This document shows, in pieces, positions 1 to 64,000 of a stretch of DNA of 64,000 nt. Every line of letters begins with the position of its first letter. Positions within the stretch are counted from its first letter, which is position 1. The stretch spans positions 6,899 through 70,898 of the forward strand of contig CAYXZA010000001.1 in the NCBI GenBank assembly GCA_964469605.1, in the 5' to 3' direction. Both the position numbers and the translations under genes were made by a program. This DNA is from an uncultured Candidatus Saccharibacteria bacterium (GTDB taxonomy: Bacteria; Patescibacteriota; Minisyncoccia; Phycocordibacterales; DATDWN01). Under the pieces are notes generated by a model. The model did no database searches and had not been told where the DNA came from. It was given only the letters and a program-made list of their open reading frames with translations.

Positions 1-56
1 ACCAAAAAGGTGGTTTTTTGCAATGAAAGCTTAATTCTTTCAAATAATACTAAGTA

Positions 57-3000
57 TTATTTTGATAGAACTTCAGCTGACATATTTGAAGCAGGAAGAC
101 CAACTACGCCATAACCATTTGTCCAATCATTAGATGCATAAACTGATGTAGATGTAGCATTTGGTGACCAGATAAAGTCGTTATTTGAATCGTTGTTGAT
201 TGAAAGTCCATTACCCATAAATCCTGAAAGTGAAGGATAAGCCGCATCACCTTGAACTTGAGTTTGAACAGATGCTCCTGTAGCAGAACCAGATACAGTA
301 CCAACTACATCAAAGTATCTTACTGCACCAGCTGGGACTTGAACTGTTGTTGTAGCACCAGCAGATGTTTGAGCAAAGACTTCTAGATCTGTTGAAGATG
401 AAGCCCAAGCTGTTCCAGCAAGGTTTGATGCAAGCATAGAACCATCAGAAGTCAATCCAGAAACTGGAGTTGAGAATGATGAATCTGTGTATGATCTTAT
501 GTTAATACCTGTAACTGTAGCAGTTGTTGTAGCAACTCTAACTGTAAACTTGTAGATACCTACATCACCAGCAGTTGAAGCAGTCACTTTAAATCTTAGA
601 AGTGATTGTTCACCGTTGTTTAGTGTGTTTGTAGGAACTGAAAGTTTTGTAAATGTAGGGTATGATTTGAACAATCTTACACCTGACACTGCTGTTGAAG
701 CAGATGAGTTTGAAGTTGCTAGGTTGATTGTAGAACCTGAATCAGTTCCTGTTCCTTCTGTTCCTGTTGTATCAGAACCGTTTATATCAACTGCAATCAA
801 GTGACCTTGAACTCCTGGTTGTGAAGTTCCAATAGCAGCAAAGTCAGCCTTGATTGTAAGCACTTTGTCTGTATCTTTTGGAAGAGAAACAGGTGTTGCA
901 AATGTAGTTGTAGCAACTGTATTTGAACCAGTAAATACTACTGAACCAACTTGTGTAGATCCATCCCAAACTGTGACTTGTATCAAGTCAGAAGCAGAAG
1001 ATGAAGCTGAGTTAGTCAATTTCAAACCTAATTTGTTTAGATTTATACCTTCGTTATAAGCTCTGAATTTGTATACACCTAGAACATTTCCAGTTGTATT
1101 TGCAGCAGCTATAGAATATGAAGGACTTGAAGCATCAGTTGTAACTACCAAGTAACCATTTCCAACTGTTTGTGTTTGACCAGCTGAAGCTGAAACAGAT
1201 TCAGTAACATCGTTAGATGAAGTGATACCTGTTACAGATATTGAAGGTGAAGCTTGAATACCCCAAGCATATGTTGCTGAAGTTGTAGCTGTTGAAGAAA
1301 TATTACATTTTAGTTTAACAGTCTTAACTGTTCCTTTTGGAATTGTTAGTGACTGATCTAGTGTAAATGTAACATCACCAGCTGAAGTTTGAGCAGCTGT
1401 TGGGTTAACAACATTTGAACCTGTGTTCAAAGCTGATGTTCCATCAAACAACTGACAAGAATTCAATAGATTTGCAGCACTTCCTGAGTATGTCAGTTTA
1501 AGTGGAATTGAAGCAAATCTAACATCTTCACCAGATTGTGAAGCATCAAATTGATAATTTGCAAACTCTCTAGCTGAACCACCAGCAACTATTGTTTGAG
1601 CAGCTGGAGTTGTAGCAACTGAGATAGCAAGTGAAGCAGCCTTTACAGTCATAGTATTCATTGAGAATACACCATTTCCTGAAAGACTGATTGTGTTTCC
1701 TGTTGTTTGACCAGTTATGTTTGACCAATCAGATGAAGGTGTTGTAGATGCTGTAAGAGTCGTATTGTTTGAAACACCTGAAGGTATTTTACCTTTTAGA
1801 GTATATGTTTTCACTCCAACTGGGAATGTTACAGTATCTGTGAATGTTACTTTTTGAGCAACACCACCAACATTAGTTGCATCAACTGGACCAGCAACAA
1901 CTGCACCATTTGAATCAACAAGTGATACATTTGTTAGAAGGTATGAAGAAGCAGCTACACCTGAACTGTAGTTAAAGTAATAAACCATACTTTGAACTGA
2001 TATAGGTTCACCTTTTATATCTGCATTGAATCCACCAAGAACTTGGTTAGGAACATTAACAGCTATATTTTGAGCAGCAACAGTGTTAGCTTTCTGTATT
2101 GTTGTAACAGAACCAGCTGAAACTGTAACTTTTGAACCATCAAACCAAGGTGTTGAAGCTGTGAACTCAGAAGTTGAATCTGAAGCAGTTCCTGCACCAG
2201 CTGGAGGAGTTATACCGTAACCGTAAGTTTCTCCAGATAGATATAGATCTGTTGTCTTGTAGATATCAAACTTGATTGTTCTTCCAGCAGCACCTGTTCC
2301 AACGATATCACCTTGGATATAGATGTCTTTTGAAGCACCTTTATCTATTGAAATACCGCTTCCTAGGTTAGCTGAATAGTATTTACCATCAGCAGAAACA
2401 GTTGTTGGGTAAGAAGTTCCATCAATATAGACTACAACATTTGCTAAGTCATTTGATGAAGCTGAACCAGATTGATTCCATCTTATAGATTGAACCTTAA
2501 CTTTTTCTACTGAACCAGCTGTAACACGAACACCAGCAAATTTATATCCTGTTGTTCCAATTTCTTTTGTTTGAGAAGTATTTGGATCAAATGAAGATAT
2601 GTTCATTGTAACTGAACCAAGTGAAAGTGTTCCGTTGATTGTGTGCATAGCACCCATTATTGGAAGAGAACCTCCAACTGTTGCTGAAGTGTTAACTGCA
2701 ACAACATTTAAACCAGCAACTTGACCTGCATAAGTTGAAAGTGATGAGGCCATATTACCAGCAATTGTAACAACTTTTGAAGTTCCAGCCTTAACAACGA
2801 AAGGTTCACCTACCATTGCTCTGTGATCTGAATTCAAAGTCTTTGCTATACCAATTTGTGTTCCATCAGAATTCAATAGAACAACACCACCAAACACAGC
2901 ATCTTGTGCAAGACCTGTTCTCTCTACTGTAATAGAGTTAACAGTTACATCTGCAGAACCAGCTGTAAGTGTAAGTGTAGTAAATGGAACTCTAGATGCT

Positions 3001-3467
3001 CCTTGTGGTGCTAAACCATTTGCAGGTTGAGAACTAGCAGAAACTGTAAGTGCACCTCCTGTTGGAGTTGAACTTCCACCATTTCCGTTGTCTGTTGTAG
3101 AACCACCTGAACACATTGAGTTAAGTTTAGCTCTTGTTATAGAACCAACAAAACCAGCAACTGGAGAGATTCCGTATTTTGATTGGAATTTCATAACAGC
3201 AGCTTTTGTAGCTTGTCCAAAGTAAGTTGTTTCATTACCCATTGAACCAGCTCCTGTTGAAGCAATTTGTGTATCAGCAGACATGTTAAGAGTCTTTTGA
3301 AGATTCATAACATCTGTTCCTCTGCTACCAACAGTTAGATTTCTACTGAAAGTGTAGCATTGTGATGTTTGTGCATCTGCTGTAACCGGAGTCACAACAA
3401 AAGACAATACCATCGCAACACCAACAAAAGCAGCAGATACCTGTGCTAATATCGATTTTTTATTCAT
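57..3467 (-). CDS. Large secreted Ser/Thr/Gly-rich cell-surface protein with an N-terminal signal peptide and a peptidoglycan-binding-like domain
   Basis: The N-terminus MNKKSILAQVSAAFVGVAMVLSFVVTPVTADA looks like a signal peptide. It is followed by a KAAVMKFQSKYGISPVAGFVGSITRAKL motif of the PG_binding_1 type. The remaining ~1000 aa are low-complexity T/S/G/V/A-rich sequence predicted to be beta-rich. Confidence 0.55.
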   Translation of the reverse strand: MNKKSILAQVSAAFVGVAMVLSFVVTPVTADAQTSQCYTFSRNLTVGSRGTDVMNLQKTLNMSADTQIASTGAGSMGNETTYFGQATKAAVMKFQSKYGISPVAGFVGSITRAKLNSMCSGGSTTDNGNGGSSTPTGGALTVSASSQPANGLAPQGASRVPFTTLTLTAGSADVTVNSITVERTGLAQDAVFGGVVLLNSDGTQIGIAKTLNSDHRAMVGEPFVVKAGTSKVVTIAGNMASSLSTYAGQVAGLNVVAVNTSATVGGSLPIMGAMHTINGTLSLGSVTMNISSFDPNTSQTKEIGTTGYKFAGVRVTAGSVEKVKVQSIRWNQSGSASSNDLANVVVYIDGTSYPTTVSADGKYYSANLGSGISIDKGASKDIYIQGDIVGTGAAGRTIKFDIYKTTDLYLSGETYGYGITPPAGAGTASDSTSEFTASTPWFDGSKVTVSAGSVTTIQKANTVAAQNIAVNVPNQVLGGFNADIKGEPISVQSMVYYFNYSSGVAASSYLLTNVSLVDSNGAVVAGPVDATNVGGVAQKVTFTDTVTFPVGVKTYTLKGKIPSGVSNNTTLTASTTPSSDWSNITGQTTGNTISLSGNGVFSMNTMTVKAASLAISVATTPAAQTIVAGGSAREFANYQFDASQSGEDVRFASIPLKLTYSGSAANLLNSCQLFDGTSALNTGSNVVNPTAAQTSAGDVTFTLDQSLTIPKGTVKTVKLKCNISSTATTSATYAWGIQASPSISVTGITSSNDVTESVSASAGQTQTVGNGYLVVTTDASSPSYSIAAANTTGNVLGVYKFRAYNEGINLNKLGLKLTNSASSSASDLIQVTVWDGSTQVGSVVFTGSNTVATTTFATPVSLPKDTDKVLTIKADFAAIGTSQPGVQGHLIAVDINGSDTTGTEGTGTDSGSTINLATSNSSASTAVSGVRLFKSYPTFTKLSVPTNTLNNGEQSLLRFKVTASTAGDVGIYKFTVRVATTTATVTGINIRSYTDSSFSTPVSGLTSDGSMLASNLAGTAWASSSTDLEVFAQTSAGATTTVQVPAGAVRYFDVVGTVSGSATGASVQTQVQGDAAYPSLSGFMGNGLSINNDSNNDFIWSPNATSTSVYASNDWTNGYGVVGLPASNMSAEVLSK

Positions 3468-3999
3468 ATATATATGTAATACACATTTTCCATCCTCAAT
3501 TACTTTTAAAATTTTTGAATCAAGAAAAAGTGTTAACTGATAAATTAATTAATTAATAACCTTTTAATTTTGAATAAAATCTTTTTCGTAAAATTTTATC
3601 CGTCACTAAATCTTTTACTTGCTTTATGAAAAATCATAAACCGACCAAATAAAAGTTAGCTAGTATTTTTAGACCGAATTCAACATTAACAACCAAATAT
3701 AGAAAAAATCATTCAGAAATTTCATCTCATTTTATTGAGATTTTAACTCTCTATTTGATTGTCAAAGTTCAATCAAAAATCTGTATTTTAAGAAAACTGT
3801 TTTACTTATTTTTATACAAATAAATACAACTTTCTTGACACTTATTATATATGCAAAACAAAAGATGCACAAAAAAATGTCTGTGGATAAATGGGCTTAA
3901 AATAAGGACTTTCGCCTTTTAAAAACCCATTTACACCACATATATAGTATCTCAAAAAAATGGCAAAAAGTCAATAAATAACGGTTTTCTGTGCAAACC

Positions 4000-4839
4000 T
4001 TAACTTTTAATCAAAGAGTATCTACTCCACCTCCTTTCGCCTGTCTTTTTAACCAGACCCCTGTCTATTAGATTTATAAGCTCCCTTTGTATAGTTTTTT
4101 CACTACAGTCCTTTATAATCTGGCTTATAGTTCCTATTGTAATATTGTCATTTTTAGCCAAAATAGAGATTATAGAATTTTGTCTGTTAGACTTCTTTGT
4201 CACATCATTTACCACATTGTTTACAGTATTTTTGTCTTTTAAACTATATTGGACATTTGATGTTTTTATAAAAGACTTTTCAGAATTAACCATTTCGACA
4301 GCCTTGTTTTCGTGAATATCAAAAAAGTTTTTTTCAAATCCAAATTTTACAGAAGAAACATCTTTCTTTTCAAAAGAACTTGCAAAATGAATTAGGTTTA
4401 GAAACTCATCTTTTAGTATTCTAAAATTCATATCTGATACTAGACCTGAAAAGTTAGCGATCTCTAAAAGAGAAACTATTTCCAAAATATTATTTTTCAA
4501 AAGATTTAAAAATTCTTGTTCTCTAAATTTTAAAACATCTTTGAAACTTAAAATAAAAGACAGTAAACTTGAAACTTTGGATCTGAGAGTCCATTTCATA
4601 GGTTCAGAATCTCCGAAAAGATTTGTAACCATATAAAGTGCCGTTGCTAATTTTTCTGTCTTTTTATAAATAAAGATAAAAGACTTATCATCACCAAAAA
4701 AATCTATACTTTTGGCTGTATTTTGTATGTCTTTTACGGTTTGTCCCTGAATATTATTTGACTGTCCTTGTTGATTTTGGTTTATGTCCATTTTAGTCTT
4801 TAAGACTTTTAGATATGTCTTTTTCAAAAAGATTTTCAC
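4000..4839 (-). CDS. Hypothetical protein with a C-terminal winged-helix/HTH-like DNA-binding segment (putative regulator)
   Basis: The C-terminus (...ISQIIKDCSEKTIQRELINLIDRGLVKKTGERRWSRYSLI) resembles DeoR/winged-helix HTH regulators. It lies next to a long AT-rich upstream intergenic region (3468-3999). Confidence 0.35.
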   Translation of the reverse strand: MKIFLKKTYLKVLKTKMDINQNQQGQSNNIQGQTVKDIQNTAKSIDFFGDDKSFIFIYKKTEKLATALYMVTNLFGDSEPMKWTLRSKVSSLLSFILSFKDVLKFREQEFLNLLKNNILEIVSLLEIANFSGLVSDMNFRILKDEFLNLIHFASSFEKKDVSSVKFGFEKNFFDIHENKAVEMVNSEKSFIKTSNVQYSLKDKNTVNNVVNDVTKKSNRQNSIISILAKNDNITIGTISQIIKDCSEKTIQRELINLIDRGLVKKTGERRWSRYSLIKS

Positions 4840-4928
4840 TAAAAGACTTATTTGATTGATACATTGTCCATTATAGATAAATCACATATTTTTAGCAAGA
4901 TTTTTATAAAAAATGTTATGATATTTAT

Positions 4929-7133
4929 ATGGCAAAAATTAAAAAAGAACAAAAGAAAAAAAAGTTAGATGACGAATTTGAAGAAAAAGAATCCTACTTA
5001 AAAACAGAAACCACACAAGGTATTTTAGCTATATTGTTTTTTGTTTTGGGAATATTTTTTATATTAAGCGGTTTCCAAAAATCCGGCAAAGTTGGGTTGA
5101 TAGTTTTTAAGATTTTTGAAAAACTTTTTGGATACGGTTTCTGGCTTATACCGCTTATATTTATACTTCTTAGTGCTTCATTTTTTAATTCTTTAAAAAA
5201 GAAGTTGGCTCTAACTCACAGTATAGGTGGGTTACTATTTTTTGTATCAACTTTATCTATATTAAATATATTTACAGAAAAAATGTCTGGACTTGGTAAA
5301 GGTGGTTTTATTGGTGGATTTATATCTACCCCACTAACCTCTCTTTTTGACATATATGCTTCTGTTATCATACTTTTATCATTTATTGTTATTTCTATTT
5401 TGATAATGTTTGATATACCTCTGAAAATCAGCTTCCAAAATATTTTCTTTAAAAAAGAAGATTCTCTAAAAACAATTGACGAAGATAAAGAGATAATACT
5501 AAATCCAGAGACCAAAAAAGCACTAGAAGAATCCAAAGAAAATAAAGAGATTAAAACTGAAAAACCAAAAGAAGTTAAAGAAAAACAAACATCAGATTTT
5601 GAACCACTACTCGGTAGAGTTACTTTAGCTGGAAAAGAATTTATTCCTCCTCCACTTAATCTTTTAGAGAAAGACAAGGGGAAACCAGAAGTTGGTGACA
5701 TAAAAGCAAATTCAAATATTATAAAAAGAACTTTGGCTAATTTTGGTATAAATGTAGAAATGGATGAAGTTTCAATAGGACCATCTATAACAAGATATGC
5801 ATTGAAACCAGCCGAGGGTGTAAAACTATCAAAAATAGTCTCTCTTCAAAATGATATTTCTCTGGCTTTGGCAGCACATCCTATCAGAATAGAAGCTCCT
5901 ATACCTGGAAAATCTCTTGTTGGTATAGAGATACCAAACAGTAGTAAAACAAAAGTTAGATTAGGATCACTTCTTTCTAACCCAGAATTTCAAGAGTCTG
6001 ACAAACCTCTATTTTTCTGTCTAGGTAAAGGTATTTCAGGTCACTCGTATTTTGCAAACTTGGCAAAAGCACCACATATGCTCATAGCAGGTTCAACTGG
6101 TTCTGGAAAATCTGTAACTATACATGCAGTTATAACATCACTTCTTTATAGAAATTCACCAGACAATTTAAAATTTATTATGGTTGATCCAAAAAGAGTA
6201 GAATTGACCTTGTATAACAAAATACCTCATCTCCTTACACCAGTCATAACCGATGCAAAAAAGACAATAATGGCACTTAAATGGGCTGCAAAGGAAATGG
6301 ATAGAAGATATGACATACTTCAAGCAAATTCACTTCAAAATATTTCTTCGTATCACGAAAAAATAGTTGAACCAGCTATCAAAAAAGCAAAATCCGATAA
6401 AAATGCAAAAATGGATGGTATTGAAACTATGCCTTATATAGTCATTGTTATAGATGAACTGGCAGATATTATGCAGGCATACCCTAGAGAACTTGAATCT
6501 GGAATTGTTAGACTAGCACAAATGTCCAGAGCCGTAGGAATACACCTTATACTTTCAACTCAAAGACCAAGTGTTAATGTTATTACAGGTCTTATAAAAG
6601 CAAACATACCTTCAAGAATCGCTCTTCAAGTTGCCTCTCAAATAGACTCAAGAACAATACTTGATATGTCCGGAGCGGAAAAACTTCTTGGTGCCGGAGA
6701 TATGCTCTATCTATCAGGAGAAATGTCTCAACCTCAAAGAATTCAATCTGCATACCTATCAGAAGATGAACTTAAATCTGTTGTAAACTATCTTGCATCA
6801 AACTATCAAAACGAACTACCAGAATCAATAGACCTCTCACCAAATTCAAACATCAACACAGAAAATAATCCCATCTTTTCATCCGATGTAACATCTGATG
6901 AAAATGAGGAAGATGATGATCTTTACGAAGAAGCTAGAATGACAGTTATACAAGCTGGAAAAGCATCTACATCGTTTTTACAAAGAAAACTTGGTATAGG
7001 ATATGCAAGAGCAGCTAGACTTATAGATATTTTGGAAGAAAGATCTGTTATAGGCCCAGGGTCAGGTGCAAAACCAAGAGATGTGCTTATAAAACCAGAG
7101 GATAATATAGGTCAACAAACAGAAACAGCATGA
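4929..7133 (+). CDS. ftsK: DNA translocase FtsK/SpoIIIE
   Basis: Has N-terminal transmembrane segments, a Walker A motif (GSTGSGKSV) and a Walker B motif (IVIDELADIM). The C-terminus carries a gamma/winged-helix domain (SFLQRKLGIGYARAARLIDILEE). Confidence 0.9.
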   Translation: MAKIKKEQKKKKLDDEFEEKESYLKTETTQGILAILFFVLGIFFILSGFQKSGKVGLIVFKIFEKLFGYGFWLIPLIFILLSASFFNSLKKKLALTHSIGGLLFFVSTLSILNIFTEKMSGLGKGGFIGGFISTPLTSLFDIYASVIILLSFIVISILIMFDIPLKISFQNIFFKKEDSLKTIDEDKEIILNPETKKALEESKENKEIKTEKPKEVKEKQTSDFEPLLGRVTLAGKEFIPPPLNLLEKDKGKPEVGDIKANSNIIKRTLANFGINVEMDEVSIGPSITRYALKPAEGVKLSKIVSLQNDISLALAAHPIRIEAPIPGKSLVGIEIPNSSKTKVRLGSLLSNPEFQESDKPLFFCLGKGISGHSYFANLAKAPHMLIAGSTGSGKSVTIHAVITSLLYRNSPDNLKFIMVDPKRVELTLYNKIPHLLTPVITDAKKTIMALKWAAKEMDRRYDILQANSLQNISSYHEKIVEPAIKKAKSDKNAKMDGIETMPYIVIVIDELADIMQAYPRELESGIVRLAQMSRAVGIHLILSTQRPSVNVITGLIKANIPSRIALQVASQIDSRTILDMSGAEKLLGAGDMLYLSGEMSQPQRIQSAYLSEDELKSVVNYLASNYQNELPESIDLSPNSNINTENNPIFSSDVTSDENEEDDDLYEEARMTVIQAGKASTSFLQRKLGIGYARAARLIDILEERSVIGPGSGAKPRDVLIKPEDNIGQQTETA

Positions 7134-7486
7134 AAGAATTTATAGTAAAAAACATAAATAAAATACTAATAACTCTTTTTCTTTTGTTTATATTTTCTTA
7201 TGGAATAATAGAATCAAAAGCCCTAATACAAGGCCCCCAGATTACAATAAACTCACCTTTATACGGAGAAACATATAAAAACTCAGGGGTAGTTATAAAA
7301 GGTCTAGCCAAAAATATAAGTAAAATATCTTTAAATGATAGAAATATCTTTTTAGATAAAAATGGCAACTTTATAGAAAAATTGCTGATGTCACCTGGTT
7401 ATAATATAATCAATATCAAAGCAGAAGATAGGTTTGGAAAACAAATTTCTAAAAAAATAGAAGTAACCTGTTTGTGCGATAATTAA
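7130..7486 (+). CDS. Small membrane-anchored hypothetical protein
   Basis: The start overlaps the ftsK stop, which suggests translational coupling. There is one N-terminal hydrophobic segment. Confidence 0.4.
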   Translation: MKEFIVKNINKILITLFLLFIFSYGIIESKALIQGPQITINSPLYGETYKNSGVVIKGLAKNISKISLNDRNIFLDKNGNFIEKLLMSPGYNIINIKAEDRFGKQISKKIEVTCLCDN

Positions 7487-7492
7487 AATAAT

Positions 7493-8569
7493 ATGAAAAA
7501 GACAAAAAAAGAAAGTAAGCCAGTAAAAAATACAAGTAGGATAGAAGATGCATTAAAAGAGATAAAAAGTCGTTTTGGTGATGATGCCATAATGACACTC
7601 GGAGAAAAACCAAAAGTCAACATAGATGCAATACCAACAGGATCAGTTGGACTTGATGCAGCACTTGGAGTATATGGAATGCCAAGAGGTAGAATAGTTG
7701 AAATATTTGGACCAGAATCAAGTGGAAAAACTACCCTATCCCTTCATGTTATAGCCGAAGCTCAAAAAAAAGATGGTATATGTGCTTTTATAGATGCTGA
7801 GCATGCCCTAGATCCTGAATATGCTAAAAGGATTGGAGTTAATATAGAAGAACTTTTAATATCTCAACCCGACAATGGCGAACAAGCACTTGAAATAGTT
7901 GATTCACTTGTCAGATCTGGAAAAATAGATGTTATTGTTGTTGACTCCGTAGCAGCACTTACACCAAGAGATGAAATAGAGGGAGATATGGGAGCGATGC
8001 ATGTAGGAAAACAAGCAAGACTTATGTCTCAAGCTCTTAGAAAACTGACAGCAATAGTTGCAAAATCAAAAACAGTTGTTATCTTTCTAAACCAAATCAG
8101 AATGCAAATCGGAGTAATGTTTGGAAATCCAGAGACAACACCAGGAGGAAAAGCTTTAAAATTTTACACATCTGTTAGGATAGACATAAGGAGGATTGCT
8201 CAGATCAAAAAAGGAGAAGATGTGATGGGTGGAAGAGTTAGGGTTAAAGTTGTAAAAAACAAAGTAGCAGCTCCATTTAAGCAAACAGAGTTTGATCTTA
8301 TGTATAACGAAGGTATATCCAAAGAAGGAGAAATAATCGCACTTGGTGAAAAAATGAAAATTATTGAAAAATCTGGATCAAGTTATAGTTATGGAGAATT
8401 AAAGCTCGGTAGAGGTTACGATTCCACAAGACAATTTTTGAAAGAAAATAAAAACATTTCAGATGAAATCTTGAAAAAAATAAAAGAAAAATTAGATGAA
8501 AATGGTGGTTCAATATCCCCTGTCTCTGAAAAAGAAGTTGAGGATAAAGAAGAAGCACCAGAGGAATAA
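7493..8569 (+). CDS. recA: Recombinase RecA
   Basis: GPESSGKTT Walker A, the FIDAEHALD motif, and the L2 loop region are all present. Overall collinearity with RecA proteins. Confidence 0.95.
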
Positions 8570-8580
8570 AAAACGAAAAA

Positions 8581-8700
8581 GCCGCGGGTTTTAATCCGCG
8601 GCTAAAACTAGGACCATCGGCGGTATTCCCGCCAAAACGTCCTTGATTTTTCCATCCGGCGAGCTCGCCGGAATGCTTCCTCGCCTTCAGCGAGAAAGCT
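8581..8700. other. GC-rich multi-hairpin element (copy 1 of 2) downstream of recA; possible structured ncRNA or compound terminator
   Basis: Four hairpins in a row: gccgcgg/ccgcggc; ggcgg/ccgcc; the palindrome ccggcgagctcgccgg; tcgc/gcga. The linker aaaacgtccttgat is shared with the element at 41400-41605. Confidence 0.3.
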
Positions 8701-8826
8701 AAGAATTTTGATGAACAAATTCATATTACAATTATATCAAATTAAATACAAAATGTCAATGGTATGTTTTTAACAATATACTATATAATTTTTCGGTATT
8801 ATAATTAGATTTAATATATATAAACT

Positions 8827-9402
8827 ATGCTTGAATATAACGAAATAACAGAAAGAAAATACATCATATACGAAGGTCAACCTTTTGAGGTCTTATCTTC
8901 TCATGTATTTAGAAAACAACAGAGAAAACCTGTAAATGCAACAAAACTTAAAAACCTAATAACAGGTAAAGTCACAGAAGTTTCTTTTCATCAATCAGAA
9001 AAAGTGCAGGAAGCTGAGATAAATAAAAAGGATGTAAAATACCTTTACAACAACAAAGGTGAATATTGGTTCTGCGAAGTAAATGATCCTAGCAAAAGAT
9101 TTTCAATGAAAGAAGATTCTATGGAAAGTGGTATTAAGTTTATAAAAGCAAACTCAGTTATAACAATACTACTATTTGATGAAAAAATAATCGGAGTAAA
9201 ACTTCCTATCAAAGTTGATCTAAAAGTTACAGAAGCACACGAAGCTGTTAGAGGAAATACAGCCCAGGGTGCAACAAAACAAGTTGTGCTAGAAACAGGA
9301 GTGACAATAAATGTCCCTATGTTTATAAAAGAAGGAGAAATAATAAGAGTCAACACCGAAGATGGGCAGTATGTTGAGAGAGCAATGGGAAATAGTTATT
9401 AA
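8827..9402 (+). CDS. efp: Elongation factor P
   Basis: N-terminal KOW-like segment ...FRKQQRKPVNATKLKNLITGKV... followed by two OB-like domains. Length 191 aa, typical of EF-P. Confidence 0.8.
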   Translation: MLEYNEITERKYIIYEGQPFEVLSSHVFRKQQRKPVNATKLKNLITGKVTEVSFHQSEKVQEAEINKKDVKYLYNNKGEYWFCEVNDPSKRFSMKEDSMESGIKFIKANSVITILLFDEKIIGVKLPIKVDLKVTEAHEAVRGNTAQGATKQVVLETGVTINVPMFIKEGEIIRVNTEDGQYVERAMGNSY

Positions 9403-9455
9403 AAAACACAAAAAGGAAAATATATACAGAGCAGTTTAAGATATATTCCGTAAAA

Positions 9456-9546
9456 GCATAGTATTTAGAGACTTGCGAGCGCGACTGGCACGAGCACGAG
9501 GAATTTTTCAGTAGAAAAATATCCGTGCTCTAAATATTATGCTTTT
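9456..9546. repeat. Nested long hairpin downstream of efp
   Basis: The arms aaaagcatagtatttagag / ctctaaatattatgctttt pair over 18 of 19 positions. They enclose an inner gagcacg/cgtgctc hairpin. The 5' arm motif taaaagcat..tatttagag recurs at 49586. Confidence 0.35.
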
Positions 9547-9573
9547 ATAAGGCAAATACGAGTAGTTTTTTAT

Positions 9574-9725
9574 TTTCAAACGAAGCGAGCGAAATAAGAA
9601 AGTATTCTTTCTTATTTCCGAGTGCAGTGTAGAAAACAAAATATTCCACAGCTTGCTACGGAGATAAACCGTGAGCGAAGCGAACACCCTTTGGGTCCAT
9701 GGCTCTGCCCTGGGGTTTAACACCT
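9574..9725 (+). repeat. Intergenic repeat family 1, copy A (5' module with a 12 bp hairpin plus a 3' ...ggggtttaacacc module)
   Basis: Contains ttttcaaacgaagcgagcgaaataagaaagtattctttcttatttccgag ... gtgagcgaagcgaacaccctttgggtccatggctctgccctggggtttaacacc. Other copies are at 41605, 46734 and 44701 (reverse strand). Confidence 0.5.
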
Positions 9726-9742
9726 TTTATTTTTAAACTTAT

Positions 9743-9940
9743 CTATCTTATTGTATAAGGAATAAGTCCCATAAATCTTGCTCTTTTTACAGCCAAAGCA
9801 AGTTTTCTTTGATTTAAAGCAGTAACACCAGTTCTTTTTCTAGCAATCATTCTTCCGTGTGGGTTTAAGAACTTCTTTAAAAGATCTATGTCTTTAAAAT
9901 CTATGTGATTTATATTATTTTGTGAAAAGTAACATTTCAT
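9743..9940 (-). CDS. rpsR: 30S ribosomal protein S18
   Basis: ARKRTGVTALNQRKLALAVKRARFMGLIPY matches the S18 signature. Sits in a conserved rpsF-ssb-rpsR arrangement. Confidence 0.85.
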   Translation of the reverse strand: MKCYFSQNNINHIDFKDIDLLKKFLNPHGRMIARKRTGVTALNQRKLALAVKRARFMGLIPYTIR

Positions 9941-9961
9941 AATTTATTTTTATTGATTTTA

Positions 9962-10411
9962 TTAAAATGGTATATCTTCTGGATTTATATCTTCTTCTGG
10001 ATATTCTATTGTATCCATTTTTGAATCAGGAGCAGAAGAATCTCCAGAAGTCTTTGATTCATTGGCAAATGAAGAGCCACCCTCTTTTCTTGGGCCAAGC
10101 TGTATTCTATCAGCAACAACCTCTGTTCTATAATTTTTCTTTCCAGAAGCATCGTCCCAGCTCCTTGTTTGCATTCTACCTTCAACTAAAACTGAACTTC
10201 CTTTTTTTAGATATTGAGAAACAATATCAGCTTGTTTTCCAAAAACTACTATATTATGATAATCAACTGATTCTTGTTTAACACCATTTTTATCTTTCCA
10301 AACTCTGTTTGTTGCCACTGAAAATGAAGAAACTTTTATACCTGACGGTAAAGACTTAGCCTCTGGATCTTTTGTTAAATTACCTATTAAAATAGCTTTA
10401 TTTAAATACAT
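9962..10411 (-). CDS. ssb: Single-stranded DNA-binding protein
   Basis: OB-fold core, a Gly/Ser-rich linker, and an acidic C-terminal tail ending DIPF. Confidence 0.9.
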   Translation of the reverse strand: MYLNKAILIGNLTKDPEAKSLPSGIKVSSFSVATNRVWKDKNGVKQESVDYHNIVVFGKQADIVSQYLKKGSSVLVEGRMQTRSWDDASGKKNYRTEVVADRIQLGPRKEGGSSFANESKTSGDSSAPDSKMDTIEYPEEDINPEDIPF

Positions 10412-10418
10412 ATTTTTA

Positions 10419-10967
10419 TTATGCTACTACTAAATTATCTATTGATTTATCTAGGGCAACTTCATCTATAACATCACTTTTAACATCATCAACAGTCTCA
10501 TCTTTAGAAACCTTGTCTTCTTTTTTAAACATCATTTTACCATTTAAAAGTGTATTTTCTTTAACTGTTTTTACAATCAAAAATCTAACAATAAAAGGAT
10601 TATTTTCCGCATACTTTTTGATCTCTGAAACATTTAGAGTATCCATCTGAAACTTTATATAACCAAAGTAACCCTTTTGACACTTTACTCTAGAAGAAGT
10701 TGTGACTTTAACCATAGGATATGCCAAATCTATAAGTATAGGATTTTCAAATGATAATACATTTCCAGAATTTGAACTTATTTGTTCTTGTAGATTTGTA
10801 ACCTCTTTTGAAACATCATCGTTTGACAGGCTTGGTAAAAGTATATATGAGATCTCGTATATACCAAAAACAGAGTCAACCTCTTCTGTTACTTTTTTGC
10901 TTTTTACGGCCTTTTTTTCTTTAGTTTTTACATCTTTTTCCATAAGAAACAGACTATCATAAAACAT
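10419..10967 (-). CDS. rpsF: 30S ribosomal protein S6 (possibly with an extended or mis-set N-terminus)
   Basis: The S6-like core YEISYILLPSL...LAYPM...GYFGYIKF is present, and the gene sits directly upstream of ssb-rpsR. The true start may be internal, near 10850. Confidence 0.65.
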   Translation of the reverse strand: MFYDSLFLMEKDVKTKEKKAVKSKKVTEEVDSVFGIYEISYILLPSLSNDDVSKEVTNLQEQISSNSGNVLSFENPILIDLAYPMVKVTTSSRVKCQKGYFGYIKFQMDTLNVSEIKKYAENNPFIVRFLIVKTVKENTLLNGKMMFKKEDKVSKDETVDDVKSDVIDEVALDKSIDNLVVA

Positions 10968-11016
10968 CTTTTATGGCAAGGAACGGGTCTAAACCAAAAT
11001 TGAATAAAATACTGCC

Positions 11017-11817
11017 CTATTTATCTATACTAAACAATCTTTTAGCATTAGAGATCAAAACCTCTTTTAGATAATCTTCTTTTATATTTTTTATTTCTGC
11101 CATTTTTCTTACAACAAAAGGAACATTTAGAGGGCTATTTCTCTTGCCTCTAAAAGGAACAGGGGCAACAAAAGGAGAATCAGTCTCGCAATGTATCATA
11201 TCATCTGGTGTATATTTTATAAGATCATTGTAGTCGCTTGTAAAAGTGATAACACCTGTAAAAGAGACAGAAAATCCAATATCCAAAAAACCTTTCAAAA
11301 TTTCCTTATTACCAGCAAAAAAATGTGCATTGCCAAAAAGCCTATCTCCAAAATCTTTTTTATAAGATCCAAGAACATTTAAAGTATCCTCGTAGGCATC
11401 CATAGATTTTTCAGATGGACGACAATGAAGCATTAGTGCTTTACTGTTTTTAACAGCTAAATCTATATGACTTTCAAATATTTGCTTTTGGATTTTTTTA
11501 GCACTATCAATTTCTGACAACCTAAAATAATCAAAACCACATTCCCCTAATGCTACAACTTTTGGCTCTAAAACTAAACTTTCAAAATCCTTATCAAAAA
11601 CATCACTTTGAAAATGAGCAGGGTGAACACCTATACAAGAAAAAATATTTTCATTTTCCTTTGCCAAAGAAATAGATTTTTCTGAAGTCTCTTTATTTGT
11701 TCCGATGGATATAGTAAAAATACCCTCTTTTTTCATAGATTCTAATATAGAAAATCTATCAGAATCAAATTCATCAAAATAAAGATGTGAATGTATATCA
11801 AAATAATTTATATTCAT
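11017..11817 (-). CDS. tatD: TatD-family metal-dependent hydrolase/DNase
   Basis: N-terminal FDIHSHLYFDEF metal-binding motif. The TIM-barrel histidine and glutamate pattern runs throughout. Confidence 0.8.
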   Translation of the reverse strand: MNINYFDIHSHLYFDEFDSDRFSILESMKKEGIFTISIGTNKETSEKSISLAKENENIFSCIGVHPAHFQSDVFDKDFESLVLEPKVVALGECGFDYFRLSEIDSAKKIQKQIFESHIDLAVKNSKALMLHCRPSEKSMDAYEDTLNVLGSYKKDFGDRLFGNAHFFAGNKEILKGFLDIGFSVSFTGVITFTSDYNDLIKYTPDDMIHCETDSPFVAPVPFRGKRNSPLNVPFVVRKMAEIKNIKEDYLKEVLISNAKRLFSIDK

Positions 11818-11821
11818 AAAA

Positions 11822-13264
11822 CTATTCTTTTCTTAAAAATAGTGGTTTTTCTAGTTTATTTTGTTTTATAGCATCTCTTATCTTCAAACTAGTTTCTGGC
11901 ATTATAGGCTCCAATAAAGTTGATACAAAATAAAGTCTTTTAACTAAAAAATCTATCATCTCTATACCCTTCTCTTTTTCTGTTTTTACAACCTTAAAAG
12001 GTTGATTTTCTTGTATATACAGATCAAGTTCAGAAATTTTCTGCCAAATATAATCAGTGGCTTTATTTATCTCAAAATTATTCAACAAGTTAAAATACTC
12101 TTCAATATTTTCAGAATCAACATCAGAAATGTAAACAGGAGTATCTAAATTTGTCTCAGCCATCTTCATTATACGAGAAACTAGATTTCCCAATCCGTTT
12201 GCCAAATAGCTATTGTAACTTTCTTTAAGCCTTTCCATTGTCATGTCAGAGTCTTCAAAACAAGATAGCTCTTTTACCACAAAAAATCTTAAAACATCAG
12301 CTCCGTATATAGAAACAACATCATAAGGATTTATAACATTACCGAGTGACTTACTCATCTTTTGACCTCCGCTTAAAATAAAACCATTTATAACAATACG
12401 ATTTGAATTTGGAAGACCTGCTGACATAAGCATTGCTTGCCACATTGCTGACTGCTGTCTTAGATTGTCTTTACCAGCATACTGAACAGGAGTGCCATTT
12501 ATCCAATATTTTTCAAAAGTAACAATATCATTTGGCCAACTTAAAGTTGAAATATAGTTTATAAGTGCATCAAACCAAACATACATAACATGATCAGGAT
12601 CATTTGGCACAGGAACACCCCAAGACATTTTTGACCTAAGTCTTGAAATACTAAAATCTTCAAGTCCTCTTTCTACAAATTTTTTTATTTCAGTAAAACG
12701 AAAATCTGGCACAACAAAATCTGGATTTTTTTCATAAAAATCTAGTAGTGGTTTTTGATATTTACTCCACCTAAAAAAATAATTTTCCTCTTCCCTTATT
12801 TCAAGTTCCCTGTTTGGATGTATAGAACATTTACCATCAACCAACTCTGAATCAGTTTTTTCAAGTTCACATCCAATACAATATTTAATCTTGTAATTTT
12901 TTTTGTATATATCTCCATTTTGAAAGCAAAGATTCCAAAAATATTGAGCTGACTTTTGATGTTCTTTGTTTGTAGTTCTTATAAAATGTAAATCACTTGA
13001 AAGATTTAACAGCTCTTTCAATCCTTTAAACCTATCAGCAAAAAAATCAACATAATCTTGAGTCTCCTTACCTGCCTTTAAAGCTTCGTCAAAAATCTTT
13101 TGACCATGCTCATCTGTTCCTGTGTTAAAATACACATCAAAACCTTGAATCTTTTTCGATCTAGCTATTATATCAGCCCTAACTATTTCAGCGGCAAAAC
13201 CAATATGAGGATCCGCATTTACATAAGGAAGAGTTGTTGTTATATAAAAAGTTTTCTTTTGCAT
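11822..13264 (-). CDS. metG: Methionyl-tRNA synthetase (short form)
   Basis: A class I HIGH-like motif (PHIGFA), a zinc knuckle (CIGCELE...CSIHPN) and KMSKSLGN are all present. Confidence 0.9.
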   Translation of the reverse strand: MQKKTFYITTTLPYVNADPHIGFAAEIVRADIIARSKKIQGFDVYFNTGTDEHGQKIFDEALKAGKETQDYVDFFADRFKGLKELLNLSSDLHFIRTTNKEHQKSAQYFWNLCFQNGDIYKKNYKIKYCIGCELEKTDSELVDGKCSIHPNRELEIREEENYFFRWSKYQKPLLDFYEKNPDFVVPDFRFTEIKKFVERGLEDFSISRLRSKMSWGVPVPNDPDHVMYVWFDALINYISTLSWPNDIVTFEKYWINGTPVQYAGKDNLRQQSAMWQAMLMSAGLPNSNRIVINGFILSGGQKMSKSLGNVINPYDVVSIYGADVLRFFVVKELSCFEDSDMTMERLKESYNSYLANGLGNLVSRIMKMAETNLDTPVYISDVDSENIEEYFNLLNNFEINKATDYIWQKISELDLYIQENQPFKVVKTEKEKGIEMIDFLVKRLYFVSTLLEPIMPETSLKIRDAIKQNKLEKPLFLRKE

Positions 13265-13310
13265 ATATAAGAGACTATAACAGAAAAATATGTTTTTGTC
13301 TTTGTATTTT

Positions 13311-14369
13311 TTAAGCTAGATTTTTTTCAATTCTCTCTATTTTATCTTTTTCAACATCATCTAAAAATTCCATAAGTGCAGTGGCAATAGGGACAGAAAG
13401 TATCAAACCTAAAAATCCAAATAACTCATATCCAGCAACTAGGGCAACTATTGAAACAATTGGCGAAACTCCTATAACTTTTTTTACAACAAGTGGATAT
13501 ATCAGATGATTTTCAAATTGATGAATAATAACATAAAGTCCAACAACAAGTATTGCAGTAGAAATACCACCGGAAACGAATGATAGTGTTATGGCCGGTA
13601 TAGAGGCAAGTATTGGACCAAAAAGAGGAATAATCTCAAAAACAGCGGCCAAAAAAGATAGAAGTAGTGCATTTTTAACATCCAAAAGAGTTAATCCTAA
13701 AAATACCAACATTCCTATAATAATAGCTAAAACTAACTGACCCTGCATCCACAAACCTATCTTATATTGAGCTCTTTGCCAAAGGTTTAATATATATTTT
13801 TCGTGTTTTAACGGAGTTACAAGTTTTAAAAATTTAGCAACTCCATTTTCATCAACGGAAAGATAAAAAGATAAAACTATCATAAGTATAAAACTTAAAA
13901 ATCCACCAAAAACTGAGACTATGGTATTAAATGCACCTATATTTAAACTATCTATAAAAGCATTTATAGTATTACCTATTTGTTGTATGTTTATTGAATT
14001 TTTTAAACTATAAACTATTGGCTGATTTGAAACAGACGAATCAAGTCCACTATCAAAACCAGAAAAATAACTTGGCAAATTTTTAATAACCTCAGATGAT
14101 TCTGAAAGCAGAGGAAGTAGAAGATAAAAAACACTAATACCTAAGATAATAGCAATGGTAAGATATATAACTATAACACCTAAAAGTCGAGGTATTTTCC
14201 TTCTAGAAAACCATTTTGTCAAAGGTTCAACAGCCGAAGCGATAACAATAGACATCAACACCACCAGCATTAAATCTTTTAAGATATAGAGAATATAAAA
14301 ACCGATCAATACCAAACAAAATTTTATCATTGTTGAAATACCAATAGATAACTGTTCTTTATGTTCCAT
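13311..14369 (-). CDS. AI-2E family (UPF0118/PerM-like) membrane permease
   Basis: Multipass membrane protein of about 350 aa whose topology and length match the AI-2E family. A paralog is at 42942-44006. Confidence 0.6.
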   Translation of the reverse strand: MEHKEQLSIGISTMIKFCLVLIGFYILYILKDLMLVVLMSIVIASAVEPLTKWFSRRKIPRLLGVIVIYLTIAIILGISVFYLLLPLLSESSEVIKNLPSYFSGFDSGLDSSVSNQPIVYSLKNSINIQQIGNTINAFIDSLNIGAFNTIVSVFGGFLSFILMIVLSFYLSVDENGVAKFLKLVTPLKHEKYILNLWQRAQYKIGLWMQGQLVLAIIIGMLVFLGLTLLDVKNALLLSFLAAVFEIIPLFGPILASIPAITLSFVSGGISTAILVVGLYVIIHQFENHLIYPLVVKKVIGVSPIVSIVALVAGYELFGFLGLILSVPIATALMEFLDDVEKDKIERIEKNLA

Positions 14370-14441
14370 ATAAATAAATATTTACTAAAATAATATATAA
14401 TTATACTACCATATACAACCAATAAAGTTTACAATTTATAT

Positions 14442-15689
14442 ATGACAATAGAAAAAGAAATTGAAAATATCCAAATACCACTTGAAATGTATGCAGTGCC
14501 TAGATCAGAAAAACACACATCAGATCTATATGAAATGTATAAAAAATCAGAACAAAGAGAGCTTGATAAAATAAAACAAGCAGTAAAAAGAAAATCAATT
14601 TTAAAAAAAATTAATGAAAAAGTTCAGTATACCTTTGAATTAATGACATTTAGATTAGATAGATTTGGAACTAAATCTAAGATGTTTTTAAAAGAAGAAT
14701 TGATTAGATCCCTATCTCAAAAACAAAAATTTAAACTTGCAAAAATTTTTTTCAAATCCAAAGATATTGAAAATCAAAAAACAGCAATATTTATATTATA
14801 TTTATTATCAAAAGAAGAACAAAAAGTTGAATGTATAAAAATTGGTCTTGAAAAAGGTGGTGATATTATTAAACAACACTGTGCTTTAAAAATTAGATTT
14901 TTAAATGATGAGAAATACAAAAAGGAGCTTTACTTTATATTAAAAGAATTGATCTTAAAAGCTCTAAGTAGTGGTTACGAACAACTTTCATATATAAGGT
15001 TAATTGAGTATTTACCAGAAGAACAAATGGTTGAGTGTATAAAAATCGGTCTTCAAAGTAAAGATGAGTTGGTTGTAAAAAAATGTTCAGAAATAGTTAT
15101 ATTTACTATGTCTAAAGAAAAAAGAGATATACTTTTTCCACTAATACCAGATAAATATGATATGAAAATAATAGAACCACCTTTATATACTAAAATTAGG
15201 AGAGACTTGAAAGGTAATTATCTACTATCCAAAGCAAAATTCGAAAAAGACGGTTCTGAAACAACACTACTTGGTGGTGGTCTTGAAGGTAAAGTAATAG
15301 TAAGACATATAAATCCAGAATCATTTTTAGCTTGGAGAAAAGCTTTTGAAGATTATGATATGTGGAGACAAGAAGGTTTTGATTATGTTCCAGTTGAACC
15401 AATTGTTAAGTTTAGATTAAACAATGACGGACTAGTTGATGTTTATTCCGGAGTTTTAGATCACAATTTAGCAGATTTCACAACAAAAAATGGTCCATTT
15501 TTTAATGAATTAACTGAAGAAGCAGATAAAATTAAGGAAATCTTATTAAAAAACAAAATTATTCACGGCCATAGTCATAATTGGAATTTTTGCTTAAGAT
15601 TTTTTGATGATGAAAATGGTAATATAGATTTTTCAAAAAAACCTAGAATTTACATTATAGATTTTGATCAAGCATATATTCAGAAGTAA
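14442..15689 (+). CDS. Hypothetical protein with internal helical repeats and a C-terminal APH/choline-kinase-like phosphotransferase motif
   Basis: The segment EQ.VECIKIGL occurs twice. The C-terminus has HGHSHNWNF plus IIDFDQAYI, which resemble the HGDxHxxN and IDxExx motifs of APH/ChoK-fold kinases. Confidence 0.4.
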   Translation: MTIEKEIENIQIPLEMYAVPRSEKHTSDLYEMYKKSEQRELDKIKQAVKRKSILKKINEKVQYTFELMTFRLDRFGTKSKMFLKEELIRSLSQKQKFKLAKIFFKSKDIENQKTAIFILYLLSKEEQKVECIKIGLEKGGDIIKQHCALKIRFLNDEKYKKELYFILKELILKALSSGYEQLSYIRLIEYLPEEQMVECIKIGLQSKDELVVKKCSEIVIFTMSKEKRDILFPLIPDKYDMKIIEPPLYTKIRRDLKGNYLLSKAKFEKDGSETTLLGGGLEGKVIVRHINPESFLAWRKAFEDYDMWRQEGFDYVPVEPIVKFRLNNDGLVDVYSGVLDHNLADFTTKNGPFFNELTEEADKIKEILLKNKIIHGHSHNWNFCLRFFDDENGNIDFSKKPRIYIIDFDQAYIQK

Positions 15690-15696
15690 ATTGAGG

Positions 15697-16965
15697 TTAT
15701 ATTTTCAGCAATTTGTAAATCTCTTTATCATCAAGACCATCGCCTATCAGAGCAACTGCTAAATTTTCTGTCTTAAATATTTGTTTAGCCAACCTTAAAA
15801 CATCAGAAGGTGTAACTTTTCTAATATTGGAAATAAAACTTTCAGGAGTTTCCAACTCTTGATCTAAAATCCTTTGCATACCAAAATATTCAGCCACATT
15901 GTCGGAAGATTCAAGAGAAAGTAAAGTGTTGCCTATTAGATATTCCTTTGCTTTTAAAATTTCTTTTTCAGAAATTTTTTCATCTTTTATTTTTTTCAAC
16001 TCATCAATAATAGCTTTTATAACATCAAAAACTCTTTTGTTATCAGCACCTATGGAAATACTGAAATTTCCATGATCACTAAACTCTTCTATGTTTGTCC
16101 TTATATAATATCCAATACCCATTTGGTCACGAAGTCTGTAAAACAGTCTTGAACTTAGACCACCAGAAAGAATTGCATCTAAAACCTTTAAAACATAACC
16201 CCTCTTGTCAGATGCTTTAAATGTTCTGATCCCAAAAACCAAATGAGTTTGATCTGTTTTTTTATTTTTTATTAAAATATTTGGTTTAGTTTTGTTTTCA
16301 ATAACTTTTTCTTTACCTTCTTTTTTAGAAACAGAAATATTATTAAATATTTTATTTATTTTTGGAGCTATCTTCTTAACATTAAAATTACCAGCTACTA
16401 TGACTTTTGTTGCCGATGCTACATAGTGTTTATTTATATAATCCACAAAATCTTCCCTTTTTGTTTTTAAAATATTTTCTTTTGGGCCAAGTATTGTAAA
16501 ACCAGCTGGACTATCACCGTAAAGTGCCTGAGAGAAAACATCTTGAACTTGTCTGTGAGGCATATCCTCATACATATTTATTTCTTCAACAATCACACCT
16601 TTTTCCTTTTCAATTTCATTTTTATCAAAAATAGGGTTTAAATACATATCGGAGACAACATCCAGTATTGTATTTATATGTTTTTTAGATGACTTAGCAT
16701 AATAACCAGTGAATTCTTGTGAAGTAAAAGCATTGTATTGAGAGCCAATAGAATCAAGCTCCTCTGATATAAGTTTTGGGGAAGGTCTCTTGGAAGTCCC
16801 TTTAAAACACATATGTTCTAGAAAATGAGAAATGCCATTATTTGACTTATTTTCATATTTAGAGCCAGTTTTAACCAATATAAGAACAGTGACGGCCATA
16901 GAATCCTTCATTGGTGCAAAAATGACCTCTAAGCCGTTTTTTAGTTTTTTAGTTGAAACTTTCAT
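15697..16965 (-). CDS. M16-family (pitrilysin/insulinase-like) zinc peptidase
   Basis: Inverted zincin motif HFLEHMCFKG (HxxEH). Confidence 0.8.
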   Translation of the reverse strand: MKVSTKKLKNGLEVIFAPMKDSMAVTVLILVKTGSKYENKSNNGISHFLEHMCFKGTSKRPSPKLISEELDSIGSQYNAFTSQEFTGYYAKSSKKHINTILDVVSDMYLNPIFDKNEIEKEKGVIVEEINMYEDMPHRQVQDVFSQALYGDSPAGFTILGPKENILKTKREDFVDYINKHYVASATKVIVAGNFNVKKIAPKINKIFNNISVSKKEGKEKVIENKTKPNILIKNKKTDQTHLVFGIRTFKASDKRGYVLKVLDAILSGGLSSRLFYRLRDQMGIGYYIRTNIEEFSDHGNFSISIGADNKRVFDVIKAIIDELKKIKDEKISEKEILKAKEYLIGNTLLSLESSDNVAEYFGMQRILDQELETPESFISNIRKVTPSDVLRLAKQIFKTENLAVALIGDGLDDKEIYKLLKI

Positions 16966-17058
16966 AGTTTTGCAAAGCGACTATATCACAGCTTTGAAAA
17001 AGTTTGAATATTTACTGGATTATACCATATTTTTATAAAAAAGTAAAATACCACCTAT

Positions 17059-17556
17059 TTAGGTGGCCCTAGTATTACTACCAAATGCGAATCTATAATT
17101 AGAATGCCAATATTCAGTAACAGATTCATTTAATTTATCACCTATTACTAAACAAACTTCATCTTTACCATCTTCATCTTTTCTTCTAACAAGAGAAATA
17201 TCATAACCATCATTAGTATATATTCTAAAATCTTCAAAAGATAAAGCTGTTGTATTCCTAAAATACAAGACAGAGGCAATGTAGATTAAAACTTCATATA
17301 AATTAAACTTCCTAGATGTTTTTTGCTCATTATGCGAATTTTTAATGGAAATATACGGAAAATTTAAATGAGCATTAGGTGAACTAGAAATTTTTTCCAT
17401 ATCCATAATTAAGTTAAATGTAAAACCTTTTCCTACAAGAAATCTAATTAAAGGATAAATAAAAAATCCATATACTAAGATTTTATCCTCTTGAAAATCA
17501 CAATCTATTTTAATATCAACACCTAATTCTTTGTAAAAATTTCTCCAAGTGAGCAT
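17059..17556 (-). CDS. Hypothetical protein
   Basis: ORF only; no recognisable motif. Confidence 0.3.
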   Translation of the reverse strand: MLTWRNFYKELGVDIKIDCDFQEDKILVYGFFIYPLIRFLVGKGFTFNLIMDMEKISSSPNAHLNFPYISIKNSHNEQKTSRKFNLYEVLIYIASVLYFRNTTALSFEDFRIYTNDGYDISLVRRKDEDGKDEVCLVIGDKLNESVTEYWHSNYRFAFGSNTRAT

Positions 17557-17604
17557 TCCGTAACTATTTTTACATAAAAGATAGTTACGGGAAATATAGA
17601 CAAA

Positions 17605-18936
17605 CTATATTAAAGAATTTCTAATTATTTCCTTAACTTCATCAACAGTTTTCCTCTCTTGAACCCCAGTATCTCTGTATCTTAAGGTCACAGTTTTATC
17701 TTTTTCAATGGTGTCGAAATCCACAGTAACACAAAAAGGTGTTCCTACCTCATCTTGTCTCCTGTATCTCTTACCAATATTTCCATTGTCATCAAACTCA
17801 ACTGTTCCAAAATCTTTTTTAAGTTCTCTGTATATTTCTCTTGCACTAGAAACTAAATTCTCTTTATTTTTTAAAAGAGGAAAAACTGCACACTTAACAG
17901 GAGCAATTTTTGGAGACAGTTTCAGTACAGTGCGAATCTCCCCTTCATTATCTTCTTCAAAATAAGCATTTGAAAGAACAGCTAAAACAAGTCTTTCTAA
18001 ACCAAAAGTTGGTTCTATACAATGAGGTATAAACCTATCTTTTGTAGGTTCATCAAAATACGACAAATCAACACCAGAGAAACTGCTGTGATTTTTTAGA
18101 TCAAAATCTGTTCTATAAGCAAGCCCTAGCAATTCTTTTTGTCCAAAAGGAAAATCAAACTCTATATCAACACTTCGTTTTGAATAGTGGGCTCTGTCAG
18201 ATTCAGAAACTTCTATTTTATGAATTTTAGAATCATCAAGACCAATTGTTTTTAAAAATTTAAACTGCTCTAAAAGGAGTTTTTCAAAAACACCCATCAC
18301 CTCTTTTTCATCTCTAGGATCAACAAAATACTCTATCTCCATTTGTTTAAATTCACGAAGTCTAAAAATAAAATCTCTTGGAGCTATCTCGTTTCTAAAA
18401 GCCTTACCTATCTGGGCTAAACCAAAAGGAAGTTTTGGATGCATTGAATCTAAAATATTTTTAAAATTAAGAAACATACCCCCAGCAGTTTCAGGTCTAA
18501 GATATGTTATAGAAGATTCATCCTCTGTGGCCCCAACATAAGTCCTAAACATCATATTAAATTGTTTTGAAGAACCCAAGTTTCCTCCACAGTCAGGACA
18601 AACATTCAGATCTTTTAAATGATCAGTTCTAAATCTATGTTTGCATTTTTGACATTCAGATAAAGGATCATTAAACCCGGATATATGACCAGATGCTTCC
18701 CAAGCTTTTGGATTCATTATTATTGAAGCATCAACACCATATACATCTTCCCTATCTGTCACAAACATTTTCCACCAAATATTTTTTATATTATGAGCTA
18801 GTTCAACTCCATAAGGTCCATAATCATAAGTTCCAGCCATACCACCATATATTTCAGAGCCTTGAAATATAAAACCTCTTCTCTTACAGAGAGATACTAT
18901 TTTTTCCATTAGATTATTTTCGTTCATACAAAACAC
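17605..18936 (-). CDS. glyQS: Glycyl-tRNA synthetase (alpha2 type)
   Basis: N-terminal RRGFIFQGSEIYGGMAGTYDYGPYG is characteristic of alpha2 GlyRS. A class II core and a C-terminal anticodon-binding domain follow. Confidence 0.85.
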   Translation of the reverse strand: MFCMNENNLMEKIVSLCKRRGFIFQGSEIYGGMAGTYDYGPYGVELAHNIKNIWWKMFVTDREDVYGVDASIIMNPKAWEASGHISGFNDPLSECQKCKHRFRTDHLKDLNVCPDCGGNLGSSKQFNMMFRTYVGATEDESSITYLRPETAGGMFLNFKNILDSMHPKLPFGLAQIGKAFRNEIAPRDFIFRLREFKQMEIEYFVDPRDEKEVMGVFEKLLLEQFKFLKTIGLDDSKIHKIEVSESDRAHYSKRSVDIEFDFPFGQKELLGLAYRTDFDLKNHSSFSGVDLSYFDEPTKDRFIPHCIEPTFGLERLVLAVLSNAYFEEDNEGEIRTVLKLSPKIAPVKCAVFPLLKNKENLVSSAREIYRELKKDFGTVEFDDNGNIGKRYRRQDEVGTPFCVTVDFDTIEKDKTVTLRYRDTGVQERKTVDEVKEIIRNSLI

Positions 18937-18972
18937 TATATCAAAAAGATGAAAAATTTACTAGAAGTAAAA

Positions 18973-20850
18973 CTACTTTACTAAACCAGGAGAACCAGAA
19001 ACACTTGTATTAAAATTTGAAAGATTTATTTTTATAGGAAGATTAGTAAATGAATCAGTTCCACTAAAAATAACTTTTGATGTCAGCTCTGGTATAGTTC
19101 CAATCTGATTTAAACTTGGAGTTATTTTAATCTGAAAACCACCTTTTTTAGAAGAACTATTAAACCCAGCACTATTTGAAATACTTCCAATATTCCACAA
19201 AACCTCTCTACTCTCTTCGTTGTATACAATATTTTCAGAAGATGGATATGTCTTTCCAACAAAAGTTACATATTGAGGTAAGACAATAGATATTGTTGCA
19301 TTATTTATATCATTATAAGTATTTGATATATTGAAATCTAGATTATATGAAGTTGTTTTTTCAGATACAGGAGGATTTGGGCCGGTCGTAGATAGTGGTG
19401 ACCCATACAAAGTTTTCAATACAAATGTCGGTTCGGTTTTTATCCTTATGCTTTTACTCATAGAAGATGTTATTTCTTCTGAATCAGAATCTTGAGAAGT
19501 TCTAAGTCCATTTACTTTGAGACTGAAATCTATTTTTGGATTTTCTGAAGAGACTGGTATGTCCACTATGTCAAACTGAAAAGACAGTGAATTTGTTGAA
19601 AGTGGTCCAAAAGAAGAAAGTGAATTTGTTGTGTTTCTATTCCAAGTTATTGTATTTGAAATAGAATCATAAAATCCTCCTTGACCAACTCTGATACTTT
19701 TTTTGTCTATAAGTGGAGAATTTATATTAACAAAAACTTCATTATCATAAACACTTTCATTTAAAGTATTTGATATATCAAAATTAACCGATACAGAAGA
19801 TTTATTGTCAGATATAGCAAAAGATGGATTATCTATAACACCTCCCATATAACTAACAATATTAAAAAATGGTTTTTTTATAGTTACAGAAGACAAGCCA
19901 TCTGCAATAACAGATATATCATCTTCTTTTTTATCTTTTGAGCCAACTGCAAATCTAAATGTCCTCTCTTCATTGTTTTGAGCAATGAGCTTGCCTGTTA
20001 TATTTAAAGTCTTTTTATCTCCATTTTTCAAATCACCAATAAACCACTCATTATTTGAACTAGAATTTTTTAAACTAGAATCGGCAAACTCAAAACCATA
20101 TGGATATTCAGCAGTGATATATATATTTTTCAAAACAGTTTGTGAATTTGAAGTTATATCAACTTTAAAATTTAGATTTTGGCCAGAATTTATTTCTTTT
20201 GAAGAAGATATATTTAATATAACCGGTGATGAGTCGAGTTTTAGATCATATTTCTTTTCTTTTACAAAGACAGCATTTGACCCGACAATTCTATATTGAA
20301 TTTTGAAAGATATAACCTTGTTAACATCTTTATTTCCTAAAATCGCAAAATTTATATCCCTATTTATATTTTGACCTTTTGCTATTTTACCTATATCAAA
20401 AGACAGATCTTTGATGGGTTTTTGATCCGGCATCATAACAGAACCATCAGGTAAAACAACAGAAAGAACAGAAGACTCAATATCACTTTTATTCTTATTA
20501 AAAACAGAAACTGAAAGCAAGACATCGGAACCAGAAGAAACAGATGTCGGCCCAGAGACCAATATCTCTAAATTATTTGATGACACAAATTGATTTTTAA
20601 AGAAAAATATATACAGAGAGAAAACGACAGAAAGCAAGAAAAAAGCTACTGCAAATATTGTAAATTTTTTTAAAAAACCTGTGTTATTTTCATCGTAATC
20701 TTTTATGTTAAGTTTTTCATCTTTTGCCCATCCAGAATAATCATCATCTCTTTTTGATAAATTTGAAAGTTCTGACCTGTCATCAGAGACTGAAAAGTAT
20801 TTTCTCGAATATAGTCTTTTTTTTAGTTTTTCAATACGATCAAAATCCAT
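18973..20850 (-). CDS. Hypothetical membrane-anchored surface protein (beta-rich)
   Basis: Has one N-terminal transmembrane segment (FTIFAVAFFLLSVVFSLYIFFF), then about 540 aa of S/N/T-rich extracellular-type sequence. Confidence 0.4.
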   Translation of the reverse strand: MDFDRIEKLKKRLYSRKYFSVSDDRSELSNLSKRDDDYSGWAKDEKLNIKDYDENNTGFLKKFTIFAVAFFLLSVVFSLYIFFFKNQFVSSNNLEILVSGPTSVSSGSDVLLSVSVFNKNKSDIESSVLSVVLPDGSVMMPDQKPIKDLSFDIGKIAKGQNINRDINFAILGNKDVNKVISFKIQYRIVGSNAVFVKEKKYDLKLDSSPVILNISSSKEINSGQNLNFKVDITSNSQTVLKNIYITAEYPYGFEFADSSLKNSSSNNEWFIGDLKNGDKKTLNITGKLIAQNNEERTFRFAVGSKDKKEDDISVIADGLSSVTIKKPFFNIVSYMGGVIDNPSFAISDNKSSVSVNFDISNTLNESVYDNEVFVNINSPLIDKKSIRVGQGGFYDSISNTITWNRNTTNSLSSFGPLSTNSLSFQFDIVDIPVSSENPKIDFSLKVNGLRTSQDSDSEEITSSMSKSIRIKTEPTFVLKTLYGSPLSTTGPNPPVSEKTTSYNLDFNISNTYNDINNATISIVLPQYVTFVGKTYPSSENIVYNEESREVLWNIGSISNSAGFNSSSKKGGFQIKITPSLNQIGTIPELTSKVIFSGTDSFTNLPIKINLSNFNTSVSGSPGLVK

Positions 20851-20884
20851 AAGAATAAATTTTTAATTTAAATCTATTATAACA

Positions 20885-21454
20885 TTAAAGATTGCTTAAT
20901 GATAAAGCATTATTCACCATTTTAACAATTGTATTTATTTCAGTTTTAGCTTGATCCAAAATATCAAAATTTGGCACCAAAAACCTACTATCAAATGAAG
21001 ATAAATCAACATATCCTAGATGAAATAAAACTGAAAGCAAAATAATAGCCTCAACAACCAAAACATCTTTATCATCTACTTTATTTAACATCAACAATCC
21101 TTCTCTAACAGATTTATATATTTGTTCATTTTTCTCTTCTGAAAGAATAAATTTTTCTAAAATTTTACAAATATTAAACAATGCTTTTTTTTTGATTTTA
21201 GATGAGTTATCAAATAAATTTTCAATAAAAGATGCCGAGGTTATTTTAAATCCTCTTCTGCTTTTTATAAAAGAGATTGATGATAAAAAATACTGTTGAA
21301 GTGAAAATTTTAATTTTGAGTTTACTTTTCTAACACCAACAGCTTTTGCATAAACAATACCAAAATCAGAAGTTAAGATAACATAAACAGCATCGTTTTC
21401 CAGAGGAACCCTTCTTAAAATTATACCTTCGGTAGTATGTATATGATAAGACAT
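20885..21454 (-). CDS. recO: DNA repair protein RecO (short form)
   Basis: N-terminal OB-fold pattern EGIILRRVPLENDAVYVILTSDFGIVYAKAVGVRK as in RecO. Confidence 0.6.
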   Translation of the reverse strand: MSYHIHTTEGIILRRVPLENDAVYVILTSDFGIVYAKAVGVRKVNSKLKFSLQQYFLSSISFIKSRRGFKITSASFIENLFDNSSKIKKKALFNICKILEKFILSEEKNEQIYKSVREGLLMLNKVDDKDVLVVEAIILLSVLFHLGYVDLSSFDSRFLVPNFDILDQAKTEINTIVKMVNNALSLSNL

Positions 21455-21456
21455 AT

Positions 21457-24400
21457 TTACAAGACTTCTATAGAGAAATGAGTTTTTTTATCTTTTAAAC
21501 TAACTTCAAAAGTTAAATCACCGTCTTCAAAAACAATTTCCTTTGCACCGACTGTCTTTTTTATAATCTCAGAAAAAGATTTGATGATTTTCTGTATATC
21601 AGAAGAAGCTGAAACTTTAAGTAAGATAATATTTTTTGAAATTAGATTCATTTTCTTTCTGCCATCTTGAACCGCTCTTATAAAATCACGGCAAATACCC
21701 TCCTCTATCAGTTCATCGGTTAAGTTTGTATCAAGAACAATGTCAGCAAGTGAAGAATCCACCTCTATTTCTTTAACATTAACTTCATCTTTAATAATTT
21801 CTAGTATTTCAGTATCCAAATCTGTATTTACATATAGTTTATACAGAGGTTGTCTGACTTTGATAGAAACCTTTTCTCTTTGCATTAAAACATTTGAAAC
21901 TATCTCTCTTGCTTTTTGCATAGAAGAAAGCAGATTATCATTTACCTGCCTATTTACTTTTGGCCAATTATCCAAATGAACACTTATGGAATCACCACCA
22001 TCTCTTAATCTCAGATACAGACTCTCTGCTAAAAATGGCATAAACGGAGCCAAGACTTTTGATAATTCTTTCAAAACATATTTTGTATAAAACAAGGCAG
22101 ATTTTCTATCATCTTCATTTTCTGATTTAAACCTCTCTCTTGATCTCCTGATATACCAAACAGAAAAATCATCTATAAATGAAATTATAGGTTTTGTAGC
22201 TTTATCTATTTCATACAAATCCATAGACAAAGTCACCTCTTTTATAAGAACAGCTAATTTATCTAGTATCCAACTATCCAAAACTGATTCTTTTGGTAGA
22301 TTAGAAATATCCTCTTTATACATATCATAAAAAGAATAAATATTTTCAAGTTTTAAAACTATTTTTTTATAAACCTCATCTACCAATTTTTCTGAGAAAT
22401 TGAAATCTTCAGCTTTAACAAGTGGAGATGATAGGAGTAAATACCTTATACTATCGGCACCGTATTTATTTATAGTATCCATAAGATCTGGATAGTTTTT
22501 AAGTTTTTTAGACATCTTTCTACCATCTTCAGCAAGCACAAGACCATTTACCAAAACATTTTCATAAGGACTTTTACCAAAAAGAGCTGTTCCTAAAACT
22601 AAAAGTGTATAGAACCAACCCCTTGTCTGATCAAGTCCTTCTGCTATAAATTCTGCCGGAAACATTAAACTATCAACTTTATCAAACTCATTTTTATTCT
22701 TAAAAGGATAATTTTGTTGTGCAAAAAACATAGAACCGGATTCATACCAACAATCAAAAACATCAGGAATTCTTTTTAGTTTCTGACCTTCATCATCAAA
22801 AACTTCTACATCATCTATAAATGGCCTATGCAGATCAACTTCAAAATCTTCATTTACAGGAAGCTGACGAAAATCAACCTCTCTAACTTCTGCATTATCC
22901 CAATCACTTTTATAATCCAAATACATCTCTCTTTTAGATAAACCCTTTGAAACCAGGTCTAAAATAATAAGTGGTGCTCCGTGAGAAACTATTAGTATAT
23001 TTTTACCTTGATATTTTTTATCTATATCATATATAAACTCGGACACTCTTTTTCTAACATCATCCCAATTTTCATCTCCATCTACTTTTTTTTCAAACTT
23101 ATCTTTTTTTTGTGGAAAATTTTCCAGATATGTTGACCATAATTTACCATTAAAGGATTTTGCTTGAAGCTCAATTAACCTTTCATCAGTTTCTATTTGA
23201 CCAGAAAATCCAATTTCTTTAGATAACAACTGGGCAGTTTGCATTGTTCTCTTAAAAGGAGATGAAAAGATTACATCAATTTTTTCATTTATATTTTTAG
23301 CTGAGGATATAACATCTTGAATACCTGAATCTATTAGAGAATCTTCACCATCATAAATACACGAAATTACAGATTTTTCATTTGACTTTGATCTTCCATG
23401 CCTTACTAGAAAATAATTATTTCTCTTTGGTATATGTTTTTTTATATCTGAAATAGATTCAAAAACATATTCCTTTCCTTTTTCATCAGTCCAAACAGGA
23501 AGAGGTGCTCCCCAAAATCTAGATCTAGATATTGCCCAATCTGGAGCACCCTCTATCCAATTACCAAATCTATTTTCCCCTATTTGTTTTGGAATCCATT
23601 TAACTTTTCTGTTATTTTCAAGCATTTTCTCTTTCAAACTCTCTATCTTTACAAACCAAGAACTTGTAGCATAGTTTAAAAGTGGACTATCACATCTCCA
23701 ACAATGAGGATATGAGTGGACAATTTTTTCCTTTGCAAAAAGCAGTCCGCTATGTGCCAAATATTTTATAATCTCAATATCTGTTTTTTGATGACCATCT
23801 TTGTCATCTGATTTTGGTTTTACAAAAAAACCTTTAAAATCCAAAATCTCATCTTTAAATGTTCCGTCTGTTTTTACATGTTGAATAAAAGGCAGACTAT
23901 ATTTTTTAAGTAGAGAGTAGTCATCATTTCCAAAAGCTGGTGCAATATGAACAATACCTGTTCCATCTTCTGATGTCACAAAATCACCTTCATAAATTTT
24001 CCAACCATTTTCTCTGTTTTCTATTTTTTCATTTTCTGAATAATAATTGAAAAGTGGTTTATATCTTTTTCCTAAAACTTCATCAACTAAAACAGTTCTC
24101 AAAATTTTAAAATTTTCTTTAAATACAGCTTCAACTCTTGATTTTGCGATTATGTATTTATTTTCATCAACTCCACTAGAAACTTCAACATATTCAATAT
24201 CTTTATTTATGGCCAAAGCAACATTTCCAGGAAGTGTCCAAGGTGTTGTTGTCCAAACCAAAAGATAAGTATTTTCCAAACCTTCTAATTTAAACTTCAC
24301 ATATACAGAAATATCGGTTATATCTTTGTAACCCAGATTGACCTCAAAATTTGAAAGTGTTGTCTCGCATCTAGGACAAAGATGCATTGATTTGAATCCT

Positions 24401-24936
24401 TTATAGATAAGCCCTTTATCATAAAGATTTTTAAATGACCACCAGATACTTTCAGTATATGTCTTGTCCATTGTCCTATAATCATTTTCCATATCAACCC
24501 ATCTCCCAGTTCTAGGTATAACCTCTTTCCAAATATCAGCATATTCCAAAACAGAATTCTTTGCCTCTTTATTAAAATTACCAACTCCATAATCTAAAAT
24601 ATCTTTCTTTGTTTTAAGATTTAATTTCTTCTCTATCAAATTTTCGATCGGAAGACCGTGACAGTCCCAACCCCACCTTCTCAAAACCTTTTTGCCCTGC
24701 ATTGTTTTGTATCTAGGAATAGCATCTTTTATAGAACTAGCCAAAAGGTGTCCGTAATGTGGCTCACCTGTGGCAAATGGTGGACCATCATAAAAAACAA
24801 AACTACCACCGTCTTTTTCTAGACTTTTTTCAAAAATATTATTTTCTTTCCAAAAAGCAAAAACTGCCTCCTCCCTTTTGGCAACTTCACTTTTTTCTTT
24901 TTTATCTTTATTTGACGACTGATCCATAAAATCCAT
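21457..24936 (-). CDS. ileS: Isoleucyl-tRNA synthetase with an inserted histidine-phosphatase-like domain
   Basis: HYGH (PPFATGEPHYGHLL), a CP1 editing region and KMSKKLKN are present. Between the ...WAISRSRFWGAPLP and ...DCWYESGS segments there is an extra ~180 aa carrying LVRHGRSKSNE and IVSHGAPL motifs. Confidence 0.9.
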   Translation of the reverse strand: MDFMDQSSNKDKKEKSEVAKREEAVFAFWKENNIFEKSLEKDGGSFVFYDGPPFATGEPHYGHLLASSIKDAIPRYKTMQGKKVLRRWGWDCHGLPIENLIEKKLNLKTKKDILDYGVGNFNKEAKNSVLEYADIWKEVIPRTGRWVDMENDYRTMDKTYTESIWWSFKNLYDKGLIYKGFKSMHLCPRCETTLSNFEVNLGYKDITDISVYVKFKLEGLENTYLLVWTTTPWTLPGNVALAINKDIEYVEVSSGVDENKYIIAKSRVEAVFKENFKILRTVLVDEVLGKRYKPLFNYYSENEKIENRENGWKIYEGDFVTSEDGTGIVHIAPAFGNDDYSLLKKYSLPFIQHVKTDGTFKDEILDFKGFFVKPKSDDKDGHQKTDIEIIKYLAHSGLLFAKEKIVHSYPHCWRCDSPLLNYATSSWFVKIESLKEKMLENNRKVKWIPKQIGENRFGNWIEGAPDWAISRSRFWGAPLPVWTDEKGKEYVFESISDIKKHIPKRNNYFLVRHGRSKSNEKSVISCIYDGEDSLIDSGIQDVISSAKNINEKIDVIFSSPFKRTMQTAQLLSKEIGFSGQIETDERLIELQAKSFNGKLWSTYLENFPQKKDKFEKKVDGDENWDDVRKRVSEFIYDIDKKYQGKNILIVSHGAPLIILDLVSKGLSKREMYLDYKSDWDNAEVREVDFRQLPVNEDFEVDLHRPFIDDVEVFDDEGQKLKRIPDVFDCWYESGSMFFAQQNYPFKNKNEFDKVDSLMFPAEFIAEGLDQTRGWFYTLLVLGTALFGKSPYENVLVNGLVLAEDGRKMSKKLKNYPDLMDTINKYGADSIRYLLLSSPLVKAEDFNFSEKLVDEVYKKIVLKLENIYSFYDMYKEDISNLPKESVLDSWILDKLAVLIKEVTLSMDLYEIDKATKPIISFIDDFSVWYIRRSRERFKSENEDDRKSALFYTKYVLKELSKVLAPFMPFLAESLYLRLRDGGDSISVHLDNWPKVNRQVNDNLLSSMQKAREIVSNVLMQREKVSIKVRQPLYKLYVNTDLDTEILEIIKDEVNVKEIEVDSSLADIVLDTNLTDELIEEGICRDFIRAVQDGRKKMNLISKNIILLKVSASSDIQKIIKSFSEIIKKTVGAKEIVFEDGDLTFEVSLKDKKTHFSIEVL
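22880..23430 (-). other. Histidine-phosphatase (PGAM/RHG-fold)-like insertion domain within ileS (approximate bounds)
   Basis: Contains an RHG motif (FLVRHGRSKSN) and a second catalytic histidine motif (VSHGAP). These sit between conserved IleS catalytic-core blocks. Confidence 0.5.
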
Positions 24937-24968
24937 ACTATCATTTTTATCATTTTTTTGAAAGAAAA

Positions 24969-26165
24969 ATGTGCTATATTGAATTTAATAAAAAATTTAT
25001 GAAAAACATATCAAAAGAAGAAAAACTAAGACTTAGGACTTGGGTTGAAATAGACAGATCAGCCATCAAGCACAATGTAAATATTTATAAAAAAATTATT
25101 GGTAAAAATGTAAAACTAATTGCTGTCGTAAAATCAAATGCTTATGGACACGGACTTGTATCATTTTCAAGAGAATTAGAAAAAAACGGAATAAAATCTT
25201 TTGCAACTGACTGTATGGAGGAAGCTACCACACTAAGAGAAGCTGGCATAAAATCTGAAATACTAAATTTGGGTTTTTGTCCTTATACAGATTACCAAAA
25301 TGCTATAAAAAACAATATAACCATTACAATATCAAGTTTAGATTCTTTAAAAAGAGTTTCCAAAGTTAAAGAAAAAATAAACATACATATAAAGGTGGAT
25401 ACTGGTATGGGAAGACAAGGTTTCAAAAATGAAGAACTTGATATTGTATTAAATACACTAAAAAAACATAAAAATATAAATGTATTAGGTGTTTACAGTC
25501 ACCTAGCATCAGCAGATGATTTGGAAAATGTTGCATTTACAGAAAAACAGATTGGGACACTAAACTCTTGGCACAGTAGATTTTTAGAAAATGGTTTTAA
25601 ACCAATAAAACATATCACTGCTTCTGCCGGCACAATGCTTTTTCCTCAATTTCACTTTGATGCAGTTAGGATAGGTATTGGACTTTATGGACTTCACCCA
25701 TCTGACACAACCAAAAAACTTTTTTCAAAAAAATACCCACTTAAACCTGTGCTATGTTGGAAAAGTATTTTAACTGAAATAAAAAAATTTAAAAAAGGAG
25801 ATAAAATTGGATATGATTTAACAGAGACACTGCAAAGAGATTCTAGACTAGCAATAATACCAGTTGGATACTACAACGGTTATCCAAGACTACTTTCCCT
25901 CAAAGGATTGTTTGAACTGAAAGGTAAGAAAATAAAAATCATAGGTAAAGTTTCTATGAATATGATTATTGTTGATATAACCGATGTAAAAAAAGCTAAA
26001 TTGTTTGACGAAGTTATTATTGCTGGTGGCAAAAGCCATATTGCAGATATATATCAAATAGCACAAGATACTGAAAGTATAGTATATGAAGTATCAACAA
26101 AAATAAATCCAATTATAAAAAGATATTACAGTATCAACCCTGACATAAAACGAGTAGTGGTTTGA
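24969..26165 (+). CDS. alr: Alanine racemase
   Basis: PLP-lysine motif AVVKSNAYGHG, and the overall fold III PLP-enzyme layout. Confidence 0.9.
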   Translation: MCYIEFNKKFMKNISKEEKLRLRTWVEIDRSAIKHNVNIYKKIIGKNVKLIAVVKSNAYGHGLVSFSRELEKNGIKSFATDCMEEATTLREAGIKSEILNLGFCPYTDYQNAIKNNITITISSLDSLKRVSKVKEKINIHIKVDTGMGRQGFKNEELDIVLNTLKKHKNINVLGVYSHLASADDLENVAFTEKQIGTLNSWHSRFLENGFKPIKHITASAGTMLFPQFHFDAVRIGIGLYGLHPSDTTKKLFSKKYPLKPVLCWKSILTEIKKFKKGDKIGYDLTETLQRDSRLAIIPVGYYNGYPRLLSLKGLFELKGKKIKIIGKVSMNMIIVDITDVKKAKLFDEVIIAGGKSHIADIYQIAQDTESIVYEVSTKINPIIKRYYSINPDIKRVVV

Positions 26166-26267
26166 AAATCTAATACAATAATGAAGCCTCGCTCCCGATG
26201 AATCGGAAACGAGGCCGAGGACCAAGGTCAAAGTGTCTAAAAAATCACAGTGACCTAGCCCAAAGAA

Positions 26268-26909
26268 CTAACTTTCGAGATAAGCCGAAAAATGCCAGCT
26301 ATGCCACCGATCGCTGAGCCGACGCACGCGCCAGTGCCACTGACCTCCAACCGAGCACAAGTACAGAACGCAACGCCCGCCATCCGGATTACGGAGAATG
26401 GTTCCGAAGAAATCGAGATATTTGATACCTCGCTCCCTTCGGAGATTCTCCAAAACGGAGGCGCTGCCTCTGGACTTGTAGTCCACAAGGAGAGCCTCTC
26501 CGACCAGGGCGTCGAGGACGATCTTGCCTGACTTCTTAAGCTGGGCAAACTTTTCCTCTCCGGTGATACTCGTCTCGCCGGGATGGAGAAAGGTCTCGAA
26601 ATTCGCCCAATCCACCTCTTTCAAAGCAAGACTGTCGAGGTCTTGCTCCATATCCCCATAGAGACCATCACCATTGGCTGGACCCCTCCAAATGGTCCAG
26701 CCGGGACCAATGAAGGTGGTTGGGTTGAACTTCTTTGTGCGGTCTATGGCGAGCACTGGGCTCACCACCCAACAAGCCTCCTTCCGGAGGAATTTTTTGA
26801 ACTCTCTGAGCCACCGCTCGCCGTCCTCCCCGGCGAGATTGACGATTAAATGATTCAGCAGTCCGGAGTTAAACTCACGGAGTGCTTTGAAGAGCATGGT
26901 GTTGTCCAT
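26268..26909 (-). CDS. GC-rich island paralog 1 (unknown function; Trp-rich C-terminal domain)
   Basis: Its GC-rich codon usage contrasts with the host. It shares about 140 aa of C-terminal homology with the 27208-28074 product (FNPTTFIGPGWTIW...GEEKF..LKKSGKI..DA...FFGTILRNPDGGRCVLYL...W.WRV). Confidence 0.55.
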   Translation of the reverse strand: MDNTMLFKALREFNSGLLNHLIVNLAGEDGERWLREFKKFLRKEACWVVSPVLAIDRTKKFNPTTFIGPGWTIWRGPANGDGLYGDMEQDLDSLALKEVDWANFETFLHPGETSITGEEKFAQLKKSGKIVLDALVGEALLVDYKSRGSASVLENLRRERGIKYLDFFGTILRNPDGGRCVLYLCSVGGQWHWRVRRLSDRWHSWHFSAYLES

Positions 26910-26955
26910 GGTCTTTTTCCTTTCTGCCAGAGGACCATCTTTAATCTTGTTGGAT

Positions 26956-27002
26956 GGTCATAGCCAAAAAATGCCTACTTTAAGCATTTTTTGGCTATGA
27001 CC
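26956..27002 (-). promoter_or_regulatory. Conserved 5'UTR hairpin (19 bp stem) between promoter and start codon of paralog 1
   Basis: ggtcatagccaaaaaatgc-ttaaagta-gcattttttggctatgacc is a perfect inverted repeat. A nearly identical copy is at 29036-29082. Confidence 0.5.
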
Positions 27003-27064
27003 AAGTCTAAAATTAAAATTTGTCCTACTTGGGGGGTTTGGGGGTTGCCCGAATTTCTCATCCA

Positions 27065-27093
27065 ATTATATCATATTTAGATATAAAAGTCAA
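27065..27093 (-). promoter_or_regulatory. Near-consensus sigma70 promoter driving paralog 1
   Basis: Read on the minus strand: TTGACT, a 17 nt spacer, TATAAT. Confidence 0.55.
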
Positions 27094-27121
27094 TAAATAA
27101 ATTTGTAGGATTAAGAAAAGA

Positions 27122-27151
27122 CCCTGCATCTCTGTACAAGCAGATGCAGGG
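27122..27151 (-). terminator. Hairpin terminator after paralog 2
   Basis: The 10 bp stem ccctgcatct/agatgcaggg is followed, on the minus strand, by a tcttttctt T-rich tract. Confidence 0.5.
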
Positions 27152-27207
27152 CCCAAAGGGCTAAGGTCAAAGGGTTCAAGAAGGTCCCAGTGGCTTAGTC
27201 CAAAGAA

Positions 27208-28074
27208 CTAAATTGCGAGAACGGCGGATGGCTGTCGAATGTCCCAGTTGCCCATTAACCAGGACACGTTCCAGCGCCACCGACCCCTGCTCCAAAACAA
27301 GCACAGAACGTAACGGCCACCGACCGAGTCCCGAAGGACTGTGCCGTCAAAGAAGATGTAACGGGTGTTCCAGTTGACCCTCTCCTTCCACGACTCGGGA
27401 ATGAGGTGCTGGTTCTCCCAGAGCGTGAGGAAGATGTCGGCGTCCAAGCGAATGTAGTCCGATTCTTTGAGACGCCTGAGCTTCTCCTCGCCATTCACGT
27501 ACGTCTCGCCGTCCTTCAGCATCGTCACGTGCTGAACCTTCGTCAGGTCCAGTTCGGTGAGTGCGATGGATCGAGTGTCTGTCTCGTCCACCCAGATGTT
27601 CCAACCTTGGCCGATTAATAATGAATTGGGATTGAAGCGACCATGGTTGATTGGGATGATCTTCGACTCGCCGACGATGATCTTTCCACCGTTCTTGAGG
27701 AACGCCGTGAACTGTCTGCCAGCTTCCTTCGGGTTACGGACGATGAAGTCCTGAAGCCCCGAGTTAGCGAAGTCAATCGTTGCCCAATCAGTATTCACAG
27801 CCAGAGTGGCGATAACCTGATGGGATTGGTCAATTTGGCCGATTAATGAATTGGGATTGAAGCGACCATGGTTGATTGGGATGATCTTCGACTCGCCGAC
27901 GATGATCTTTCCACCGTTCTTGAGGAACGCCGTGAACTGTCTGCCAGCTTCCTTCGGGTTACGGACGATGAAGTCCTGAAGCCCCGAGTTAGCGAAGTCA
28001 ATCGTTGCCCAATCAGTATTCACAGCCAGAGTGGCGATAACCTGATGGGATTGGTCAATAGTGATTTGTCCCAT
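27208..28074 (-). CDS. GC-rich island paralog 2 (unknown function) containing an internal 75-aa tandem duplication
   Basis: Residues ~1-76 and ~77-152 are near-identical (IDQSHQVIATLAVNTDW...GRFNPNSL). The C-terminal domain is homologous to paralog 1 (FFDGTVLRDSVGGRYVLCLFWSRGRWRWNV). The start codon is preceded by a strong SD (caaggagatagacaATG). Confidence 0.55.
   Translation of the reverse strand: MGQITIDQSHQVIATLAVNTDWATIDFANSGLQDFIVRNPKEAGRQFTAFLKNGGKIIVGESKIIPINHGRFNPNSLIGQIDQSHQVIATLAVNTDWATIDFANSGLQDFIVRNPKEAGRQFTAFLKNGGKIIVGESKIIPINHGRFNPNSLLIGQGWNIWVDETDTRSIALTELDLTKVQHVTMLKDGETYVNGEEKLRRLKESDYIRLDADIFLTLWENQHLIPESWKERVNWNTRYIFFDGTVLRDSVGGRYVLCLFWSRGRWRWNVSWLMGNWDIRQPSAVLAI
27608..28060. 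repeat. Tandem direct duplication of about 225 bp (two copies, one 3 nt indel) inside paralog 2
   Basis: Plus-strand ORFs 27643-27846 and 27868-28119 translate identically. The DNA at 27608-27835 nearly equals 27836-28060. Confidence 0.8.
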
Positions 28075-28221
28075 TGTCTATCTCCTTGTGTGCAAGAGGG
28101 CGACTGTATGTCGCCGTAGCTGGGAAAGCCCTATATAAATTACTTTTTTGTAAGACTCTTTCAGCTATGGCGATTTTTTTGAAGATCAGATATGTTTAAG
28201 ACTTTGCAAATTTCTTATCGA

Positions 28222-28250
28222 ATTATATCATATTTAGATTAAAAAGTCAA
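28222..28250 (-). promoter_or_regulatory. Near-consensus sigma70 promoter driving paralog 2
   Basis: Read on the minus strand: TTGACT, a 17 nt spacer, TATAAT. Confidence 0.55.
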
Positions 28251-28278
28251 TAAATAAATTTGTAGGATTAAGAAAAGA

Positions 28279-28308
28279 CCCTGCATCTCTGTACAAGCAG
28301 ATGCAGGG
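28279..28308 (-). terminator. Hairpin terminator after paralog 3
   Basis: The same ccctgcatct/agatgcaggg hairpin as at 27122, followed by a T-rich tract. Confidence 0.5.
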
Positions 28309-28364
28309 CCCAAAGGGCTAAGATCAAAGGGTCCAAGAAGGTCCCAGTGACCAGAGCCAAAGTG

Positions 28365-28952
28365 CTACTTGCGACGAACGAACACGAAGCGACTGTAACC
28401 GTCCCAGAGGGTGTCCCACTTACCGTTGCCATTCAACCAACGACCATCCTCGCCGTGTACAACGTGGAACACGTTAGGATAGCCGTCCGAGTCCGAAATC
28501 GGTTTCATCCCGATGAGTAACCACTCTCCCTTCGGCTGGTCCTTGTACTGCAAACGCAGTTGAGGACCAACTTCAGAAGGACAGAGTTCCAGACCGAGTG
28601 AAATCGCTCGCTCGTAGATGTCGCCACGTGTGGCACCATCATTGAAGCCGAGCTCGGCAACGGAGACATTGACGAGGGGGAGCTCCATCTCGGTTTCGCT
28701 CGCCGTGAAGGCGGGCTTGCCGAGAATGTCGTTACCCCAATTCCCGATTTTGAAGCCCCCGTCCTTGAGTGCCTTTCGGAAATCATCGGCGATCTTCAGT
28801 CCCGTGCCAAGCTTCACCGTCTTCCAAATGGTGAACTGTGGAACCGATAGGGTCAGCTCACCCGAGAGGAAGCGGCGAACGCCGTCCATCCCACCGAGCT
28901 TGTTGACTATTGCTTCTATCTGACCAAGAGTTAATTCCCCGTATTTCATCAC
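28365..28952 (-). CDS. GC-rich island paralog 3 (unknown function)
   Basis: GC-rich. Its C-terminal ~40 aa (DGYPNVFHVVHGEDGRWLNGNGKWDTLWDGYSRF) resemble the paralog 1/2 C-terminal motif more weakly. It carries the same promoter, UTR and terminator cassette. Confidence 0.5.
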   Translation of the reverse strand: MMKYGELTLGQIEAIVNKLGGMDGVRRFLSGELTLSVPQFTIWKTVKLGTGLKIADDFRKALKDGGFKIGNWGNDILGKPAFTASETEMELPLVNVSVAELGFNDGATRGDIYERAISLGLELCPSEVGPQLRLQYKDQPKGEWLLIGMKPISDSDGYPNVFHVVHGEDGRWLNGNGKWDTLWDGYSRFVFVRRK

Positions 28953-29035
28953 TCTCTCTCCTTATCGGCTGATTGCCGATGGACTTCCCACTGCCCGTGG
29001 GTTTAGGGTTAGAGCTAGAGGACAACCACATTGGT

Positions 29036-29082
29036 AGTCATAGCCAAAAAATGCCTACTTTAAGCATTTTTTGGCTATGACC
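29036..29082 (-). promoter_or_regulatory. Conserved 5'UTR hairpin of paralog 3
   Basis: agtcatagccaaaaaatgc...gcattttttggctatgacc, a copy of the hairpin at 26956. Confidence 0.45.
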
Positions 29083-29144
29083 AAGTCTAAAATTAAAATT
29101 TGTCCTACTTGGGGGGTTTGGGGGCTTCTGAAATTTCTTATCCA

Positions 29145-29173
29145 ATTAGATCATATTTAGATTAAAAAGTCAA
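29145..29173 (-). promoter_or_regulatory. Sigma70-like promoter driving paralog 3
   Basis: Read on the minus strand: TTGACT, a 17 nt spacer, TCTAAT. Confidence 0.45.
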
Positions 29174-29192
29174 TAAATAAATTCAGAAGATT

Positions 29193-30872
29193 TTACATCT
29201 CCTCTGGAGTTTTTATACCAAGAAGCCAAAGTCCTGACTGCATAGTTTCTTTGAAAACTTCTATTAAGAAGATTTTATATGGAGAATTTTTATCATCTTT
29301 GTCTACTATTTTTTCTTTTGCATAAAAACTATTAAACTCACCTGAAAGCTCTATCAGATATGTACTTATGTATTGTGGAGCATATTTTAGTCCCGCTCTT
29401 TCTATAACAGAATAAAATCTCTCTAAAAGTTTTTCTAGTTTTGTTACTTTCCAATCTTCTGGAATCAAATCACCTGAAACCAAAGACAGATCATTTGCTT
29501 TTTTTAATATAGAATTTGCTCTGACAGCTGAATATTGTAAATAAGGACCAGAATCCCCTTCAAAAGAAAGTGATTTATTGAAATCAAAAATAATATCAGA
29601 ACCGATTGATTGTTTTAATATAGAATATTTTATAGCACCAATAGCAACCATCTGAGCAATTTCTTTTTTCTTTTCATCTGAAAACTCTCTGTCTTTCATT
29701 TTTTCTAATGTTTTTTCTTTAACCTGATTTATCATTGACTCTGCTGTTATAACATTACCAGTTCTACTAGACATCTTTCCTTCTGGGAGTTTTAACATCC
29801 CATGAGATATATGTTTTAATTTACCTTTTCTTGATGGCATAACTTCACCTATGGCAACCTCTACCACATCAAAAAAACTATCTTGCTCATTTGCTGTTAC
29901 GGTAATAGATAAATCATAATCAAAATTTTCTTTTTTTATGAAAGCAAGACCAACTTCTTTTGCTTCATAAGTTGGCAATCCGTCGCTGTTTAAAAAAACT
30001 CTGGTATGAGTTTTAGGTATAAAATTTTCACCTTTAAATATCACTGCTCCACTATCACCTTTTTCAAAAACTTTACCAATATTTTCAGATACAACTTTTT
30101 TACCAATCTCCCCTGACTGACTTTCTAAAAAATGAAAATTAAAATGACTATCTAGTTTTTTATAAATTTCTTCAAAAAACTCAAAACTTTTTTTTATACC
30201 TTCTTTGTATATTAAATTTATATAACTATCAGATTCTTCATATATTTTCTTATTAATTTCATTTATTTCACTTTTTTCCACAAGGTTTTCATAAAATATA
30301 TTTCCTACTGCATAAGCTTTTTTAAAATCATCTGTTTTTTTATTGAAAATAGCCCACACAGCTTTTGCTATATGAATACCTTTATCACCGTGATAAGTAG
30401 CAACTTGCACATCCGCTCCAAGTGTCTTAATAAGTCTTGATATTGACTCACCAATTGCATTGTTCATTAAATGTCCAATGTGAAATTCTTTAAACGGATT
30501 TGGTTGAGTATGTTCTATAAAAATCTTCTTTCCTTTCAAATTGCTCGGTAAACCCTCACCTTTTTTAGTCCTCTTTAAACAATCCCTTATATATTCTTTT
30601 GTTAAAAAGAAATTCAAAAAACCATTTGGTGCAACTTCAACTTTTTCAATTTCTTTTATTTTTTGATTATTTAATTTTTCTACAAATTCAGCGGATAAAG
30701 TCTTTAAATCCTTACCCTCTTTTTTTGCCATCATCAAAGCTACGGTGCTAGAGTAGTCACCAAAAGAAAGGTTTTGATTTGGTTCAATAGAAAAATCAGT
30801 ATCTAAACCCAAAACCTCGGCTATCCATTTTTTTATTATACTTTCTGTCATTTTATTTTCCAGATGAACCAA
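29193..30872 (-). CDS. argS: Arginyl-tRNA synthetase
   Basis: A class I HIGH motif (FHIGHLMNNAIGE) and a C-terminal DALR anticodon-binding-like region. Length 559 aa. Confidence 0.9.
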   Translation of the reverse strand: MVHLENKMTESIIKKWIAEVLGLDTDFSIEPNQNLSFGDYSSTVALMMAKKEGKDLKTLSAEFVEKLNNQKIKEIEKVEVAPNGFLNFFLTKEYIRDCLKRTKKGEGLPSNLKGKKIFIEHTQPNPFKEFHIGHLMNNAIGESISRLIKTLGADVQVATYHGDKGIHIAKAVWAIFNKKTDDFKKAYAVGNIFYENLVEKSEINEINKKIYEESDSYINLIYKEGIKKSFEFFEEIYKKLDSHFNFHFLESQSGEIGKKVVSENIGKVFEKGDSGAVIFKGENFIPKTHTRVFLNSDGLPTYEAKEVGLAFIKKENFDYDLSITVTANEQDSFFDVVEVAIGEVMPSRKGKLKHISHGMLKLPEGKMSSRTGNVITAESMINQVKEKTLEKMKDREFSDEKKKEIAQMVAIGAIKYSILKQSIGSDIIFDFNKSLSFEGDSGPYLQYSAVRANSILKKANDLSLVSGDLIPEDWKVTKLEKLLERFYSVIERAGLKYAPQYISTYLIELSGEFNSFYAKEKIVDKDDKNSPYKIFLIEVFKETMQSGLWLLGIKTPEEM

Positions 30873-31275
30873 ATCCAGTTTGTCCCCTTTTTGAATCTGA
30901 TAAACTATCTACCTCAATAATATTACAATAAATATAAGGTTGTACAATCATTTGCATTACCTTATGTCCTTTTTCAAAAACATAATCATCTAAACCTAAA
31001 TTAACAACACCTAAAACAAGCTCCCCTCTAAATCCGGAATCAATAACACCAGCCAAAACTTTTATACCATTATTCATTGAAAGTCCACTCTTATCCCAAC
31101 AAAGACCAACAAAACCATCTTGTAATTCTATAGATATCCCTGTTCTTATTTTCGTTATTTTTCCCCTTACAGCAACAGTTTTTTCTAAAGCAAAAATATC
31201 CATACCTGCATCACCATCTTTTGCATAAGCTGGCAATTTAGCATCCTTTTCTATTTTTTTAACCTTTAAAATCAT
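30853..31275 (-). CDS. dut: dUTP diphosphatase (dUTPase)
   Basis: The motifs GLCWDKSGL, VIDSGFRGEL and the C-terminal glycine-rich GQTGFGSSG are typical of trimeric dUTPase. The start overlaps the argS stop. Confidence 0.85.
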   Translation of the reverse strand: MILKVKKIEKDAKLPAYAKDGDAGMDIFALEKTVAVRGKITKIRTGISIELQDGFVGLCWDKSGLSMNNGIKVLAGVIDSGFRGELVLGVVNLGLDDYVFEKGHKVMQMIVQPYIYCNIIEVDSLSDSKRGQTGFGSSGK

Positions 31276-31354
31276 ATTCTAATAATAACAAATATGTTCT
31301 AAATAAAAAATAAAGTCAATATTGTACAATAAAAATATATGATAAAATCCATCT

Positions 31355-32251
31355 ATGGAAAAGATAAAACTTAAAAGAATATTGGATATGGAAGAGCTAA
31401 AAAGTTCTCTAAAAAAATTAGAGTTTAGAGGTTTGTATGGTAAAGATGGTCAAAAAATAAGACCTTATGATAAAGCAAAGTTTAGTATTGCAACAGTATT
31501 ACCGGCACCATCCATAGGAGACTCACCAACTATAAAAATAGGAAATAAAAAGGAATTTCTTTTTTCACCTCAGCCAACATTATATCAAAATCAAACTGAC
31601 ATAATAAAAACTGTTGACAATTTCCTTAAACCACACAAAATAAGAATTAATGAATTAAAATACGGAATAGAGTATGACTGGAAAGATAGAGGCACCTTCC
31701 ATATGATACCTCCCATAATAGAAAAACATTCATATCATCTTTCCAATGGTTTTATAGATTTAAATAAATTAATAACTTTATTTAAAAAATTTTATACAAA
31801 AGATTCAGAGGGAAATTTACACCATATATTAAATAGATTTTTAGAAAATTATTTCATAGATGAAATAAGTTCAATAAATAACTTAGACATATTCCATTCA
31901 AATGCCCCTCTTATAAACTATGGAATACAATACAATGGTAAATATGATTTTTATATAATATGTGATGGTTCACACAGAATAGATTATTCAATAGAACACT
32001 TAAACAAACCGATCAATGTAATACTAGTTGAACCAGAAGAAAACCAAAAACTAATACCTTATTATGCATTTCCAATGCCATTTAGACCAACAATACGACT
32101 GTCGAGTAAGCAAGCAGAAATAATATATACAAGATTAGAAAGAGACAAAGTTCATTTATTTAATGATTTTTTAAAAAAAATACTACATTACGATTGGACA
32201 AACACTGGATTAAATGTAAGTAGACTAAGGACTAATATAAAAATAAACTAA
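31355..32251 (+). CDS. Hypothetical protein (first gene of the coupled operon; possible ParB/Srx-like DGxHR motif)
   Basis: Contains ...YIICDGSHRIDYS..., which is loosely ParB/sulfiredoxin-fold like. No P-loop. Its stop overlaps the next gene's start (taATGa). Confidence 0.35.
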   Translation: MEKIKLKRILDMEELKSSLKKLEFRGLYGKDGQKIRPYDKAKFSIATVLPAPSIGDSPTIKIGNKKEFLFSPQPTLYQNQTDIIKTVDNFLKPHKIRINELKYGIEYDWKDRGTFHMIPPIIEKHSYHLSNGFIDLNKLITLFKKFYTKDSEGNLHHILNRFLENYFIDEISSINNLDIFHSNAPLINYGIQYNGKYDFYIICDGSHRIDYSIEHLNKPINVILVEPEENQKLIPYYAFPMPFRPTIRLSSKQAEIIYTRLERDKVHLFNDFLKKILHYDWTNTGLNVSRLRTNIKIN

Positions 32252-33123
32252 TGAACAAAGAAATGTTTAATGAATTAAAGAGCAACCTTAAACTATCTAT
32301 TACAAAAAAAGATGGTTCTTTTAGATCGGTTTCTGTTGCAGTTTCACTTTCTGGAGAAAAATATTTCGGAGGATTAGTTGAATCAGATACAAATACATTT
32401 AATTTACCATCTGAACATATTGCTTTAATGTTATCCACAATATCAAATGATTATAGAGTCAATGAGATTGTTACACTAACCGAAGAAACAGATCACTATA
32501 CATTACCAATCATACTTAAAATAATAATTGATCATTCGATAAGAACTGGACAGTTGATTAAATACACCTTAATTGACACAAAAGGAGATATAATTTTTAA
32601 ACAAGAAAATGTGAGTCTTGATTTTTATAAACCAAAAAATATATTATTATCAAAAATAAATCAAAACCATTCTCCTTATCATAAAAAATTAAACTTAGAT
32701 CAAAATAAAAATTTAGTAGATGAGATTAAAAAATATGCAATTGAAGGTTTAGTTAAAAACTTCCCTCTTTATGATTCAGCTTCTGGTTATGCAACATCGG
32801 TTGTAACTGAAAAAAATGAAATATTTTTTGCCGGACAATATTCCAGTCCAGACAAAAGACTTGGGTTGCATTCAGAAGTAAATTCTATACTTTCATCACT
32901 AATGTATAATAAAGACAAAATAACACACATAGGATTAGTATCAAATAAGTATAAAAATGAACCGTGTCAAATGTGTGGAAATTGTAGACAATTTATTTCA
33001 GAAATTTGCAGTAAATTTAACTTTGATCCTAAGATATACTTATTTGCAAAAGATAAAGATATTTACATTAAACAAAATATTAATAATTATTTACCATCAA
33101 AATGGACAAGCAAAAATTGGTAG
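32251..33123 (+). CDS. Tandem-domain cytidine/dCMP-deaminase-fold protein (degenerate N-terminal domain, catalytic C-terminal domain)
   Basis: Domain 2 has GLHSEVNSI (HxE) plus PCQMCGNCRQF (PCxxC zinc ligands). Domain 1 has YFGGLVESDTNTFNLPSEHIAL, with the cysteine ligand replaced. Confidence 0.65.
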   Translation: MNKEMFNELKSNLKLSITKKDGSFRSVSVAVSLSGEKYFGGLVESDTNTFNLPSEHIALMLSTISNDYRVNEIVTLTEETDHYTLPIILKIIIDHSIRTGQLIKYTLIDTKGDIIFKQENVSLDFYKPKNILLSKINQNHSPYHKKLNLDQNKNLVDEIKKYAIEGLVKNFPLYDSASGYATSVVTEKNEIFFAGQYSSPDKRLGLHSEVNSILSSLMYNKDKITHIGLVSNKYKNEPCQMCGNCRQFISEICSKFNFDPKIYLFAKDKDIYIKQNINNYLPSKWTSKNW

Positions 33124-35516
33124 AAAAAAATACATTTCCATTAATAGATGCAATATTACAAATGCCCCAAGAAGGTACAAATGGAAATATTGCCATCTGC
33201 ACAAACACATCATCTCCCGGACAAGTATTAAACGAGATACCAGAAGATTTAAGGAAATATATATGTATTTTAGGTACTCTTATTGTAAGTCGTGACGGTG
33301 GAGAAAGAATGATTATCAATTCTTTATCCCACAAAACATTAAAATATTTAATTCTATTTTCAGAAGAATCAAACACTTTTTGCCCAAGCACTAATCTATT
33401 ACAAGCACTAATGAATGGCTTTGATCTAACACAAACAGGTAATTATATAAACGATGGTGTAGGAGCTTCATATCACTATCCAAATATTAATGCAAAAATT
33501 TTTGAAGAATTCAAAGAAGAAATCATTGTTTTGCCTATGTTTGCATATAAAAACGAAAAAAGTAAAAATATTATAGAAAACTACCTGAAATGGCTTGAAA
33601 ATAAAATACCGAAAAATCTACTAGATGAATTAATAGAAATTAATAAAAAAGATAAAATCTATTACGATTCATTGAAAATGATCATTAAAACCATATCTAA
33701 TTTAAAAGAAAATATAAAAAAACCCAAAGAACTTGATCCAAAAGATTTTCAACATCTTCAGCCACCTAAAATTTATTTAGACGTATTGCCTATAAAATTT
33801 AATACTTCATTTAAAGTAAGCAGAAAAAATAAAAGTATAAGAGTTGATTTAAAGATAATCTCAGACACCTATTTTATAATTGGAGATGACCCATTTCTAA
33901 TATGCTACTCAATCATGAAAGAGTTAGGAGATAAAAAAAAATACATTTCTCCTACAGATCAAATATTACTAGGGGCAGAGATCGGGAGAGTTAATACTGA
34001 AATACTAAATGAAGTACAATTTCCATCTTTTATTTTAGATAATGAAATTATAGGTGATAAAGAAATAAAAACAGAATCCAATATACAATTAAAAATGGAT
34101 CAAAGATATTACTATAAAATCAATTCCAGAGATAAAAAAATTTCTGTTATGTGTTTATCTTTTGATGTATGTGAATCAGTTTTTGAATTATTATCCAATA
34201 ATCTACCAGAAATGATAGACAGAATATCAAGAGAAAACAGGTTTGAAAATTATGAAATGGATATATTACACAGGATGGATATTGGAGTTCAGCTTGGAAA
34301 AGCTGCTATTGCATCAAAGCTTGGGTACTCATTTATACAAGATTTTAGTTTAATTTTTAAAATTAACAAAGAAAACCTACCAACAACTATTATAGACGGA
34401 GATAGTTTTTTAGATGTCCACAAAGGAGTTTTAAGATCAATATACACACTTGGAATAACCGAAGAGCATGGTGATTCATGGAAAGGATTGGCTCGAACAT
34501 CATCTATATTGGCAATATATAGAAAATCAAATATCTCATTGGAAAAAATACCTGCAATATACAGACAAGGTGATCAAAGCGGAGAAGAAGTTAGAGAAAA
34601 ATACAAACAGCAACTTTTAAGAAAAGATCATGATGGTTCATATTCATACGGCGAAAGAACTAGAACTTATTTTGGTTTTGATCAATTAGAAAAAACTATA
34701 GAAATCCTGAAAAATAACTCAAAATTAGCAACAATCATTCAGAGATTTGATCCTGCAACTGATATGGGAACATATATTGACATAAGCACTGGAAAACAAA
34801 AATTTACTCACGATCCATGTCTAACACATGATATTTTCTTTATACAAAACGACAAACTAAACTCTTTTCACATTGCAAGAGCACATAATGCCGTAAATGC
34901 TTATCCTGAAAATATTTTTGGTCTTTTTGATGCATACATATCAACAATACAAAAAGAATTGAATATACCTTTTGGAGATATGTATATGCTTTCCAATAGA
35001 GCAAATATTTTACTTTTAACAGAGGAACAAAGGACCAAAAAGATATTATCAGAACCATCAAAACCAGTCGGTGACATTGATACAAAATCTGGACCTTATA
35101 AACTAAATACAGATAATAATTTAAATACATCAGGAGGAGTTGCATATTATTTTGACGATATTGTTGAAATAAAAGAAAAACCTAAAAGTAAGATTCTTGA
35201 AAAATTAGAAGATTACGAAGGTGTAAATACAATCGAAAAATCTATTAACTACTTAAAAGAAAAAGGGGTTATACATAACAACCCAGTTATGTCAGAATAT
35301 TATACTGGAAAATCAGACCCCCAAGGTGATAATTTGGTATTTCTACAAATAAATGTTTATGGAGGAAAGGTTTATGCAACAGCAGTGTTTGCAAATAGAT
35401 CAATAGATAATTTATCTGATGATAAAAAACTAATTTCCTATATTGCAACATTGTTTTCAACCAGATTAAATGCTTTATTAGGGAAATTAAGTATATACTA
35501 TGTTGCATATAAATAA
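33102..35516 (+). CDS. Large fusion protein: unknown N-terminal ~480 aa plus a C-terminal thymidylate-synthase/dCMP-hydroxymethylase-like domain
   Basis: The region ~34540-35200 encodes ...IIQRFDP...HDPCLTHDIFFIQNDKLNSFHIARAHNAVNAYPENIFGLFDAYISTIQKELNIPFGDMYM... . This aligns to the ThyA core around its catalytic cysteine, as detailed in the corresponding finding. Confidence 0.55.
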   Translation: MDKQKLVEKNTFPLIDAILQMPQEGTNGNIAICTNTSSPGQVLNEIPEDLRKYICILGTLIVSRDGGERMIINSLSHKTLKYLILFSEESNTFCPSTNLLQALMNGFDLTQTGNYINDGVGASYHYPNINAKIFEEFKEEIIVLPMFAYKNEKSKNIIENYLKWLENKIPKNLLDELIEINKKDKIYYDSLKMIIKTISNLKENIKKPKELDPKDFQHLQPPKIYLDVLPIKFNTSFKVSRKNKSIRVDLKIISDTYFIIGDDPFLICYSIMKELGDKKKYISPTDQILLGAEIGRVNTEILNEVQFPSFILDNEIIGDKEIKTESNIQLKMDQRYYYKINSRDKKISVMCLSFDVCESVFELLSNNLPEMIDRISRENRFENYEMDILHRMDIGVQLGKAAIASKLGYSFIQDFSLIFKINKENLPTTIIDGDSFLDVHKGVLRSIYTLGITEEHGDSWKGLARTSSILAIYRKSNISLEKIPAIYRQGDQSGEEVREKYKQQLLRKDHDGSYSYGERTRTYFGFDQLEKTIEILKNNSKLATIIQRFDPATDMGTYIDISTGKQKFTHDPCLTHDIFFIQNDKLNSFHIARAHNAVNAYPENIFGLFDAYISTIQKELNIPFGDMYMLSNRANILLLTEEQRTKKILSEPSKPVGDIDTKSGPYKLNTDNNLNTSGGVAYYFDDIVEIKEKPKSKILEKLEDYEGVNTIEKSINYLKEKGVIHNNPVMSEYYTGKSDPQGDNLVFLQINVYGGKVYATAVFANRSIDNLSDDKKLISYIATLFSTRLNALLGKLSIYYVAYK

Positions 35517-36177
35517 TACAAACTTTTCAAAAATAAAAATAATCGGGTTTGATCTTGATCAAACTTTATATCCCAAATCCCCTCTTATAGATGAAGCTAT
35601 ACAAGGATATTTATTTGAGGAAATATCTTTACTTAAAAAAATAAGCAAAGATGAAGCAAAAAAAATATTTGATAGTTATTATAAAAATGGCAAAGGCTTA
35701 AGTGGTAGTAAAACTCTTATTCAGATTGGCTTTGGGGAAAATAGAGCAAAAAATTTAGTTCAAGAGGCACTAGAAAATGCTGATATTTCAGAATTTTTAA
35801 AACCAAACAAAGACATACTGAGCATATTAAAGTATTTAAAAAATAAATACTCATCACTTGATATAATAACCGGTTCAAATAAAAAAAATACATTAATCAA
35901 ACTTGATAAATTAAAAATTAACACCTCATTATTTAAAAATATTTTAACTTCTGATAATGCCTCAAAATCCGATTTAGATGCTTATAAAATATGGATGAGT
36001 TACTATCCAAATTTATTGCCTGAAAATTTTCTTTATATTGGGGACAGACCATCTACTGACTATGAAAAACCAAAAGATTTGGGTATAAAATCAATATTGG
36101 TAAACATTAAAGAATTTGATCCAAGCATAAACTGTCTACAACTTAAATCTCTAATTGAGATAAAGGAATATTTATAA
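35500..36177 (+). CDS. HAD-superfamily hydrolase (phosphatase/nucleotidase-like)
   Basis: N-terminal motif I IIGFDLDQTLY (DxDxT). A further HAD motif lies in ...YIGDRPSTD.... The start overlaps the preceding gene. Confidence 0.65.
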   Translation: MLHINNTNFSKIKIIGFDLDQTLYPKSPLIDEAIQGYLFEEISLLKKISKDEAKKIFDSYYKNGKGLSGSKTLIQIGFGENRAKNLVQEALENADISEFLKPNKDILSILKYLKNKYSSLDIITGSNKKNTLIKLDKLKINTSLFKNILTSDNASKSDLDAYKIWMSYYPNLLPENFLYIGDRPSTDYEKPKDLGIKSILVNIKEFDPSINCLQLKSLIEIKEYL

Positions 36178-36188
36178 AAAATTCCAGG

Positions 36189-36743
36189 TCAACCCTGGAT
36201 TTTTTTCCAAACAAAATAACTTGTCTTTTTAGAATCATTTTCTATATACCCATCTGGTTTATAACCATTATCATTTAATACTAAAATAAACCTAAAAAAA
36301 ACATAAACTGTTTTTAGTCCTGGATAAGACTTGGAGTTCTCTTCTTTTGTGGTTACCCCATTGTTTTCAAGAGTATAATTCAATGACTCAATGGATAATT
36401 CTTCTCTAATACACCTTATGACACCCTGATTTGGCTCTTCATTTAAATAGAGTTTTTCACCTAAACTTGTTTCAAGATTTCTTTTTCTTATTCTACCATC
36501 ACTAAATTCCTGCTTTTCTTCAACAAGAATATATTTATTTCCTTTATGATCATTATAGAAAACATCTATTGCAACAACTTTTAAATTCCTGACACACAAT
36601 CCACCTTCATTAATAATCAGTTCAGCTTCTTTCTTTTGAATTTCTTTTAATAAATCATCAATTGATTTCGCACTACCAAAACCCCAATTTGAAGTATCTA
36701 TTCTACTTTTTGAAAGAATTCCTAAAAGTTCTTGTTCTGTCAC
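36189..36743 (-). CDS. Hypothetical protein (weak Nudix-like REELSIE segment)
   Basis: ORF only. GEKLYLNEEPNQGVIRCIREELSI is reminiscent of a Nudix box but does not match it. Confidence 0.3.
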   Translation of the reverse strand: MTEQELLGILSKSRIDTSNWGFGSAKSIDDLLKEIQKKEAELIINEGGLCVRNLKVVAIDVFYNDHKGNKYILVEEKQEFSDGRIRKRNLETSLGEKLYLNEEPNQGVIRCIREELSIESLNYTLENNGVTTKEENSKSYPGLKTVYVFFRFILVLNDNGYKPDGYIENDSKKTSYFVWKKIQG

Positions 36744-36789
36744 TTAAACCTCTCACCTCAGACTATCAGAAAAAAATTAAAAAGTAAAA

Positions 36790-37239
36790 CTAGACTTTAC
36801 AAATATCACTTTCACACAAATCAACCTGAACTGATTGTTTAAAATGTTTCAACTCCTTTTCTTTAATAAAATTTAAAATATCTTCTTTTGATTCATATTC
36901 ATTTAAAGTAAACATTGGGTGATTTATTCCCAAGATAAATGTTGAAACTTTAGTACCTTTTTTATAGAAAGCAATGACTGGTTTACTAAACTTTTCTAAA
37001 GCTAAAGAAATCTCATATCCTAAACTTATAGAAGGATAATCACATATTGCAACAATAAAATCTGACAATAAAACACAGTTTATACTATGTTCATAAACTT
37101 CAACGGATTTTATTTGTTCTAATTCAGTAAAATCTAAAACTTCATATTGTTTTTTTAGATCAAATTTAACCTCTTTTATAAAATTTATAAAATCGATTGG
37201 AGTATTAGTTAAAGAAAGTGATATATAAATCTTTCTCAT
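36790..37239 (-). CDS. Nucleoside 2-deoxyribosyltransferase-like / TIR-like flavodoxin-fold protein
   Basis: N-terminal KIYISLSL. The segment ...ICDYPSISLGYEISLALEKFSKPVIAFY matches the NDT-family pattern (D..S...GxExG.A...gKPV) with a candidate glutamate nucleophile. Confidence 0.4.
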   Translation of the reverse strand: MRKIYISLSLTNTPIDFINFIKEVKFDLKKQYEVLDFTELEQIKSVEVYEHSINCVLLSDFIVAICDYPSISLGYEISLALEKFSKPVIAFYKKGTKVSTFILGINHPMFTLNEYESKEDILNFIKEKELKHFKQSVQVDLCESDICKV

Positions 37240-37399
37240 AATAATTATTTAAAAAAATTAAGTAATGCAAAAGGCGCCTTGCGACACCTTTTACATTTTT
37301 AATTATATCTAAAGACTGGAAATCTGAAAATTAGTTATCCACAATTACACCTTTATGAGATACATTTCCAGTTATTCACATCTATATAATTATCACATA

Positions 37400-37825
37400 T
37401 TACCCTTTAACTTCAACACCCATACTTCTAGCAGATCCTTCTATTATTTTCATTGCAGCTTCAATATCATTAGCATTTAGATCGGGCATTTTCTTTTCAG
37501 CCACTTCTCTTATTTGTGCCTTTGTTATAGAACCAACTTTTGAAACAGCATTTTTACCACTACCCTTTTCTTTACCAATCGCTTTTAGTATAAGAGATGA
37601 AGCAGGTGGTGTTTTAAGAACGAAACTAAATGTTCTATCTTCGTAAACTGTTATTTCAACAGGAACTATATCGCCCATCATCTTTGCAGTAGCATCATTG
37701 AACTGCTTTACAAACTCACCAATATTAACCCCAGCTTGACCCAAAGCAGGACCAGTTGGAGGAGCAGGTGTAGCTTTACCAGCAGATATAACAAGCTTTA
37801 ATCTTTTTGTAATTTTTTTTGCCAT
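37400..37825 (-). CDS. rplK: 50S ribosomal protein L11
   Basis: ...[29 protein letters not shown]..., the L11 N-terminal signature. Confidence 0.9.
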
Positions 37826-37908
37826 AATTTATGTTTTTATCTTTAACTTTCTCGAGAAGCACGAGAAGACTTAATATACATTAAAATACTTATAATTTCA
37901 AATTTATT

Positions 37909-38454
37909 TTAAATTCTTTTTACCTGCAAAAAATCAAGTTCAACAGGGGTTTCTCTTCCAAACATAGATACCAATATTTTGACTTTACCTCTCTGACTAT
38001 CAACATTTGAAACTTTCCCTTCAAGATCTTTAAATGGACCATCTATAATAACCACAGGATCATTTATACTTAGATCAATAGCATGACTTGCTGTTTGAGA
38101 GTTCATTCTAGAAAATAGAGAATCTAATTCTTTCTTTTCAACAGGAACGGGATAAACACCTGACCCAACGAAACCTGTAACACGAGGAGTATTTCTAACA
38201 ACATACCAAGAATCATCAGTTACAATCATATCAACCAAAACATAACCCGGATATATTTTTTCAAGCTCCTCAATTCTTTTTCCACCTTTGATTTTTATCT
38301 TCTTTTCAACAGGAACAACAACATCAAATATTTTATCACCCATAGCTAAGGACTCTATTCTTTGTTTAAGATTTCTCATAACTGCATTTTCATAACCAGC
38401 ATAAGTGTGTATAACATACCAATTTCTACCCTCTTGTATTTGTTGTTTTGACAT
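37909..38454 (-). CDS. nusG: Transcription termination/antitermination factor NusG
   Basis: An NGN domain (WYVIHTYAGYENAV) and a C-terminal KOW domain. Sits in the secE-nusG-rplK context. Confidence 0.9.
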   Translation of the reverse strand: MSKQQIQEGRNWYVIHTYAGYENAVMRNLKQRIESLAMGDKIFDVVVPVEKKIKIKGGKRIEELEKIYPGYVLVDMIVTDDSWYVVRNTPRVTGFVGSGVYPVPVEKKELDSLFSRMNSQTASHAIDLSINDPVVIIDGPFKDLEGKVSNVDSQRGKVKILVSMFGRETPVELDFLQVKRI

Positions 38455-38464
38455 ATTTAATCTA

Positions 38465-38647
38465 TTAATTTAGTAAAAATTTTTCTAATAAAAGATTGAA
38501 ACCAAAATCAAAAACACCTAAAAATATTGAAACAAATATTGAAACAAAGACAGTAATAAGTGTAAAAATTATAGCTTGTCTTTTTGTTGGCCAACTACAA
38601 TGTCCAAGTTCTATGTATGTATCTTTTATGTATTGTATTAAATTCAT
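38465..38647 (-). CDS. secE: Preprotein translocase subunit SecE
   Basis: A 60 aa single-TM protein immediately upstream of nusG. Confidence 0.65.
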   Translation of the reverse strand: MNLIQYIKDTYIELGHCSWPTKRQAIIFTLITVFVSIFVSIFLGVFDFGFNLLLEKFLLN

Positions 38648-39065
38648 ATTATTTATATTATCAAATTTTGGTTTTATAAAAAGGCCTTTCGGCCCGACAT
38701 TTATATATTATATACTATTTAATTTTTTCTGTCAAATCTTAGCTTTTCCAATGTTTTTGATTTTTTCTTCAACAAATACCATAGGTACCATAACAATATA
38801 AATAATGATATTAGAACCAAAGGGTTCATCCTACCACAACCTTCCCAACTCATACATTATTTGTTTTTTACAACAATATAGCAAAACAAAAGGGATTATA
38901 ATCCATTTAAAAATCACTAGAAAAAATGGCTTTATTACATCTTTTATCATATCAGCAATTTCATAAACACCTAAACAAAAACTTAAAAACATTACATAAA
39001 TAAACTCTTTTATTGTTTGTCTCATCTAATAGAGAGTTTCTCACAAATAAAGCAATAAAGCAACT

Positions 39066-39130
39066 GGTTTATTCGAGAAATGTCCAGTAGCTTTGCTGTG
39101 AAGATTGGACGAGGTATCTGCTTTTATTCT
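39066..39130 (+). repeat. Intergenic repeat family 2, copy 1
   Basis: ggtttattcgagaaatgtccagtagctttgctgtgaagattgg...ctgcttttatt. The homologous copy is at 49614-49771. Confidence 0.4.
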
Positions 39131-39945
39131 ATTTCGTAAGTAATAGTGATATTTGATATAACTTTATTTTCACCAGTTGGAATCTCCGGAGAAATCCTAT
39201 CTGCTTTTGCAGACATCATAGCACCACCACCCATACCCTCTCCGTATCCATACATATTATCTGAACTGTCATAATAACTTGTTATTTTCTTTATTTTAAC
39301 ACCAAGATTTTTTGACAATTCTTTTGCTTTTTCTTTAGCATCTTTTATAGCCAGTTCTTTTGCTTGTTTTTTCAAAGCATCAATGTCATCTATAACAAAA
39401 GAAATTCCAGATACATTTGAAACTCCCATTTCCCCTATCTTTGCCAAAACATCACCTGATTTTTCTATTTTTCTAACTTTAACTTCAAAAGTCTGACTAA
39501 CTTCGTAACCGACAATGATAGACTTACCGTCTGTACAATTTCCCAAAGGACAAGAACCGTCAGAATTTCTAGGATTGGTTCTGTATTCATATTTTGGATA
39601 TATATTATAACCAGTTGTTTTTATATCCTTCTCTTCAATTCCAAAACCCCTTAAAGAAGCTAGGGTGTCGTTTGATTTTTTTGTAGCTTTGTCTTGTGCC
39701 TCTTTTGCAGTTTTTGCACTTTCAATCACAGAAAAAGATATAGATGCAATATCTGGTTTTACCAAAATTTCTCCTTTTCCGTTTACAGATATAACACTAC
39801 TAGGATAAACACCTTTACCTACATATTTATACTCTTTTAAAGCTGTAATAGTTTTTAAAAGAAAAAAGATAGAAACGATAATGACAAAAAAAGAAATGTA
39901 TTTTGCCACCCTATATTTTTCCAAAGAATTTACAAATGTATCCAT
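39124..39945 (-). CDS. SIMPL-domain (DUF541) periplasmic/secreted protein
   Basis: An N-terminal transmembrane/signal segment, then ...ISFSVIESAKTAKEAQDKATKKSNDTLASLRGFGIEEKDIKT..., which resembles the SIMPL/'26 kDa periplasmic immunogenic protein' family. Confidence 0.6.
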   Translation of the reverse strand: MDTFVNSLEKYRVAKYISFFVIIVSIFFLLKTITALKEYKYVGKGVYPSSVISVNGKGEILVKPDIASISFSVIESAKTAKEAQDKATKKSNDTLASLRGFGIEEKDIKTTGYNIYPKYEYRTNPRNSDGSCPLGNCTDGKSIIVGYEVSQTFEVKVRKIEKSGDVLAKIGEMGVSNVSGISFVIDDIDALKKQAKELAIKDAKEKAKELSKNLGVKIKKITSYYDSSDNMYGYGEGMGGGAMMSAKADRISPEIPTGENKVISNITITYEIE

Positions 39946-39976
39946 AATAAAATGTTAAACTTTTAATACTTATATA

Positions 39977-40813
39977 CTAACAAATATCAACAAGATTTTC
40001 AAAAACAGATGCAACAGTCACAGGACCAACACCTTTTGGAACAGGTGTTATAGCTGAAACAAAATCTTTTACAAGATCAAAACAAACATCTCCACATAAT
40101 CCAAAAGACCCATCATCTTTTTCAATTTTATTTATCCCAACATCAATAACAATAGGTTTTTTATTTCCTATATAACTTTTATCTATCAGATTTACCTTAC
40201 CAACAGCTGAAATAATAATATCTGCTGACAAAGAGATTTCTTTTGGATTTTTTGTTTGACTTGAAATAACAGAAACCAAACCCCCTCTCTGTGACAAAAG
40301 ACAAGCAGTTGGCTTTCCGACTAAATCTGATCTACCGAAAACAGAAATATTTTTTCCAACAACATCTATTTTATAAAAATCCAATATGGACAAAATGGCC
40401 CTTGCCGTTGCTGGAACTACTGATTTTTTACCACTATAAAGTAGTTTTTTATTCTCCTCCGTCAGACCATCGACATCTTTGGTTGGTAAAATAGAATTTA
40501 TTATTAAATCTTTGTCTAAATGATTTGGTATTGGAAGTTGAACAATAATACCATTTACAGAAGAGTCTTTGTTTAATTTAGAAACAAAATCTATTATTTC
40601 CTGATTTGTGGAATCAGAAGATAGATTGTATAAATCACAACCAAAACCAACCTCTTGACCAAATCTCTGTTTGTTTCTGACATAAATATCAGACTGGTCT
40701 GATATTGAAATATTTAATATTGCTAATTTTGGTTTAAAATCTAAAAATGATAATTTTTTCCTCAAATCACTTTTAATATATTCAACAACAGGAAGTCCGT
40801 AAAGTATCTGCAT
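39977..40813 (-). CDS. folD: Bifunctional methylenetetrahydrofolate dehydrogenase/cyclohydrolase
   Basis: The YxxSxxK-type region and GKNISVFGRSDLVGKPTACLL are characteristic of FolD. Confidence 0.9.
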   Translation of the reverse strand: MQILYGLPVVEYIKSDLRKKLSFLDFKPKLAILNISISDQSDIYVRNKQRFGQEVGFGCDLYNLSSDSTNQEIIDFVSKLNKDSSVNGIIVQLPIPNHLDKDLIINSILPTKDVDGLTEENKKLLYSGKKSVVPATARAILSILDFYKIDVVGKNISVFGRSDLVGKPTACLLSQRGGLVSVISSQTKNPKEISLSADIIISAVGKVNLIDKSYIGNKKPIVIDVGINKIEKDDGSFGLCGDVCFDLVKDFVSAITPVPKGVGPVTVASVFENLVDIC

Positions 40814-40814
40814 C

Positions 40815-41318
40815 TTATTTATAAAATTTTAAAACTACATAAACACAAAGTCCACCTAAAATATATCCAAATAAAACATCTGAAAGGAAATGAAAAGAAA
40901 AGTAAAGTCTAGATACCCCTACAAAAAGAGCGGATGATAAACAGAAAGCAAAATGAAGATATCTCCTGAAAACATTTTTATCTCTTCTCATAATATGAAG
41001 TAGAAAAATAAAATAAGAAGTAGCAACAGAGCTGTGAGCACTAGGAAAACTAGGACTAAAAACATTTACACCGTTTGGTCTTTCTATGTTGAAAATATAT
41101 TTTAAAATATATGTCAAAATAACAGTTAAAAATATAGCTAGGATAAATTTTATAAAATCTTTACTATCAGATGAATATTTTTTTATCAAATATAAAGTTA
41201 AAACAAATACAATCAAAAAAGGAATAGGATTAAATAAAGTAGAAGCAAAATTAAAAGCAAAATTAAAATCTAAATTGCCAGAAAAAAAATTTAAAAAATA
41301 TTTATCAAAATTAAACAT
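40815..41318 (-). CDS. PAP2-family membrane phosphatase
   Basis: Multipass membrane protein with a PSAHSS motif (PSGH-like) and a downstream SRLYFSFHFLSD motif (SRxxxxxHxxxD). Confidence 0.6.
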   Translation of the reverse strand: MFNFDKYFLNFFSGNLDFNFAFNFASTLFNPIPFLIVFVLTLYLIKKYSSDSKDFIKFILAIFLTVILTYILKYIFNIERPNGVNVFSPSFPSAHSSVATSYFIFLLHIMRRDKNVFRRYLHFAFCLSSALFVGVSRLYFSFHFLSDVLFGYILGGLCVYVVLKFYK

Positions 41319-41399
41319 AAAATAATATTAACATTTCCACAGATTTTAAACAAAAAAGTTGACTTTTATTGCAAATGTTATTATATTTTTTACGGTATG

Positions 41400-41605
41400 C
41401 TAATTTCGAGAGAAAAGTTCCGGGAACTTCAAATGAAGTTCCCGAAACAAAAGTTCCTTGATGCTCCCCCACGATGGTGGGGGAGCGAAATCATGGAGGG
41501 GCGGGAAATCGCCCCTCAAAAGGAGGTGGAAGAAGAAAAATGACCCGAAGTGGGTCGGGGGTGTCAGACCGCAAGCGACCCCCGACCCACTTGCGGGTTT
41601 TTTAT
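41400..41605. other. GC-rich multi-hairpin element (copy 2 of 2); candidate structured ncRNA ending in a terminator-like hairpin plus T-run
   Basis: Four hairpins: gttccgggaactt/aagttcccgaaac; gctcccccac-gatg-gtgggggagc; gaggggcg/cgcccctc; cgaagtgggtcggggg...cccccgacccacttgcg followed by tttttt. The linker aaaagttccttgat is shared with the element at 8581-8700. Confidence 0.4.
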
Positions 41606-41740
41606 TTTCAAACGAAGTGAGTGAAGTAAGAGAGTAGTCTTTCTTACTTCCGAGCGAGTGCAGGAAAAGATCTCTTTTCAAACGAAGTGAGCGAAGCGAA
41701 CATTCTTTGGGTCCAAGGCTCTGTCTTGGGGTTTAATACC
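41605..41740 (+). repeat. Intergenic repeat family 1, copy B
   Basis: Its hairpin is gaagtaagagag...ctttcttacttc. Relative to copy A (gaaataagaaag/ctttcttatttc) it carries compensatory A-T to G-C changes. The 3' module is gtgagcgaagcgaacattctttgggtccaaggctctgtcttggggtttaatacc. Confidence 0.5.
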
Positions 41741-41760
41741 CTTTTTATTTTTTTAATTTT

Positions 41761-42624
41761 CTAAAAAGAAACAATGGAGAAAATACCAGAAGAAAGATAA
41801 GCCTCCTCTTCTTGTTGTTTTATAGATAGTTCACCAGAAGAAATATTTTTCTTTTCCTCAAAAACTTTTTGAAGTAAATTTTGGTAAGTTAAAAATGAAT
41901 AATTTGTTCCATAACCAGACAGAAGCAAAAAAATCTTATTTTTTGATAAAATTTTTTTACAAGAAATCAAAAGTTTTAACAAATCATCTTCAAGTATCCA
42001 TTTTTTACCACTTGATGTCTTTCCATAAGGTGGCGGATCAAGCAATATAGCATCATAAACATTTCCCCTTTTAGATTCTTTTTCTACAAACTTTAAAGCA
42101 TCATCTAGCAAAAACCTGACACTGCCACTGAAGCTATTTATAGATTTATTTTGGTTTGCCCAAAGTATTGCCTGTTTTGAAGAATCAACACACAAAACAT
42201 CCGCTCCTTTTTTTGCCAAATACAAAGCAGATGCTCCAGTGTAACTAAAAAGATTTAAAACCTTGATTTGTTTGTTTGGATTTATTTTTTTAGACTGATC
42301 TATCAAATCCCCCATCTTTCTCCATAAAATGGCTTGTTCTGGAAAAAGACCCGTGTGTTTAAAATTATTTATTTTCAAAATAAGATTTAGATTTTCAAAA
42401 ATAATCTTCCATTCTTTAATGTCTTTTTTAAAAACCCATTTAAAACCCTTTGTAGTTTTTTTAAAATATAGATCATAATTTTCCCAAAGTAAAGGAAAAG
42501 ATTTTGGCCAAATAGATTGAGGGTCCGGTCTTCTAAGTATAACCCCAGCAAAATCTTCAAGTTTTTCACCATCTCCACAATCAATAAGTTTATATGAATC
42601 TGTATTTTTTAAAGAAAAATCCAT
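41761..42624 (-). CDS. Class I SAM-dependent RNA methyltransferase (RlmI/RlmK-like; DPPPY motif)
   Basis: A SAM-binding region (VLNLFSYTGASALYLAKKGADVLCVD) and ILLDPPPYGK (DPPY motif IV). Confidence 0.65.
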   Translation of the reverse strand: MDFSLKNTDSYKLIDCGDGEKLEDFAGVILRRPDPQSIWPKSFPLLWENYDLYFKKTTKGFKWVFKKDIKEWKIIFENLNLILKINNFKHTGLFPEQAILWRKMGDLIDQSKKINPNKQIKVLNLFSYTGASALYLAKKGADVLCVDSSKQAILWANQNKSINSFSGSVRFLLDDALKFVEKESKRGNVYDAILLDPPPYGKTSSGKKWILEDDLLKLLISCKKILSKNKIFLLLSGYGTNYSFLTYQNLLQKVFEEKKNISSGELSIKQQEEEAYLSSGIFSIVSF

Positions 42625-42657
42625 AACTATATTTATAACATTAAAAACAAAAAACCA

Positions 42658-42921
42658 CTACATAAAAAGTGGCCTGTATTTTATAAAAAACAACAAAATA
42701 ATATTTTTCAATTTATGAAAATAAAAATATATTTTTTTGACATATAAAATGTTTGTATATTCAACAAAAGATCCAGGGAAACTTAATTTCATTCTTTTTT
42801 TATGATCAAATACCGCTGAAAAAAATCCAATTACTCTAAGTAAAACCCATACAACAAAACAGAAAGGTTTTGAAATAATACAAATAATATCTTGATCAAA
42901 AATTGATTCTTTTTCTTTCAT
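42658..42921 (-). CDS. Small hypothetical membrane protein
   Basis: ORF with one hydrophobic segment. Confidence 0.25.
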   Translation of the reverse strand: MKEKESIFDQDIICIISKPFCFVVWVLLRVIGFFSAVFDHKKRMKLSFPGSFVEYTNILYVKKIYFYFHKLKNIILLFFIKYRPLFM

Positions 42922-42941
42922 CTAAAAGAATAATACCTATC

Positions 42942-44006
42942 TTATGGTATAAAATCAACACTGTTGTTGTTCAATAAACTAGATTTATATATACCAACAA
43001 ATGCAACAAGAAGACTTACTATAACTGGCCCAAATATAAAACCTTCTGGCCCAAAAAGAGCTATTCCACCTAAAACTGAAAATAGGATCAAGAGAGAGTG
43101 TATTTTTGTTCTAGATCTAATAATATAAGGATTTAAAAAGTTATCTATACTACCAACCAATATAGCCCCCCATAGCAAAAGTCCTAGTGCATAAGGTGTA
43201 TTTCCAACAAATAACAAATATATAACAGAAGGAACAATAACAATACTTGTTCCAAGACCAGGAACAACAGCACAAACAGCAGATACAGCACCCCAAAGTG
43301 AAGCATTTGGAATACCAAAAATATATAATCCTAAGCCAACTAAAAAACCCTGAACAACAGATATAATCAAAGTGCCTTTTATTACAGAATTTACAGTATT
43401 TGATATTTTTACGATAATTTCTCTATCATAACTATCTCTCATAGGAGATAGTTTTACCATCTCTTCTATAAAAGACTTACCATCTCGTATAAAAAAGAAA
43501 GTTGCCACTAAAAACAAAACTAAATCTATAACAATAGTTAATGTTCCAAAAACAATATCAGTAAAATTATTTGTCATAAAAGAAAAAAATGTTTCTGCAT
43601 AAGACTGTGTGTTTATTGTAAAGTCTGGAAATATTTTTTGTATAATATTTTCAACAGTAAAAACCAAAACATCAACTTCGTTTACATTATTATTTGCCAG
43701 ATTGTCATATATATCCCTAGCTTGAAAAAAAGCTTGTTTACCAAGAAAAATAAGTGGAGCTAGTATAAAAATCACAAACAAGATAATCGTAACAAAAGCT
43801 GAAAGTGATTTATTTGAGAAAAATTTAGATAAGATAAATTTGTTTAGAGGATACAGAAAAACAGAAAAAGTTATGGCTAAAAATAAAATACTTATAAATG
43901 GTTTGAAAAGAAAATAGTTTAAAACTATCACACCAAAAAACAATCCGAAAAAAAATATTGTTTCTTTTTTTTGTATATTTTGATTATTCATATTTTTATA
44001 AAGCAC
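42942..44006 (-). CDS. AI-2E family (UPF0118/PerM-like) membrane permease
   Basis: Multipass membrane protein whose length and topology match 13311-14369. Confidence 0.6.
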   Translation of the reverse strand: MLYKNMNNQNIQKKETIFFFGLFFGVIVLNYFLFKPFISILFLAITFSVFLYPLNKFILSKFFSNKSLSAFVTIILFVIFILAPLIFLGKQAFFQARDIYDNLANNNVNEVDVLVFTVENIIQKIFPDFTINTQSYAETFFSFMTNNFTDIVFGTLTIVIDLVLFLVATFFFIRDGKSFIEEMVKLSPMRDSYDREIIVKISNTVNSVIKGTLIISVVQGFLVGLGLYIFGIPNASLWGAVSAVCAVVPGLGTSIVIVPSVIYLLFVGNTPYALGLLLWGAILVGSIDNFLNPYIIRSRTKIHSLLILFSVLGGIALFGPEGFIFGPVIVSLLVAFVGIYKSSLLNNNSVDFIP

Positions 44007-44553
44007 CTGATACTAGTGCAACAAGTAAAACACCTATAAAATTCATAATAAACGATATTAAAGCTAAATTTACTGATCGGATCTTTGAAATACCCAAAAG
44101 AGTAATACCTAACTCATCTGGAAGAGGTGAAGCTATAATAAAAGCCCCAAGTAGAGGTGATAACCATCTAAAAAAACCTTTTCTGAAAAAATGTAATATT
44201 TTTCTAGCTTTACTTAATTTTAAAACCTCCATAATATCATCAGCAAATCTGTCTCTTATAAAAAGAAATATAATCATATCCCCTATTACAGCACCTATCG
44301 CACCCCAAAAAGCAACTATAAAAGGCGATGTTGTTTTAGCTATTTCAGCCAAAGATATAGAAGCAGGAGCAATGGTAAAAGCAGATGTAAAAAATATTCC
44401 AGAAACAAAACTACCGATTATCTTTGCCTCCTCTGTAATAGCAAAAAAATTTGCAAGAACACCGAGCTTAACAAGCAAAACAGCAAAAACAACACTGATT
44501 GCCACAAAAAACAAATCTCTTTGTAGGTTTCTATAAACTTCAATCTTTCTCAT
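43996..44553 (-). CDS. Hypothetical multipass membrane protein
   Basis: Hydrophobic segments throughout. The start overlaps the previous gene. Confidence 0.4.
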   Translation of the reverse strand: MRKIEVYRNLQRDLFFVAISVVFAVLLVKLGVLANFFAITEEAKIIGSFVSGIFFTSAFTIAPASISLAEIAKTTSPFIVAFWGAIGAVIGDMIIFLFIRDRFADDIMEVLKLSKARKILHFFRKGFFRWLSPLLGAFIIASPLPDELGITLLGISKIRSVNLALISFIMNFIGVLLVALVSGAL

Positions 44554-44700
44554 TATTATAAATATAACATTTACTTTGAAAATATAAAAAACTTATTAAC
44601 ATAAAATATTTTTTATATTTTCTAAACCCTTTCTCCTATTTGCTCTCTCCACATAGCATAATACAAACCTTTATCTTCCAAAAGACTTTTATGATCACTA

Positions 44701-44770
44701 AATAAAAGGTTAAACCCCAGAGTAGAGCCCTAGACACAAAGGGTGTTCGCCTTGCTCACGGTTTATCTTA
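44701..44770 (-). repeat. Intergenic repeat family 1, copy D (3' module only, reverse orientation)
   Basis: The reverse complement reads ...aaccgtgagcaaggcgaacaccctttgtgtctagggctctactctggggtttaacc. Confidence 0.4.
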
Positions 44771-45268
44771 AATACTTAAATTAAATAAATCTAAAATATA
44801 TTTAGCAAAAGGATCTGCAGATGTTCCATATACAATAACACCCCCTAAAACACCTGTTAAAAATATTAAAATAAAACCTAAAATAGCAAATGTTTTAGTT
44901 AAAAATTGTCTTTCTGATAATTTTGAGAAAAATAATAAAAATTTTCCAAACTTCAAATTAAAATATGATTTTGTATTTAAGAAACTGCAAAATTCCAAAA
45001 ACCCAAGAAAGACAAAAACGAAAGTTGAAAGAGATGCAAAAAGAGAGTGTATTTCTATAATATTTCTATTTTTCCTTACAATATGCTCTGCAATCTCCCC
45101 TGTGTTTAAAGAAGCAAATGCACCCAAAATACCAAAAAATAAAAGAGTTCTTTCTATACTTTTCCTATTTTGAGCAAAAAATCTAGCGGGTAAAATTTTT
45201 ATTAAAGAATAAAGCGAAAGAAAAGCTATTGGAAAATGAACAAAAATCGGATGAATATTGTATTGCAT
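44768..45268 (-). CDS. Hypothetical membrane protein
   Basis: Five to six hydrophobic segments. Confidence 0.35.
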   Translation of the reverse strand: MQYNIHPIFVHFPIAFLSLYSLIKILPARFFAQNRKSIERTLLFFGILGAFASLNTGEIAEHIVRKNRNIIEIHSLFASLSTFVFVFLGFLEFCSFLNTKSYFNLKFGKFLLFFSKLSERQFLTKTFAILGFILIFLTGVLGGVIVYGTSADPFAKYILDLFNLSI

Positions 45269-45291
45269 ATTATATATTAAAATTTTAATTG

Positions 45292-45364
45292 GGTGACCAG
45301 AGGGAATCGAACCCTCATTATCGGCTCCACAAACCGAAGTCCTAACCGTTGAACGATGGCCACC
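45292..45364 (-). tRNA. tRNA-His (anticodon GTG) with an encoded G-1
   Basis: The reverse complement GGTGGCCATCG...TCGGT-TTGTGGA-GCCGA...GGGTTCGATTCCC...TGGTCACC folds as a cloverleaf with anticodon GUG, an extra 5' G and C73. Confidence 0.8.
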
Positions 45365-45448
45365 ATAGCCATTTATTTAAAAATGGTTAAATAATTTATA
45401 TCAGAAAAATTGCTAAAAATCTAGTTTTTTCATATAATAACCGGAAAT

Positions 45449-46717
45449 ATGAATACTAAAATAAATTTTGATCCCTATGACTTTTCGCAAACAGAAATAT
45501 CATCTGTTCCTGTTTATTACAAAAATCTTCCTTGGGCAAATTGTATTTTTATTAGAATAGTTTTCAAAGTAGGTGCACTAGACGATCCTATTGGTAAAGA
45601 AGGTTTGGCTCATTTTTTAGAACACATGATGTTTGACGGATCAGAAAGTTTTCCTGATAGAAAATCCATAGTTGAATGGAAAAAAAATATGACACTAAAC
45701 ACTTTCAATGCTTCAACTGGTTTACGGAGAACAGAGTATAACTTAAAATGTATTCCTGAAAATTTTGAGAAAGTAATGACCGATTTAAACAATATAATCT
45801 GGAAACCATTTTTAAAAGAAGAATTTGTGGAAAGTGAAAGACAGGTTATCACCCAAGAATGTTGGCAAAGATATAAAAATGAAAAATTTTTAGCACACCT
45901 AAAAGAAGTGCAAAATATTGTATACCCAAATACAAGATATGGAAAAATAATAATAGCATTTGGTTTTCCAGATACAATATCATCTATATCAAAACAAAAC
46001 TTGAAAGATTTTTATGAAAATAAATATGTAAAAGAAAATATGTTTATTATCTTGACTGGAAAAATAGATGAAGAAAATATAAAGCATCTAAATCTATTTT
46101 TTAAAGATTCAAAAAGTGGTGTGAAAAATAATAGAAATGCAGAGAATATAACAAAACCATCACAAAATAGAATTGAAAAATCATCAAAAGACATAGGCAA
46201 CCCACAAAAACAAACTGAAATATTAAAAATTTTTTATTCAAAACCTTTTGAAAAAAATACCAGCAAGATTTTAATCTGGAGAAATTTGATATATGAAATA
46301 CTTATGGAAAAAATGAGATATGAAAAAAACCTGTGTTATTCATTGTCTTTAAACTATAATGAAACTTCTGAAATGTCATCTTTTTATTTTTTATTAAAAA
46401 CAGATACAAAAAACATAAAAATAGTTGAGGATGAATTTCAATCCATAATCACAGATATTTATAACGGAAAATATGAAGATAAATTTGCAACACAAAAAAG
46501 AATTTATCTAGAAAGAATAATTACAAGTGAGAGACTTTCTGATGACATAGCAGATGATGCACTGAATGATGTATTGTATTTTGGCAAAATAAAACATCTT
46601 CGAGAAACTATAGAAGATGCTTTAAAAGTAGAATTTTCTGATATGCAAGAAATTTCGAAAAAAATCTTTACCAAGGATAGGACTTTTACCAAAATAACAC
46701 TTTCAGAAAATGACTGA
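45449..46717 (+). CDS. M16-family zinc peptidase
   Basis: HFLEHMMFDGS (HxxEH). Confidence 0.8.
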   Translation: MNTKINFDPYDFSQTEISSVPVYYKNLPWANCIFIRIVFKVGALDDPIGKEGLAHFLEHMMFDGSESFPDRKSIVEWKKNMTLNTFNASTGLRRTEYNLKCIPENFEKVMTDLNNIIWKPFLKEEFVESERQVITQECWQRYKNEKFLAHLKEVQNIVYPNTRYGKIIIAFGFPDTISSISKQNLKDFYENKYVKENMFIILTGKIDEENIKHLNLFFKDSKSGVKNNRNAENITKPSQNRIEKSSKDIGNPQKQTEILKIFYSKPFEKNTSKILIWRNLIYEILMEKMRYEKNLCYSLSLNYNETSEMSSFYFLLKTDTKNIKIVEDEFQSIITDIYNGKYEDKFATQKRIYLERIITSERLSDDIADDALNDVLYFGKIKHLRETIEDALKVEFSDMQEISKKIFTKDRTFTKITLSEND

Positions 46718-46733
46718 TTTTATTTTCAAACGA

Positions 46734-46873
46734 AGTGAGCGAAATAAGAAAGTACTCTTTCTTATTTCCGAGCATAGTGTAGAAAACAAAATACTCCATA
46801 GTTTTATTATGGAGTATTTTATAATCTTAATTTATATCATTTAAGGTCAAAAGCTCTGTCCAAGGTTTAATAC
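46734..46873 (+). repeat. Intergenic repeat family 1, copy C (intact 5' module; degenerate 3' module; extra 11 bp hairpin)
   Basis: ttttcaaacgaagtgagcgaaataagaaagtactctttcttatttccgag... then aatactccata/tatggagtatt ... ctctgtccaaggtttaatac. Confidence 0.45.
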
Positions 46874-46878
46874 ATCTC

Positions 46879-49497
46879 TTATTTATTTCCACAAGTTATA
46901 TAACTAATCTTTCCTCTTGTTATAGATCCAACAAAACCAGTTGGAGATATACCATTATCACTTTGAAATCTTTTTACAGCTTGAAATGTTAATATTCCAA
47001 AATAACCAGTTGGTTCTGAATTCAAATAACCTTTAAACTGCAAGAAATCTTGTAAAGCAGAAACTTCTTGGTTTGTTGTAATATCTTTTGATCTGTATCT
47101 AAGATTATTTTGTAAGTTCAAACAAGAACCAGCAGATTGATCCTGTGTATCCACATCACCAACAACAGGGTCATGTTGATTTACAGTTGGAGTTGTTGAT
47201 GGTGTTTGTACAGTAAGTATATTAGCTGAACTTAAAACAGTTAAATAAACTGCACTACTAATAGCTGAACCTTCACCTACTTGAATAGAATGTGATCCAA
47301 TGGAAATGTTTGATGGAACTGTAAATGTTATAGAGGTTGGAGATATAAAACTTGTATTAGACTTAATTGAATTACCATCAATAGAAACATAAGTGTTGTA
47401 GTTAAAATTTGTCCCAGAAACAGTAACTTGACCACCTTGTAAAGCATACATTGGACTTATTGATGAGATTGTTGGAGCTTTTAGGAAATTATCATTTATA
47501 CCTGAAAAATTAGATGAGAGAGTTTCAACAATATTTATAGTAAAGAAATTACTAAGAGGACCAGAACCTTCAACCACTTGAACAGTATGTGATCCAAAAG
47601 AAATATTTGGTGGAAGTATGAATTTAAGAGAAGTCTTTGAAACAACATCAAAAGTTGGCTTGATTACATATCTTCCATTATCAATATAGACATAAGTTTT
47701 ATCACTAAAATTTGTTCCAGAAACATAAACAGTAGATCCTTGTAAAATATTAGATGTTGGACTTATTGAAGATATTGTTGGATTTTGTGAAGCTGAAACA
47801 ACAGTTAAATAAACTGGGTTGCTAAGGGGAAGACCAGATCCTGTCTCACCTACTTGTATAGTATGTGATCCAACAGAAAGATTTGATGGAACTGAAAATG
47901 TTATAGCAGTTGGAGATATAGAATTAGGTGTAATTGTCTGACTTCCATTATTTACAGATATGTAAGTTTTGTTGGTAAAGTTTGTTCCGTAAATATGAAC
48001 TGAACCACCTACAAAAGCTGATGTTGGAGACATTGATGAGATTGTTGGATTTTGTGATGAAACAACATTTAAATTAACCGCATTGCTAAGTGGAAAATTA
48101 GATGCTTTTTCACTAACTTGAACAGTATGAGTACCCATACTAATATTTGATGGAACTACAAAACTAATTGATGTGTCAGAAATCAAAGTTGGAGTAATTG
48201 TTTGTCCGTATGCTCCATCTAAAGCAACAAAAATACCTTGATTGAAATTTGTTCCGTAGATATAAACTAAACTGCCCGGTAAAGCTGATGTTGGAGACAT
48301 TGAAGATATTGTTGGAGGTTGAGGTGAGACAACATTTAAATTAACTATGTTACTAAATGGAAGCACAGATGACAAAACACCAACACTAACAGTATGTGAT
48401 CCAACAGAAAGGTTTGATGGAACTGTAAATTTAAGAGTAGTTGGAGATATAAAATTAGGTGTAATTCTTTGACCGTTACTATCAAAAGCAACGACAGTAT
48501 TATTGGTAAAATTTGTTCCGTAGATATAAACTTCATTTCCTAATAAAACCGATGTTGGACTTATTGAAGATATTGTTGGATTTTGTGAAGCTGAAACAAC
48601 AGTTAAATAAACTGGGTTGCTAAGGGGAAGACCAGATCCTGTCTCACCTACTTGTATAGTATGTGATCCAACAGAAAGATTTGATGGAACTGAAAATGTT
48701 ATAGCAGTTGGAGATATAGAATTAGGTGTAATTGTCTGACTTCCATTATTTACAGATATGTAAGTTTTGTTGGTAAAGTTTGTTCCGTAAATATGAACTG
48801 AACCACCTACAAAAGCTGATGTTGGAGACATTGATGAGATTGTTGGATTTTGTGATGAAACAACATTTAAATTAACCGCATTGCTAAGTGGAAAATTAGA
48901 TGCTTTTTCACTAACTTGAACAGTATGAGTACCCATACTAATATTTGATGGAACTACAAAACTAATTGATGTGTCAGAAATCAAAGTTGGAGTAATTGTT
49001 TGTCCGTATGCTCCATCTAAAGCAACAAAAATACCTTGATTGAAATTTGTTCCGTAGATATAAACTAAACTGCCCGGTAAAGCTGATGTTGGAGACATTG
49101 AAGATATTGTTGGAGGTTGAGGGGTTGTAGTATTTCCAATTGAAAAGACTCCACTTATAGCACCAGTTTGAGATGGTCCTTGAAAATTTACAGTATAAGA
49201 ACCAGCTGGAATATCTGTTGGAACTGTCCAATTAAATTGAGAACTACTTGTATTTATTGAACCTAAATATTTTGGACCATTTACACCAAGACTACGACCA
49301 TAAAGATAAATTGAATAGCCACTTATTGGATTAAAAGAAGAGTCAAAATCCCAACCAGACCACTTGAAACTATATGTCTGTCCTGAAACAAGATTCTCTC
49401 CCCCAGTTGGATATAAAATAGTAAAAGGGCCACCGCCAGCATAGACTGATCCGGAAAACAAAAAACTGAAAATAAAAATGCCTAGTATTTTTTTCAT
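46879..49497 (-). CDS. Surface protein with about 8 IPT/TIG-like repeats and a C-terminal peptidoglycan-binding-like domain
   Basis: A signal peptide is followed by repeated ~85 aa modules (PTISSMSPTSA..G..V.IYGTNF...). The C-terminus VKRFQSDNGISPTGFVGSITRGKI matches the PG-binding motif of the 57-3467 product. Confidence 0.6.
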   Translation of the reverse strand: MKKILGIFIFSFLFSGSVYAGGGPFTILYPTGGENLVSGQTYSFKWSGWDFDSSFNPISGYSIYLYGRSLGVNGPKYLGSINTSSSQFNWTVPTDIPAGSYTVNFQGPSQTGAISGVFSIGNTTTPQPPTISSMSPTSALPGSLVYIYGTNFNQGIFVALDGAYGQTITPTLISDTSISFVVPSNISMGTHTVQVSEKASNFPLSNAVNLNVVSSQNPTISSMSPTSAFVGGSVHIYGTNFTNKTYISVNNGSQTITPNSISPTAITFSVPSNLSVGSHTIQVGETGSGLPLSNPVYLTVVSASQNPTISSISPTSVLLGNEVYIYGTNFTNNTVVAFDSNGQRITPNFISPTTLKFTVPSNLSVGSHTVSVGVLSSVLPFSNIVNLNVVSPQPPTISSMSPTSALPGSLVYIYGTNFNQGIFVALDGAYGQTITPTLISDTSISFVVPSNISMGTHTVQVSEKASNFPLSNAVNLNVVSSQNPTISSMSPTSAFVGGSVHIYGTNFTNKTYISVNNGSQTITPNSISPTAITFSVPSNLSVGSHTIQVGETGSGLPLSNPVYLTVVSASQNPTISSISPTSNILQGSTVYVSGTNFSDKTYVYIDNGRYVIKPTFDVVSKTSLKFILPPNISFGSHTVQVVEGSGPLSNFFTINIVETLSSNFSGINDNFLKAPTISSISPMYALQGGQVTVSGTNFNYNTYVSIDGNSIKSNTSFISPTSITFTVPSNISIGSHSIQVGEGSAISSAVYLTVLSSANILTVQTPSTTPTVNQHDPVVGDVDTQDQSAGSCLNLQNNLRYRSKDITTNQEVSALQDFLQFKGYLNSEPTGYFGILTFQAVKRFQSDNGISPTGFVGSITRGKISYITCGNK
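47753..49122. repeat. Two near-identical ~572 bp direct repeats (47753-48324 and 48551-49122; 798 bp offset) within the IPT/TIG gene
   Basis: Long identical DNA stretches give identical antisense ORF translations, duplicating three IPT modules. Confidence 0.75.
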
Positions 49498-49613
49498 AAT
49501 TAAATATTTTGATTATTTACAATATGTTCAATTATACAATAAAAATAATATATTATCAAATACTATACTTATCCACAACTATCCCATAAAAGCATCATAT
49601 TTAGAGCAATGGC

Positions 49614-49771
49614 TGATTTTATTCGAGAAATACCCCGCAGCTTTGCTGTGGGGATTGGTAAAAGAGTGTCAGTGGTGGCCGACTCCTATACGAATATAAG
49701 AGCATTGGTTCGCCTCGCCAATACCTCGTCTGCTCTGCAGCGAGGATCAGGCGAGGCTACTGCTTTTATTT
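49614..49771 (+). repeat. Intergenic repeat family 2, copy 2 (with inserted nested hairpin gcctcgcc...ggcgaggc and a T-run)
   Basis: tgattttattcgagaaataccccgcagctttgctgtggggattgg ... gcctcgccaatacctcgtctgctctgcagcgaggatcaggcgaggctactgcttttattt. Confidence 0.4.
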
Positions 49772-51577
49772 AAAACCACTTGCTTGGATATTGAATAATT
49801 GATGATATAGTGATTTGTTTTTTATAAGAACCTTATGTGTCCCCTCTTCTTTTAACTGACCGTCTTCTAGAACTATTATATGATCACATTCTTTTATCAT
49901 AGAAAAATCATGTGATACTAATATTATGGTTTGATTGTTTGGTAAAGTATTTAATGATTGAAATATTTTTGCTTCAGATTCTGCATCCACAGAAGCCGTT
50001 GGTTCATCTAAAACCATTACAAAACCATTTCTATATAAAATTTTTGCAATAGCCAACTTCTGCTTTTGTCCTTTTGAAGGTTCAACTCCTTTAAATTCAA
50101 CTCCAATCTGATGGTCATATCCATCTTCCCATTTTTCAACAAATTCACTTACCTGACTTATTTTAGATGATTTTACAACAAGCTCATCATCAATAGGAAC
50201 ATTTGACCTACCAATAGCAATAGCTTGTTTTACTTTAAAATCATAACTGGCATAATCTTGTAACATAACAGAAAGATAACTCCACCACTTATCTAAATCA
50301 ACATCTTTTAGATCAATACCATTTATTAAAATCCTTCCTTCTGTTGGATCATACACCCTACAAAGTAGTTTTATAAGTGTCGTCTTCCCAGCACCATTGT
50401 TCCCAACCAAACCAATCTTAAAACCACCTTTGAAAATTAAGTTTAAATTTTTTAAGACAAATTTTTCATCTTTTTGATTTGGATATTTGAAACTAACATT
50501 TTCAAATACTATATCAGGAGGGTTTTTCAAATCAAGATCAACTGGATTTTCACTTCTTTTTACAAAAGGTTTTGTATTAAATACCTGCAACAAATCACCT
50601 ACTATCATATTTTGTTCAAGAGATTGTGATAATTGTGAAATAAAATCTACAAAATAAGCACTTATATTATCAAGTGTTCTTAAAATATATATCATTGAAC
50701 CAATCATTATAATACCAGACAACACATCCCTAAACACTAAATAAAAAGAGAGGGTAAAACCTAATAGATAAATTATTTCTGCAATAAAAGTATATGATGT
50801 TTTTGATTTTTCAACTGAAATTTGCTTTTTATTGAAGTTTTCAAGTATCTCTTTTGACCATGAAAGAAGTATGTCTTTGCTTTGTAGAAGTTTTGTTTCT
50901 ATTAAATTACTTTTTGATACAAAATGCATTCTTATATCAGAAAATCTTCTTTGTTCGGGAGAATCTTTTGCCCAAATACTATAAACACTTTTACCATAAC
51001 GATACTGAACAAAAAAACTGGGCAAAGAAGATAATATAATTATAAAATAAACCCACGGATTAAATATTGTAGCTAAAATAGAACCAACTATAAAAAATAT
51101 AAGTGCCCTAATTACACCAAAATTGGACTGCCAAAATTCTAAGATAGGCCAAAAACTTTGCCTAAAAGCTCTTTGGTATAAATCTTGAAATTCTGAGTCT
51201 TCATAATGAGCTATATCTATAACCTCTCTTTTTCTTATAGATTCAACTTCCATAAAAGAAGAAAATTTATATCTAGCAATTTTATTATAATAATTTACAA
51301 TACTTGAAATTAAAGATGGTAGTGAATTTAACAATGCATAAATAGAAAAAACATAAAATAAACTTGATTGAAAACTAAAAGAATTGCTTTTTGAAACATA
51401 TAAAGAAACTTCATTTATTAACAATCCTAAATAGTATGCTGATAGATATGGAAAAGATGCCCTAATAAATGTAAGAAAAAATATAATACTAACCTCTTTT
51501 TTAGATACAGACCAAAAATAACGAAAAGATTCTCTTGAATTCTTTATATAGCTTTTAAAATTATTTTTCTTATCCAT
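49766..51577 (-). CDS. ABC transporter, fused permease/ATP-binding (exporter type, MsbA-like)
   Basis: N-terminal transmembrane domain. Walker A (GLVGNNGAGKTTL), signature LSKGQKQKL and Walker B (VLDEPTASVD). Confidence 0.85.
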   Translation of the reverse strand: MDKKNNFKSYIKNSRESFRYFWSVSKKEVSIIFFLTFIRASFPYLSAYYLGLLINEVSLYVSKSNSFSFQSSLFYVFSIYALLNSLPSLISSIVNYYNKIARYKFSSFMEVESIRKREVIDIAHYEDSEFQDLYQRAFRQSFWPILEFWQSNFGVIRALIFFIVGSILATIFNPWVYFIIILSSLPSFFVQYRYGKSVYSIWAKDSPEQRRFSDIRMHFVSKSNLIETKLLQSKDILLSWSKEILENFNKKQISVEKSKTSYTFIAEIIYLLGFTLSFYLVFRDVLSGIIMIGSMIYILRTLDNISAYFVDFISQLSQSLEQNMIVGDLLQVFNTKPFVKRSENPVDLDLKNPPDIVFENVSFKYPNQKDEKFVLKNLNLIFKGGFKIGLVGNNGAGKTTLIKLLCRVYDPTEGRILINGIDLKDVDLDKWWSYLSVMLQDYASYDFKVKQAIAIGRSNVPIDDELVVKSSKISQVSEFVEKWEDGYDHQIGVEFKGVEPSKGQKQKLAIAKILYRNGFVMVLDEPTASVDAESEAKIFQSLNTLPNNQTIILVSHDFSMIKECDHIIVLEDGQLKEEGTHKVLIKNKSLYHQLFNIQASGFK

Positions 51578-51580
51578 TGT

Positions 51581-51610
51581 TTTTATTCGTTTGTGCCCAA
51601 GGAGGGACTT
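51581..51610 (-). repeat. Direct repeat duplicating the last 17 nt of tRNA-Leu plus 13 nt of its 3' flank
   Basis: 30 bp at 51581-51610 are identical to 51747-51776. The intervening 136 bp contain tRNA T-arm-like gttcaagtccc and a 9 bp hairpin (ggatttgcg/cgcaaatcc). Confidence 0.6.
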
Positions 51611-51759
51611 TCCCTCATAAATCCTAATTTCGTCAAATTAAGATTTATTGGGCACCGGATTTGCGACAAAGTCTGCTGACTTCGTAAACCGCAAATCCGT
51701 TCAAGTCCCTTCGTAAATCTGCGATTTACCCCTTGGTCAAAACTCATTTTATTCGTTTG

Positions 51760-51841
51760 TGCCCAAGGAGGGACTTGAACCCTCAAGGATCGCTCCATAC
51801 GCACCTCAAGCGTACGCGTATACCAGTTCCGCCACCTGGGC
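51760..51841 (-). tRNA. tRNA-Leu (anticodon GAG)
   Basis: Reverse complement GCCCAGGTGGCGGAACTGG...TACGC-TTGAGGT-GCGTA...GAGGGTTCAAGTCCCTC-CTTGGGC-A. It has a type II variable arm and is 82 nt long. Confidence 0.8.
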
Positions 51842-51891
51842 AATTGAATATATACTAACAAAAAAACACCTTTTAGGCGATTTTTTGTTGA

Positions 51892-52290
51892 TTATTCTGA
51901 CTTTGTATCTTCTGAAACTTCCGCTTTCTCAACCTCTTTAACAGCTCTAACATTTCTCATTTGTCTTCTTATTTCCTTAGCCGCCTTGTCTCTTATGTGA
52001 TACAGTTTTGATTTTCTAACTTTTGACCTCTTTAAAATTTCAATAGAATCTATAATAGGAGAATACAAAGGATATATTCTCTCAACTCCAATACCGTTTG
52101 ATACTTTTCTTACAGTAAAAGTAGCACCAGCTTCTTTGCCGTGTTTTTTTGCTATAATCAAACCTTCAAAAGCTTGGAGTCTTGTTTTTCCCTTTTCTTG
52201 GATTTTTTGCCAAACCTTTACAGTATCCCCTGATCTCATATCAAGATTTGATCTTTCCTCTATTTTTACTGGTGAAATTATATTTATCAT
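51892..52290 (-). CDS. rplS: 50S ribosomal protein L19
   Basis: ...FRSGDTVKV-like MRSGDTVKVWQKIQEKGKTRLQAFEGLIIAKK... is characteristic of L19. Confidence 0.9.
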   Translation of the reverse strand: MINIISPVKIEERSNLDMRSGDTVKVWQKIQEKGKTRLQAFEGLIIAKKHGKEAGATFTVRKVSNGIGVERIYPLYSPIIDSIEILKRSKVRKSKLYHIRDKAAKEIRRQMRNVRAVKEVEKAEVSEDTKSE

Positions 52291-52317
52291 TGCGAAAACA
52301 AGTCTAACATATAAAAA

Positions 52318-53040
52318 TTAAATTCGCAAATCCTTGAATTTAGTTAAAGCTTTTTTAAAATCATCTGGAAAATCAGATTCAACTTTAATCATTTGACCAT
52401 CTAAATTTTGAAATTCAATACTTTTTGCATGAAGTGCAGTTCTATTGAAACCAATTTTAGATCTAACAGTTGGTCCATATAAACTATCAGAAACAACAGG
52501 GTGTCCTATACTCTTTAAATGAACTCTAATTTGGTGTGTTCTACCTGTTTTTGGAATAACTTTTAAAAAAGAAAAATTTGGTATTTCACCTAAAACTACA
52601 TAATTTGTTATAGCATCTCTTTTATCACCTTTCATACTTCTCTCTGTTGTCTTTTTTCTAAAATCATAATCACTTCTACCAATCTGCTTATCTATTATCC
52701 CTCTTTTTATTTTTAAATTCCCATAAACAAAAACATTGTATATTTTTTTTATAGTGTGATTTTGAAACTGCTCTTTTAAAAAAGAAAATCCTTCTTTGGT
52801 TTTAGCTAAAATCAAAACACCAGAAGTGTCTTTATCTAACCTATGAACAATCCCCGATCTTTTTATAACACCACTATCAGTATAGATATCCTCTCCTACA
52901 TTTTTAGATCTAGGATAATTTTCAACAAACCAGTCAGAAATAGTTTTTTCTTTACCTTTACCATCACTATGAACTAAAACCCCAAAAGGTTTGTCTATAA
53001 CTAAAATATTCTTATCTTCGTATAATATTTTTATCTTCAT
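52318..53040 (-). CDS. RluA-family pseudouridine synthase (RluD/RluC-like)
   Basis: Catalytic motif GIVHRLDKDTSGVLILAKT (HRLD). Confidence 0.85.
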   Translation of the reverse strand: MKIKILYEDKNILVIDKPFGVLVHSDGKGKEKTISDWFVENYPRSKNVGEDIYTDSGVIKRSGIVHRLDKDTSGVLILAKTKEGFSFLKEQFQNHTIKKIYNVFVYGNLKIKRGIIDKQIGRSDYDFRKKTTERSMKGDKRDAITNYVVLGEIPNFSFLKVIPKTGRTHQIRVHLKSIGHPVVSDSLYGPTVRSKIGFNRTALHAKSIEFQNLDGQMIKVESDFPDDFKKALTKFKDLRI

Positions 53041-53043
53041 AAA

Positions 53044-53736
53044 TTATTTACCCATTCTTCTTTGTCTTTTATTGTAGCTTTCTAAAATACCCTTAAATTC
53101 TTCTTTTGTAAAATCTGGCCACATAGTCTCTGTAAAGAAAAATTCACTATAAACCGATTGCCAAGGTAAAAAACCTGAAAGTCTTTGCTCACCAGAAGTT
53201 CGGATTATTATATCAGGATCTTTGATTTCAGATGAATACAAATTGTCACTAATATCTTTTTCAGTTATCTTTACTGTATTATTATTTTTTTCTAAAAATT
53301 GGTTAACGGCATAGACAATCTCCCCTCTGCCACCATAAGACAAACACAAAACCAATGTAAAACCACTGTTTTCTTTTGTTTTGTTTTGCAACTCTATCAT
53401 CTTTTCATAAATATCTTTTGGAAACTTTGATATATTGCCAGCAAAAACAATTTTTACTTTCTCTTTTACAAATTTATCATCTTCTTCAAAAATAATTTTT
53501 TTTATTAAAGAGATTAAAAAAGAAACCTCTTCTTCTGACCTTTTCCAGTTTTCCTCTGAAAAAACATAAGAATAAACGGTTTTAACTCCAAATTCCCTTG
53601 CCCAATTTAAAAAATCTTTAAATATAGCATAACCAGCAGTATGACCTTCAAAACCTTGTTTACCTTTTTGTTTTGCCCACCTCCTGTTTCCGTCCATAAT
53701 AACTCCAACAGATAGAGAGCTGTTTTCATTTTCCAT
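53044..53736 (-). CDS. uppS: Isoprenyl transferase (undecaprenyl diphosphate synthase)
   Basis: VGVIMDGNRRWAK, the cis-IPPS signature. Length 230 aa. Confidence 0.9.
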   Translation of the reverse strand: MENENSSLSVGVIMDGNRRWAKQKGKQGFEGHTAGYAIFKDFLNWAREFGVKTVYSYVFSEENWKRSEEEVSFLISLIKKIIFEEDDKFVKEKVKIVFAGNISKFPKDIYEKMIELQNKTKENSGFTLVLCLSYGGRGEIVYAVNQFLEKNNNTVKITEKDISDNLYSSEIKDPDIIIRTSGEQRLSGFLPWQSVYSEFFFTETMWPDFTKEEFKGILESYNKRQRRMGK

Positions 53737-53804
53737 AATACATTAAAGCATAGCAAAAAAATGCTCTTGTAAAAAGGGTCGTTTTGATATAAAATGACTT
53801 TAAT

Positions 53805-53877
53805 GCGCGATTAGCTCAGTTGGTAGAGCAACCCGTTTACACCGGGAAGGTCATAGGTTCGAGTCCTGTATCGCGCA
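53805..53877 (+). tRNA. tRNA-Val (anticodon TAC)
   Basis: GCGCGATTAGCTCAGTTGGTAGAGC-A-ACCCG-TTTACAC-CGGGA-AGGTC-ATAGGTTCGAGTCCTGT-ATCGCGC-A. Confidence 0.85.
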
Positions 53878-53926
53878 CCTTAAACGAACTAAACGGCTTT
53901 GAAAAAGCCGTTTAGTTCGTTTAAGG
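53878..53926. repeat. Near-perfect 23 bp-stem palindrome between tRNA-Val and the left TIR
   Basis: ccttaaacgaactaaacggcttt-gaaaa-agccgtttagttcgtttaagg. Confidence 0.7.
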
Positions 53927-54124
53927 TGCATTTATATTACCAAATCCGAACCTATTTTGAAAATCTATAAAATGGATGAATTTTTGCGAAATATATTTTC
54001 TAGGGAAAGGATTCGCAAAAATTCGGCTAGTGTTTTCTGAAATGTGGACTCGCCCGCCCGCAGAAAGGGGTCTGGGGAATGAATGCGGGCGGGTTTCGGG
54101 TTTTTTGTTTTTGGCGAGGCGGGC
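53925..54124 (+). repeat. Left terminal inverted repeat
   Basis: See the element above. Contains the GC hairpin cccgcccgca...tgcgggcggg. Confidence 0.7.
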
Positions 54125-54508
54125 TTCAAAAGAACTTGCAAAATACCGAATCGTATACTATCATACCCGTATGAGTTTTTCAGTTAAATTTTCCGCAAAT
54201 TACTATTATACCCGCCCTGTGGGACGGTCTTCTTTTTGTTAACTGATTTTTACTAAAAACAGAGCACAAAAGACCGCCCCAAAGGCGGTCTTTTGTTTAT
54301 TACTTACACATTATGATTCTAAAAAAATTACAAACAAATAGCATTTATTATTACGGCTCTTTGCAAGAGACTTGTTTCAAGGTGCCGAAATAATTTTTTT
54401 AAAATTTCGACTCCTCCAACTGGTCTCTTGCGAGACCAGTTTTTATTTGGGTGAAGGAATCTACCCATGCAAGTGATTCCAAAATAGTTCTTTAAAAAGG
54501 AGGAGACC

Positions 54509-55036
54509 ATGAATAAAAAAGTGGTTCTCTTGGCAGGCTTACCTGGTGTGGGTAAGTCAACTCTGGCGCGAAAGATTGCCAACAAAGAGTGTGGCTTGGT
54601 TTTGGACATTGACGAAATTAAAAGAAAGATTGTCGATCCAAAACTCGTCACGTCAACCATTGACCCACCGGAAGTTAGGTGGCGATGTTACGAGGAAGCC
54701 GCGGAAAAGGTTTTCTTTCTCCTTGAAAAAGGAGCGTCTACAATTATTATGGACGAGGTATTTCATTTGGCGATTCTCCGCCAAAAACTGGAAGAACTTT
54801 TCCTTCAAAAAGGAATTGAAGTTTTCTGGTTGGAAGTACGTTGCTCACATGTCGAGGTTGAGCGACGGCTTCGTGAGAAATCTCGAAATGGACATATTCT
54901 CTCGACAGATGAGGCGTTGAAAATGAATCTTCTTTTCGAGGGAATCTTCGAAAGATTTCCTGAAGGAAAGAAAAATCATATCATCTTCAGAAATGAAGCT
55001 GGTTGTGATTTTGAAAAATTGGCATTCAACCCTTAA
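54509..55036 (+). CDS. P-loop NTPase kinase (AAA_33 / polynucleotide-kinase / zeta-toxin-like fold)
   Basis: Walker A VVLLAGLPGVGKSTLARKIA near the N-terminus, a DE Walker-B-like IIMDEVF, and a lid-like RRLREKSRNGH. It is preceded by a canonical SD (aaaaaggaggagaccATG). Confidence 0.6.
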   Translation: MNKKVVLLAGLPGVGKSTLARKIANKECGLVLDIDEIKRKIVDPKLVTSTIDPPEVRWRCYEEAAEKVFFLLEKGASTIIMDEVFHLAILRQKLEELFLQKGIEVFWLEVRCSHVEVERRLREKSRNGHILSTDEALKMNLLFEGIFERFPEGKKNHIIFRNEAGCDFEKLAFNP

Positions 55037-55045
55037 ATGGGTATT

Positions 55046-55088
55046 GAGGGTTGGTGCAGTGGAAACTTGCACCAACCCTCTTTTGTTG
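55046..55088 (+). terminator. Rho-independent terminator after the kinase gene
   Basis: gagggttggtgca-gtggaaact-tgcaccaaccctc followed by ttttgttg. Confidence 0.55.
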
Positions 55089-55126
55089 AATAAAATCTGA
55101 ATTACTAATATAATAAAAATATTCTT

Positions 55127-55840
55127 ATGACTAATACATTACAAAAAATCAAAAATCTTGCTCTAAAAATAGATAACGATATTGCTTTTGGTGGAAAGTC
55201 AAAAGGTAATAAGCATTTGCTTAGAGTTGTTAAGGTGGCAAAATTTCTCGCACAAAAAACTGGAGCAGATTTGTTTATAAGTATAGCTGGAGCGTATTTA
55301 CACGATACTGCCTTACCCTCTGGAAATGACTACAATTACAAAAATAATAAAGAAATAGTAAAAGATTTACTCAAATCTTTTACTATTTCCAAAAAAGAGC
55401 TAGATGGAATAGCGGAGTGCGTGGCTTCTCATGAAGGTACATTTAAGCCAAAAAGTTTAGAAGCAAAAGTTGTTCATGATTCAGATGTTCTTGAAAAAAC
55501 TGGATTATTGGGGATTATTCGTCACACATGGAAATTAACCAATTCGGGAAAGATTAATCATAAAAATATAACGGATAAAGATGTCAAATTAGTTATTGAC
55601 CATATAGATTGGCGTAGAAAAAAATTACAAACACCTATTGCAAAAAAGATTGCAAAATTTTTAACAATACCAATAAATAAAGAGAAAGCAAAAATCATTG
55701 TATCAATATCATCAGAATTAGCTTTCAATAGTGTTGTCACTGAAAAAATAGCTGTAGCTTTACGAAAACATTTAAACAAAAAAGAAAATGAAAAGCTCAA
55801 AGAGCAATTAAATTTAGCTTATTTGAATAAGTTTAAATAA
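55127..55840 (+). CDS. HD-domain metal-dependent phosphohydrolase
   Basis: Full HD pattern: H (NKHLLRV), HD (AYLHDTALP), H (VASHEGTF), H...D (VVHDSDVLEKTG). Confidence 0.7.
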   Translation: MTNTLQKIKNLALKIDNDIAFGGKSKGNKHLLRVVKVAKFLAQKTGADLFISIAGAYLHDTALPSGNDYNYKNNKEIVKDLLKSFTISKKELDGIAECVASHEGTFKPKSLEAKVVHDSDVLEKTGLLGIIRHTWKLTNSGKINHKNITDKDVKLVIDHIDWRRKKLQTPIAKKIAKFLTIPINKEKAKIIVSISSELAFNSVVTEKIAVALRKHLNKKENEKLKEQLNLAYLNKFK

Positions 55841-56038
55841 GCCCGCCTCGCCAAAAACAAAAACCCGAAGCCTGCGCGCATTCCTCCCCAGACCCCTCCT
55901 CCGCGCGGGCGAGTCCGAATTTCAAAAACAGATTAGCCGAATTTTTACGAATCCTTTCCCCAGAAAATATATTTCGCAAAAATTCGTCCATTTTATAGAT
56001 TTTCAAAATAGGTTCGGATTTGGTAATATAAATGCACC
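55841..56038 (-). repeat. Right terminal inverted repeat
   Basis: Reverse complement of the left TIR with scattered mismatches. Confidence 0.7.
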
Positions 56039-56236
56039 AGAATAGAACTTAACGATTTAGAACCTATTTGCAACTCTCGGAGGGAAATCTTCCACAAGTA
56101 AAACTTTTTCGTCAAAAAGTTTTCTCGTGTCCACGACTCGCGACCTAGCTTGCTAGCTGGGTACCCCGCTCCGTCTTTCGATTCCCTCTCGTAAAGCTCC
56201 ACTTTACTCTCGGCACAAAACAGCTTTGCAATTTTG

Positions 56237-56308
56237 TGCTCTCGGAGGGAATCGAACCCCCATCAAGGCCTTAGAAGAGCCCTGCTCTATCCATTGAGCT
56301 ACGAGAGC
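56237..56308 (-). tRNA. tRNA-Arg (anticodon TCT)
   Basis: Reverse complement GCTCTCG-TA-GCTC-AATGGATA-GAGC-A-GGGCT-CTTCTAA-GGCCT-TGAT-GGGGG-TTCGATT-CCCTC-CGAGAGC-A. Confidence 0.75.
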
Positions 56309-56337
56309 ATTTTTTTTGATTCTAACATAAAAAAAGT

Positions 56338-56652
56338 CTAAAAGAAAGGATTTGGTATATTTAAAACACCAGAATCAAGTTTTTCTCTTTTGCTATCCAT
56401 ATATTCAAAAAAGTCATTTAAATTTTTTTTATTTAATTTATACTCACGAACTTCCGTCTGAAAATCAACTTTCCAAAAAACACCAGAAGAAACTATTTTA
56501 AAAAGCCACAAACCTAAAAATCCAAAAATTATAACAAATAAAAATGTTGACATAATCATAAATATCCAATCTTTATCAGGACAAATAACTCGTCTTTTAT
56601 AAATACTCGATGATTTTAAAAATTTTATTTTATCTGTTATTTTTTTAAACAT
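56338..56652 (-). CDS. Hypothetical small membrane protein (last gene of the pilM-N-O-like operon)
   Basis: One transmembrane segment. Confidence 0.3.
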   Translation of the reverse strand: MFKKITDKIKFLKSSSIYKRRVICPDKDWIFMIMSTFLFVIIFGFLGLWLFKIVSSGVFWKVDFQTEVREYKLNKKNLNDFFEYMDSKREKLDSGVLNIPNPFF

Positions 56653-56654
56653 AT

Positions 56655-57185
56655 TTAATTTTTTTCAACAATATAAACCTCCAAAAAACCTTTTAAAATT
56701 TTGTTTTTCAAATCTTCTGGTTTAGATATGGAAAACTTGTTTATAAATATATGATAAGGCAACATTTCAACCAGATTCAAAAACCTGTATATCCCCTCCC
56801 AAGAGCCTTTTATATTTATTTTAACAACCAAATAAACCAAATTATTTTTTGCCAAAACTTGATCTTTTTCTATATTTATAGAAGATATTTCAACATCTAG
56901 TTTATTATCCTTTGCAAAAGATTCAAGATTTTCTATAAAAACAACTTCCTGATCTTTTGTTAAAAAGTAGCTATTTATAGAATCAATATCTGGTTTGATT
57001 TTTTGATAACTAGATCTGATATCACTTATATTGTTTTTTATTTTTTGATCCTCATATAGAGACTGATAATTTTCTTTTATTGTAAAAGTTAGTTCTTTAA
57101 ATTTTTTATAAGCAAAAAACCATATTGCACCAAAACACAGAAAAGTTAATATTATCAATATTATGTTTTTATAATTATTTTTCAT
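56655..57185 (-). CDS. PilO-like type IV pilus assembly protein
   Basis: N-terminal transmembrane segment plus a coiled/periplasmic domain. Position in the operon after PilM and PilN. Confidence 0.4.
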   Translation of the reverse strand: MKNNYKNIILIILTFLCFGAIWFFAYKKFKELTFTIKENYQSLYEDQKIKNNISDIRSSYQKIKPDIDSINSYFLTKDQEVVFIENLESFAKDNKLDVEISSINIEKDQVLAKNNLVYLVVKINIKGSWEGIYRFLNLVEMLPYHIFINKFSISKPEDLKNKILKGFLEVYIVEKN

Positions 57186-57721
57186 ATAGAAGTTTTTACA
57201 TCAAAAGAAAATTCTATGTTTTTATCTTTTGCAAAATTTGAAATTGGTAAATTTAAATCTTTAAAAATCGGATTTGAAGATATTTCTTTTGAAAACATAA
57301 TCAAAGAATCTCTGTTTGAAGCCACACCTTTAATGGTAAATATAGCTGTACTTGACGACAATCTTTGATACAAAATATCTGTCATTTTTATACCAGTATT
57401 GCTAGATAAAATAACCTTTGAAAGCATAAAAGTTGAATAAAAAGATGGTTTTGAGGAGTTGATATAAGCTAGTAAATTATTGGTACTATCAAATATCTCT
57501 TTTGTTTCTTCATCTTCTTTAGATGAAAAAGAGTTTCTAAAAGAGTCGTTTATAGTTAAAACATATTTTTTTTCAGACCAGATAGCAACAAAAGATGGTG
57601 TTAAAACTATTGTTATAAAAAAGAATAAAAATAGTAGAAAAAGAAATATCATAAAAAACCTCCTGTTTTTATAATCAGATTCAATATTTTTCTTTAAATC
57701 TTTTGTTAGAACATTGAACAT
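57182..57721 (-). CDS. PilN-like type IV pilus assembly protein
   Basis: Single N-terminal transmembrane segment. Overlapping start/stop with its neighbours. Confidence 0.4.
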   Translation of the reverse strand: MFNVLTKDLKKNIESDYKNRRFFMIFLFLLFLFFFITIVLTPSFVAIWSEKKYVLTINDSFRNSFSSKEDEETKEIFDSTNNLLAYINSSKPSFYSTFMLSKVILSSNTGIKMTDILYQRLSSSTAIFTIKGVASNRDSLIMFSKEISSNPIFKDLNLPISNFAKDKNIEFSFDVKTSI

Positions 57722-57725
57722 ATTT

Positions 57726-58691
57726 TTATATACAAATAAATTTCTTTGGAATAGCTAAACCAATAGCCGAGGCATACCTCAAAGAATCCTCAAAACCAAT
57801 TTCCGGAACACTATCCTTTAAATCAAAAACATTACTCCAAACATTAGCCAAAGATGCTTTTACACCAGTTGTTTGAGAAATTATATCTAAACAAGAATTA
57901 TCAAAATCACTGCCACAAACAATTATTTTATTAAAATGTAAATTTTTGTCTTTGCTAATACTATCACTCCAATAATTTATAACTTTTAAAACTTCGAAAG
58001 CAGCTTTGTTATAAAAACCATCTTGGTTTTTTAAAATACTGATAGTTGAAGTAAATCTAACAATATTATCCTTTACCACATAAACACCTATCTTGTCAGA
58101 AGAAAAATGAACTATCATATACAAATCTTTGTCAGTATCCTTTATAACAGCATCAGCAGTTGTCTGAGATTCTATGCTCATATTAAACAAAGAGAAACCG
58201 GCCGATATTATAACTTCTTCATAACTTTCAATTGTGTTTTTAGGTAGAGCCGAAACTACAAGTTTTAGAGAGTCAATTTTTTCTTCCAAAATAACATAAT
58301 CAAAAATAGTTTCGGGTGCTTTCAAAGGAACACTTTCTTCTATTTTAAATTCAATAGTGCTTTTTATTTCACTTTGTAAAACTTTTGGAATCTCAGTTTC
58401 AAAAAGATAAACTTTCTCTTCTGGCATAGATGCTCTAACAGCAGAAAAACCAGTTTCTTTTCTGACTTTTTCAAGTAAAGAGATGAGATCTTCTTTGTTT
58501 TGTATCTCTCCGGAAACAATCACACCATCTGGTATAGAAACTTCTTTGTGACAAATAATATGCAAACCTTTAGAATCCTCGTTTAAAGCAACCAGTCTTA
58601 TATGATTATCTGAAATAGAAAGACCTGCGGTTGGTTTTTTTAAATATTTTGGGGTGGGAAAAAATTTATATAATTTTTCAACAAAAGACAT
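57726..58691 (-). CDS. pilM: PilM-like actin-fold type IV pilus assembly ATPase
   Basis: N-terminal LSISDNHIRLVAL and an overall actin/FtsA-like fold pattern of about 320 aa. Confidence 0.55.
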   Translation of the reverse strand: MSFVEKLYKFFPTPKYLKKPTAGLSISDNHIRLVALNEDSKGLHIICHKEVSIPDGVIVSGEIQNKEDLISLLEKVRKETGFSAVRASMPEEKVYLFETEIPKVLQSEIKSTIEFKIEESVPLKAPETIFDYVILEEKIDSLKLVVSALPKNTIESYEEVIISAGFSLFNMSIESQTTADAVIKDTDKDLYMIVHFSSDKIGVYVVKDNIVRFTSTISILKNQDGFYNKAAFEVLKVINYWSDSISKDKNLHFNKIIVCGSDFDNSCLDIISQTTGVKASLANVWSNVFDLKDSVPEIGFEDSLRYASAIGLAIPKKFICI

Positions 58692-58731
58692 AGATATATT
58701 ATATCAATATTGTTATATAAAAGAAGTCTGT

Positions 58732-59064
58732 TTATAACAATCTACTTCCTATCTCTATTTTTTCAGAAACATTTAACAGTGAAAAATCCTCTCCACTTGA
58801 AACAGCAAAAAGCATACCGTTACTTTCCATACCCATCATCTCTCTTGGCTTGAGGTTTGTAATAAACGGACATTTAACGCCAACTAAAACAGATTGATCT
58901 GGGAAAAATTTTGCTATTCCTGATAAAATAACTCTGGGACTTTCCTCACCAACATCAACGAGAAGTTTCAAGAGTTTGTTTGAACCTTCAATATTTGAAA
59001 CTTCAAGTATCTTCCCTATCTTTATCTCAACTTTTTTTAAATCATCTATATCTATTTTTTCCAT
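58732..59064 (-). CDS. tRNA-binding OB-fold protein (CsaA/Trbp111-like)
   Basis: The ~110 aa protein KIGKILEVSNIEGSNKLLKLLVDVGEE...ESNGMLFA matches the tRNA-binding domain found at the MetRS/PheT termini. Confidence 0.65.
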   Translation of the reverse strand: MEKIDIDDLKKVEIKIGKILEVSNIEGSNKLLKLLVDVGEESPRVILSGIAKFFPDQSVLVGVKCPFITNLKPREMMGMESNGMLFAVSSGEDFSLLNVSEKIEIGSRLL

Positions 59065-59065
59065 T

Positions 59066-59458
59066 TTAATTTGAATTTATTTTATCTAAATAACCTTGTA
59101 ATATAAGTGAAGCAGCGGAAGCATCATGCATATCATTTTCTCCAGTAAATCTTTTTGCTTCAACAGATGTTAAAAACTCTGGATGAAAGACGACTGGCAA
59201 ATCTGAAACCTTTGAAAAATCATCTTTAAAGATTTTAATTTTTTCCATTATTGGATTCTCATTGCCACTAAAATCTTTTGACTCACCCAAGACCAAAGTT
59301 TTAATATTGTTTTTTTGGCAAATTTCTAATATTTCAGAAACTATATTTTTTGAGTTTTTTAAAACAATAAGTGGAAATGCTATTTTACCCAAATCATCAG
59401 AAACAGCTAATCCTATATTTTTTAAACCAAAATCAACACCTAAATATTTATTAAACAT
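59066..59458 (-). CDS. ruvX: Putative pre-16S rRNA nuclease / Holliday junction resolvase-like YqgF
   Basis: N-terminal LGVDFGLKNIGLAVSD and an RNase H-like fold. 130 aa. Confidence 0.85.
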   Translation of the reverse strand: MFNKYLGVDFGLKNIGLAVSDDLGKIAFPLIVLKNSKNIVSEILEICQKNNIKTLVLGESKDFSGNENPIMEKIKIFKDDFSKVSDLPVVFHPEFLTSVEAKRFTGENDMHDASAASLILQGYLDKINSN

Positions 59459-59533
59459 TTTATAAATCTAACATAAAAACAGTAAAAAAACAGCAAATCT
59501 AAATTTGCATAATTTGCTTTTTTTCAGTAATAT

Positions 59534-59746
59534 ATGAAAATGACTGATATAAATCCAGTTATATTGATTGTTATCTTTCTTTGGAGCCTCCCTTGGAAAG
59601 GATTGGCCTTATGGAAAGCATCGAGACTAAATCACAGAAACTGGTTTATAGTTCTGCTTTTAGTCAACACTTTGGCAATAGTTGATATATATTACATATA
59701 TAAAATTGCAAATAAATACAAAGTGGAAGTTGAAGAATCAGTTTAA
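59534..59746 (+). CDS. Small hypothetical membrane protein
   Basis: Two hydrophobic segments. Confidence 0.3.
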   Translation: MKMTDINPVILIVIFLWSLPWKGLALWKASRLNHRNWFIVLLLVNTLAIVDIYYIYKIANKYKVEVEESV

Positions 59747-59755
59747 ATTAAATAC

Positions 59756-59842
59756 GGATGGGTGGCCGAGTGGTTTAAGGCAACAGTCTTGAAAACTGTC
59801 GTGCTCGTAAGGGTACCGTGAGTTCGAATCTCACCCCATCCG
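59756..59842 (+). tRNA. tRNA-Ser (anticodon TGA)
   Basis: GGATGGG-TG-GCCGAGTGGTTTAAGGC-A-ACAGT-CTTGAAA-ACTGT + long variable arm + GTGAG-TTCGAAT-CTCAC-CCCATCC-G. Confidence 0.85.
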
Positions 59843-60197
59843 CATCGTAATATCATCGGATGTATTTGCCATCAGATTGAACAGAGAACGCAAGGTAAAA
59901 CTTAGCGTTTTTTTGTTTAAGATACAGTTAGAAAGTAAGAAACCTAAAAGTTGTCATTTTCCTTTACTTCTTTACTTCAGAACTCATAAAGATTTCTTGC
60001 TCATTTAGCTAGATTTAACATTGTATTTACACTGATATAAAACTGTTCATCAGCATCAGAATGACCCCATATCTGTTCAAGTAATTCTGATTACTTTCAT
60101 TTATACTCTCTCAATAAGCTGTCATACATTTCATCTGTAATTCCCCATAGTTGACATTTAATAAAAAAGATTTATGCTATTCTTTAGAGGAGTAATT

Positions 60198-60539
60198 ATG
60201 GGAAAAGTCATCCCATTCAAAAAAAATCCAAACAAGCCAGTACAAACACGCCATTCAAGTGTAGGTCTGCACAAAAATATTGCGCCTCTGATTCCTGGTC
60301 TGGAAAGTGAATTAAACAGAATTGGAATCGAGATTGATCCTGTATTAAAAATCCGTGCTTATCTTAATTCCCTTCAGGGATACATATCGCAACACGCGAT
60401 TGCAACAGGAAGAAACATACTAAAAAACTACACTCTCGAAGAACTTAAAACTTTCGCCAAAAACAGCAATGAAAATCAATGGAATGCTAAACCTGGATAC
60501 TTCGTCGCTCTGTGCGATGAAATCGATGCTCGAGGATAA
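60198..60539 (+). CDS. Hypothetical protein (strong SD) in a ~0.8 kb compositionally distinct segment after tRNA-Ser
   Basis: tagaggagtaattATG start. No recognisable motif. Confidence 0.35.
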   Translation: MGKVIPFKKNPNKPVQTRHSSVGLHKNIAPLIPGLESELNRIGIEIDPVLKIRAYLNSLQGYISQHAIATGRNILKNYTLEELKTFAKNSNENQWNAKPGYFVALCDEIDARG

Positions 60540-60732
60540 TGCCCGTCTTCCTGTACAGTAAAATCTGTCTCAAGGCGGGTTTTCTGTTACCAAATAGTTT
60601 ATACTATATTCCTAGCCACCATGGTTCCAACTTCGAACCACACTCCCCGCATTCAAAAAATGGCTCAAATATTGAGTCATTTTTACCCAAGGTAAGATAT
60701 GAACTTTTCTAATAATTTGATATTATGTTGCT

Positions 60733-61449
60733 ATGAACAAAAACAAACAAATGGTTACTGACCCTGTTATATCAGCTCAGCAACCACATAAATACTTGGG
60801 AATTTTTGGGATGCTTTGGGTTACAGTTTTATTGGTAGGAACTTTTACCTCGTTAAAAACCTTCTATATTGGTAGTTTTGTATTTTCTGTTGGAGCAATT
60901 GCATATCCATTTGTGTATATATTTGCAGATATTTTTACAGAAGTATATGGCTACAGAGTGACCCGAAAAATTGTTTGGACTGGATTTGCTTGTATGCTTC
61001 TATCCACAACCCTAACTTCTATTTATAGTTTTGTTCCTAACCCTGGCTTTGAATACAACGATGCATTTAATTTGATTTTTAGGTCTGCTCCAATTGTTGC
61101 ACTAGGTTTTATTATTGCGTTCTTTGCTGGAGAACTTACAAACTCATACATTGTTGCGAAAATGAAATTGTGGACTAAGGGTAAATATGTAGGTGCAAGA
61201 CTTGTTATATCTACTTTATTTGGACAAACAGTTGATAATACAATAGCTTTCTTTACCGCCTTTTATTTTGCTGGATGGTTTACTGCAAGTGAAATAATCC
61301 CTTTAACTATTACAACTGTTGTCTTCTGTACAACTTGGGAAATAATCGCACTGCCTATAACCCAAAAAGTAATAAAAATTATTAAGCACAAAGAAGGACT
61401 AGATACTTATGACTACGGGACTAACTTCAGCCCATTTAGTTTAAAGTAG
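60733..61449 (+). CDS. yhhQ: YhhQ/COG1738-family transporter (queuosine-precursor transporter family)
   Basis: AIAYPFVYIFADIFTEVYG and ...STLFGQTVDNTIAFFTAFYFAG blocks resemble E. coli YhhQ (AFSFPFIFLATDLTVRIFG; STLFGNVSDTLAFFFIAF). Confidence 0.65.
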   Translation: MNKNKQMVTDPVISAQQPHKYLGIFGMLWVTVLLVGTFTSLKTFYIGSFVFSVGAIAYPFVYIFADIFTEVYGYRVTRKIVWTGFACMLLSTTLTSIYSFVPNPGFEYNDAFNLIFRSAPIVALGFIIAFFAGELTNSYIVAKMKLWTKGKYVGARLVISTLFGQTVDNTIAFFTAFYFAGWFTASEIIPLTITTVVFCTTWEIIALPITQKVIKIIKHKEGLDTYDYGTNFSPFSLK

Positions 61450-61587
61450 AAGAGTTCTTGGTTCATTTCTGTCAAATCACTAGTTCTAAAAACATCTAAC
61501 CATTCCATCACTCAAAATATGGCTTAAATTTTTAGCCGTATTTTGCACTAGCAGTAAGATACAAATTTTAGTACACTTTTAACCACA

Positions 61588-62283
61588 ATGAATAAAATAG
61601 ATAAAAGATTTGCAAATAGAATAGGAGTGGAATATAACTTATTTCCTTTAGCTGCTCCACACTACAATGAACTTCAATTTAAATTAGCTGAATTGATTAT
61701 TAAATACAAAGTTAAAAATCCAATAATTTTAGAAATTGGATGTGGAACTGGTCTTACTACTACGGAATTACATAAAGCTAGACCAGATGCAAAAATTGTT
61801 GCTATTGATGCGGAAGAAATTATGGTTAAACAAGCTAAAAGTTTTTTAGCCGATAATAAAATAGAAATCGTTTGGATTGATGCTTTGGAATATTTAAAGA
61901 AACTGGAATCACAAAGTTTAGATATAGTAGTTTCAGCTTTCTGTCTACACAATACACCCTTAAAATACAGGAGAGAGGTTTTTGAAGAAATCAGTAGAGT
62001 ATTAAAGCCGAACGGACTTTGCATCAATGGAGATAAAATTGCACTAGATAACGAAGAAGCACACAAAAAAACTTTAGAAAAACAAATAGAAGCATTTGCT
62101 GTATTCAAAAATACGGAATATCCAGAACTTCAAGAAGAGTGGACAAAACATTATCTTGAAGACGATAAAACAAAACTTACTGAAAAGGAACAAATGGAAC
62201 TGTTAAAACTAGCTGGTTGTCAAGATATAAAAATGAAGCAACGTTGGTTAATGGATGCTATATATGTTGGAATAAAGAAATAA
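61588..62283 (+). CDS. Class I SAM-dependent methyltransferase
   Basis: Motif I ILEIGCGTGLTT and post-I acidic IDAEE. Confidence 0.65.
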   Translation: MNKIDKRFANRIGVEYNLFPLAAPHYNELQFKLAELIIKYKVKNPIILEIGCGTGLTTTELHKARPDAKIVAIDAEEIMVKQAKSFLADNKIEIVWIDALEYLKKLESQSLDIVVSAFCLHNTPLKYRREVFEEISRVLKPNGLCINGDKIALDNEEAHKKTLEKQIEAFAVFKNTEYPELQEEWTKHYLEDDKTKLTEKEQMELLKLAGCQDIKMKQRWLMDAIYVGIKK

Positions 62284-62369
62284 AAGTTTTAATTACTATT
62301 ACAAAATATTACAGTTACCAATTTTATAAACACACAAAACTACTACCACAATCTGCTATAATATCTATT

Positions 62370-63140
62370 ATGTATAAATCACACTCAACAGAGTATTATA
62401 AAGCTCGTTTTGGTCTACCAGAAGATTACACCATTAATGGTTTATTATCTTACGGAGCATGGGACGAACAAAAACATTTCAACAAGATTCATAAAATACT
62501 AGATGAATTGAATATAAAATATTCAAGCAAACAGTTGACTGGATTTTTAAGTCATATTTATGAAATAGAAATTCAAGGAAAACTCTATTGGTTTACCCTT
62601 TTATACGGAGGAGCTATGTTATCAGAATATACACACCTAGCCTGTCTATTTGGTTCAAATAAAAATATACACATAGGAAGTTGTGGTGGACTATATCCTC
62701 AAATGAATTCTTTGGATTTTCTCATTCCTAAATGGAGTTTTGGCAACGATAGCATAACAAGAGTATATAACCGAAACTCGACAGACTTTAAACATTATTC
62801 AAACGAAAAACTTTCAAAATCCTTGAAAGAAAAAATAACACTTTCAAACAAAATATGGGATGGACCTATTGTAACTTGCCAAGGTATGATGGGAGAAACT
62901 TTTGAAGATGTCCAGAATTGGTCAAAAGATGGTTTCTATGGAGTGGAGATGGAGACTTCTACAGTTTTTTCTGTATCTAATTTTCACAAAATCCCCTGCG
63001 CTTCACTAGTTTATGTATCAGACAATATGATCAAGGGTCAAACCATAGGAGACGAAAGTCATATTGCAGAAAAAGAGCTGAGGGAAAAATCAAAAGATGA
63101 AGTTTACAAAGCTGGCCTTAAAGTTCTTATTGAAAATTAA
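62370..63140 (+). CDS. PNP/UDP-family nucleoside phosphorylase or nucleosidase-like protein (start set at internal ATG 62370)
   Basis: IHIGSCGGL (glycine-rich phosphate/ribose loop) and GVEMETSTVF (EME motif) are typical of the PNP/MTAN/UDP family. The ORF track extends to 62217 but that overlaps the preceding gene. Confidence 0.5.
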   Translation: MYKSHSTEYYKARFGLPEDYTINGLLSYGAWDEQKHFNKIHKILDELNIKYSSKQLTGFLSHIYEIEIQGKLYWFTLLYGGAMLSEYTHLACLFGSNKNIHIGSCGGLYPQMNSLDFLIPKWSFGNDSITRVYNRNSTDFKHYSNEKLSKSLKEKITLSNKIWDGPIVTCQGMMGETFEDVQNWSKDGFYGVEMETSTVFSVSNFHKIPCASLVYVSDNMIKGQTIGDESHIAEKELREKSKDEVYKAGLKVLIEN

Positions 63141-63261
63141 ACAGCTTAAATACACAACACTTATATATTAAAATAGGAATTTAATATATAAATATTTTAT
63201 TAAATTTTTCTAAGTAAATATTATTGAGACACTAAAACTGACCACTAAAAGATAATGGATT

Positions 63262-63879
63262 TTACTGAGATAAACCTATTTTAATACCCATTAATTTCCA
63301 ATTTGGATATTCATATATATATTTTAGTTGAAAATTAATTGTCGAAGAATTTTGGTAAGGATAATAACCTTTGAGAATCAGAATCTCATCCTCATTGATT
63401 ATTGGTTTTTCGGTAAACACAAGGTCAGTATCCTTCAAATTGGTTATATCTATTTTTTGATCTACAAAAGATTTGAATATATCTTGAATTTTTTCAGGAG
63501 TTATTTGATTTTGCCAAAACTTTGATATTGACGAATAAAACACAGAAAAATCATTATTCTTTACCGCCTCGGCAAAAAGTTGTATAGAATCATTTGTTAA
63601 TTTTACTAAATCAGTATCACTGGGAATAGTTTTTGTTTGAGACACTCCCCTTTTCACATCAATACCTAAAATCTTCCACTTTCCATCTTCTTTTATTAGG
63701 CTAATTTTTACTGGAACTGTTTGGTTATTTTTGGTTTTAATATTACCTTCAAGTTCGGCAATGCCTGGATTTATCGTTCTTGAATTCCAAAAAACACTAT
63801 TAAAATCATTTATGGAATATGTTTCGATAAAAATTTTAAAATTTTCTAATGTTGTTTTGTCTTTAAATTGTATAGACAA
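63262..63879 (-). CDS. Hypothetical protein
   Basis: ORF only. Confidence 0.3.
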   Translation of the reverse strand: MSIQFKDKTTLENFKIFIETYSINDFNSVFWNSRTINPGIAELEGNIKTKNNQTVPVKISLIKEDGKWKILGIDVKRGVSQTKTIPSDTDLVKLTNDSIQLFAEAVKNNDFSVFYSSISKFWQNQITPEKIQDIFKSFVDQKIDITNLKDTDLVFTEKPIINEDEILILKGYYPYQNSSTINFQLKYIYEYPNWKLMGIKIGLSQ

Positions 63880-64000
63880 AGTTTCATATGCACTATCAAT
63901 TTGACCATTTTTTATTAATGAAAAGAAATTATCTGCTGATTTAGCCGCACCACTTGTAAGATAGAAAACTAGACTAATAATAATTCCGATTGAAACAATA

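Follow-up and report, generated by a model that had tools for sequence, protein, structure and literature searches.

Short ORFs in structured transcripts are known from dual-function small RNAs, such as SgrS/SgrT, RNAIII/delta-haemolysin and SR1/SR1P, and from type I toxin mRNAs, and GC-rich intergenic palindromes are known as Rho-independent (bidirectional) terminators and as REP/BIME elements. Leaderless small ORFs have been mapped in mycobacteria (PMC4633059), and polycysteine leaderless small ORFs have been described as attenuators (bioRxiv 10.1101/834739). TIGR arrays of TIGR-Tas systems occur in CPR bacteria and consist of alternating 8-12-nt repeats and 9-nt spacers, present 5-15 times beside a Tas gene with a Nop domain (PMC12045711).

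Here we consider two GC-rich hairpin clusters in a 64-kb stretch of DNA (the window) from an AT-rich Patescibacteria/Paceibacteria genome (31% GC): E1, at 8570-8727 (minus strand), and E2, at 41394-41605 (plus strand). With a probability of about 0.55, we read them as small transcription units that share a general build but are separate, not homologous, and lie on opposite strands. In each unit, a strong sigma-70-type promoter would overlap the promoter region of divergent housekeeping genes (efp for E1, the PAP2-folD operon for E2), and an AUG 6-9 nt past the -10 element would make the mRNA leaderless or nearly so. Next would come an ORF of 38 or 48 codons, largely made of GC-rich hairpins, with its stop codon 0-4 nt ahead of an intrinsic terminator that faces the upstream, convergently oriented gene at its 3' end (recA for E1, an rlmI-like gene for E2). 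E2 would most likely be translated from a highly folded mRNA into a small protein that is largely disordered, or would be a dual-function RNA, and E1 would be a lineage-specific insertion of approximately 165 nt with the same design, whose product may be a peptide or an RNA. We infer that transcription proceeds from these predicted promoters and that the ORFs are translated; the hairpins presumably serve transcript stability, translation pacing or termination.

The two units are similar to leaderless small ORFs in having an AUG at or near the predicted start, no Shine-Dalgarno (SD) sequence, fewer than 50 codons and no gene-caller annotation. However, mycobacterial leaderless small ORFs usually head an operon and regulate it, whereas no gene follows E1 or E2 on its own strand and both are closed by a terminator; moreover, E1 and E2 are built of GC hairpins, and their starts are predicted ones. 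As with dual-function small RNAs, each is a stand-alone, terminator-ended, structured unit with a predicted transcript of approximately 150-210 nt and a short ORF, and in E2 both the RNA structure and the peptide appear to be constrained, but the ORFs begin leaderless rather than internally behind an SD sequence, and there is no sequence relation to SgrS/SgrT, RNAIII or SR1. With type I toxin mRNAs they share a strong promoter, a short ORF, a much-folded mRNA, a patchy distribution and, in the case of E1, insertion into a spacer. Type I toxins form membrane helices, whereas the predicted E1 and E2 peptides are charged and hydrophilic, and an antisense antitoxin RNA is not evident. Perfect GC-rich hairpins between convergent genes and terminal hairpins with T-runs are features of terminators and REP/BIME elements, but here the internal hairpins have no T-runs, neither unit is repeated, unlike the R repeat beside E2, and E2, a single-copy locus that has orthologues, carries a promoter and an ORF. 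Finally, a terminator-ended array of hairpins, or of variable segments and short conserved motifs, in Patescibacteria is reminiscent of TIGR arrays; this identity was rejected, since there is no such periodicity in E1 or E2 and their neighbours are recA/efp and PAP2/RlmI-like methyltransferase genes.

Genomic setting and searches for known elements

RecA of this genome is at most 85% identical to that of any species representative, the nearest RecA proteins being from Paceibacteria/Parcubacteria MAGs, e.g. Zambryskibacteria and Taylorbacteria. Exact-protein look-ups returned the same sequence from GCA_013565695.1 and two Logan assemblies, all identical to the window; the genome is present in the runs SRR10036063 and SRR10036056. 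An SD-like motif (GGAG, GAGG, AGGA or AAGG at -20 to -4) was found in 0 of 43 genes in the window. Thus, initiation without SD sites seems to be the norm in this genome, and a leaderless mRNA with a small ORF is plausible. In the host genes median GC3 is 0.18, and arginine is encoded by AGA/AGG in 91% and by CGN in 8% of cases.

We scanned the entire window on both strands for a promoter (at least 10 of 12 consensus positions) followed, after 4-10 nt, by an ATG and 20-90 codons. The scan of these 64 kb yielded only E2 (plus strand), E1 (minus strand) and one AT-rich match, and each of the two units is single-copy within the window. The initial annotation had called them the only strongly GC-rich intergenic patches outside two islands, which is incorrect, as the regions 9644-9729 and 49624-49771 also reach 60% GC. 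The latter is a further multi-hairpin cluster, with a fold z-score of -5.1 on either strand.

At the gathering threshold, Rfam 15 gave no match except tRNAs to the window, either patch, the R and S repeats, the 49.6-kb patch or 16 related loci; at a permissive threshold, the best matches (snoRNA, miRNA and Brucella sRNA models) were far below the gathering one. ARAGORN detected no tmRNA. SRP, 6S and RNase P RNAs were rejected, having no covariance-model match and the wrong architecture, and retron ncRNAs and integron attC sites were ruled out on neighbourhood and periodicity. A riboswitch or leader-peptide attenuator was also rejected, as the next gene past the terminator is convergent in both cases (recA for E1, the methyltransferase gene for E2) and there is none on the same strand. 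The same holds for a MITE or dispersed repeat, given the single-copy state of both units in the window and the lack of terminal repeats and target duplication at the E1 junctions.

E1 and the recA-efp spacer

The features of E1 are as follows.

8580-8603; 8610-8643 enclosing 8619-8633; 8655-8672; 8675-8699 (plus-strand coordinates): hairpins of the predicted fold
Within hairpin 8655-8672: 16-nt palindrome CCGGCGAGCTCGCCGG
8731-8759, minus strand: predicted promoter, TTGACA, 17 nt, TATAAT, with TG before the -10 element (12/12 match)
8608-8724, minus strand: predicted ORF of 38 codons plus stop, MNLFIKILSFLAEGEEAFRRARRMEKSRTFWREYRRWS, with three GC hairpins inside
8570-8603, minus strand: predicted intrinsic terminator, AGCCGCGG-loop-CCGCGGCT (stem 8603-8580), then TTTTTCGTTTT
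8574-8740, unstranded: insertion of approximately 165 nt in comparison with the closest relative found (alignment A5)

The sequences quoted in the initial annotation for both patches were found where it had placed them, and the hairpins that it described in E1 are real: there are four on the plus strand, and the patch folds far better than its dinucleotide shuffles on both strands (z = -5.2 on plus, -5.9 on minus). The signals, however, lie on the minus strand. Like all promoters and terminators considered here, the E1 promoter is a consensus match in an AT-rich genome; it is one of just two perfect matches with a 17-nt spacer in 64 kb, and part of it coincides with the -35 region of the promoter that serves efp in the divergent direction. 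As the ATG comes just 6 nt past the -10 element, the predicted mRNA is leaderless. At the other end, the terminator adjoins the recA stop codon (8567-8569). A GC stem-loop directly followed by a T-run is present on the minus strand, whereas the same hairpin has no T-run on the plus strand; it is the sole canonical terminator in that region. The minus-strand fold is also 8 kcal/mol more stable than the plus-strand one. From the promoter, the terminator and the G-U/fold evidence, E1 is predicted to be transcribed from the minus strand. The coding sequence taken separately has a fold z-score of -5.8, and seven of its eight arginine codons are CGN, versus 8% in the host genes.

The recA-efp order is common among the 80 genome loci examined, the spacer varying from 8 to more than 1000 nt. 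In the closest relative found (L177, with an EF-P 91% identical), the spacer is 91 nt long and contains no E1, while the flanks are approximately 90% identical, so that a segment of approximately 165 nt (8574-8740) is present in the window alone. The flanks include TGTCAA, which serves as the -35 element of the E1 promoter and is conserved in relatives; the -10 element falls within the insertion. Judging from this alignment, E1 is a lineage-specific insertion of approximately 165 nt. Neither E1 nor its peptide was detected in 160 recA loci of relatives (blastn, tblastn), no homologue of either was found among 175 related loci or in viral contigs, phages and plasmids, and exact-protein look-ups returned only identical copies of the same genome.

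The slot itself is occupied differently in other lineages. In L179 and L181 (EF-P 84% identical) it contains another unit in the same orientation: TTGACT, 17 nt, TATAAT, 6 nt, an ATG, 46 codons and a terminator. This ORF is GC-rich and leaderless, encodes a hydrophobic peptide and is not homologous to E1; it fits the type I toxin class better than E1 and E2 do. Thus, the recA-efp slot appears to host small leaderless units repeatedly.

An insertion that is polymorphic between close relatives and has approximately 50-60% GC in a 31% GC genome could also be a mere footprint, left without any function of its own by a small GC-rich element of mobile or foreign origin (MITE- or REP-like), the more so as real dispersed intergenic repeats occur nearby in the same genome and the recA-efp spacer is a hotspot whose inserts differ by lineage. 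Still, E1 is single-copy in 64 kb, its junctions with respect to L177 show neither terminal inverted repeats nor a target duplication, and it has no match in the 175 related loci, viral contigs, phages and plasmids. Nor would a mere footprint be expected to carry a perfectly placed -10 element, start codon and terminator. We consider this origin quite unlikely.

E2, its orthologues and the constraints on its ORF

The features of E2 are as follows.

41359-41387, plus strand: predicted promoter, TTGACT, 17 nt, TATATT
41397-41543, plus strand: predicted ORF of 48 codons plus stop, MLISREKFRELQMKFPKQKFLDAPPRWWGSEIMEGREIAPQKEVEEEK, with its ATG 9 nt past the -10 element
41417-41448, plus strand: hairpin H1, 14 pairs; terminator-like on the minus strand, where it is followed by TTTTCTCTCG
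41463-41486, plus strand: hairpin H2, GCUCCCCCAC-GAUG-GUGGGGGAGC, encoding APPRWWGS
41496-41517, plus strand: hairpin H3, GAGGGGCGG-GAAA-UCGCCCCUC
41518-41529, plus strand: conserved SD-like tract AAGGAGGUG
41537-41605, plus strand: predicted terminator, a long GC hairpin (41537-41603) with T6, the stop codon being at its 5' foot
41600-41750, plus strand: member of the dispersed R family of repeats, inserted so that it separates the methyltransferase gene from the E2 terminator

The initial annotation had ended this patch with a long hairpin and a T-run, and this is borne out by the hairpin at 41537-41603 with the following T6: a GC stem-loop with a direct T-run on the transcribed strand. The A-run and T-run flanks suggest that this terminator could work both ways. 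The -10 element of the promoter shares positions with a TATAAT on the minus strand, which points towards the PAP2 gene. E2 also folds far better than shuffles (z = -10.5 on plus, -11.3 on minus), and hence, like E1, it is not random sequence; its plus-strand fold is 5 kcal/mol better than the minus-strand one. The promoter, the T6 terminator and the G-U/fold evidence thus all point to the plus strand, from which E2 is predicted to be transcribed. In the minimum-energy fold of the window sequence the AAGGAGGUG tract pairs with UUCCUU at 41454-41459; the tract is also an alternative partner for the 3' arm of H3. The R repeat (150 nt), which is multi-copy and forms a true repeat family of the window, is not part of E2 and is missing at orthologous loci.

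We searched for orthologues of E2 through the neighbouring RlmI-like methyltransferase (Pfam Methyltrans_SAM) and synteny. Relatives of the methyltransferase were found at 86, 69, 68 and 56% identity, and orthologous units were present in L165, L167-169 and L170-175, each immediately behind the methyltransferase gene and on the strand opposite to it, in the same orientation as in the window. L165, the sole contig reaching that far, also has the adjoining PAP2 and folD genes. Each orthologous unit comprises a promoter, an ATG, an ORF of 38-44 codons, a GGAGGT tract, a stop codon and a GC hairpin with a T-run. The promoter is TTGACT, 17-18 nt, and TATATT (window, L165, L167) or TATTTT (L170); the ATG follows the -10 element by 6-9 nt, and frame 0 is open to just before the terminator (window, L165, L167, L170). 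In the relatives, these ORFs have already been called by gene callers. The 3' arm of the terminator (CGACCC..TTGCGG..TTTTTTTATT) is largely conserved in L164, L165 and L167, with only 50 nt available for this comparison in L164 (the 86% relative), and is different in L170. In relatives the terminator adjoins the methyltransferase gene, whereas in the window the R repeat has been inserted in between.

At methyltransferase loci with 45-48% identity there was no E2 unit. Profile searches, both word-indexed and exhaustive, covered 5.8 billion proteins and 1.84 billion representative proteins and returned just the three known orthologues, and the peptide had no Pfam match. Hence, in the databases covered, the E2 family is confined to a subclade of Paceibacteria, where it is vertically inherited. 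The family statistics given below rest on four distinct sequences.

If the ORF is translated, conservation should be seen at the level of the peptide; if E2 acts as an RNA, it should be seen in the structure irrespective of the frame. Signals of both kinds were observed. The BLOSUM62 local score between the window and L165 is 85 for frames 0/0, versus no more than 31 for any of the eight remaining frame pairs. In the comparisons of other sequences, the frame 0/0 score and the best other one are 41 vs at most 26, 57 vs 44, 61 vs 52 and 34 vs 33, while the window-L170 pair gives no signal (25 vs 27), so that frame 0/0 is the best in five of six pairs. Identity at the three codon positions is 0.64/0.68/0.34, the protein-guided alignment inflating the values for positions 1 and 2, and 10 of 19 identical residues are encoded by different codons. 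Thus, KFPK is encoded by AAG TTC CCG AAA in the window and AAA TTT CCC AAA in L165, and EGR by GAG GGG CGG and GAG GGA CGC, respectively. Indels between such anchors are in-frame. At the same time, three of the four arginine codons of the ORF are CGN, far from host usage, and one alternative frame of L170 is also open, GC-rich sequence being stop-poor. AlphaFold produced only a low-confidence N-terminal helix for the peptide (pLDDT 58.7).

On the RNA side, fold z-scores of the coding sequences of the four family members are -8.2, -3.8, -7.8 and -6.3. A hairpin at the position of H3 is present in all four homologues (-13.8 to -20.5 kcal/mol), and H2 and H3 keep their positions although their sequences differ. 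When the window is compared with L167, H2 has three double compensatory changes and H3 has one, read by eye rather than as formal covariation counts; the MAFFT/RNAalifold consensus of the family contains 9 pairs only, the stems being re-registered between orthologues. Homologues with compensatory stem changes, as expected by the initial annotation, therefore exist for E2. Their effect on the peptide is radical (PPRWW becomes PGPWP), with R to L and I to T as further replacements. All four lineages keep the GGAGGT tract, its reading frame in the window differing from that in the three relatives, which argues for a nucleotide-level rather than peptide-level constraint there; within the family the tract lies 4-8 codons ahead of the stop (6 in the window).

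E2, and perhaps E1, could accordingly be seen as a regulatory small RNA that functions at the RNA level with the ORF untranslated, its conserved hairpins being accompanied by a purine tract, AAGGAGGUG(AU), able to pair with CCUCC-type sequences including the 16S 3' tail. Structure z-scores kept across orthologues, compensatory changes that override the peptide sequence, a GGAGGT tract conserved whatever the frame in a genome without SD usage, and the stand-alone organization from promoter to terminator would all fit. However, frame-specific conservation, with synonymous differences only in KFPK and EGR and in-frame indels between the anchors, and an ATG at the predicted 5' end in all orthologues would not be expected of an untranslated RNA, and neither a base-pairing target nor a seed is evident. 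We hold a purely RNA-level function to be unlikely. Hence the non-coding label of the initial annotation is doubtful for E2, which has a conserved ATG-initiated ORF with frame-specific conservation. Most likely, to judge from these comparisons, E2 is a gene for a small protein whose mRNA structure is under strong constraint, or else an RNA of dual function.

Alternatively, the hairpins of both units could be passive transcription punctuation, that is, stacked bidirectional terminators or insulators, with ORFs arising by accident in stop-poor GC-rich sequence. Such elements would end the recA and methyltransferase mRNAs and stop antisense transcription from the bidirectional efp and PAP2 promoter regions. 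Both clusters are situated exactly between convergent and divergent genes, and each ends in a terminator that adjoins the 3' end of the upstream gene; the terminal hairpin of E2 has A-run and T-run flanks, H1 is terminator-like on the minus strand, the host differs widely in GC3 and CGN codon usage, and relatives without E1 manage with a 91-nt spacer. In this case, however, the frame-0-specific conservation of amino acids with synonymous third-position changes in E2 would be left unexplained, as would the conserved ATG just past the promoter in four lineages and the conservation of internal hairpins that have no T-runs; moreover, a single terminator would be enough. Punctuation as the sole role thus seems doubtful to us, and two small transcription units remain the preferred reading.

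Kinship of the two units and a possible switch

The initial annotation had treated E1 and E2 as one family on account of a shared architecture, with a conserved linker between hairpins and covarying stems. If the two were copies of one element, their similarity should exceed that of shuffled sequences and depend on the orientation. The best local alignment of E1 and E2 scores 22, versus 17.4 +/- 2.5 for shuffles, 35 of 500 of which reach this score; the reverse complement of E1 aligned to E2 (Smith-Waterman) scores 21, reached by 44 of 500 shuffles, so that the opposite orientation is equally good. The linker, a 14-mer with 2 mismatches, has 5 matches in the window against 2.6 expected. Nor is it a single-stranded linker, being paired in both folds: in E1, GUCCU pairs upstream with AGGAC, whereas in E2, UUCCUU pairs downstream with AAGGAG. 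The covariation claimed between the two patches provides no information, since the hairpins differ in length and loops and cannot be aligned.

A covariance model built from the window E2 and its three orthologues, which contains just 9 base pairs because MAFFT misaligned the stems, assigns 142 bits to E2 and 5.9 bits (E = 6) to the E1 region, which places E1 among approximately 200 noise matches. Profile comparison of the E1 and E2 peptides with hhalign gave nothing (P = 0.18). The marks of the E2 orthologues, namely the GGTATG start (ATG alone in L170), the GGAGGT tract and the partly conserved terminator arm, are all absent from E1. Furthermore, as the E1 signals are on the minus strand and those of E2 on the plus strand, the earlier same-strand alignment sets sense against antisense. 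We conclude that E1 and E2 are not homologous and do not belong to a common RNA family.

It is hence very improbable that E1 and E2 are paralogues from a single family of structured non-coding RNAs, each encoded on the plus strand. This explanation draws on the facts that both patches are GC-rich and multi-hairpin, have a similar order of elements and a 14-mer in common with 2 mismatches, and match no known Rfam family, which leaves a new family not excluded a priori. But the similarity is at the level of chance in either orientation, the E2-family model does not detect E1, the linker pairs differently in E1 and E2, transcription is predicted from opposite strands, the E2 marks listed above are missing in E1, and the E1 insertion is recent while E2 goes back to the ancestor of a subclade. 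The one-family explanation is already largely refuted. What stands of the proposed functional-RNA signature is that the patches are discrete, structured and probably transcribed units; what falls is the single family with two copies.

For two separate units, one may further imagine that E2-type units, and perhaps E1, are translation-sensing switches, a highly speculative proposal that we consider to have little chance of being correct. The leaderless small ORF would be translated through the conserved hairpins, and the ribosome would be held by a conserved match of 9-11 nt to the 3' tail of 16S rRNA (AAGGAGGUGAU), SD sites being otherwise not used by this organism. The ribosome would then halt 0-4 nt ahead of the terminator stem, and its occupancy would decide between formation of the terminator and antisense read-through into the rRNA-methyltransferase gene (recA in the case of E1).

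The comparison of E1 and E2 indicates that a like architecture of two hairpin clusters is no evidence of homology, and that short ORFs can go unnoticed in GC-rich clusters of hairpins when the genome is AT-rich. In the recA-efp spacer, small leaderless units come and go between close relatives. The genomes of Patescibacteria are tiny, and the small RNAs and proteins of this group are hardly known. In this setting, E2 would be an unannotated, syntenic small gene whose coding sequence is itself a chain of conserved hairpins, and hence a compact case of overlapping constraint on RNA structure and coding in a genome that apparently initiates translation without SD sites. If the switch were real, it would represent a new, ribosome-capacity-dependent control of convergent transcription in reduced CPR genomes.

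Intergenic hairpins and repeats

The initial annotation had counted only two strongly GC-rich intergenic patches of this kind, and thereby overlooked a third multi-hairpin cluster between the ABC-transporter gene and the TIG-domain gene. On both strands it folds with a z-score of -5.1, and the region contains a 55-codon ORF on the plus strand (49609-49776). We observed no clear promoter for this cluster, and an Rfam search with it returned no match. The beginning of the patch carries a 20-mer, TAAAAGCATnnTATTTAGAG, which also forms an inverted pair near efp; the 20-mer has four matches, as opposed to 0.28 expected. A core resembling that of the efp-rpsR spacer (gagcacgagg..cgtgctctaaa) was observed in a relative's contig (L167), upstream of the orthologue of E2, the hairpin-rich predicted small unit between the PAP2 and RlmI-like methyltransferase genes.

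In addition, intergenic DNA of the window holds a genuine dispersed repeat, R, at four sites. Its part A comprises TTTTATTTTCAAACGAAGYGAGYGAA and the hairpin GAAATAAGAAAG..CTTTCTTATTTC, and its part B, GTGAGCGAAGCGAACAYYCTTTGGGTCCAWGGCTCTG..GGGGTTTAAYACC, is followed by a T-run. R was not found at the orthologous sites of the closest relatives, and neither Rfam nor the viral contigs yielded a match to it.

Intergenic hairpin and repeat features
49600-49770: third GC-rich multi-hairpin cluster
49587-49606: single TAAAAGCATnnTATTTAGAG
9451-9547: efp-rpsR spacer, inverted pair of TAAAAGCATnnTATTTAGAG on either side of a 57-nt core that is GC-rich
9568-9734, plus strand: copy of R
41600-41750, plus strand: copy of R, adjoining the E2 terminator
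46718-46870, plus strand: copy of R
44709-44768, minus strand: copy of R

The recA-efp spacer in relatives

In other Paceibacteria, the spacer between recA and efp contains small units that differ among lineages, and Rfam matched none of those listed here.

Units in the recA-efp spacers of relatives
L179 2282-2850 and L181 97-432: leaderless GC-rich 46-codon ORF, predicted to encode a hydrophobic peptide
L013 and L074, minus strand: ORFs of about 60 codons with an SD-like leader
L005 and L012, plus strand: GC-rich unit of about 150 nt, from promoter to terminator

Coding islands and translation initiation

Three minus-strand ORFs at 26200-29200 have a GC content of 53-68%, compared to 31% in the genome, and near-identical AT-rich blocks bearing TTGACT-17-TATAAT promoters lie upstream of all three; none of the three matched Pfam. 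Seven IPT/TIG repeats are present in an 872-aa protein, together with a peptidoglycan-binding domain; inside its gene, long stretches of near-identical DNA recur about every 267 nt. A 1.7-kb island carries genes for an AAA_33 P-loop kinase-like protein and a protein with an HD domain. The inverted repeats that flank this island are about 130-200 bp long and 91% complementary; judging by its location between tRNA-Val and tRNA-Arg, the island may represent a small mobile cassette.

Coding features
26268-26909, minus strand: GC-rich ORF
27208-28074, minus strand: GC-rich ORF containing an exact tandem duplication of 225 nt
28365-28952, minus strand: GC-rich ORF
46879-49497, minus strand: gene of the 872-aa protein
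53909-56054: 1.7-kb island with its inverted repeats

Throughout the window, none of the 43 gene starts has a motif resembling a Shine-Dalgarno site between -20 and -4, and several lie a few nucleotides downstream of -10-like boxes. Taken together, these sequence features suggest that initiation is SD-independent or leaderless genome-wide.

Follow-up and report, generated by a model that had tools for sequence, protein, structure and literature searches.

The window, that is, the whole stretch of 64,000 nucleotides analysed here, carries similar intergenic sequences at several gene ends, and the question that this locus raises is what kind of element they represent, with REP/MITE-like elements, terminator modules and a small RNA family as the options put forward in an earlier note. 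The four copies described there were found in place, at 9574-9725, 41605-41740, 46734-46873 and, on the reverse strand, 44701-44770. The 5' module is repeated as well, the 21-nt string TTTTCAAACGAAGYGAGYGAA occurring four times (9573, 41605, 41675 and 46723, all on the + strand) against 0.01 expected from shuffles, and the 3' motif GGCTCTNNNNTGGGGTTTAA (GGCTCT-N4-TGGGGTTTAA) lies at 9701(+), 41717(+) and 44710(-). As shown below, the window copies are the local face of a widespread, previously undescribed structured repeat family.

Repeat finding in the window, which is AT-rich (29-36% G+C) with a negative GC skew throughout, recovers families D7, D13 and I2. The borders of the element are sharper than those first drawn, given that L032 (JACCDT010672037), a second contig from the same metagenome assembly, holds a 91%-identical copy whose alignment spans exactly 9566-9735 and whose flanks are unrelated. 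When the window is searched with a covariance model trained on 75 distinct cores, exactly three copies emerge, at 73-74 bits (the next best match reaches 13.8 bits), and no core adjoining the solitary 3' module that we term copy D. The features are as follows, using the helix and strand names explained further on.

9566-9735, + strand: copy A, whole element, boundaries from the 91% match to L032, core at 74.4 bits; neighbours are the 3' ends of efp (8827-9402, +) and rpsR (9743-9940, -)
9569-9577, + strand: copy A S1, 5' strand of the closing helix P1, TTTATTTTC, from P1 covariation
9578-9590, + strand: copy A J1, 5' strand of the irregular helix that holds the two tandem G.A modules, AAACGAAGCGAGC, from covariation
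9591-9618, + strand: copy A P2, 12-bp hairpin gaaataagaaag-tatt-ctttcttatttc, from family covariation in 10/11 pairs
9619-9631, + strand: copy A J2, 3' strand of the irregular helix, CGAGTGCAGTGTA
9632-9640, + strand: copy A S2, A-rich 3' strand of P1, GAAAACAAA, from P1 covariation
9641-9724, + strand: copy A 3' module, by an HMM of 3' modules (46.5 bits at 9682-9732)
9646-9661, + strand: hairpin ccacag-cttg-ctacgg in the copy A 3' module
9686-9696, + strand: hairpin accc-ttt-gggt in the copy A 3' module
9697-9713, + strand: hairpin ccatgg-ctctg-ccctgg in the copy A 3' module, followed by ggtttaacacc
9725-9735, + strand: copy A S3, T-run TTTTATTTTTA at the end of the element, nearly repeating S1 and complementary to S2
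41598-41754, + strand: copy B, whole element, from the covariance model and the HMM
41598-41673, + strand: copy B core, with P2 at 41623-41650
41675-41695, + strand: second, partial 5' module of copy B, overlooked in the earlier note
41696-41741, + strand: copy B 3' module, followed by a T-run at 41742-41754
46716-46885, + strand: copy C, whole element, from the covariance model
46716-46792, + strand: copy C core, with P2 at 46741-46768
46788-46820, + strand: perfect 14-bp hairpin specific to copy C
about 46846-46875, + strand: decayed 3' module of copy C
44700-44770, - strand: copy D, solitary 3' module (agataaaccgtgagcaaggcgaac ... ggggtttaacc + ttttattt), inverted repeat I2

Copy A occupies the spacer between the convergent 3' ends of efp and the rpsR-ssb-rpsF operon, and copy B a tandem (-,-) spacer. 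Copy C is flanked by two genes whose ends converge on it, one for an M16 peptidase and one for a large repeat protein, and at its T-rich end it overlaps with the stop codon of the convergent gene 46879-49497(-). Copy D, which is 88% identical to 9662-9721 (HMM, 31.1 bits), is found directly 3' of the stop codon of gene 44768-45268(-).

The earlier note had read two positions of the 12-bp hairpin as changed on both arms between copies A and C (9591-9602/9607-9618) and copy B (41623-41634/41639-41650). This holds for stem position 4, at which A9594-T9615 is replaced by G41626-C41647; at position 10, however, A9600-T9609 becomes G41632.T41641 by a change in one arm only, so that of the two changes only the first is compensatory and the second leaves a wobble. 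The wobble pairs as G.U or G.T on the + strand and would be C.A on the - strand.

Across the family, 91 distinct cores share one fold, in which a single strand forms a conserved rod: next to the closing helix P1 comes an irregular helix that contains two tandem G.A modules, and this is capped by the variable hairpin P2. The order of elements common to all members is S1 - J1 - P2 - J2 - S2 - P3 - S3. In P1, the T-rich S1 (commonly TTTATTnnC) pairs with the A-rich S2 (G-n'n'-AAAA), its first variable pair being A-U in 49 cases, G-C in 16, U-A in 14 and C-G in 2, and the next one U-A in 44 and C-G in 40; replacements of the whole helix are also found (GATCGGC/GCCGAT, CTATAATC/GATTATAG). In copy A, an invariant unpaired A lies within S1 at 9572, and the conservation profile ends at -9. 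J1 (AAAC-GAA-G-Y-GA-G) stands opposite J2 (C-GA-G-C-G(N)A-GU), and what looks at first like a large internal loop between them is a nearly uninterrupted irregular helix, with two 'CGAG/CGAG' tandem G.A modules between Watson-Crick pairs, namely A4-U9', C5-G8', (G6.A7', A8.G6'), G9-C5', Y10-R4', (G11.A3', A12.G2') and G13-C1'. Covariation supports A4-U9' (A-U 80, G-C 5, G-U 2), C5-G8', G9-C5', Y10-R4' (C-G 65, U-G 23, U-A 4) and G13-C1', with the Watson-Crick pairs covarying in diverged copies, and RNAalifold independently predicts the same pairs, including two J-region pairs outside the model.

The sequence of P2 is free, with GYGAGN and CGAG on its two sides in an alignment of 93 cores. The stems of the element turn over far faster than the DNA that flanks it, while pairing is kept. 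Paired cells amount to 92.7% versus 79.6% in shuffles, and double-sided changes to 296 versus 74, with none of 500 shuffles reaching the observed value and slid controls giving 34-80. Further, G.U oppositions outnumber A.C (62 versus 17), which identifies the + strand of the element as the folding strand. The invariance of J1 in the main set is largely imposed by the search pattern (an ascertainment effect); the J2 segment AGTGC, which is independent of that pattern, is at least 90% conserved.

After P1, family members carry another variable hairpin, P3. In the short forms, a free-sequence hairpin and a T-rich end come right after P1 (e.g., GGTAAAAT-CGGG-TTCAATA-CCCG-TTATTT), a layout of A-tract, stem-loop and T-tract like that of a bidirectional terminator. 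The long forms, which include the window copies, carry accessory hairpins inside the P3 loop, in the series CCGCGG-CTTG-CCGCGG, variable hairpin, CCAGGG-CTTG-CCCTGG-GGTAAATACC, and the 3' module of copy A is homologous to the modules of this type in other genomes. The string ggctctg...ggggtttaaYacc, noticed earlier as a conserved ending, corresponds to the decayed last hairpin of the long-form module. S3 is similar to S1 because both are complementary to S2, and this complementarity is also found where P1 is not T-rich, with borders GATCGG/GATATCGG in L031 and L089, and CTATAAT/CTATTTAA in L076 and L101. In many members, P1 therefore has an alternative in an extended P3, as S2 can pair with S1 or with S3; the S2:S3 pairing was documented by inspection, the automated search being too noisy to quantify it.

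Terminator-like sites were recognised in copy B on the + strand (final hairpin at 41728-41742 plus the T-run) and in copy A on the - strand (9662-9645, with the reverse complement of S2 as T-run), and none was detected in copy C; the T-run after P3 is also absent in GC-richer members (L031, L089, L064, L095). Therefore, termination cannot be a universal function of the family, and the terminator-module option of the earlier note is supported by the many members that end in a terminator-like hairpin, and not by copy C. As for the loops, G(CTTG)C occurs 32 times in 92 elements and once in controls, and C(GAA)G, other triloops and TTTA loops, typical of stable DNA hairpins, are also frequent. This usage is ambiguous between RNA and DNA, and G(CTTG)C could favour RNA. 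Strings resembling 5S rRNA (GAAGUGAAACG, GCGAGAGUAG) were dismissed as coincidence, there being no match to a 5S model.

The family extends well beyond the window. With the 5' module alone, two genomes were matched among the GTDB representatives scanned, a set that does not include the window's own genome; one is labelled Patescibacteria and the other is a 'Bdellovibrionales' MAG. The hairpin-spanning pattern CAAACGAAGNGAGNGAA-N16-40-TCCGAG matches 103 metagenome stretches, mostly from groundwater and sediment, of which about 5 are chance matches without the fold, and it had no matches in viral contigs. In 752 kb of fetched loci, the covariance model recovers 115 copies, including diverged ones that the pattern missed, with up to three copies per 10-15 kb in both orientations, mixed within single contigs; several contigs terminate inside the element, as is expected of a multi-copy repeat. 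Many uncultured Parcubacteria (CPR) genomes carry family members, and the relatives of the EF-P encoded in the window are labelled Parcubacteria, Paceibacterota, Zambryskibacteria or Minisyncoccota. Rfam (release 15) was scanned with the whole window at gathering thresholds, which no family reached, and in four E-value scans with individual copies; tRNAs and chance-level matches were all that came up, and nothing relevant was found in literature on the motif sequence, on CPR non-coding RNAs or on CPR together with REP, MITE or RAYT. The copies belong to an undescribed family of non-autonomous dispersed intergenic elements, about 100-170 nt long, of Parcubacteria/Paceibacteria-type CPR bacteria. 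The earlier note had named confinement of the copies to this contig and a lack of further covariation as signs against its reading; copies clearly lie elsewhere, and covariation is strong.

With respect to neighbouring genes, the orientation of the element is random ((+,+) 14, (-,-) 13, (+,-) 12 and (-,+) 12). Information content is about zero at every position from -70 to -12 (79 distinct copies), and with nothing conserved upstream of -9 there is no shared promoter. Several copies begin 0-10 nt past the upstream stop codon, and element ends abut or overlap stop codons in copy C, L001, L076 and L101. No protein family could be linked to the element, as clustering of 1581 neighbouring ORFs yielded only a common glycosyltransferase paralogue family and same-contig duplicates, and no transposase was found in the other repeat regions of the window. 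Adjacency to tRNA genes (5-6 of 60 loci) is close to expectation. General insertion after a terminator hairpin was considered and rejected, with -5.5 kcal/mol for the upstream 36 nt versus -5.1 in controls, and about 12 of 77 copies abutting a clear hairpin.

Copies are gained and lost. Copy A is absent from relatives with the same recA-efp/rpsR-ssb-rpsF synteny (EF-P 76-91% identical): the efp/rpsR spacer spans 340 bp in the window, 46 bp with a plain bidirectional terminator in L109 (EF-P 91% identity) and 6 bp in L111 (83%), and holds unrelated sequence in L113 and L114 (79% and 76%), so the 340-bp spacer represents a lineage-specific gain. An empty-site comparison for copy C found no relative of the flanking M16 peptidase above 51% identity, and the difference between L006 and L046, a candidate for excision, turned out to be a plain 39-nt deletion. 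L076 and L101 carry the element at the same site, with flanks 90-97% identical and with identical S1, J1, J2 and S2; about one third of the P2 positions differ, including two fully compensated pairs, and P3 is almost entirely different, both hairpins being still paired. The pattern suggests that copies underwent exchange or that the site was occupied anew. Other arrangements include a tandem array of six identical 72-nt units beside tRNA remnants (L087), head-to-head pairs (L064 and L095, other copies being singletons or direct tandems), the partial core nested in copy B and the solitary 3' module of copy D.

On these grounds we tentatively favour a new family of mobile, structure-constrained, non-autonomous dispersed repeats acting at transcript ends. 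For a mobile repeat speak the copies gained or lost between close relatives, present several per genome and found nested, in tandem or head-to-head; against it, no mobilising enzyme or recurring neighbour protein family was found at the loci examined, and terminal inverted repeats and a clean target-site duplication are lacking. The family probably acts in transcripts. The conserved rod would be the recognition structure for a trans-acting factor, either a mobilising activity or an RNA-binding protein, and the half formed by A-tract, hairpin and T-tract may work as a bidirectional intrinsic terminator, in which case insertion at a gene end or between convergent genes would be tolerated, and even useful. 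In the sense direction, the element, having no promoter of its own, would be transcribed as the 3' end of the neighbouring transcript. The likeness of S1 and S3, with TTTTATTTT on both sides of copies A and B, could be taken for a target-site duplication; S1, however, covaries with S2, no clean occupied/empty pair with conserved flanks was found among the loci compared, and as part of a covarying helix S1 is not a simple duplicated target. A classical MITE was also rejected, since comparison of the 5' end (TTTATTnnCAAACGAAG) with the reverse-complemented 3' end reveals no inverted repeat.

Among known systems, REP/REPIN-RAYT elements are similar in being short, multi-copy, intergenic, hairpin-forming, non-coding, placed at gene ends and long-lived in a lineage, and the inverted doublets of L064 and L095 add an occasional likeness. 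REP/REPIN elements have been linked to termination or mRNA stabilisation (PMC3733652, PMC3337134). The CPR element differs in lacking the GTAG/CGTC tag (93-core alignment), in having a unit of at least 70 nt with a large conserved non-canonical internal helix instead of a 20-40-nt palindrome, in occurring mostly as singletons where REPINs replicate as inverted doublets, and in a core conserved across many genera where REP families are specific to a species or genus. The idea of a RAYT substrate was prompted by one nearby Y1 gene. In L019 the distance from a RAYT-like gene to an element is 0.6 kb, and in L116 a related gene is 1.5 kb away from one; no element was found within 10 kb in L115, L117, L118, L120/L121 and L122, and no RAYT gene in the window or the other approximately 75 loci. 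Given five further RAYT-like loci without an element and one with, a RAYT association is not supported. Thus, what remains of the REP/MITE-like option is a genuine dispersed repeat family, without the tag, the RAYT association or the terminal inverted repeats.

Rather unlikely, in our judgement, is that the copies are single-stranded DNA elements for an HUH-type enzyme (RAYT, IS200/IS605 TnpA or a relaxase-like protein), in which the rod and S2 would position cleavage at S1 and S3 for 'peel and paste' transfer, as in REP/REPIN or IS200/IS605-derived miniature elements. The ends of IS200/IS605 and their miniature derivatives (PATEs) share with our element the lack of terminal inverted repeats, the strand-specific subterminal hairpin, here with conserved flanks, and borders complementary to an internal segment, which in the CPR element holds for left border S1 and right border S3 even when these are not T-rich. 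The many triloops, C(GAA)G included, fit such a reading, Y1-transposase genes (PF01797, 'RayT') are common in CPR, and IS608 targets TTAC, a frequent left border of the CPR element (in the commonest subtype; AT, GT or TT in others). On the other side, an element lies within 10 kb at only 2 of 7 distinct RAYT-like loci (10-20 kb each), close RAYT relatives (75-79% identical: L120, L121 and L122) go without one, the GTAG/CGTC tag is absent, and no tnpA or tnpB was found at the examined loci. Moreover, P1 is a Watson-Crick helix of 5-8 bp, unlike the 4-nt contact between guide and cleavage site in IS608, one hairpin is conserved instead of two, and orientation is unbiased and mixed within single contigs; the window copies lie on the C-rich + strand, so that by GC skew their folded strand is not the lagging-strand template preferred by IS200/IS605. 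A further point in favour is the resemblance to the lactis-plasmid motif RF01742 and its adjoining mobC. RF01742 is the only Rfam model with a sensible alignment to the element, at 16.1 bits (the best relevant score in E-value scans of individual copies, versus a gathering score of 70); in the lactococcal plasmid locus L119, the top match of the element covariance model is in turn the lactis-plasmid motif (14.5 bits, E = 0.012), making the two reciprocal weak best matches, and with these scores membership of RF01742 was rejected. Both have a long hairpin closed by an A/T-rich helix, a second short hairpin within a few nt and, in the covariation-supported register, an AAAC-GA(A)/GA-GU tandem-G.A module between closing helix and hairpin, of which RF01742 has one and the CPR element two; RF01742 is also single-copy per plasmid. 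In 349 plasmids, it lies directly upstream of or overlaps mobC and is followed by an inverted repeat and AAGTGCG (mobilisable lactococcal plasmids), which we take to be a MOBQ-type oriT. The resemblance may keep a single-stranded DNA, HUH-type reading alive, and may equally reflect convergent use of a stable module.

We also regard as unlikely a family of stand-alone small RNA genes, independently transcribed as sRNAs of about 100-170 nt that end at their own terminator and whose tandem-G.A rod would be a protein- or ligand-binding or catalytic core. Covarying stems and G.U pairs, along with conserved nucleotides that are unpaired or non-canonical, make up a classical functional-RNA signature, many members end in a 3' hairpin and U-run, G(CUUG)C tetraloops recur, an orientation independent of neighbours fits an autonomous gene, and in L045 the spacer between two tRNA genes on the same strand is taken up by the element. 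However, the shared promoter is missing, several copies start almost at the upstream stop codon, close relatives show no synteny for the element, some copies are tandem, nested or truncated, and an Rfam match is absent; of the small RNA option first proposed, the conserved single-strand fold with strong covariation stands, but the conserved promoter that a stand-alone gene would need is missing. Pairing of S2 with either S1 or S3 would also suit a cis-regulatory leader of riboswitch type, in which P1 (S1:S2) and S2:S3 would be exclusive states controlling termination before the downstream gene, and a conserved internal-loop core directly before a terminator-like hairpin is the usual layout of aptamer and expression platform. 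Nevertheless, only about half of the copies share a strand with their downstream gene, copies A and C point at the 3' ends of convergent genes, and no downstream gene family recurs, so the observed genomic contexts make this very unlikely, and the riboswitch or 5' leader was rejected.

It is doubtful, but of greater consequence, that the rod with its two tandem G.A modules forms the active core of a functional nucleic acid of a new class, conserved across Parcubacteria. In one version, (a), it would be a new structured RNA, protein-binding, ligand-sensing or self-cleaving, with the alternative pairing of P1 and S2:S3 as a switch; in the other, (b), it would be a guide-directed miniature mobile element whose S2 picks both the insertion site (S1) and its own end (S3) by base pairing, mobilised by an enzyme family not yet connected with the element. 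If (a) or (b) is true, reduced CPR genomes would have their first described dispersed functional repeat, and a rod that is a true binding or catalytic core would be a new RNA class or a new single-stranded DNA recognition structure. CPR/Patescibacteria genomes, about 1 Mb in size and densely packed, are considered to hold few repeats and little mobile DNA, and descriptions of non-coding elements in them are very few. For these genomes, the family supplies a ready-made covariance model for annotation, a marker of dynamics at the level of strains, a probable source of breaks in assemblies, and a concrete case for repeat spread where recognisable transposases are almost absent.

Other known systems were also compared. 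TIGR (Tas-associated) arrays were rejected, as copies are solitary with conserved loops and variable stems, and the units of L087 are identical, with no adjacent long Tas-like ORF; integron attC sites were ruled out on architecture by sequence inspection. Work by Okstad in 2004 and Kristoffersen in 2011 is said to have found bcr1 of the Bacillus cereus group transcribed and with a predicted stable RNA fold. Both bcr1 and the CPR element are dispersed, intergenic and variable in copy number between strains, bcr1 measuring about 100-400 bp; set beside bcr1-bcr18 by description, the comparable feature is the T-rich end motif. A TTTAT-type motif, for which a role in mobility has been proposed, marks the ends of bcr1-type repeats (PMC6542083). 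The host phylum differs, however, and the T-rich left border of the CPR element lies within a covarying helix. Finally, a bidirectional intrinsic terminator shares with the element the 3' half of A-tract, stem-loop and T-tract and the location at gene ends or between convergent genes, but it needs no conserved upstream rod of 70 nt; copy A replaces just such a plain terminator, which fills the same spacer in a close relative.

Two loci fetched from outside the window share a genomic site of the element, the dispersed structured intergenic repeat of Parcubacteria:

L076 5820-5930, copy at the shared site
L101 11990-12116, copy at the shared site

A terminator lies upstream of this site, and on its other side is the 3' end of a gene read from its sequence as a presumed hup (HU). 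The flanks are 90-97% identical between the two loci, while the P2 and P3 hairpins of the element mostly differ, with pairing kept in both; this suggests that copies exchanged sequence, or that the element was re-inserted at the site.

The arrangement of copies was also diverse at other loci:

L087 8745-9166, minus strand, full core and then a tandem array
L064 5047-5215, head-to-head core pair
L095 2847-3008, head-to-head core pair

In the first of these, a tandem run of six nearly identical 72-nt units follows a single full core. Each unit carries the P2 hairpin, the inner half of both J1 and J2 (the strands of the conserved irregular helix) and a constant spacer; a tRNA gene and a duplicated piece of a tRNA border the array. 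The pairs comprise two cores each, separated by ~12-20 nt, an arrangement similar to that of a REPIN doublet. Regarding transposases, one gene is of note:

L019 5930-6604, PF01797 gene (Y1 transposase, 'RayT'-like)

This gene has 3684 relatives in the database. Such genes are single-copy and widespread in CPR genomes, with housekeeping genes as neighbours and without an identified cognate repeat, and the studied element appears not to be that repeat.

Within the window, two features adjoin copies of the element:

9428-9560, long imperfect hairpin directly 5' of copy A, in the efp/rpsR spacer
41359-41605, plus strand, candidate small RNA gene next to copy B

The hairpin has a 19-bp outer stem (aaaagcatagtatttagag / ctctaaatattatgctttt) and a GC-richer interior, and is absent from the equivalent spacer of relatives, so that it looks like a second element inserted at the copy A site. 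The candidate gene, which has no match in Rfam, comprises a promoter-like site (TTGACT-17-TATATT), ~200 nt of GC-rich hairpins, and a closing terminator (41584-41599) with a T-run that adjoins copy B.

Other repeats were identified in the window:

26955-29192, repeat cluster
53805-56308, possible cassette between tRNA-Val and tRNA-Arg
47273-49119, tandem array of 267-nt (89-aa) repeats, some of them 100% identical to one another, inside a surface-protein gene (46879-49497, minus strand, 872 aa)

The cluster (G+C 0.40 vs ~0.30 in its surroundings) contains two 216-nt units of 100% identity (27619-28059), 156-159-nt repeats of 91-92% identity, as well as a 47-nt palindrome at each of 26955 and 29037; its ORFs gave no Pfam hits. 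The second region may be a mobile cassette, in which 128-nt inverted repeats (53909-54036 / 55927-56054, 91% identical) enclose two genes, one for an AAA_33 ATPase and one for an HD-domain protein, with a perfect 26-bp hairpin at 53875-53929.

Finally, an Rfam motif was located on a Lactococcus plasmid (NC_008504.1):

L119 2501-2620, 'lactis-plasmid RNA' motif (RF01742)

In hundreds of mobilisable plasmids this motif lies directly upstream of mobC and overlaps it; an inverted repeat and AAGTGCG come after the motif. It is probably an oriT region and not an RNA gene.

Follow-up and report, generated by a model that had tools for sequence, protein, structure and literature searches.

A histidine phosphatase nested in the CP3 domain of a type-2 isoleucyl-tRNA synthetase and retained across a clade of Patescibacteria

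Aminoacyl-tRNA synthetases (aaRSs) are among the most conserved enzymes, and the extra modules found in bacterial members are usually small RNA-binding or editing pieces. The isoleucyl-tRNA synthetase (IleRS) described here has the same domain order as P. megaterium IleRS2 (8C8V) and the T. thermophilus enzyme (1ILE), running through the HIGH motif, CP core, CP1, CP2, CP3 and KMSKS motif. It also has the anticodon-binding and type-2 C-terminal domains in common with them, and phmmer matches it to 8C8V with E=1e-219. CP3 of 8C8V and 1ILE bears a CxxC...CxC zinc knuckle, whereas our protein lacks the knuckle and carries a 194-residue phosphatase replacing about four residues. The DxW motif that follows CP3 contributes to the isoleucine pocket, and active-site elements bracket CP3 on both sides. 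Both the topology and the zinc motif of CP3 vary among solved IleRSs (PMC7191050), the CP2-3 linker lines the tRNA A76/reveromycin pocket (PMC7955072), and insertions have been discussed with respect to the variable CP3 (PMC7191050) and in a preprint on IleRS evolution (bioRxiv 10.64898/2026.02.03.703510).

The window, by which we mean the whole 64-kb stretch of DNA analysed, encodes the type-2 IleRS with its nested domain in an ileS open reading frame of 1159 aa plus stop at 21457..24936, taken from the ORF list and lying, like every feature given below, on the minus strand. One uninterrupted frame spans the entire gene, with IleRS sequence on both sides of the insert in that same frame. The whole protein scores 869.3 bits against the NCBIfam ileS model TIGR00392 (cut-off 621.4), the match falling into two stretches split by the insert, and Pfam recognises tRNA-synt_1, Anticodon_1 and DUF5915. 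A full-length AlphaFold2 (AF2) model (pLDDT 89, pTM 0.82) overlays IleRS2 8c8v (TMt 0.83) and 1ile (TMt 0.90). The best matches in the Protein Data Bank are IleRS2 8c8v and the yeast, Candida and Thermus IleRSs, with IleRS1 scoring far lower, and the C terminus has the type-2 organisation, with DUF5915 and no IleRS1 zinc-binding domain.

The N-terminal part of the synthetase (aa 1-502, 23431..24936), which aligns to 8c8v residues 10-478, comprises the first Rossmann half with HYGH, the CP core, the CP1 editing domain, CP2 and the first strands and helix of CP3, while the C-terminal part (aa 728-1159, 21460..22755) holds DCWYESGS, GLDQTRGWF, KMSKK, the anticodon-binding domain and the type-2 C-terminal domain. 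The class I signatures are HYGH (aa 60-63) and KMSKK (aa 807-811), and the insert is flanked by the conserved blocks WAISRSRFWGAPLP (aa 467-480) and DCWYESGS (aa 728-735). We take W730 of the latter to be the isoleucine-pocket tryptophan, equated with Trp518 of T. thermophilus. Across an alignment of 101 homologues, the editing block WTTTPWTLPGN (aa 228-238) is invariant at W228, T229-T231, W233 and T234-N238 and near-invariant at P232; in the second editing block, running from GTGIVHIAPAFG to D339, residues G325, G327, V329, H330, A332, F335, G336 and D339 are invariant and the others nearly so. Judged on its sequence, the gene probably encodes the organism's housekeeping type-2 IleRS, whose motifs are intact on both sides of the insert.

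In the alignment to 8c8v, residues 18-502 of our protein correspond to chain positions 10-478 and residues 697-1062 to positions 483-852, so that the extra material is aa 503-696 (~194 aa), standing in place of about four residues. This segment (22849..23430; Pfam PF00300, E=1e-26) is the nested histidine phosphatase, which is located in CP3 at what was once the tip of the zinc knuckle and measures 187-206 aa in the 101 homologues. An earlier sequence-only reading of this DNA, which had proposed delimiting the insert by alignment, placed it at 22880-23430; the upper end is exact and the range close, but the comparison with 8c8v moves the lower end to 22849, and the ~270 residues that it counted between the two IleRS blocks are in fact 247. 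Its suggestion that the site is an insertion hotspot is reasonable in view of the variation of CP3 among solved IleRSs (PMC7191050).

Native CP3 resumes with aa 697-727 (22756..22848, beginning FEVDLHRPFIDD), which align to 8c8v from residue 483. In the columns of the zinc-knuckle cysteines our protein has D714 and E716, and D484 towards the N terminus; the close clade of the window protein has D, N, S or K there, the cysteines having been lost. Cysteine is kept at these columns in 72-75 of about 130-136 insert-bearing representatives, about half, so the insert is not a simple replacement for the knuckle. Within the linkers, the 101 homologues agree without exception at N506 and P693 and almost without exception at H694 and N695, and the full-length AF2 model gives the phosphatase, linkers included, a pLDDT of 90-97; the conservation and high pLDDT of the linkers suggest a fixed orientation of the phosphatase. 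The model shows the predicted domain as an autonomous α/β module, the linkers to its host (N506; P693-H694-N695) being short, conserved and well ordered.

The insert matches Pfam His_Phos_1 (PF00300) over aa 509-689 and profile positions 2-181 of 194, with 94.2 bits against a cut-off of 21.7. Modelled alone by AF2 it reaches a pLDDT of 93.1 and a pTM of 0.90, and its top Foldseek matches are PspA (4ij6/4ij5), PhoE (1h2e), HFP (9mmh), TIGAR, EhPSP, CobC and Rv2419c, with a probability of 1.00 and TMq of 0.73-0.79 to the small branch-1 phosphatases PspA, PhoE, HFP, CobC, Rv2419c and TIGAR, values up to 0.79 falling to PspA, PhoE, HFP and Rv2419c. The RHG motif lies in FLVRHGRSKSNE (aa 509-520, window 23412-23377) and the second catalytic histidine in IVSHGAPL (aa 649-656, window 22992-22969). 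R512-H513-G514 (23395..23403) contains the predicted phospho-accepting nucleophile, H513; R512 and H513 occur in 146/146 aligned representatives and in 41/41 IleS ORFs from GTDB genomes. R563, the second phosphate-binding arginine (SSPFKRTMQTA, 23248..23250), is present in 149/149 representatives, and H652, the second catalytic histidine (22981..22983), in 148/149. The predicted general acid/base is E589 (DERLIE, 23170..23172), which a lead-level profile alignment pairs with the glutamate of NERHYG in E. coli GpmA; its column holds glutamate in 141 of 151 sequences and aspartate in 9. The full catalytic set (R512, H513, N519, R563, E589 and H652) is thus present, and R512, H513, S559, R563, E589, E622, R630 and H652 are invariant in the 101 homologues, which are 54-66% identical to our protein. 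All 41 GTDB IleS ORFs have R512, H513, G514, R563, E589 and H652.

Conservation of the catalytic residues remains at about 99-100% in some 150 representatives of 33-45% identity. The mean pairwise identity over the phosphatase domain is 46% in the 101 homologues, and a catalytic set that stays near-invariant while the domain drifts this far indicates selection for catalysis; the pattern of substitution shows these residues to be under strong purifying selection. Conservation is poor in the substrate 'cap' (aa 590-621) across the ~150 representatives, and the net charge of the insert, about -2 ± 5 in the 101 homologues, is near neutral and hence points to no conserved basic surface. On these sequence and model comparisons the insert is a complete, apparently active branch-1 histidine phosphatase. 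The sequence-only reading, which had recognised an inserted RHG-type phosphatase from the RHG motif and IVSHGAPL, is thereby borne out, and chance similarity, which it had named as a way of being wrong, is excluded by the profile score and by the conserved R563 and E589 that accompany the two histidine motifs.

The insert can be assigned less readily to a subfamily. It falls below every NCBIfam functional equivalog cut-off, so that no defined functional subfamily fits and its substrate is not readable from homology. The PspA model gives 65.7 bits against 350, CobC 65.6 against 162.9 and SixA 25.6 against 74.5; the best match, to the short archaeal phosphoglycerate mutase model dPGM_arch, reaches 78.6 against 225, and the GpmA/GpmB-type models reach 19-35 against 261-378. 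Membership of the dPGM family was rejected because these cut-offs are missed and mutase-specific residues are absent. For the latter we considered the distal phospho/carboxylate-binding group R90, Y92, K100, R116/R117 and N186 (E. coli numbering), in which R90 is replaced by L590, Y92 by A592 and N186 by A654, and the ~30-residue segment holding R116/R117 is missing from the insert; this comparison, made by profile alignment to GpmA, is a lead.

The same architecture recurs widely. All 120 best full-length homologues carry the phosphatase at the same site, as do 41 full-length IleS ORFs of Paceibacteria/Parcubacteria lineages, taken from GTDB species genomes, and 150/150 of the 50%-identity cluster representatives among the matches listed, most of which match unbroken over both junctions. 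An independent JGI contig preserves both junctions, the arrangement is seen in hundreds of independent assemblies drawn from NCBI, JGI, ENA and Logan, and NCBI contigs reaching 138 kb carry the exact window protein. The survey of related genomes that the sequence-only reading had called for finds the same insertion repeatedly, and we conclude from these comparisons that the insert is clade-wide in Patescibacteria and not a one-off. A word-index protein search had returned a single fused fragment, but the near-uniqueness it implied was an artefact of sensitivity, overturned by exhaustive HMMER and full-length searches. An apparent loss of the insert in the closest GTDB relative, whose flanks are 77% and 68% identical, coincides exactly with a 100-N scaffold gap, so this genome is no evidence of loss. 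We give practically no credence to the idea that an assembly, frameshift or gene-calling artefact joined two genes: the sole other fused word-index match sits on a short contig with seemingly unrelated ends, and one related ileS has a split ORF, but IleRS continues in frame past both junctions and the recurrence just described is independent of any one assembly. Frame continuity and recurrence refute this reading, and with it the frameshift or assembly error that had been raised at the outset.

Other domains have entered the same backbone. A second His_Phos occurs at another IleRS site in 4/150 representatives and a tandem copy in 1/150, among the matches listed; the best-match identities of these copies are all about 30-38%, a range that does not separate intragenic duplication from independent capture. 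The IleRS of some relatives also nests a GNAT domain, near aa 272-278 and near aa 750 in the numbering of the window protein, and these relatives carry the His_Phos insert too; Pfam finds no GNAT match in the window IleRS. One relative nests a P-loop kinase-like domain, which is weak at 28.9 bits against a cut-off of 29.4. Stand-alone relatives of the insert, of 173-214 aa, adjoin aaRS genes in two lineages only, in one of which the gene overlaps that of a class II aaRS, and this is too weak for inferring function; their other neighbourhoods are heterogeneous (rsmD/SpoIIM, CYTH/ackA, trypsin-like). The MetRS, ArgRS and class II aaRS of the window have no such insert, and no further His_Phos gene is found in the window or in 425 kb flanking 42 related ileS genes. 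Searches of a GC-rich island with PHROGs and Pfam gave no match. Rfam detects only five tRNAs in the window.

We propose the following account of how this protein might have arisen and might work. The phosphatase was probably gained in CP3 by the forebear of a large clade of Patescibacteria (Paceibacteria/Parcubacteria), the site remaining unchanged since. By the two-step mechanism of the family, H513 would attack the phosphate to form a phospho-histidine, with R512, R563 and H652 (and N519) holding the phosphate, and E589 would protonate the leaving group and then activate water. In the least certain part of this scheme, the domain would be a self-contained phosphomonoesterase acting on a small phosphorylated metabolite or nucleotide, and IleRS would for the most part be its carrier, permissive and constitutively expressed, in a genome that is very reduced. 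The existence of stand-alone relatives, the poorly conserved cap and the lack of a conserved basic surface argue for such an autonomous enzyme. The nearest structures are those of small-molecule phosphatases. That the same backbone hosts GNAT, P-loop kinase-like and second or tandem His_Phos domains, and that NCBIfam has an ileS_w_GNAT model, is in keeping with IleRS as a permissive scaffold. Retention at one site, rigid conserved linkers and the repeated appearance of extra His_Phos domains in IleRS nevertheless suggest some functional tie rather than pure hitch-hiking. On balance we lean towards a PhoE/PspA-like phosphatase, inserted in CP3 of a housekeeping IleRS and retained there, predicted to be active and mostly an autonomous passenger.

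A closer partnership can also be envisaged, in which the phosphatase would have as its substrate tRNA(Ile) or something that the synthetic or editing site generates or binds. It might, for example, take a 2'/3'-phosphate or pyrophosphate off a damaged or toxin-modified CCA end, hydrolyse a nucleotide product or phosphorylated inhibitor, or reverse a regulatory phosphorylation of the synthetase. The CP3 flanks form part of the A76 pocket (PMC7955072), and the conserved, confidently modelled linkers would fix the phosphatase in relation to it. In some relatives a further His_Phos is present at another site or in tandem, the weak P-loop kinase-like domain of one relative recalls kinase-phosphatase end-healing enzymes, and stand-alone relatives lie beside aaRS genes in two lineages. 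However, no member of the histidine-phosphatase family is known to act on tRNA ends, the insert lacks conserved positive charge and has a variable cap, end damage would strike all tRNAs yet the other aaRSs of the window are without the domain, and the gene contexts of stand-alone relatives are heterogeneous. We consider such coupling unlikely, and its more specific form, a bifunctional repair-and-charge IleRS that would clear phosphate or pyrophosphate from tRNA 3' ends or rid the synthetic site of a nucleotide or phosphorylated inhibitor, a little less likely again. A role in the chemistry of aminoacylation or editing is less likely than that of a self-contained phosphatase, and the indirect evidence leans slightly against direct handling of tRNA by the phosphatase.

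The domain might otherwise supply a central-metabolic activity otherwise missing from these reduced genomes, most obviously phosphoglycerate mutase, or else a phosphoserine- or PhoE-type phosphatase, parked in an essential gene. It is a member of the dPGM superfamily and among NCBIfam models matches the short archaeal dPGM one best, phosphoglycerate mutase is reported as undetected in several shallow Parcubacteria clades (Jaffe et al.), and the surveyed DNA around ileS, in the window and in the relatives, offers no other His_Phos. The mutase version is countered by the shortfall against dPGM_arch, by the replaced or absent distal-group residues (in the lead-level alignment to GpmA) and by nearest structures that are phosphatases, not mutases, and we judge the proposal as a whole quite improbable. 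Less credible still is a catalytically dead structural or regulatory pseudo-enzyme that enlarges CP3, perhaps as a stabiliser in place of the zinc knuckle. The loss of the knuckle cysteines in the clade of the window and the variable cap would suit it, but about half of the insert-bearing relatives retain the cysteines and the catalytic residues hold (near-)invariant over deep divergence in a domain only 46% identical; it was on this conservation that the pseudo-enzyme was rejected.

Under the autonomous-phosphatase reading that we favour, the protein would show reduced genomes parking activities inside essential genes, and the insert might explain 'missing' steps in metabolic reconstructions of Parcubacteria. 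Were the phosphatase coupled to its host, a further level of quality control over tRNAs or nucleotides would come to light, and this IleRS would be the first known aaRS with a second, phosphoryl-transfer active site serving translation. In either case a whole second enzyme, its predicted active site intact, sits inside an essential synthetase and has been kept over a large clade of ultra-small, uncultivated bacteria. Annotation is affected, as several NCBI records of close homologues bear no more specific name than 'class I tRNA ligase family protein', and the insert is usable as a clade marker.

The phosphatase-bearing IleRS is a real, clade-wide nested-enzyme variant that is apparently undescribed. 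Literature searches on this architecture and on nested IleRS domains returned no description of the former, the 2026 preprint on IleRS evolution (bioRxiv 10.64898/2026.02.03.703510) mentions neither a phosphatase nor Patescibacteria, and the best 25 of 28 matching families in the NCBIfam scan include no model that combines IleRS with a histidine phosphatase. The nearest curated parallel is NF040702, ileS_w_GNAT, an exception model in which an unrelated enzyme domain is likewise nested in IleRS; our protein scores 320 bits against its cut-off of 1999 and is not a member, the domain and the sites being different. In NF005567, the RNase H/acid phosphatase of Rv2228c type and the second-best NCBIfam match of the insert (72.7 bits against 326), a CobC-like histidine phosphatase is also fused to a nucleic-acid enzyme, but end to end and with another partner. 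The small branch-1 phosphatases PspA (4IJ5/4IJ6), PhoE/YhfR (1H2E/1EBB), the riboflavin-pathway phosphatase HFP (9MMH), CobC, Rv2419c and TIGAR share its fold, approximate size and R-H-G...R...E...H pattern, whereas the insert is only 18-24% identical to them and is nested in another enzyme rather than free-standing. The lineage-specific inserts of class Ia synthetases (IleRS CP3, the IleRS2 INS in ARD2 and the leucine-specific domain of LeuRS) are also lineage-variable surface subdomains between Rossmann-fold elements, but where those are small, non-enzymatic tRNA-binding or structural modules, the insert described here is by all appearances a complete second enzyme with an active site of its own.

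The ileS ORF (window 21457..24936, minus strand) encodes a protein of 1159 aa that as a whole clears the cut-off of the NCBIfam ileS equivalog (869 bits vs 621). Pfam recognises in it the class I synthetase core as two separate tRNA-synt_1 stretches, then Anticodon_1 and, at the C-terminus, the type-2 DUF5915, together with His_Phos_1 (PF00300) at aa 509-689 (94 bits, threshold 21.7, E=1e-26). The motifs cited in the sequence-only reading were all located at their places, WAISRSRFWGAPLP (aa 467-480) and DCWYESGS (aa 728-735) enclosing FLVRHGRSKSNE (aa 509-520) and IVSHGAPL (aa 649-656), while the spacing between the two IleRS blocks measures 247 residues rather than the ~270 it had given. The closest solved structure is that of Priestia megaterium IleRS2 (8c8v, E=1e-219), to which the protein aligns in two blocks (query 18-502 with chain 10-478, and query 697-1062 with chain 483-852), so that ~194 residues (aa 503-696, window 22849-23430) take the place of ~4 IleRS2 residues and delimit the insert.

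By published IleRS domain maps, the insertion site falls within the CP3 subdomain, which comprises residues 473-534 in C. albicans IleRS and 459-526 in the yeast enzyme (PMC7191050; PMC7955072). The topology of CP3 varies among solved IleRSs, with a zinc motif present in that of T. thermophilus (PMC7191050), and the yeast CP2-3 linker 'ARDWNVSRNRYWG', ahead of CP3, lines the tRNA A76/reveromycin pocket (PMC7955072). On 8c8v, the aligned insertion point falls between the two Cys pairs of the CP3 zinc knuckle. The knuckle cysteines are kept in about half of the insert-bearing relatives; the window IleRS and its close clade carry D, N, S or K at these positions.

The insert is a genuine histidine phosphatase, and the inserted domain that had been proposed is borne out by the Pfam match, a confident fold and a full catalytic set. 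Modelled alone, with an alignment of 59 stand-alone homologues, it reaches a pLDDT of 93.1 and a pTM of 0.90, and a Foldseek search of this model against the PDB returned exclusively members of the histidine-phosphatase/dPGM superfamily, with which a PDB sequence search was concordant. The top matches are the phosphoserine phosphatase PspA (4ij6/4ij5), PhoE (1h2e) and a riboflavin-pathway HFP (9mmh), followed by TIGAR, E. histolytica PSP, CobC and Rv2419c (TMq 0.73-0.79 across the best set). The catalytic set is complete (R512-H513-G514, N519, R563, E589 and H652), as are the family's structural residues E622 and R630, and the phosphatase is probably active. When the whole protein is modelled (pLDDT 89.2, pTM 0.82), pLDDT values of 90-97 are obtained across the insert and its two linkers, and the body of the synthetase can be overlaid on IleRS2 structures with a TMt of 0.83-0.90.

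The same nested domain proved widespread, both in an HMM search with the insert region and in a survey of related genomes. A HMMER search with aa 460-740 against 1.84 billion cluster representatives (E<=1e-30) gave 168 matches; the phosphatase domain is present in all 150 listed representatives, most of which align to the query region in one stretch, typically at ~aa 440-750 of proteins of 1100-1200 aa. A full-length search recovered the window protein itself as P0245 (from NCBI, where its contigs are up to 138 kb long), and PF00133 and PF00300 are both annotated in 120/120 of the best matches, which are 53-69% identical to it apart from the 100% self-match. Scanning GTDB species genomes yielded 45 confirmed loci, 41 of them with IleS ORFs >600 aa, each bearing the nested domain; their record titles name Paceibacterota, Parcubacteria, Kaiser-, Vogel-, Nomura-, Harrisonbacteria or the Patescibacteria group, to which the NCBI names of the full-length matches add Zambryskibacteria and Pacebacteria. 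A few records on short contigs are labelled otherwise, for instance as Rhizobiaceae or Spirochaetales, probably through mis-binning. This recurrence disposes of the fused ORF as a one-off or artefact, and the architecture is real, conserved and clade-wide.

Two groups of contigs call for comment. With the insert as query, a word-index search turned up a single fused fragment (P0001), in which both junctions are conserved and in frame; its contig (L001, JGI Ga0490019_037268) bounds the IleS fragment at 1-640 and 1636-2074 with unrelated sequence and stops in the IleS frame, and probably owes this to chimeric or rearranged assembly of the metagenome. The closest GTDB relative, L042, was rejected as an insert-less allele: a 100-N scaffold gap (6111-6210) lies exactly at the insert, so that this locus is uninformative on insert loss. 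L002, the other of the two closest, also has a 100-N gap inside ileS (2051-2150).

The insert residues N506, R512, H513, N519, G538, S559, R563, T567, E589, E622, R630, H652 and P693 are invariant in 101 full-length homologues that share 54-66% identity with the window protein. Among the more distant representatives from the 150 listed, R512 and H513 are kept in 146/146, R563 in 149/149, H652 in 148/149 and E622 in 151/151, with position 589 being E in 141 and D in nine; R, H, G, R, E and H are intact in 41/41 GTDB ORFs. The insert as a whole averages 46% identity, below the Rossmann halves (77%), the editing domain (66%) and the anticodon-binding domain (58%) but above the C-terminal domain (40%), and its length is confined to 187-206 aa. 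Fixed catalytic residues in a drifting domain are the pattern that an active enzyme would leave, and this pattern speaks against a passenger in decay or a spacer of purely structural use.

Four aaRS genes lie within 20 kb of window sequence, with the nested domain in ileS only; the others are metS-like (480 aa, 11822-13264), class II HGTP-type (443 aa, 17605-18936) and argS (29193-30872). Between alr (24969-26165) and argS sit three minus-strand ORFs (213, 288 and 195 aa; 26268-28952) of 50-57% GC in a genome of ~30% GC, for which Pfam and PHROG gave no match; they resemble a foreign island of recent acquisition.

Several relatives carry further domains. A second His_Phos besides the CP3 copy occurs in P0165, P0158, P0223 and P0235 (~window aa 884), with the RHG and second-Arg motifs retained in the three full-length copies checked; that of P0235 is cut off where its sequence ends. 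P0239 has the tandem pair in CP3. Two sites (~aa 272-278 and ~aa 750) host GNAT domains, which P0197 and P0120 carry; P0167 has a weak P-loop AAA_18/AAA_33 kinase-like match at ~aa 745, and P0120 an IS200-like Y1_Tnp segment, the extra domains of these three lying at ~window aa 272-303 and ~aa 742-759. Stand-alone relatives of the insert also exist, some of them in suggestive positions. One of 175 aa (L050-L052, L055-L056; 5001-5528 / 4001-4528) shares 1 nt with the end of a class II aaRS gene (tRNA_anti-codon + tRNA-synt_2) and is followed by ackA; that of L053-L054 comes after a GNAT gene, with a class I aaRS gene ~1.7 kb upstream; a copy from Woesearchaeota (L059) and a CYTH gene overlap, with ackA and pta close by. 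In L053/L054 (1-2362, 2428-2991, 4657-5796) the class I aaRS, Ham1-like and HI0933-like genes are each called as two adjacent fragments, which suggests an alternative genetic code (UGA as sense) or frameshifts.

We lean towards an autonomous phosphatase acting on small substrates. That it is genuinely coupled to IleRS would fit the fixed insertion site, the conserved linker residues (N506, P693-H694-N695), the active-site elements on both flanks of CP3, the second His_Phos right before the anticodon-binding domain in 4/150 representatives and the CP3 tandem in 1/150, as well as the stand-alone relatives P0018 and P0012, which overlap a class II aaRS gene at its stop, and P0023, which lies behind a GNAT gene with a class I aaRS gene nearby. 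We nevertheless consider coupling unlikely: other stand-alone relatives have neighbourhoods unrelated to translation, the MetRS, ArgRS and one class II aaRS of the window are plain, and the IleRS backbone of some relatives also hosts unrelated domains, which, with the NCBIfam exception model NF040702 'ileS_w_GNAT', suggests that the synthetase is a permissive carrier. A specific role as a missing metabolic enzyme appears less probable still; PGM went undetected in several shallow Parcubacteria clades (Jaffe et al. 2020, PMC7304191), and neither the 64-kb window nor 425 kb of sequence surrounding related ileS genes contains a further His_Phos gene.

Databases show the architecture by way of their automatic Pfam annotation, and some NCBI records of homologues are named 'class I tRNA ligase family protein'. 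In the literature searched on this architecture and on nested IleRS domains, an IleRS with a histidine phosphatase inside it is nowhere described, and neither phosphatases nor Patescibacteria come up in a preprint of 2026 on the evolution of IleRS domains (bioRxiv 10.64898/2026.02.03.703510).

As to the type of phosphatase, no NCBIfam functional model reached its cut-off on the insert (dPGM_arch 78.6 vs 225, RNase H/acid phosphatase 72.7 vs 326, CobC 65.6 vs 162.9, PspA 65.7 vs 350, SixA 25.6 vs 74.5). Conservation is poor in the cap region (aa 590-621) and the net charge is ~ -2 +/- 5, with nothing to indicate an RNA-binding surface. In a provisional profile alignment with E. coli GpmA the mutase-specific substrate residues are absent from the insert, R90, Y92 and N186 being replaced by L590, A592 and A654 and the R116/R117 segment missing, and BLASTP aligned the first 61 residues alone. 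Given the failed models, the missing mutase residues, the variable cap and the net charge, the insert looks like a phosphomonoesterase of undefined specificity and of the PhoE/PspA-like kind.
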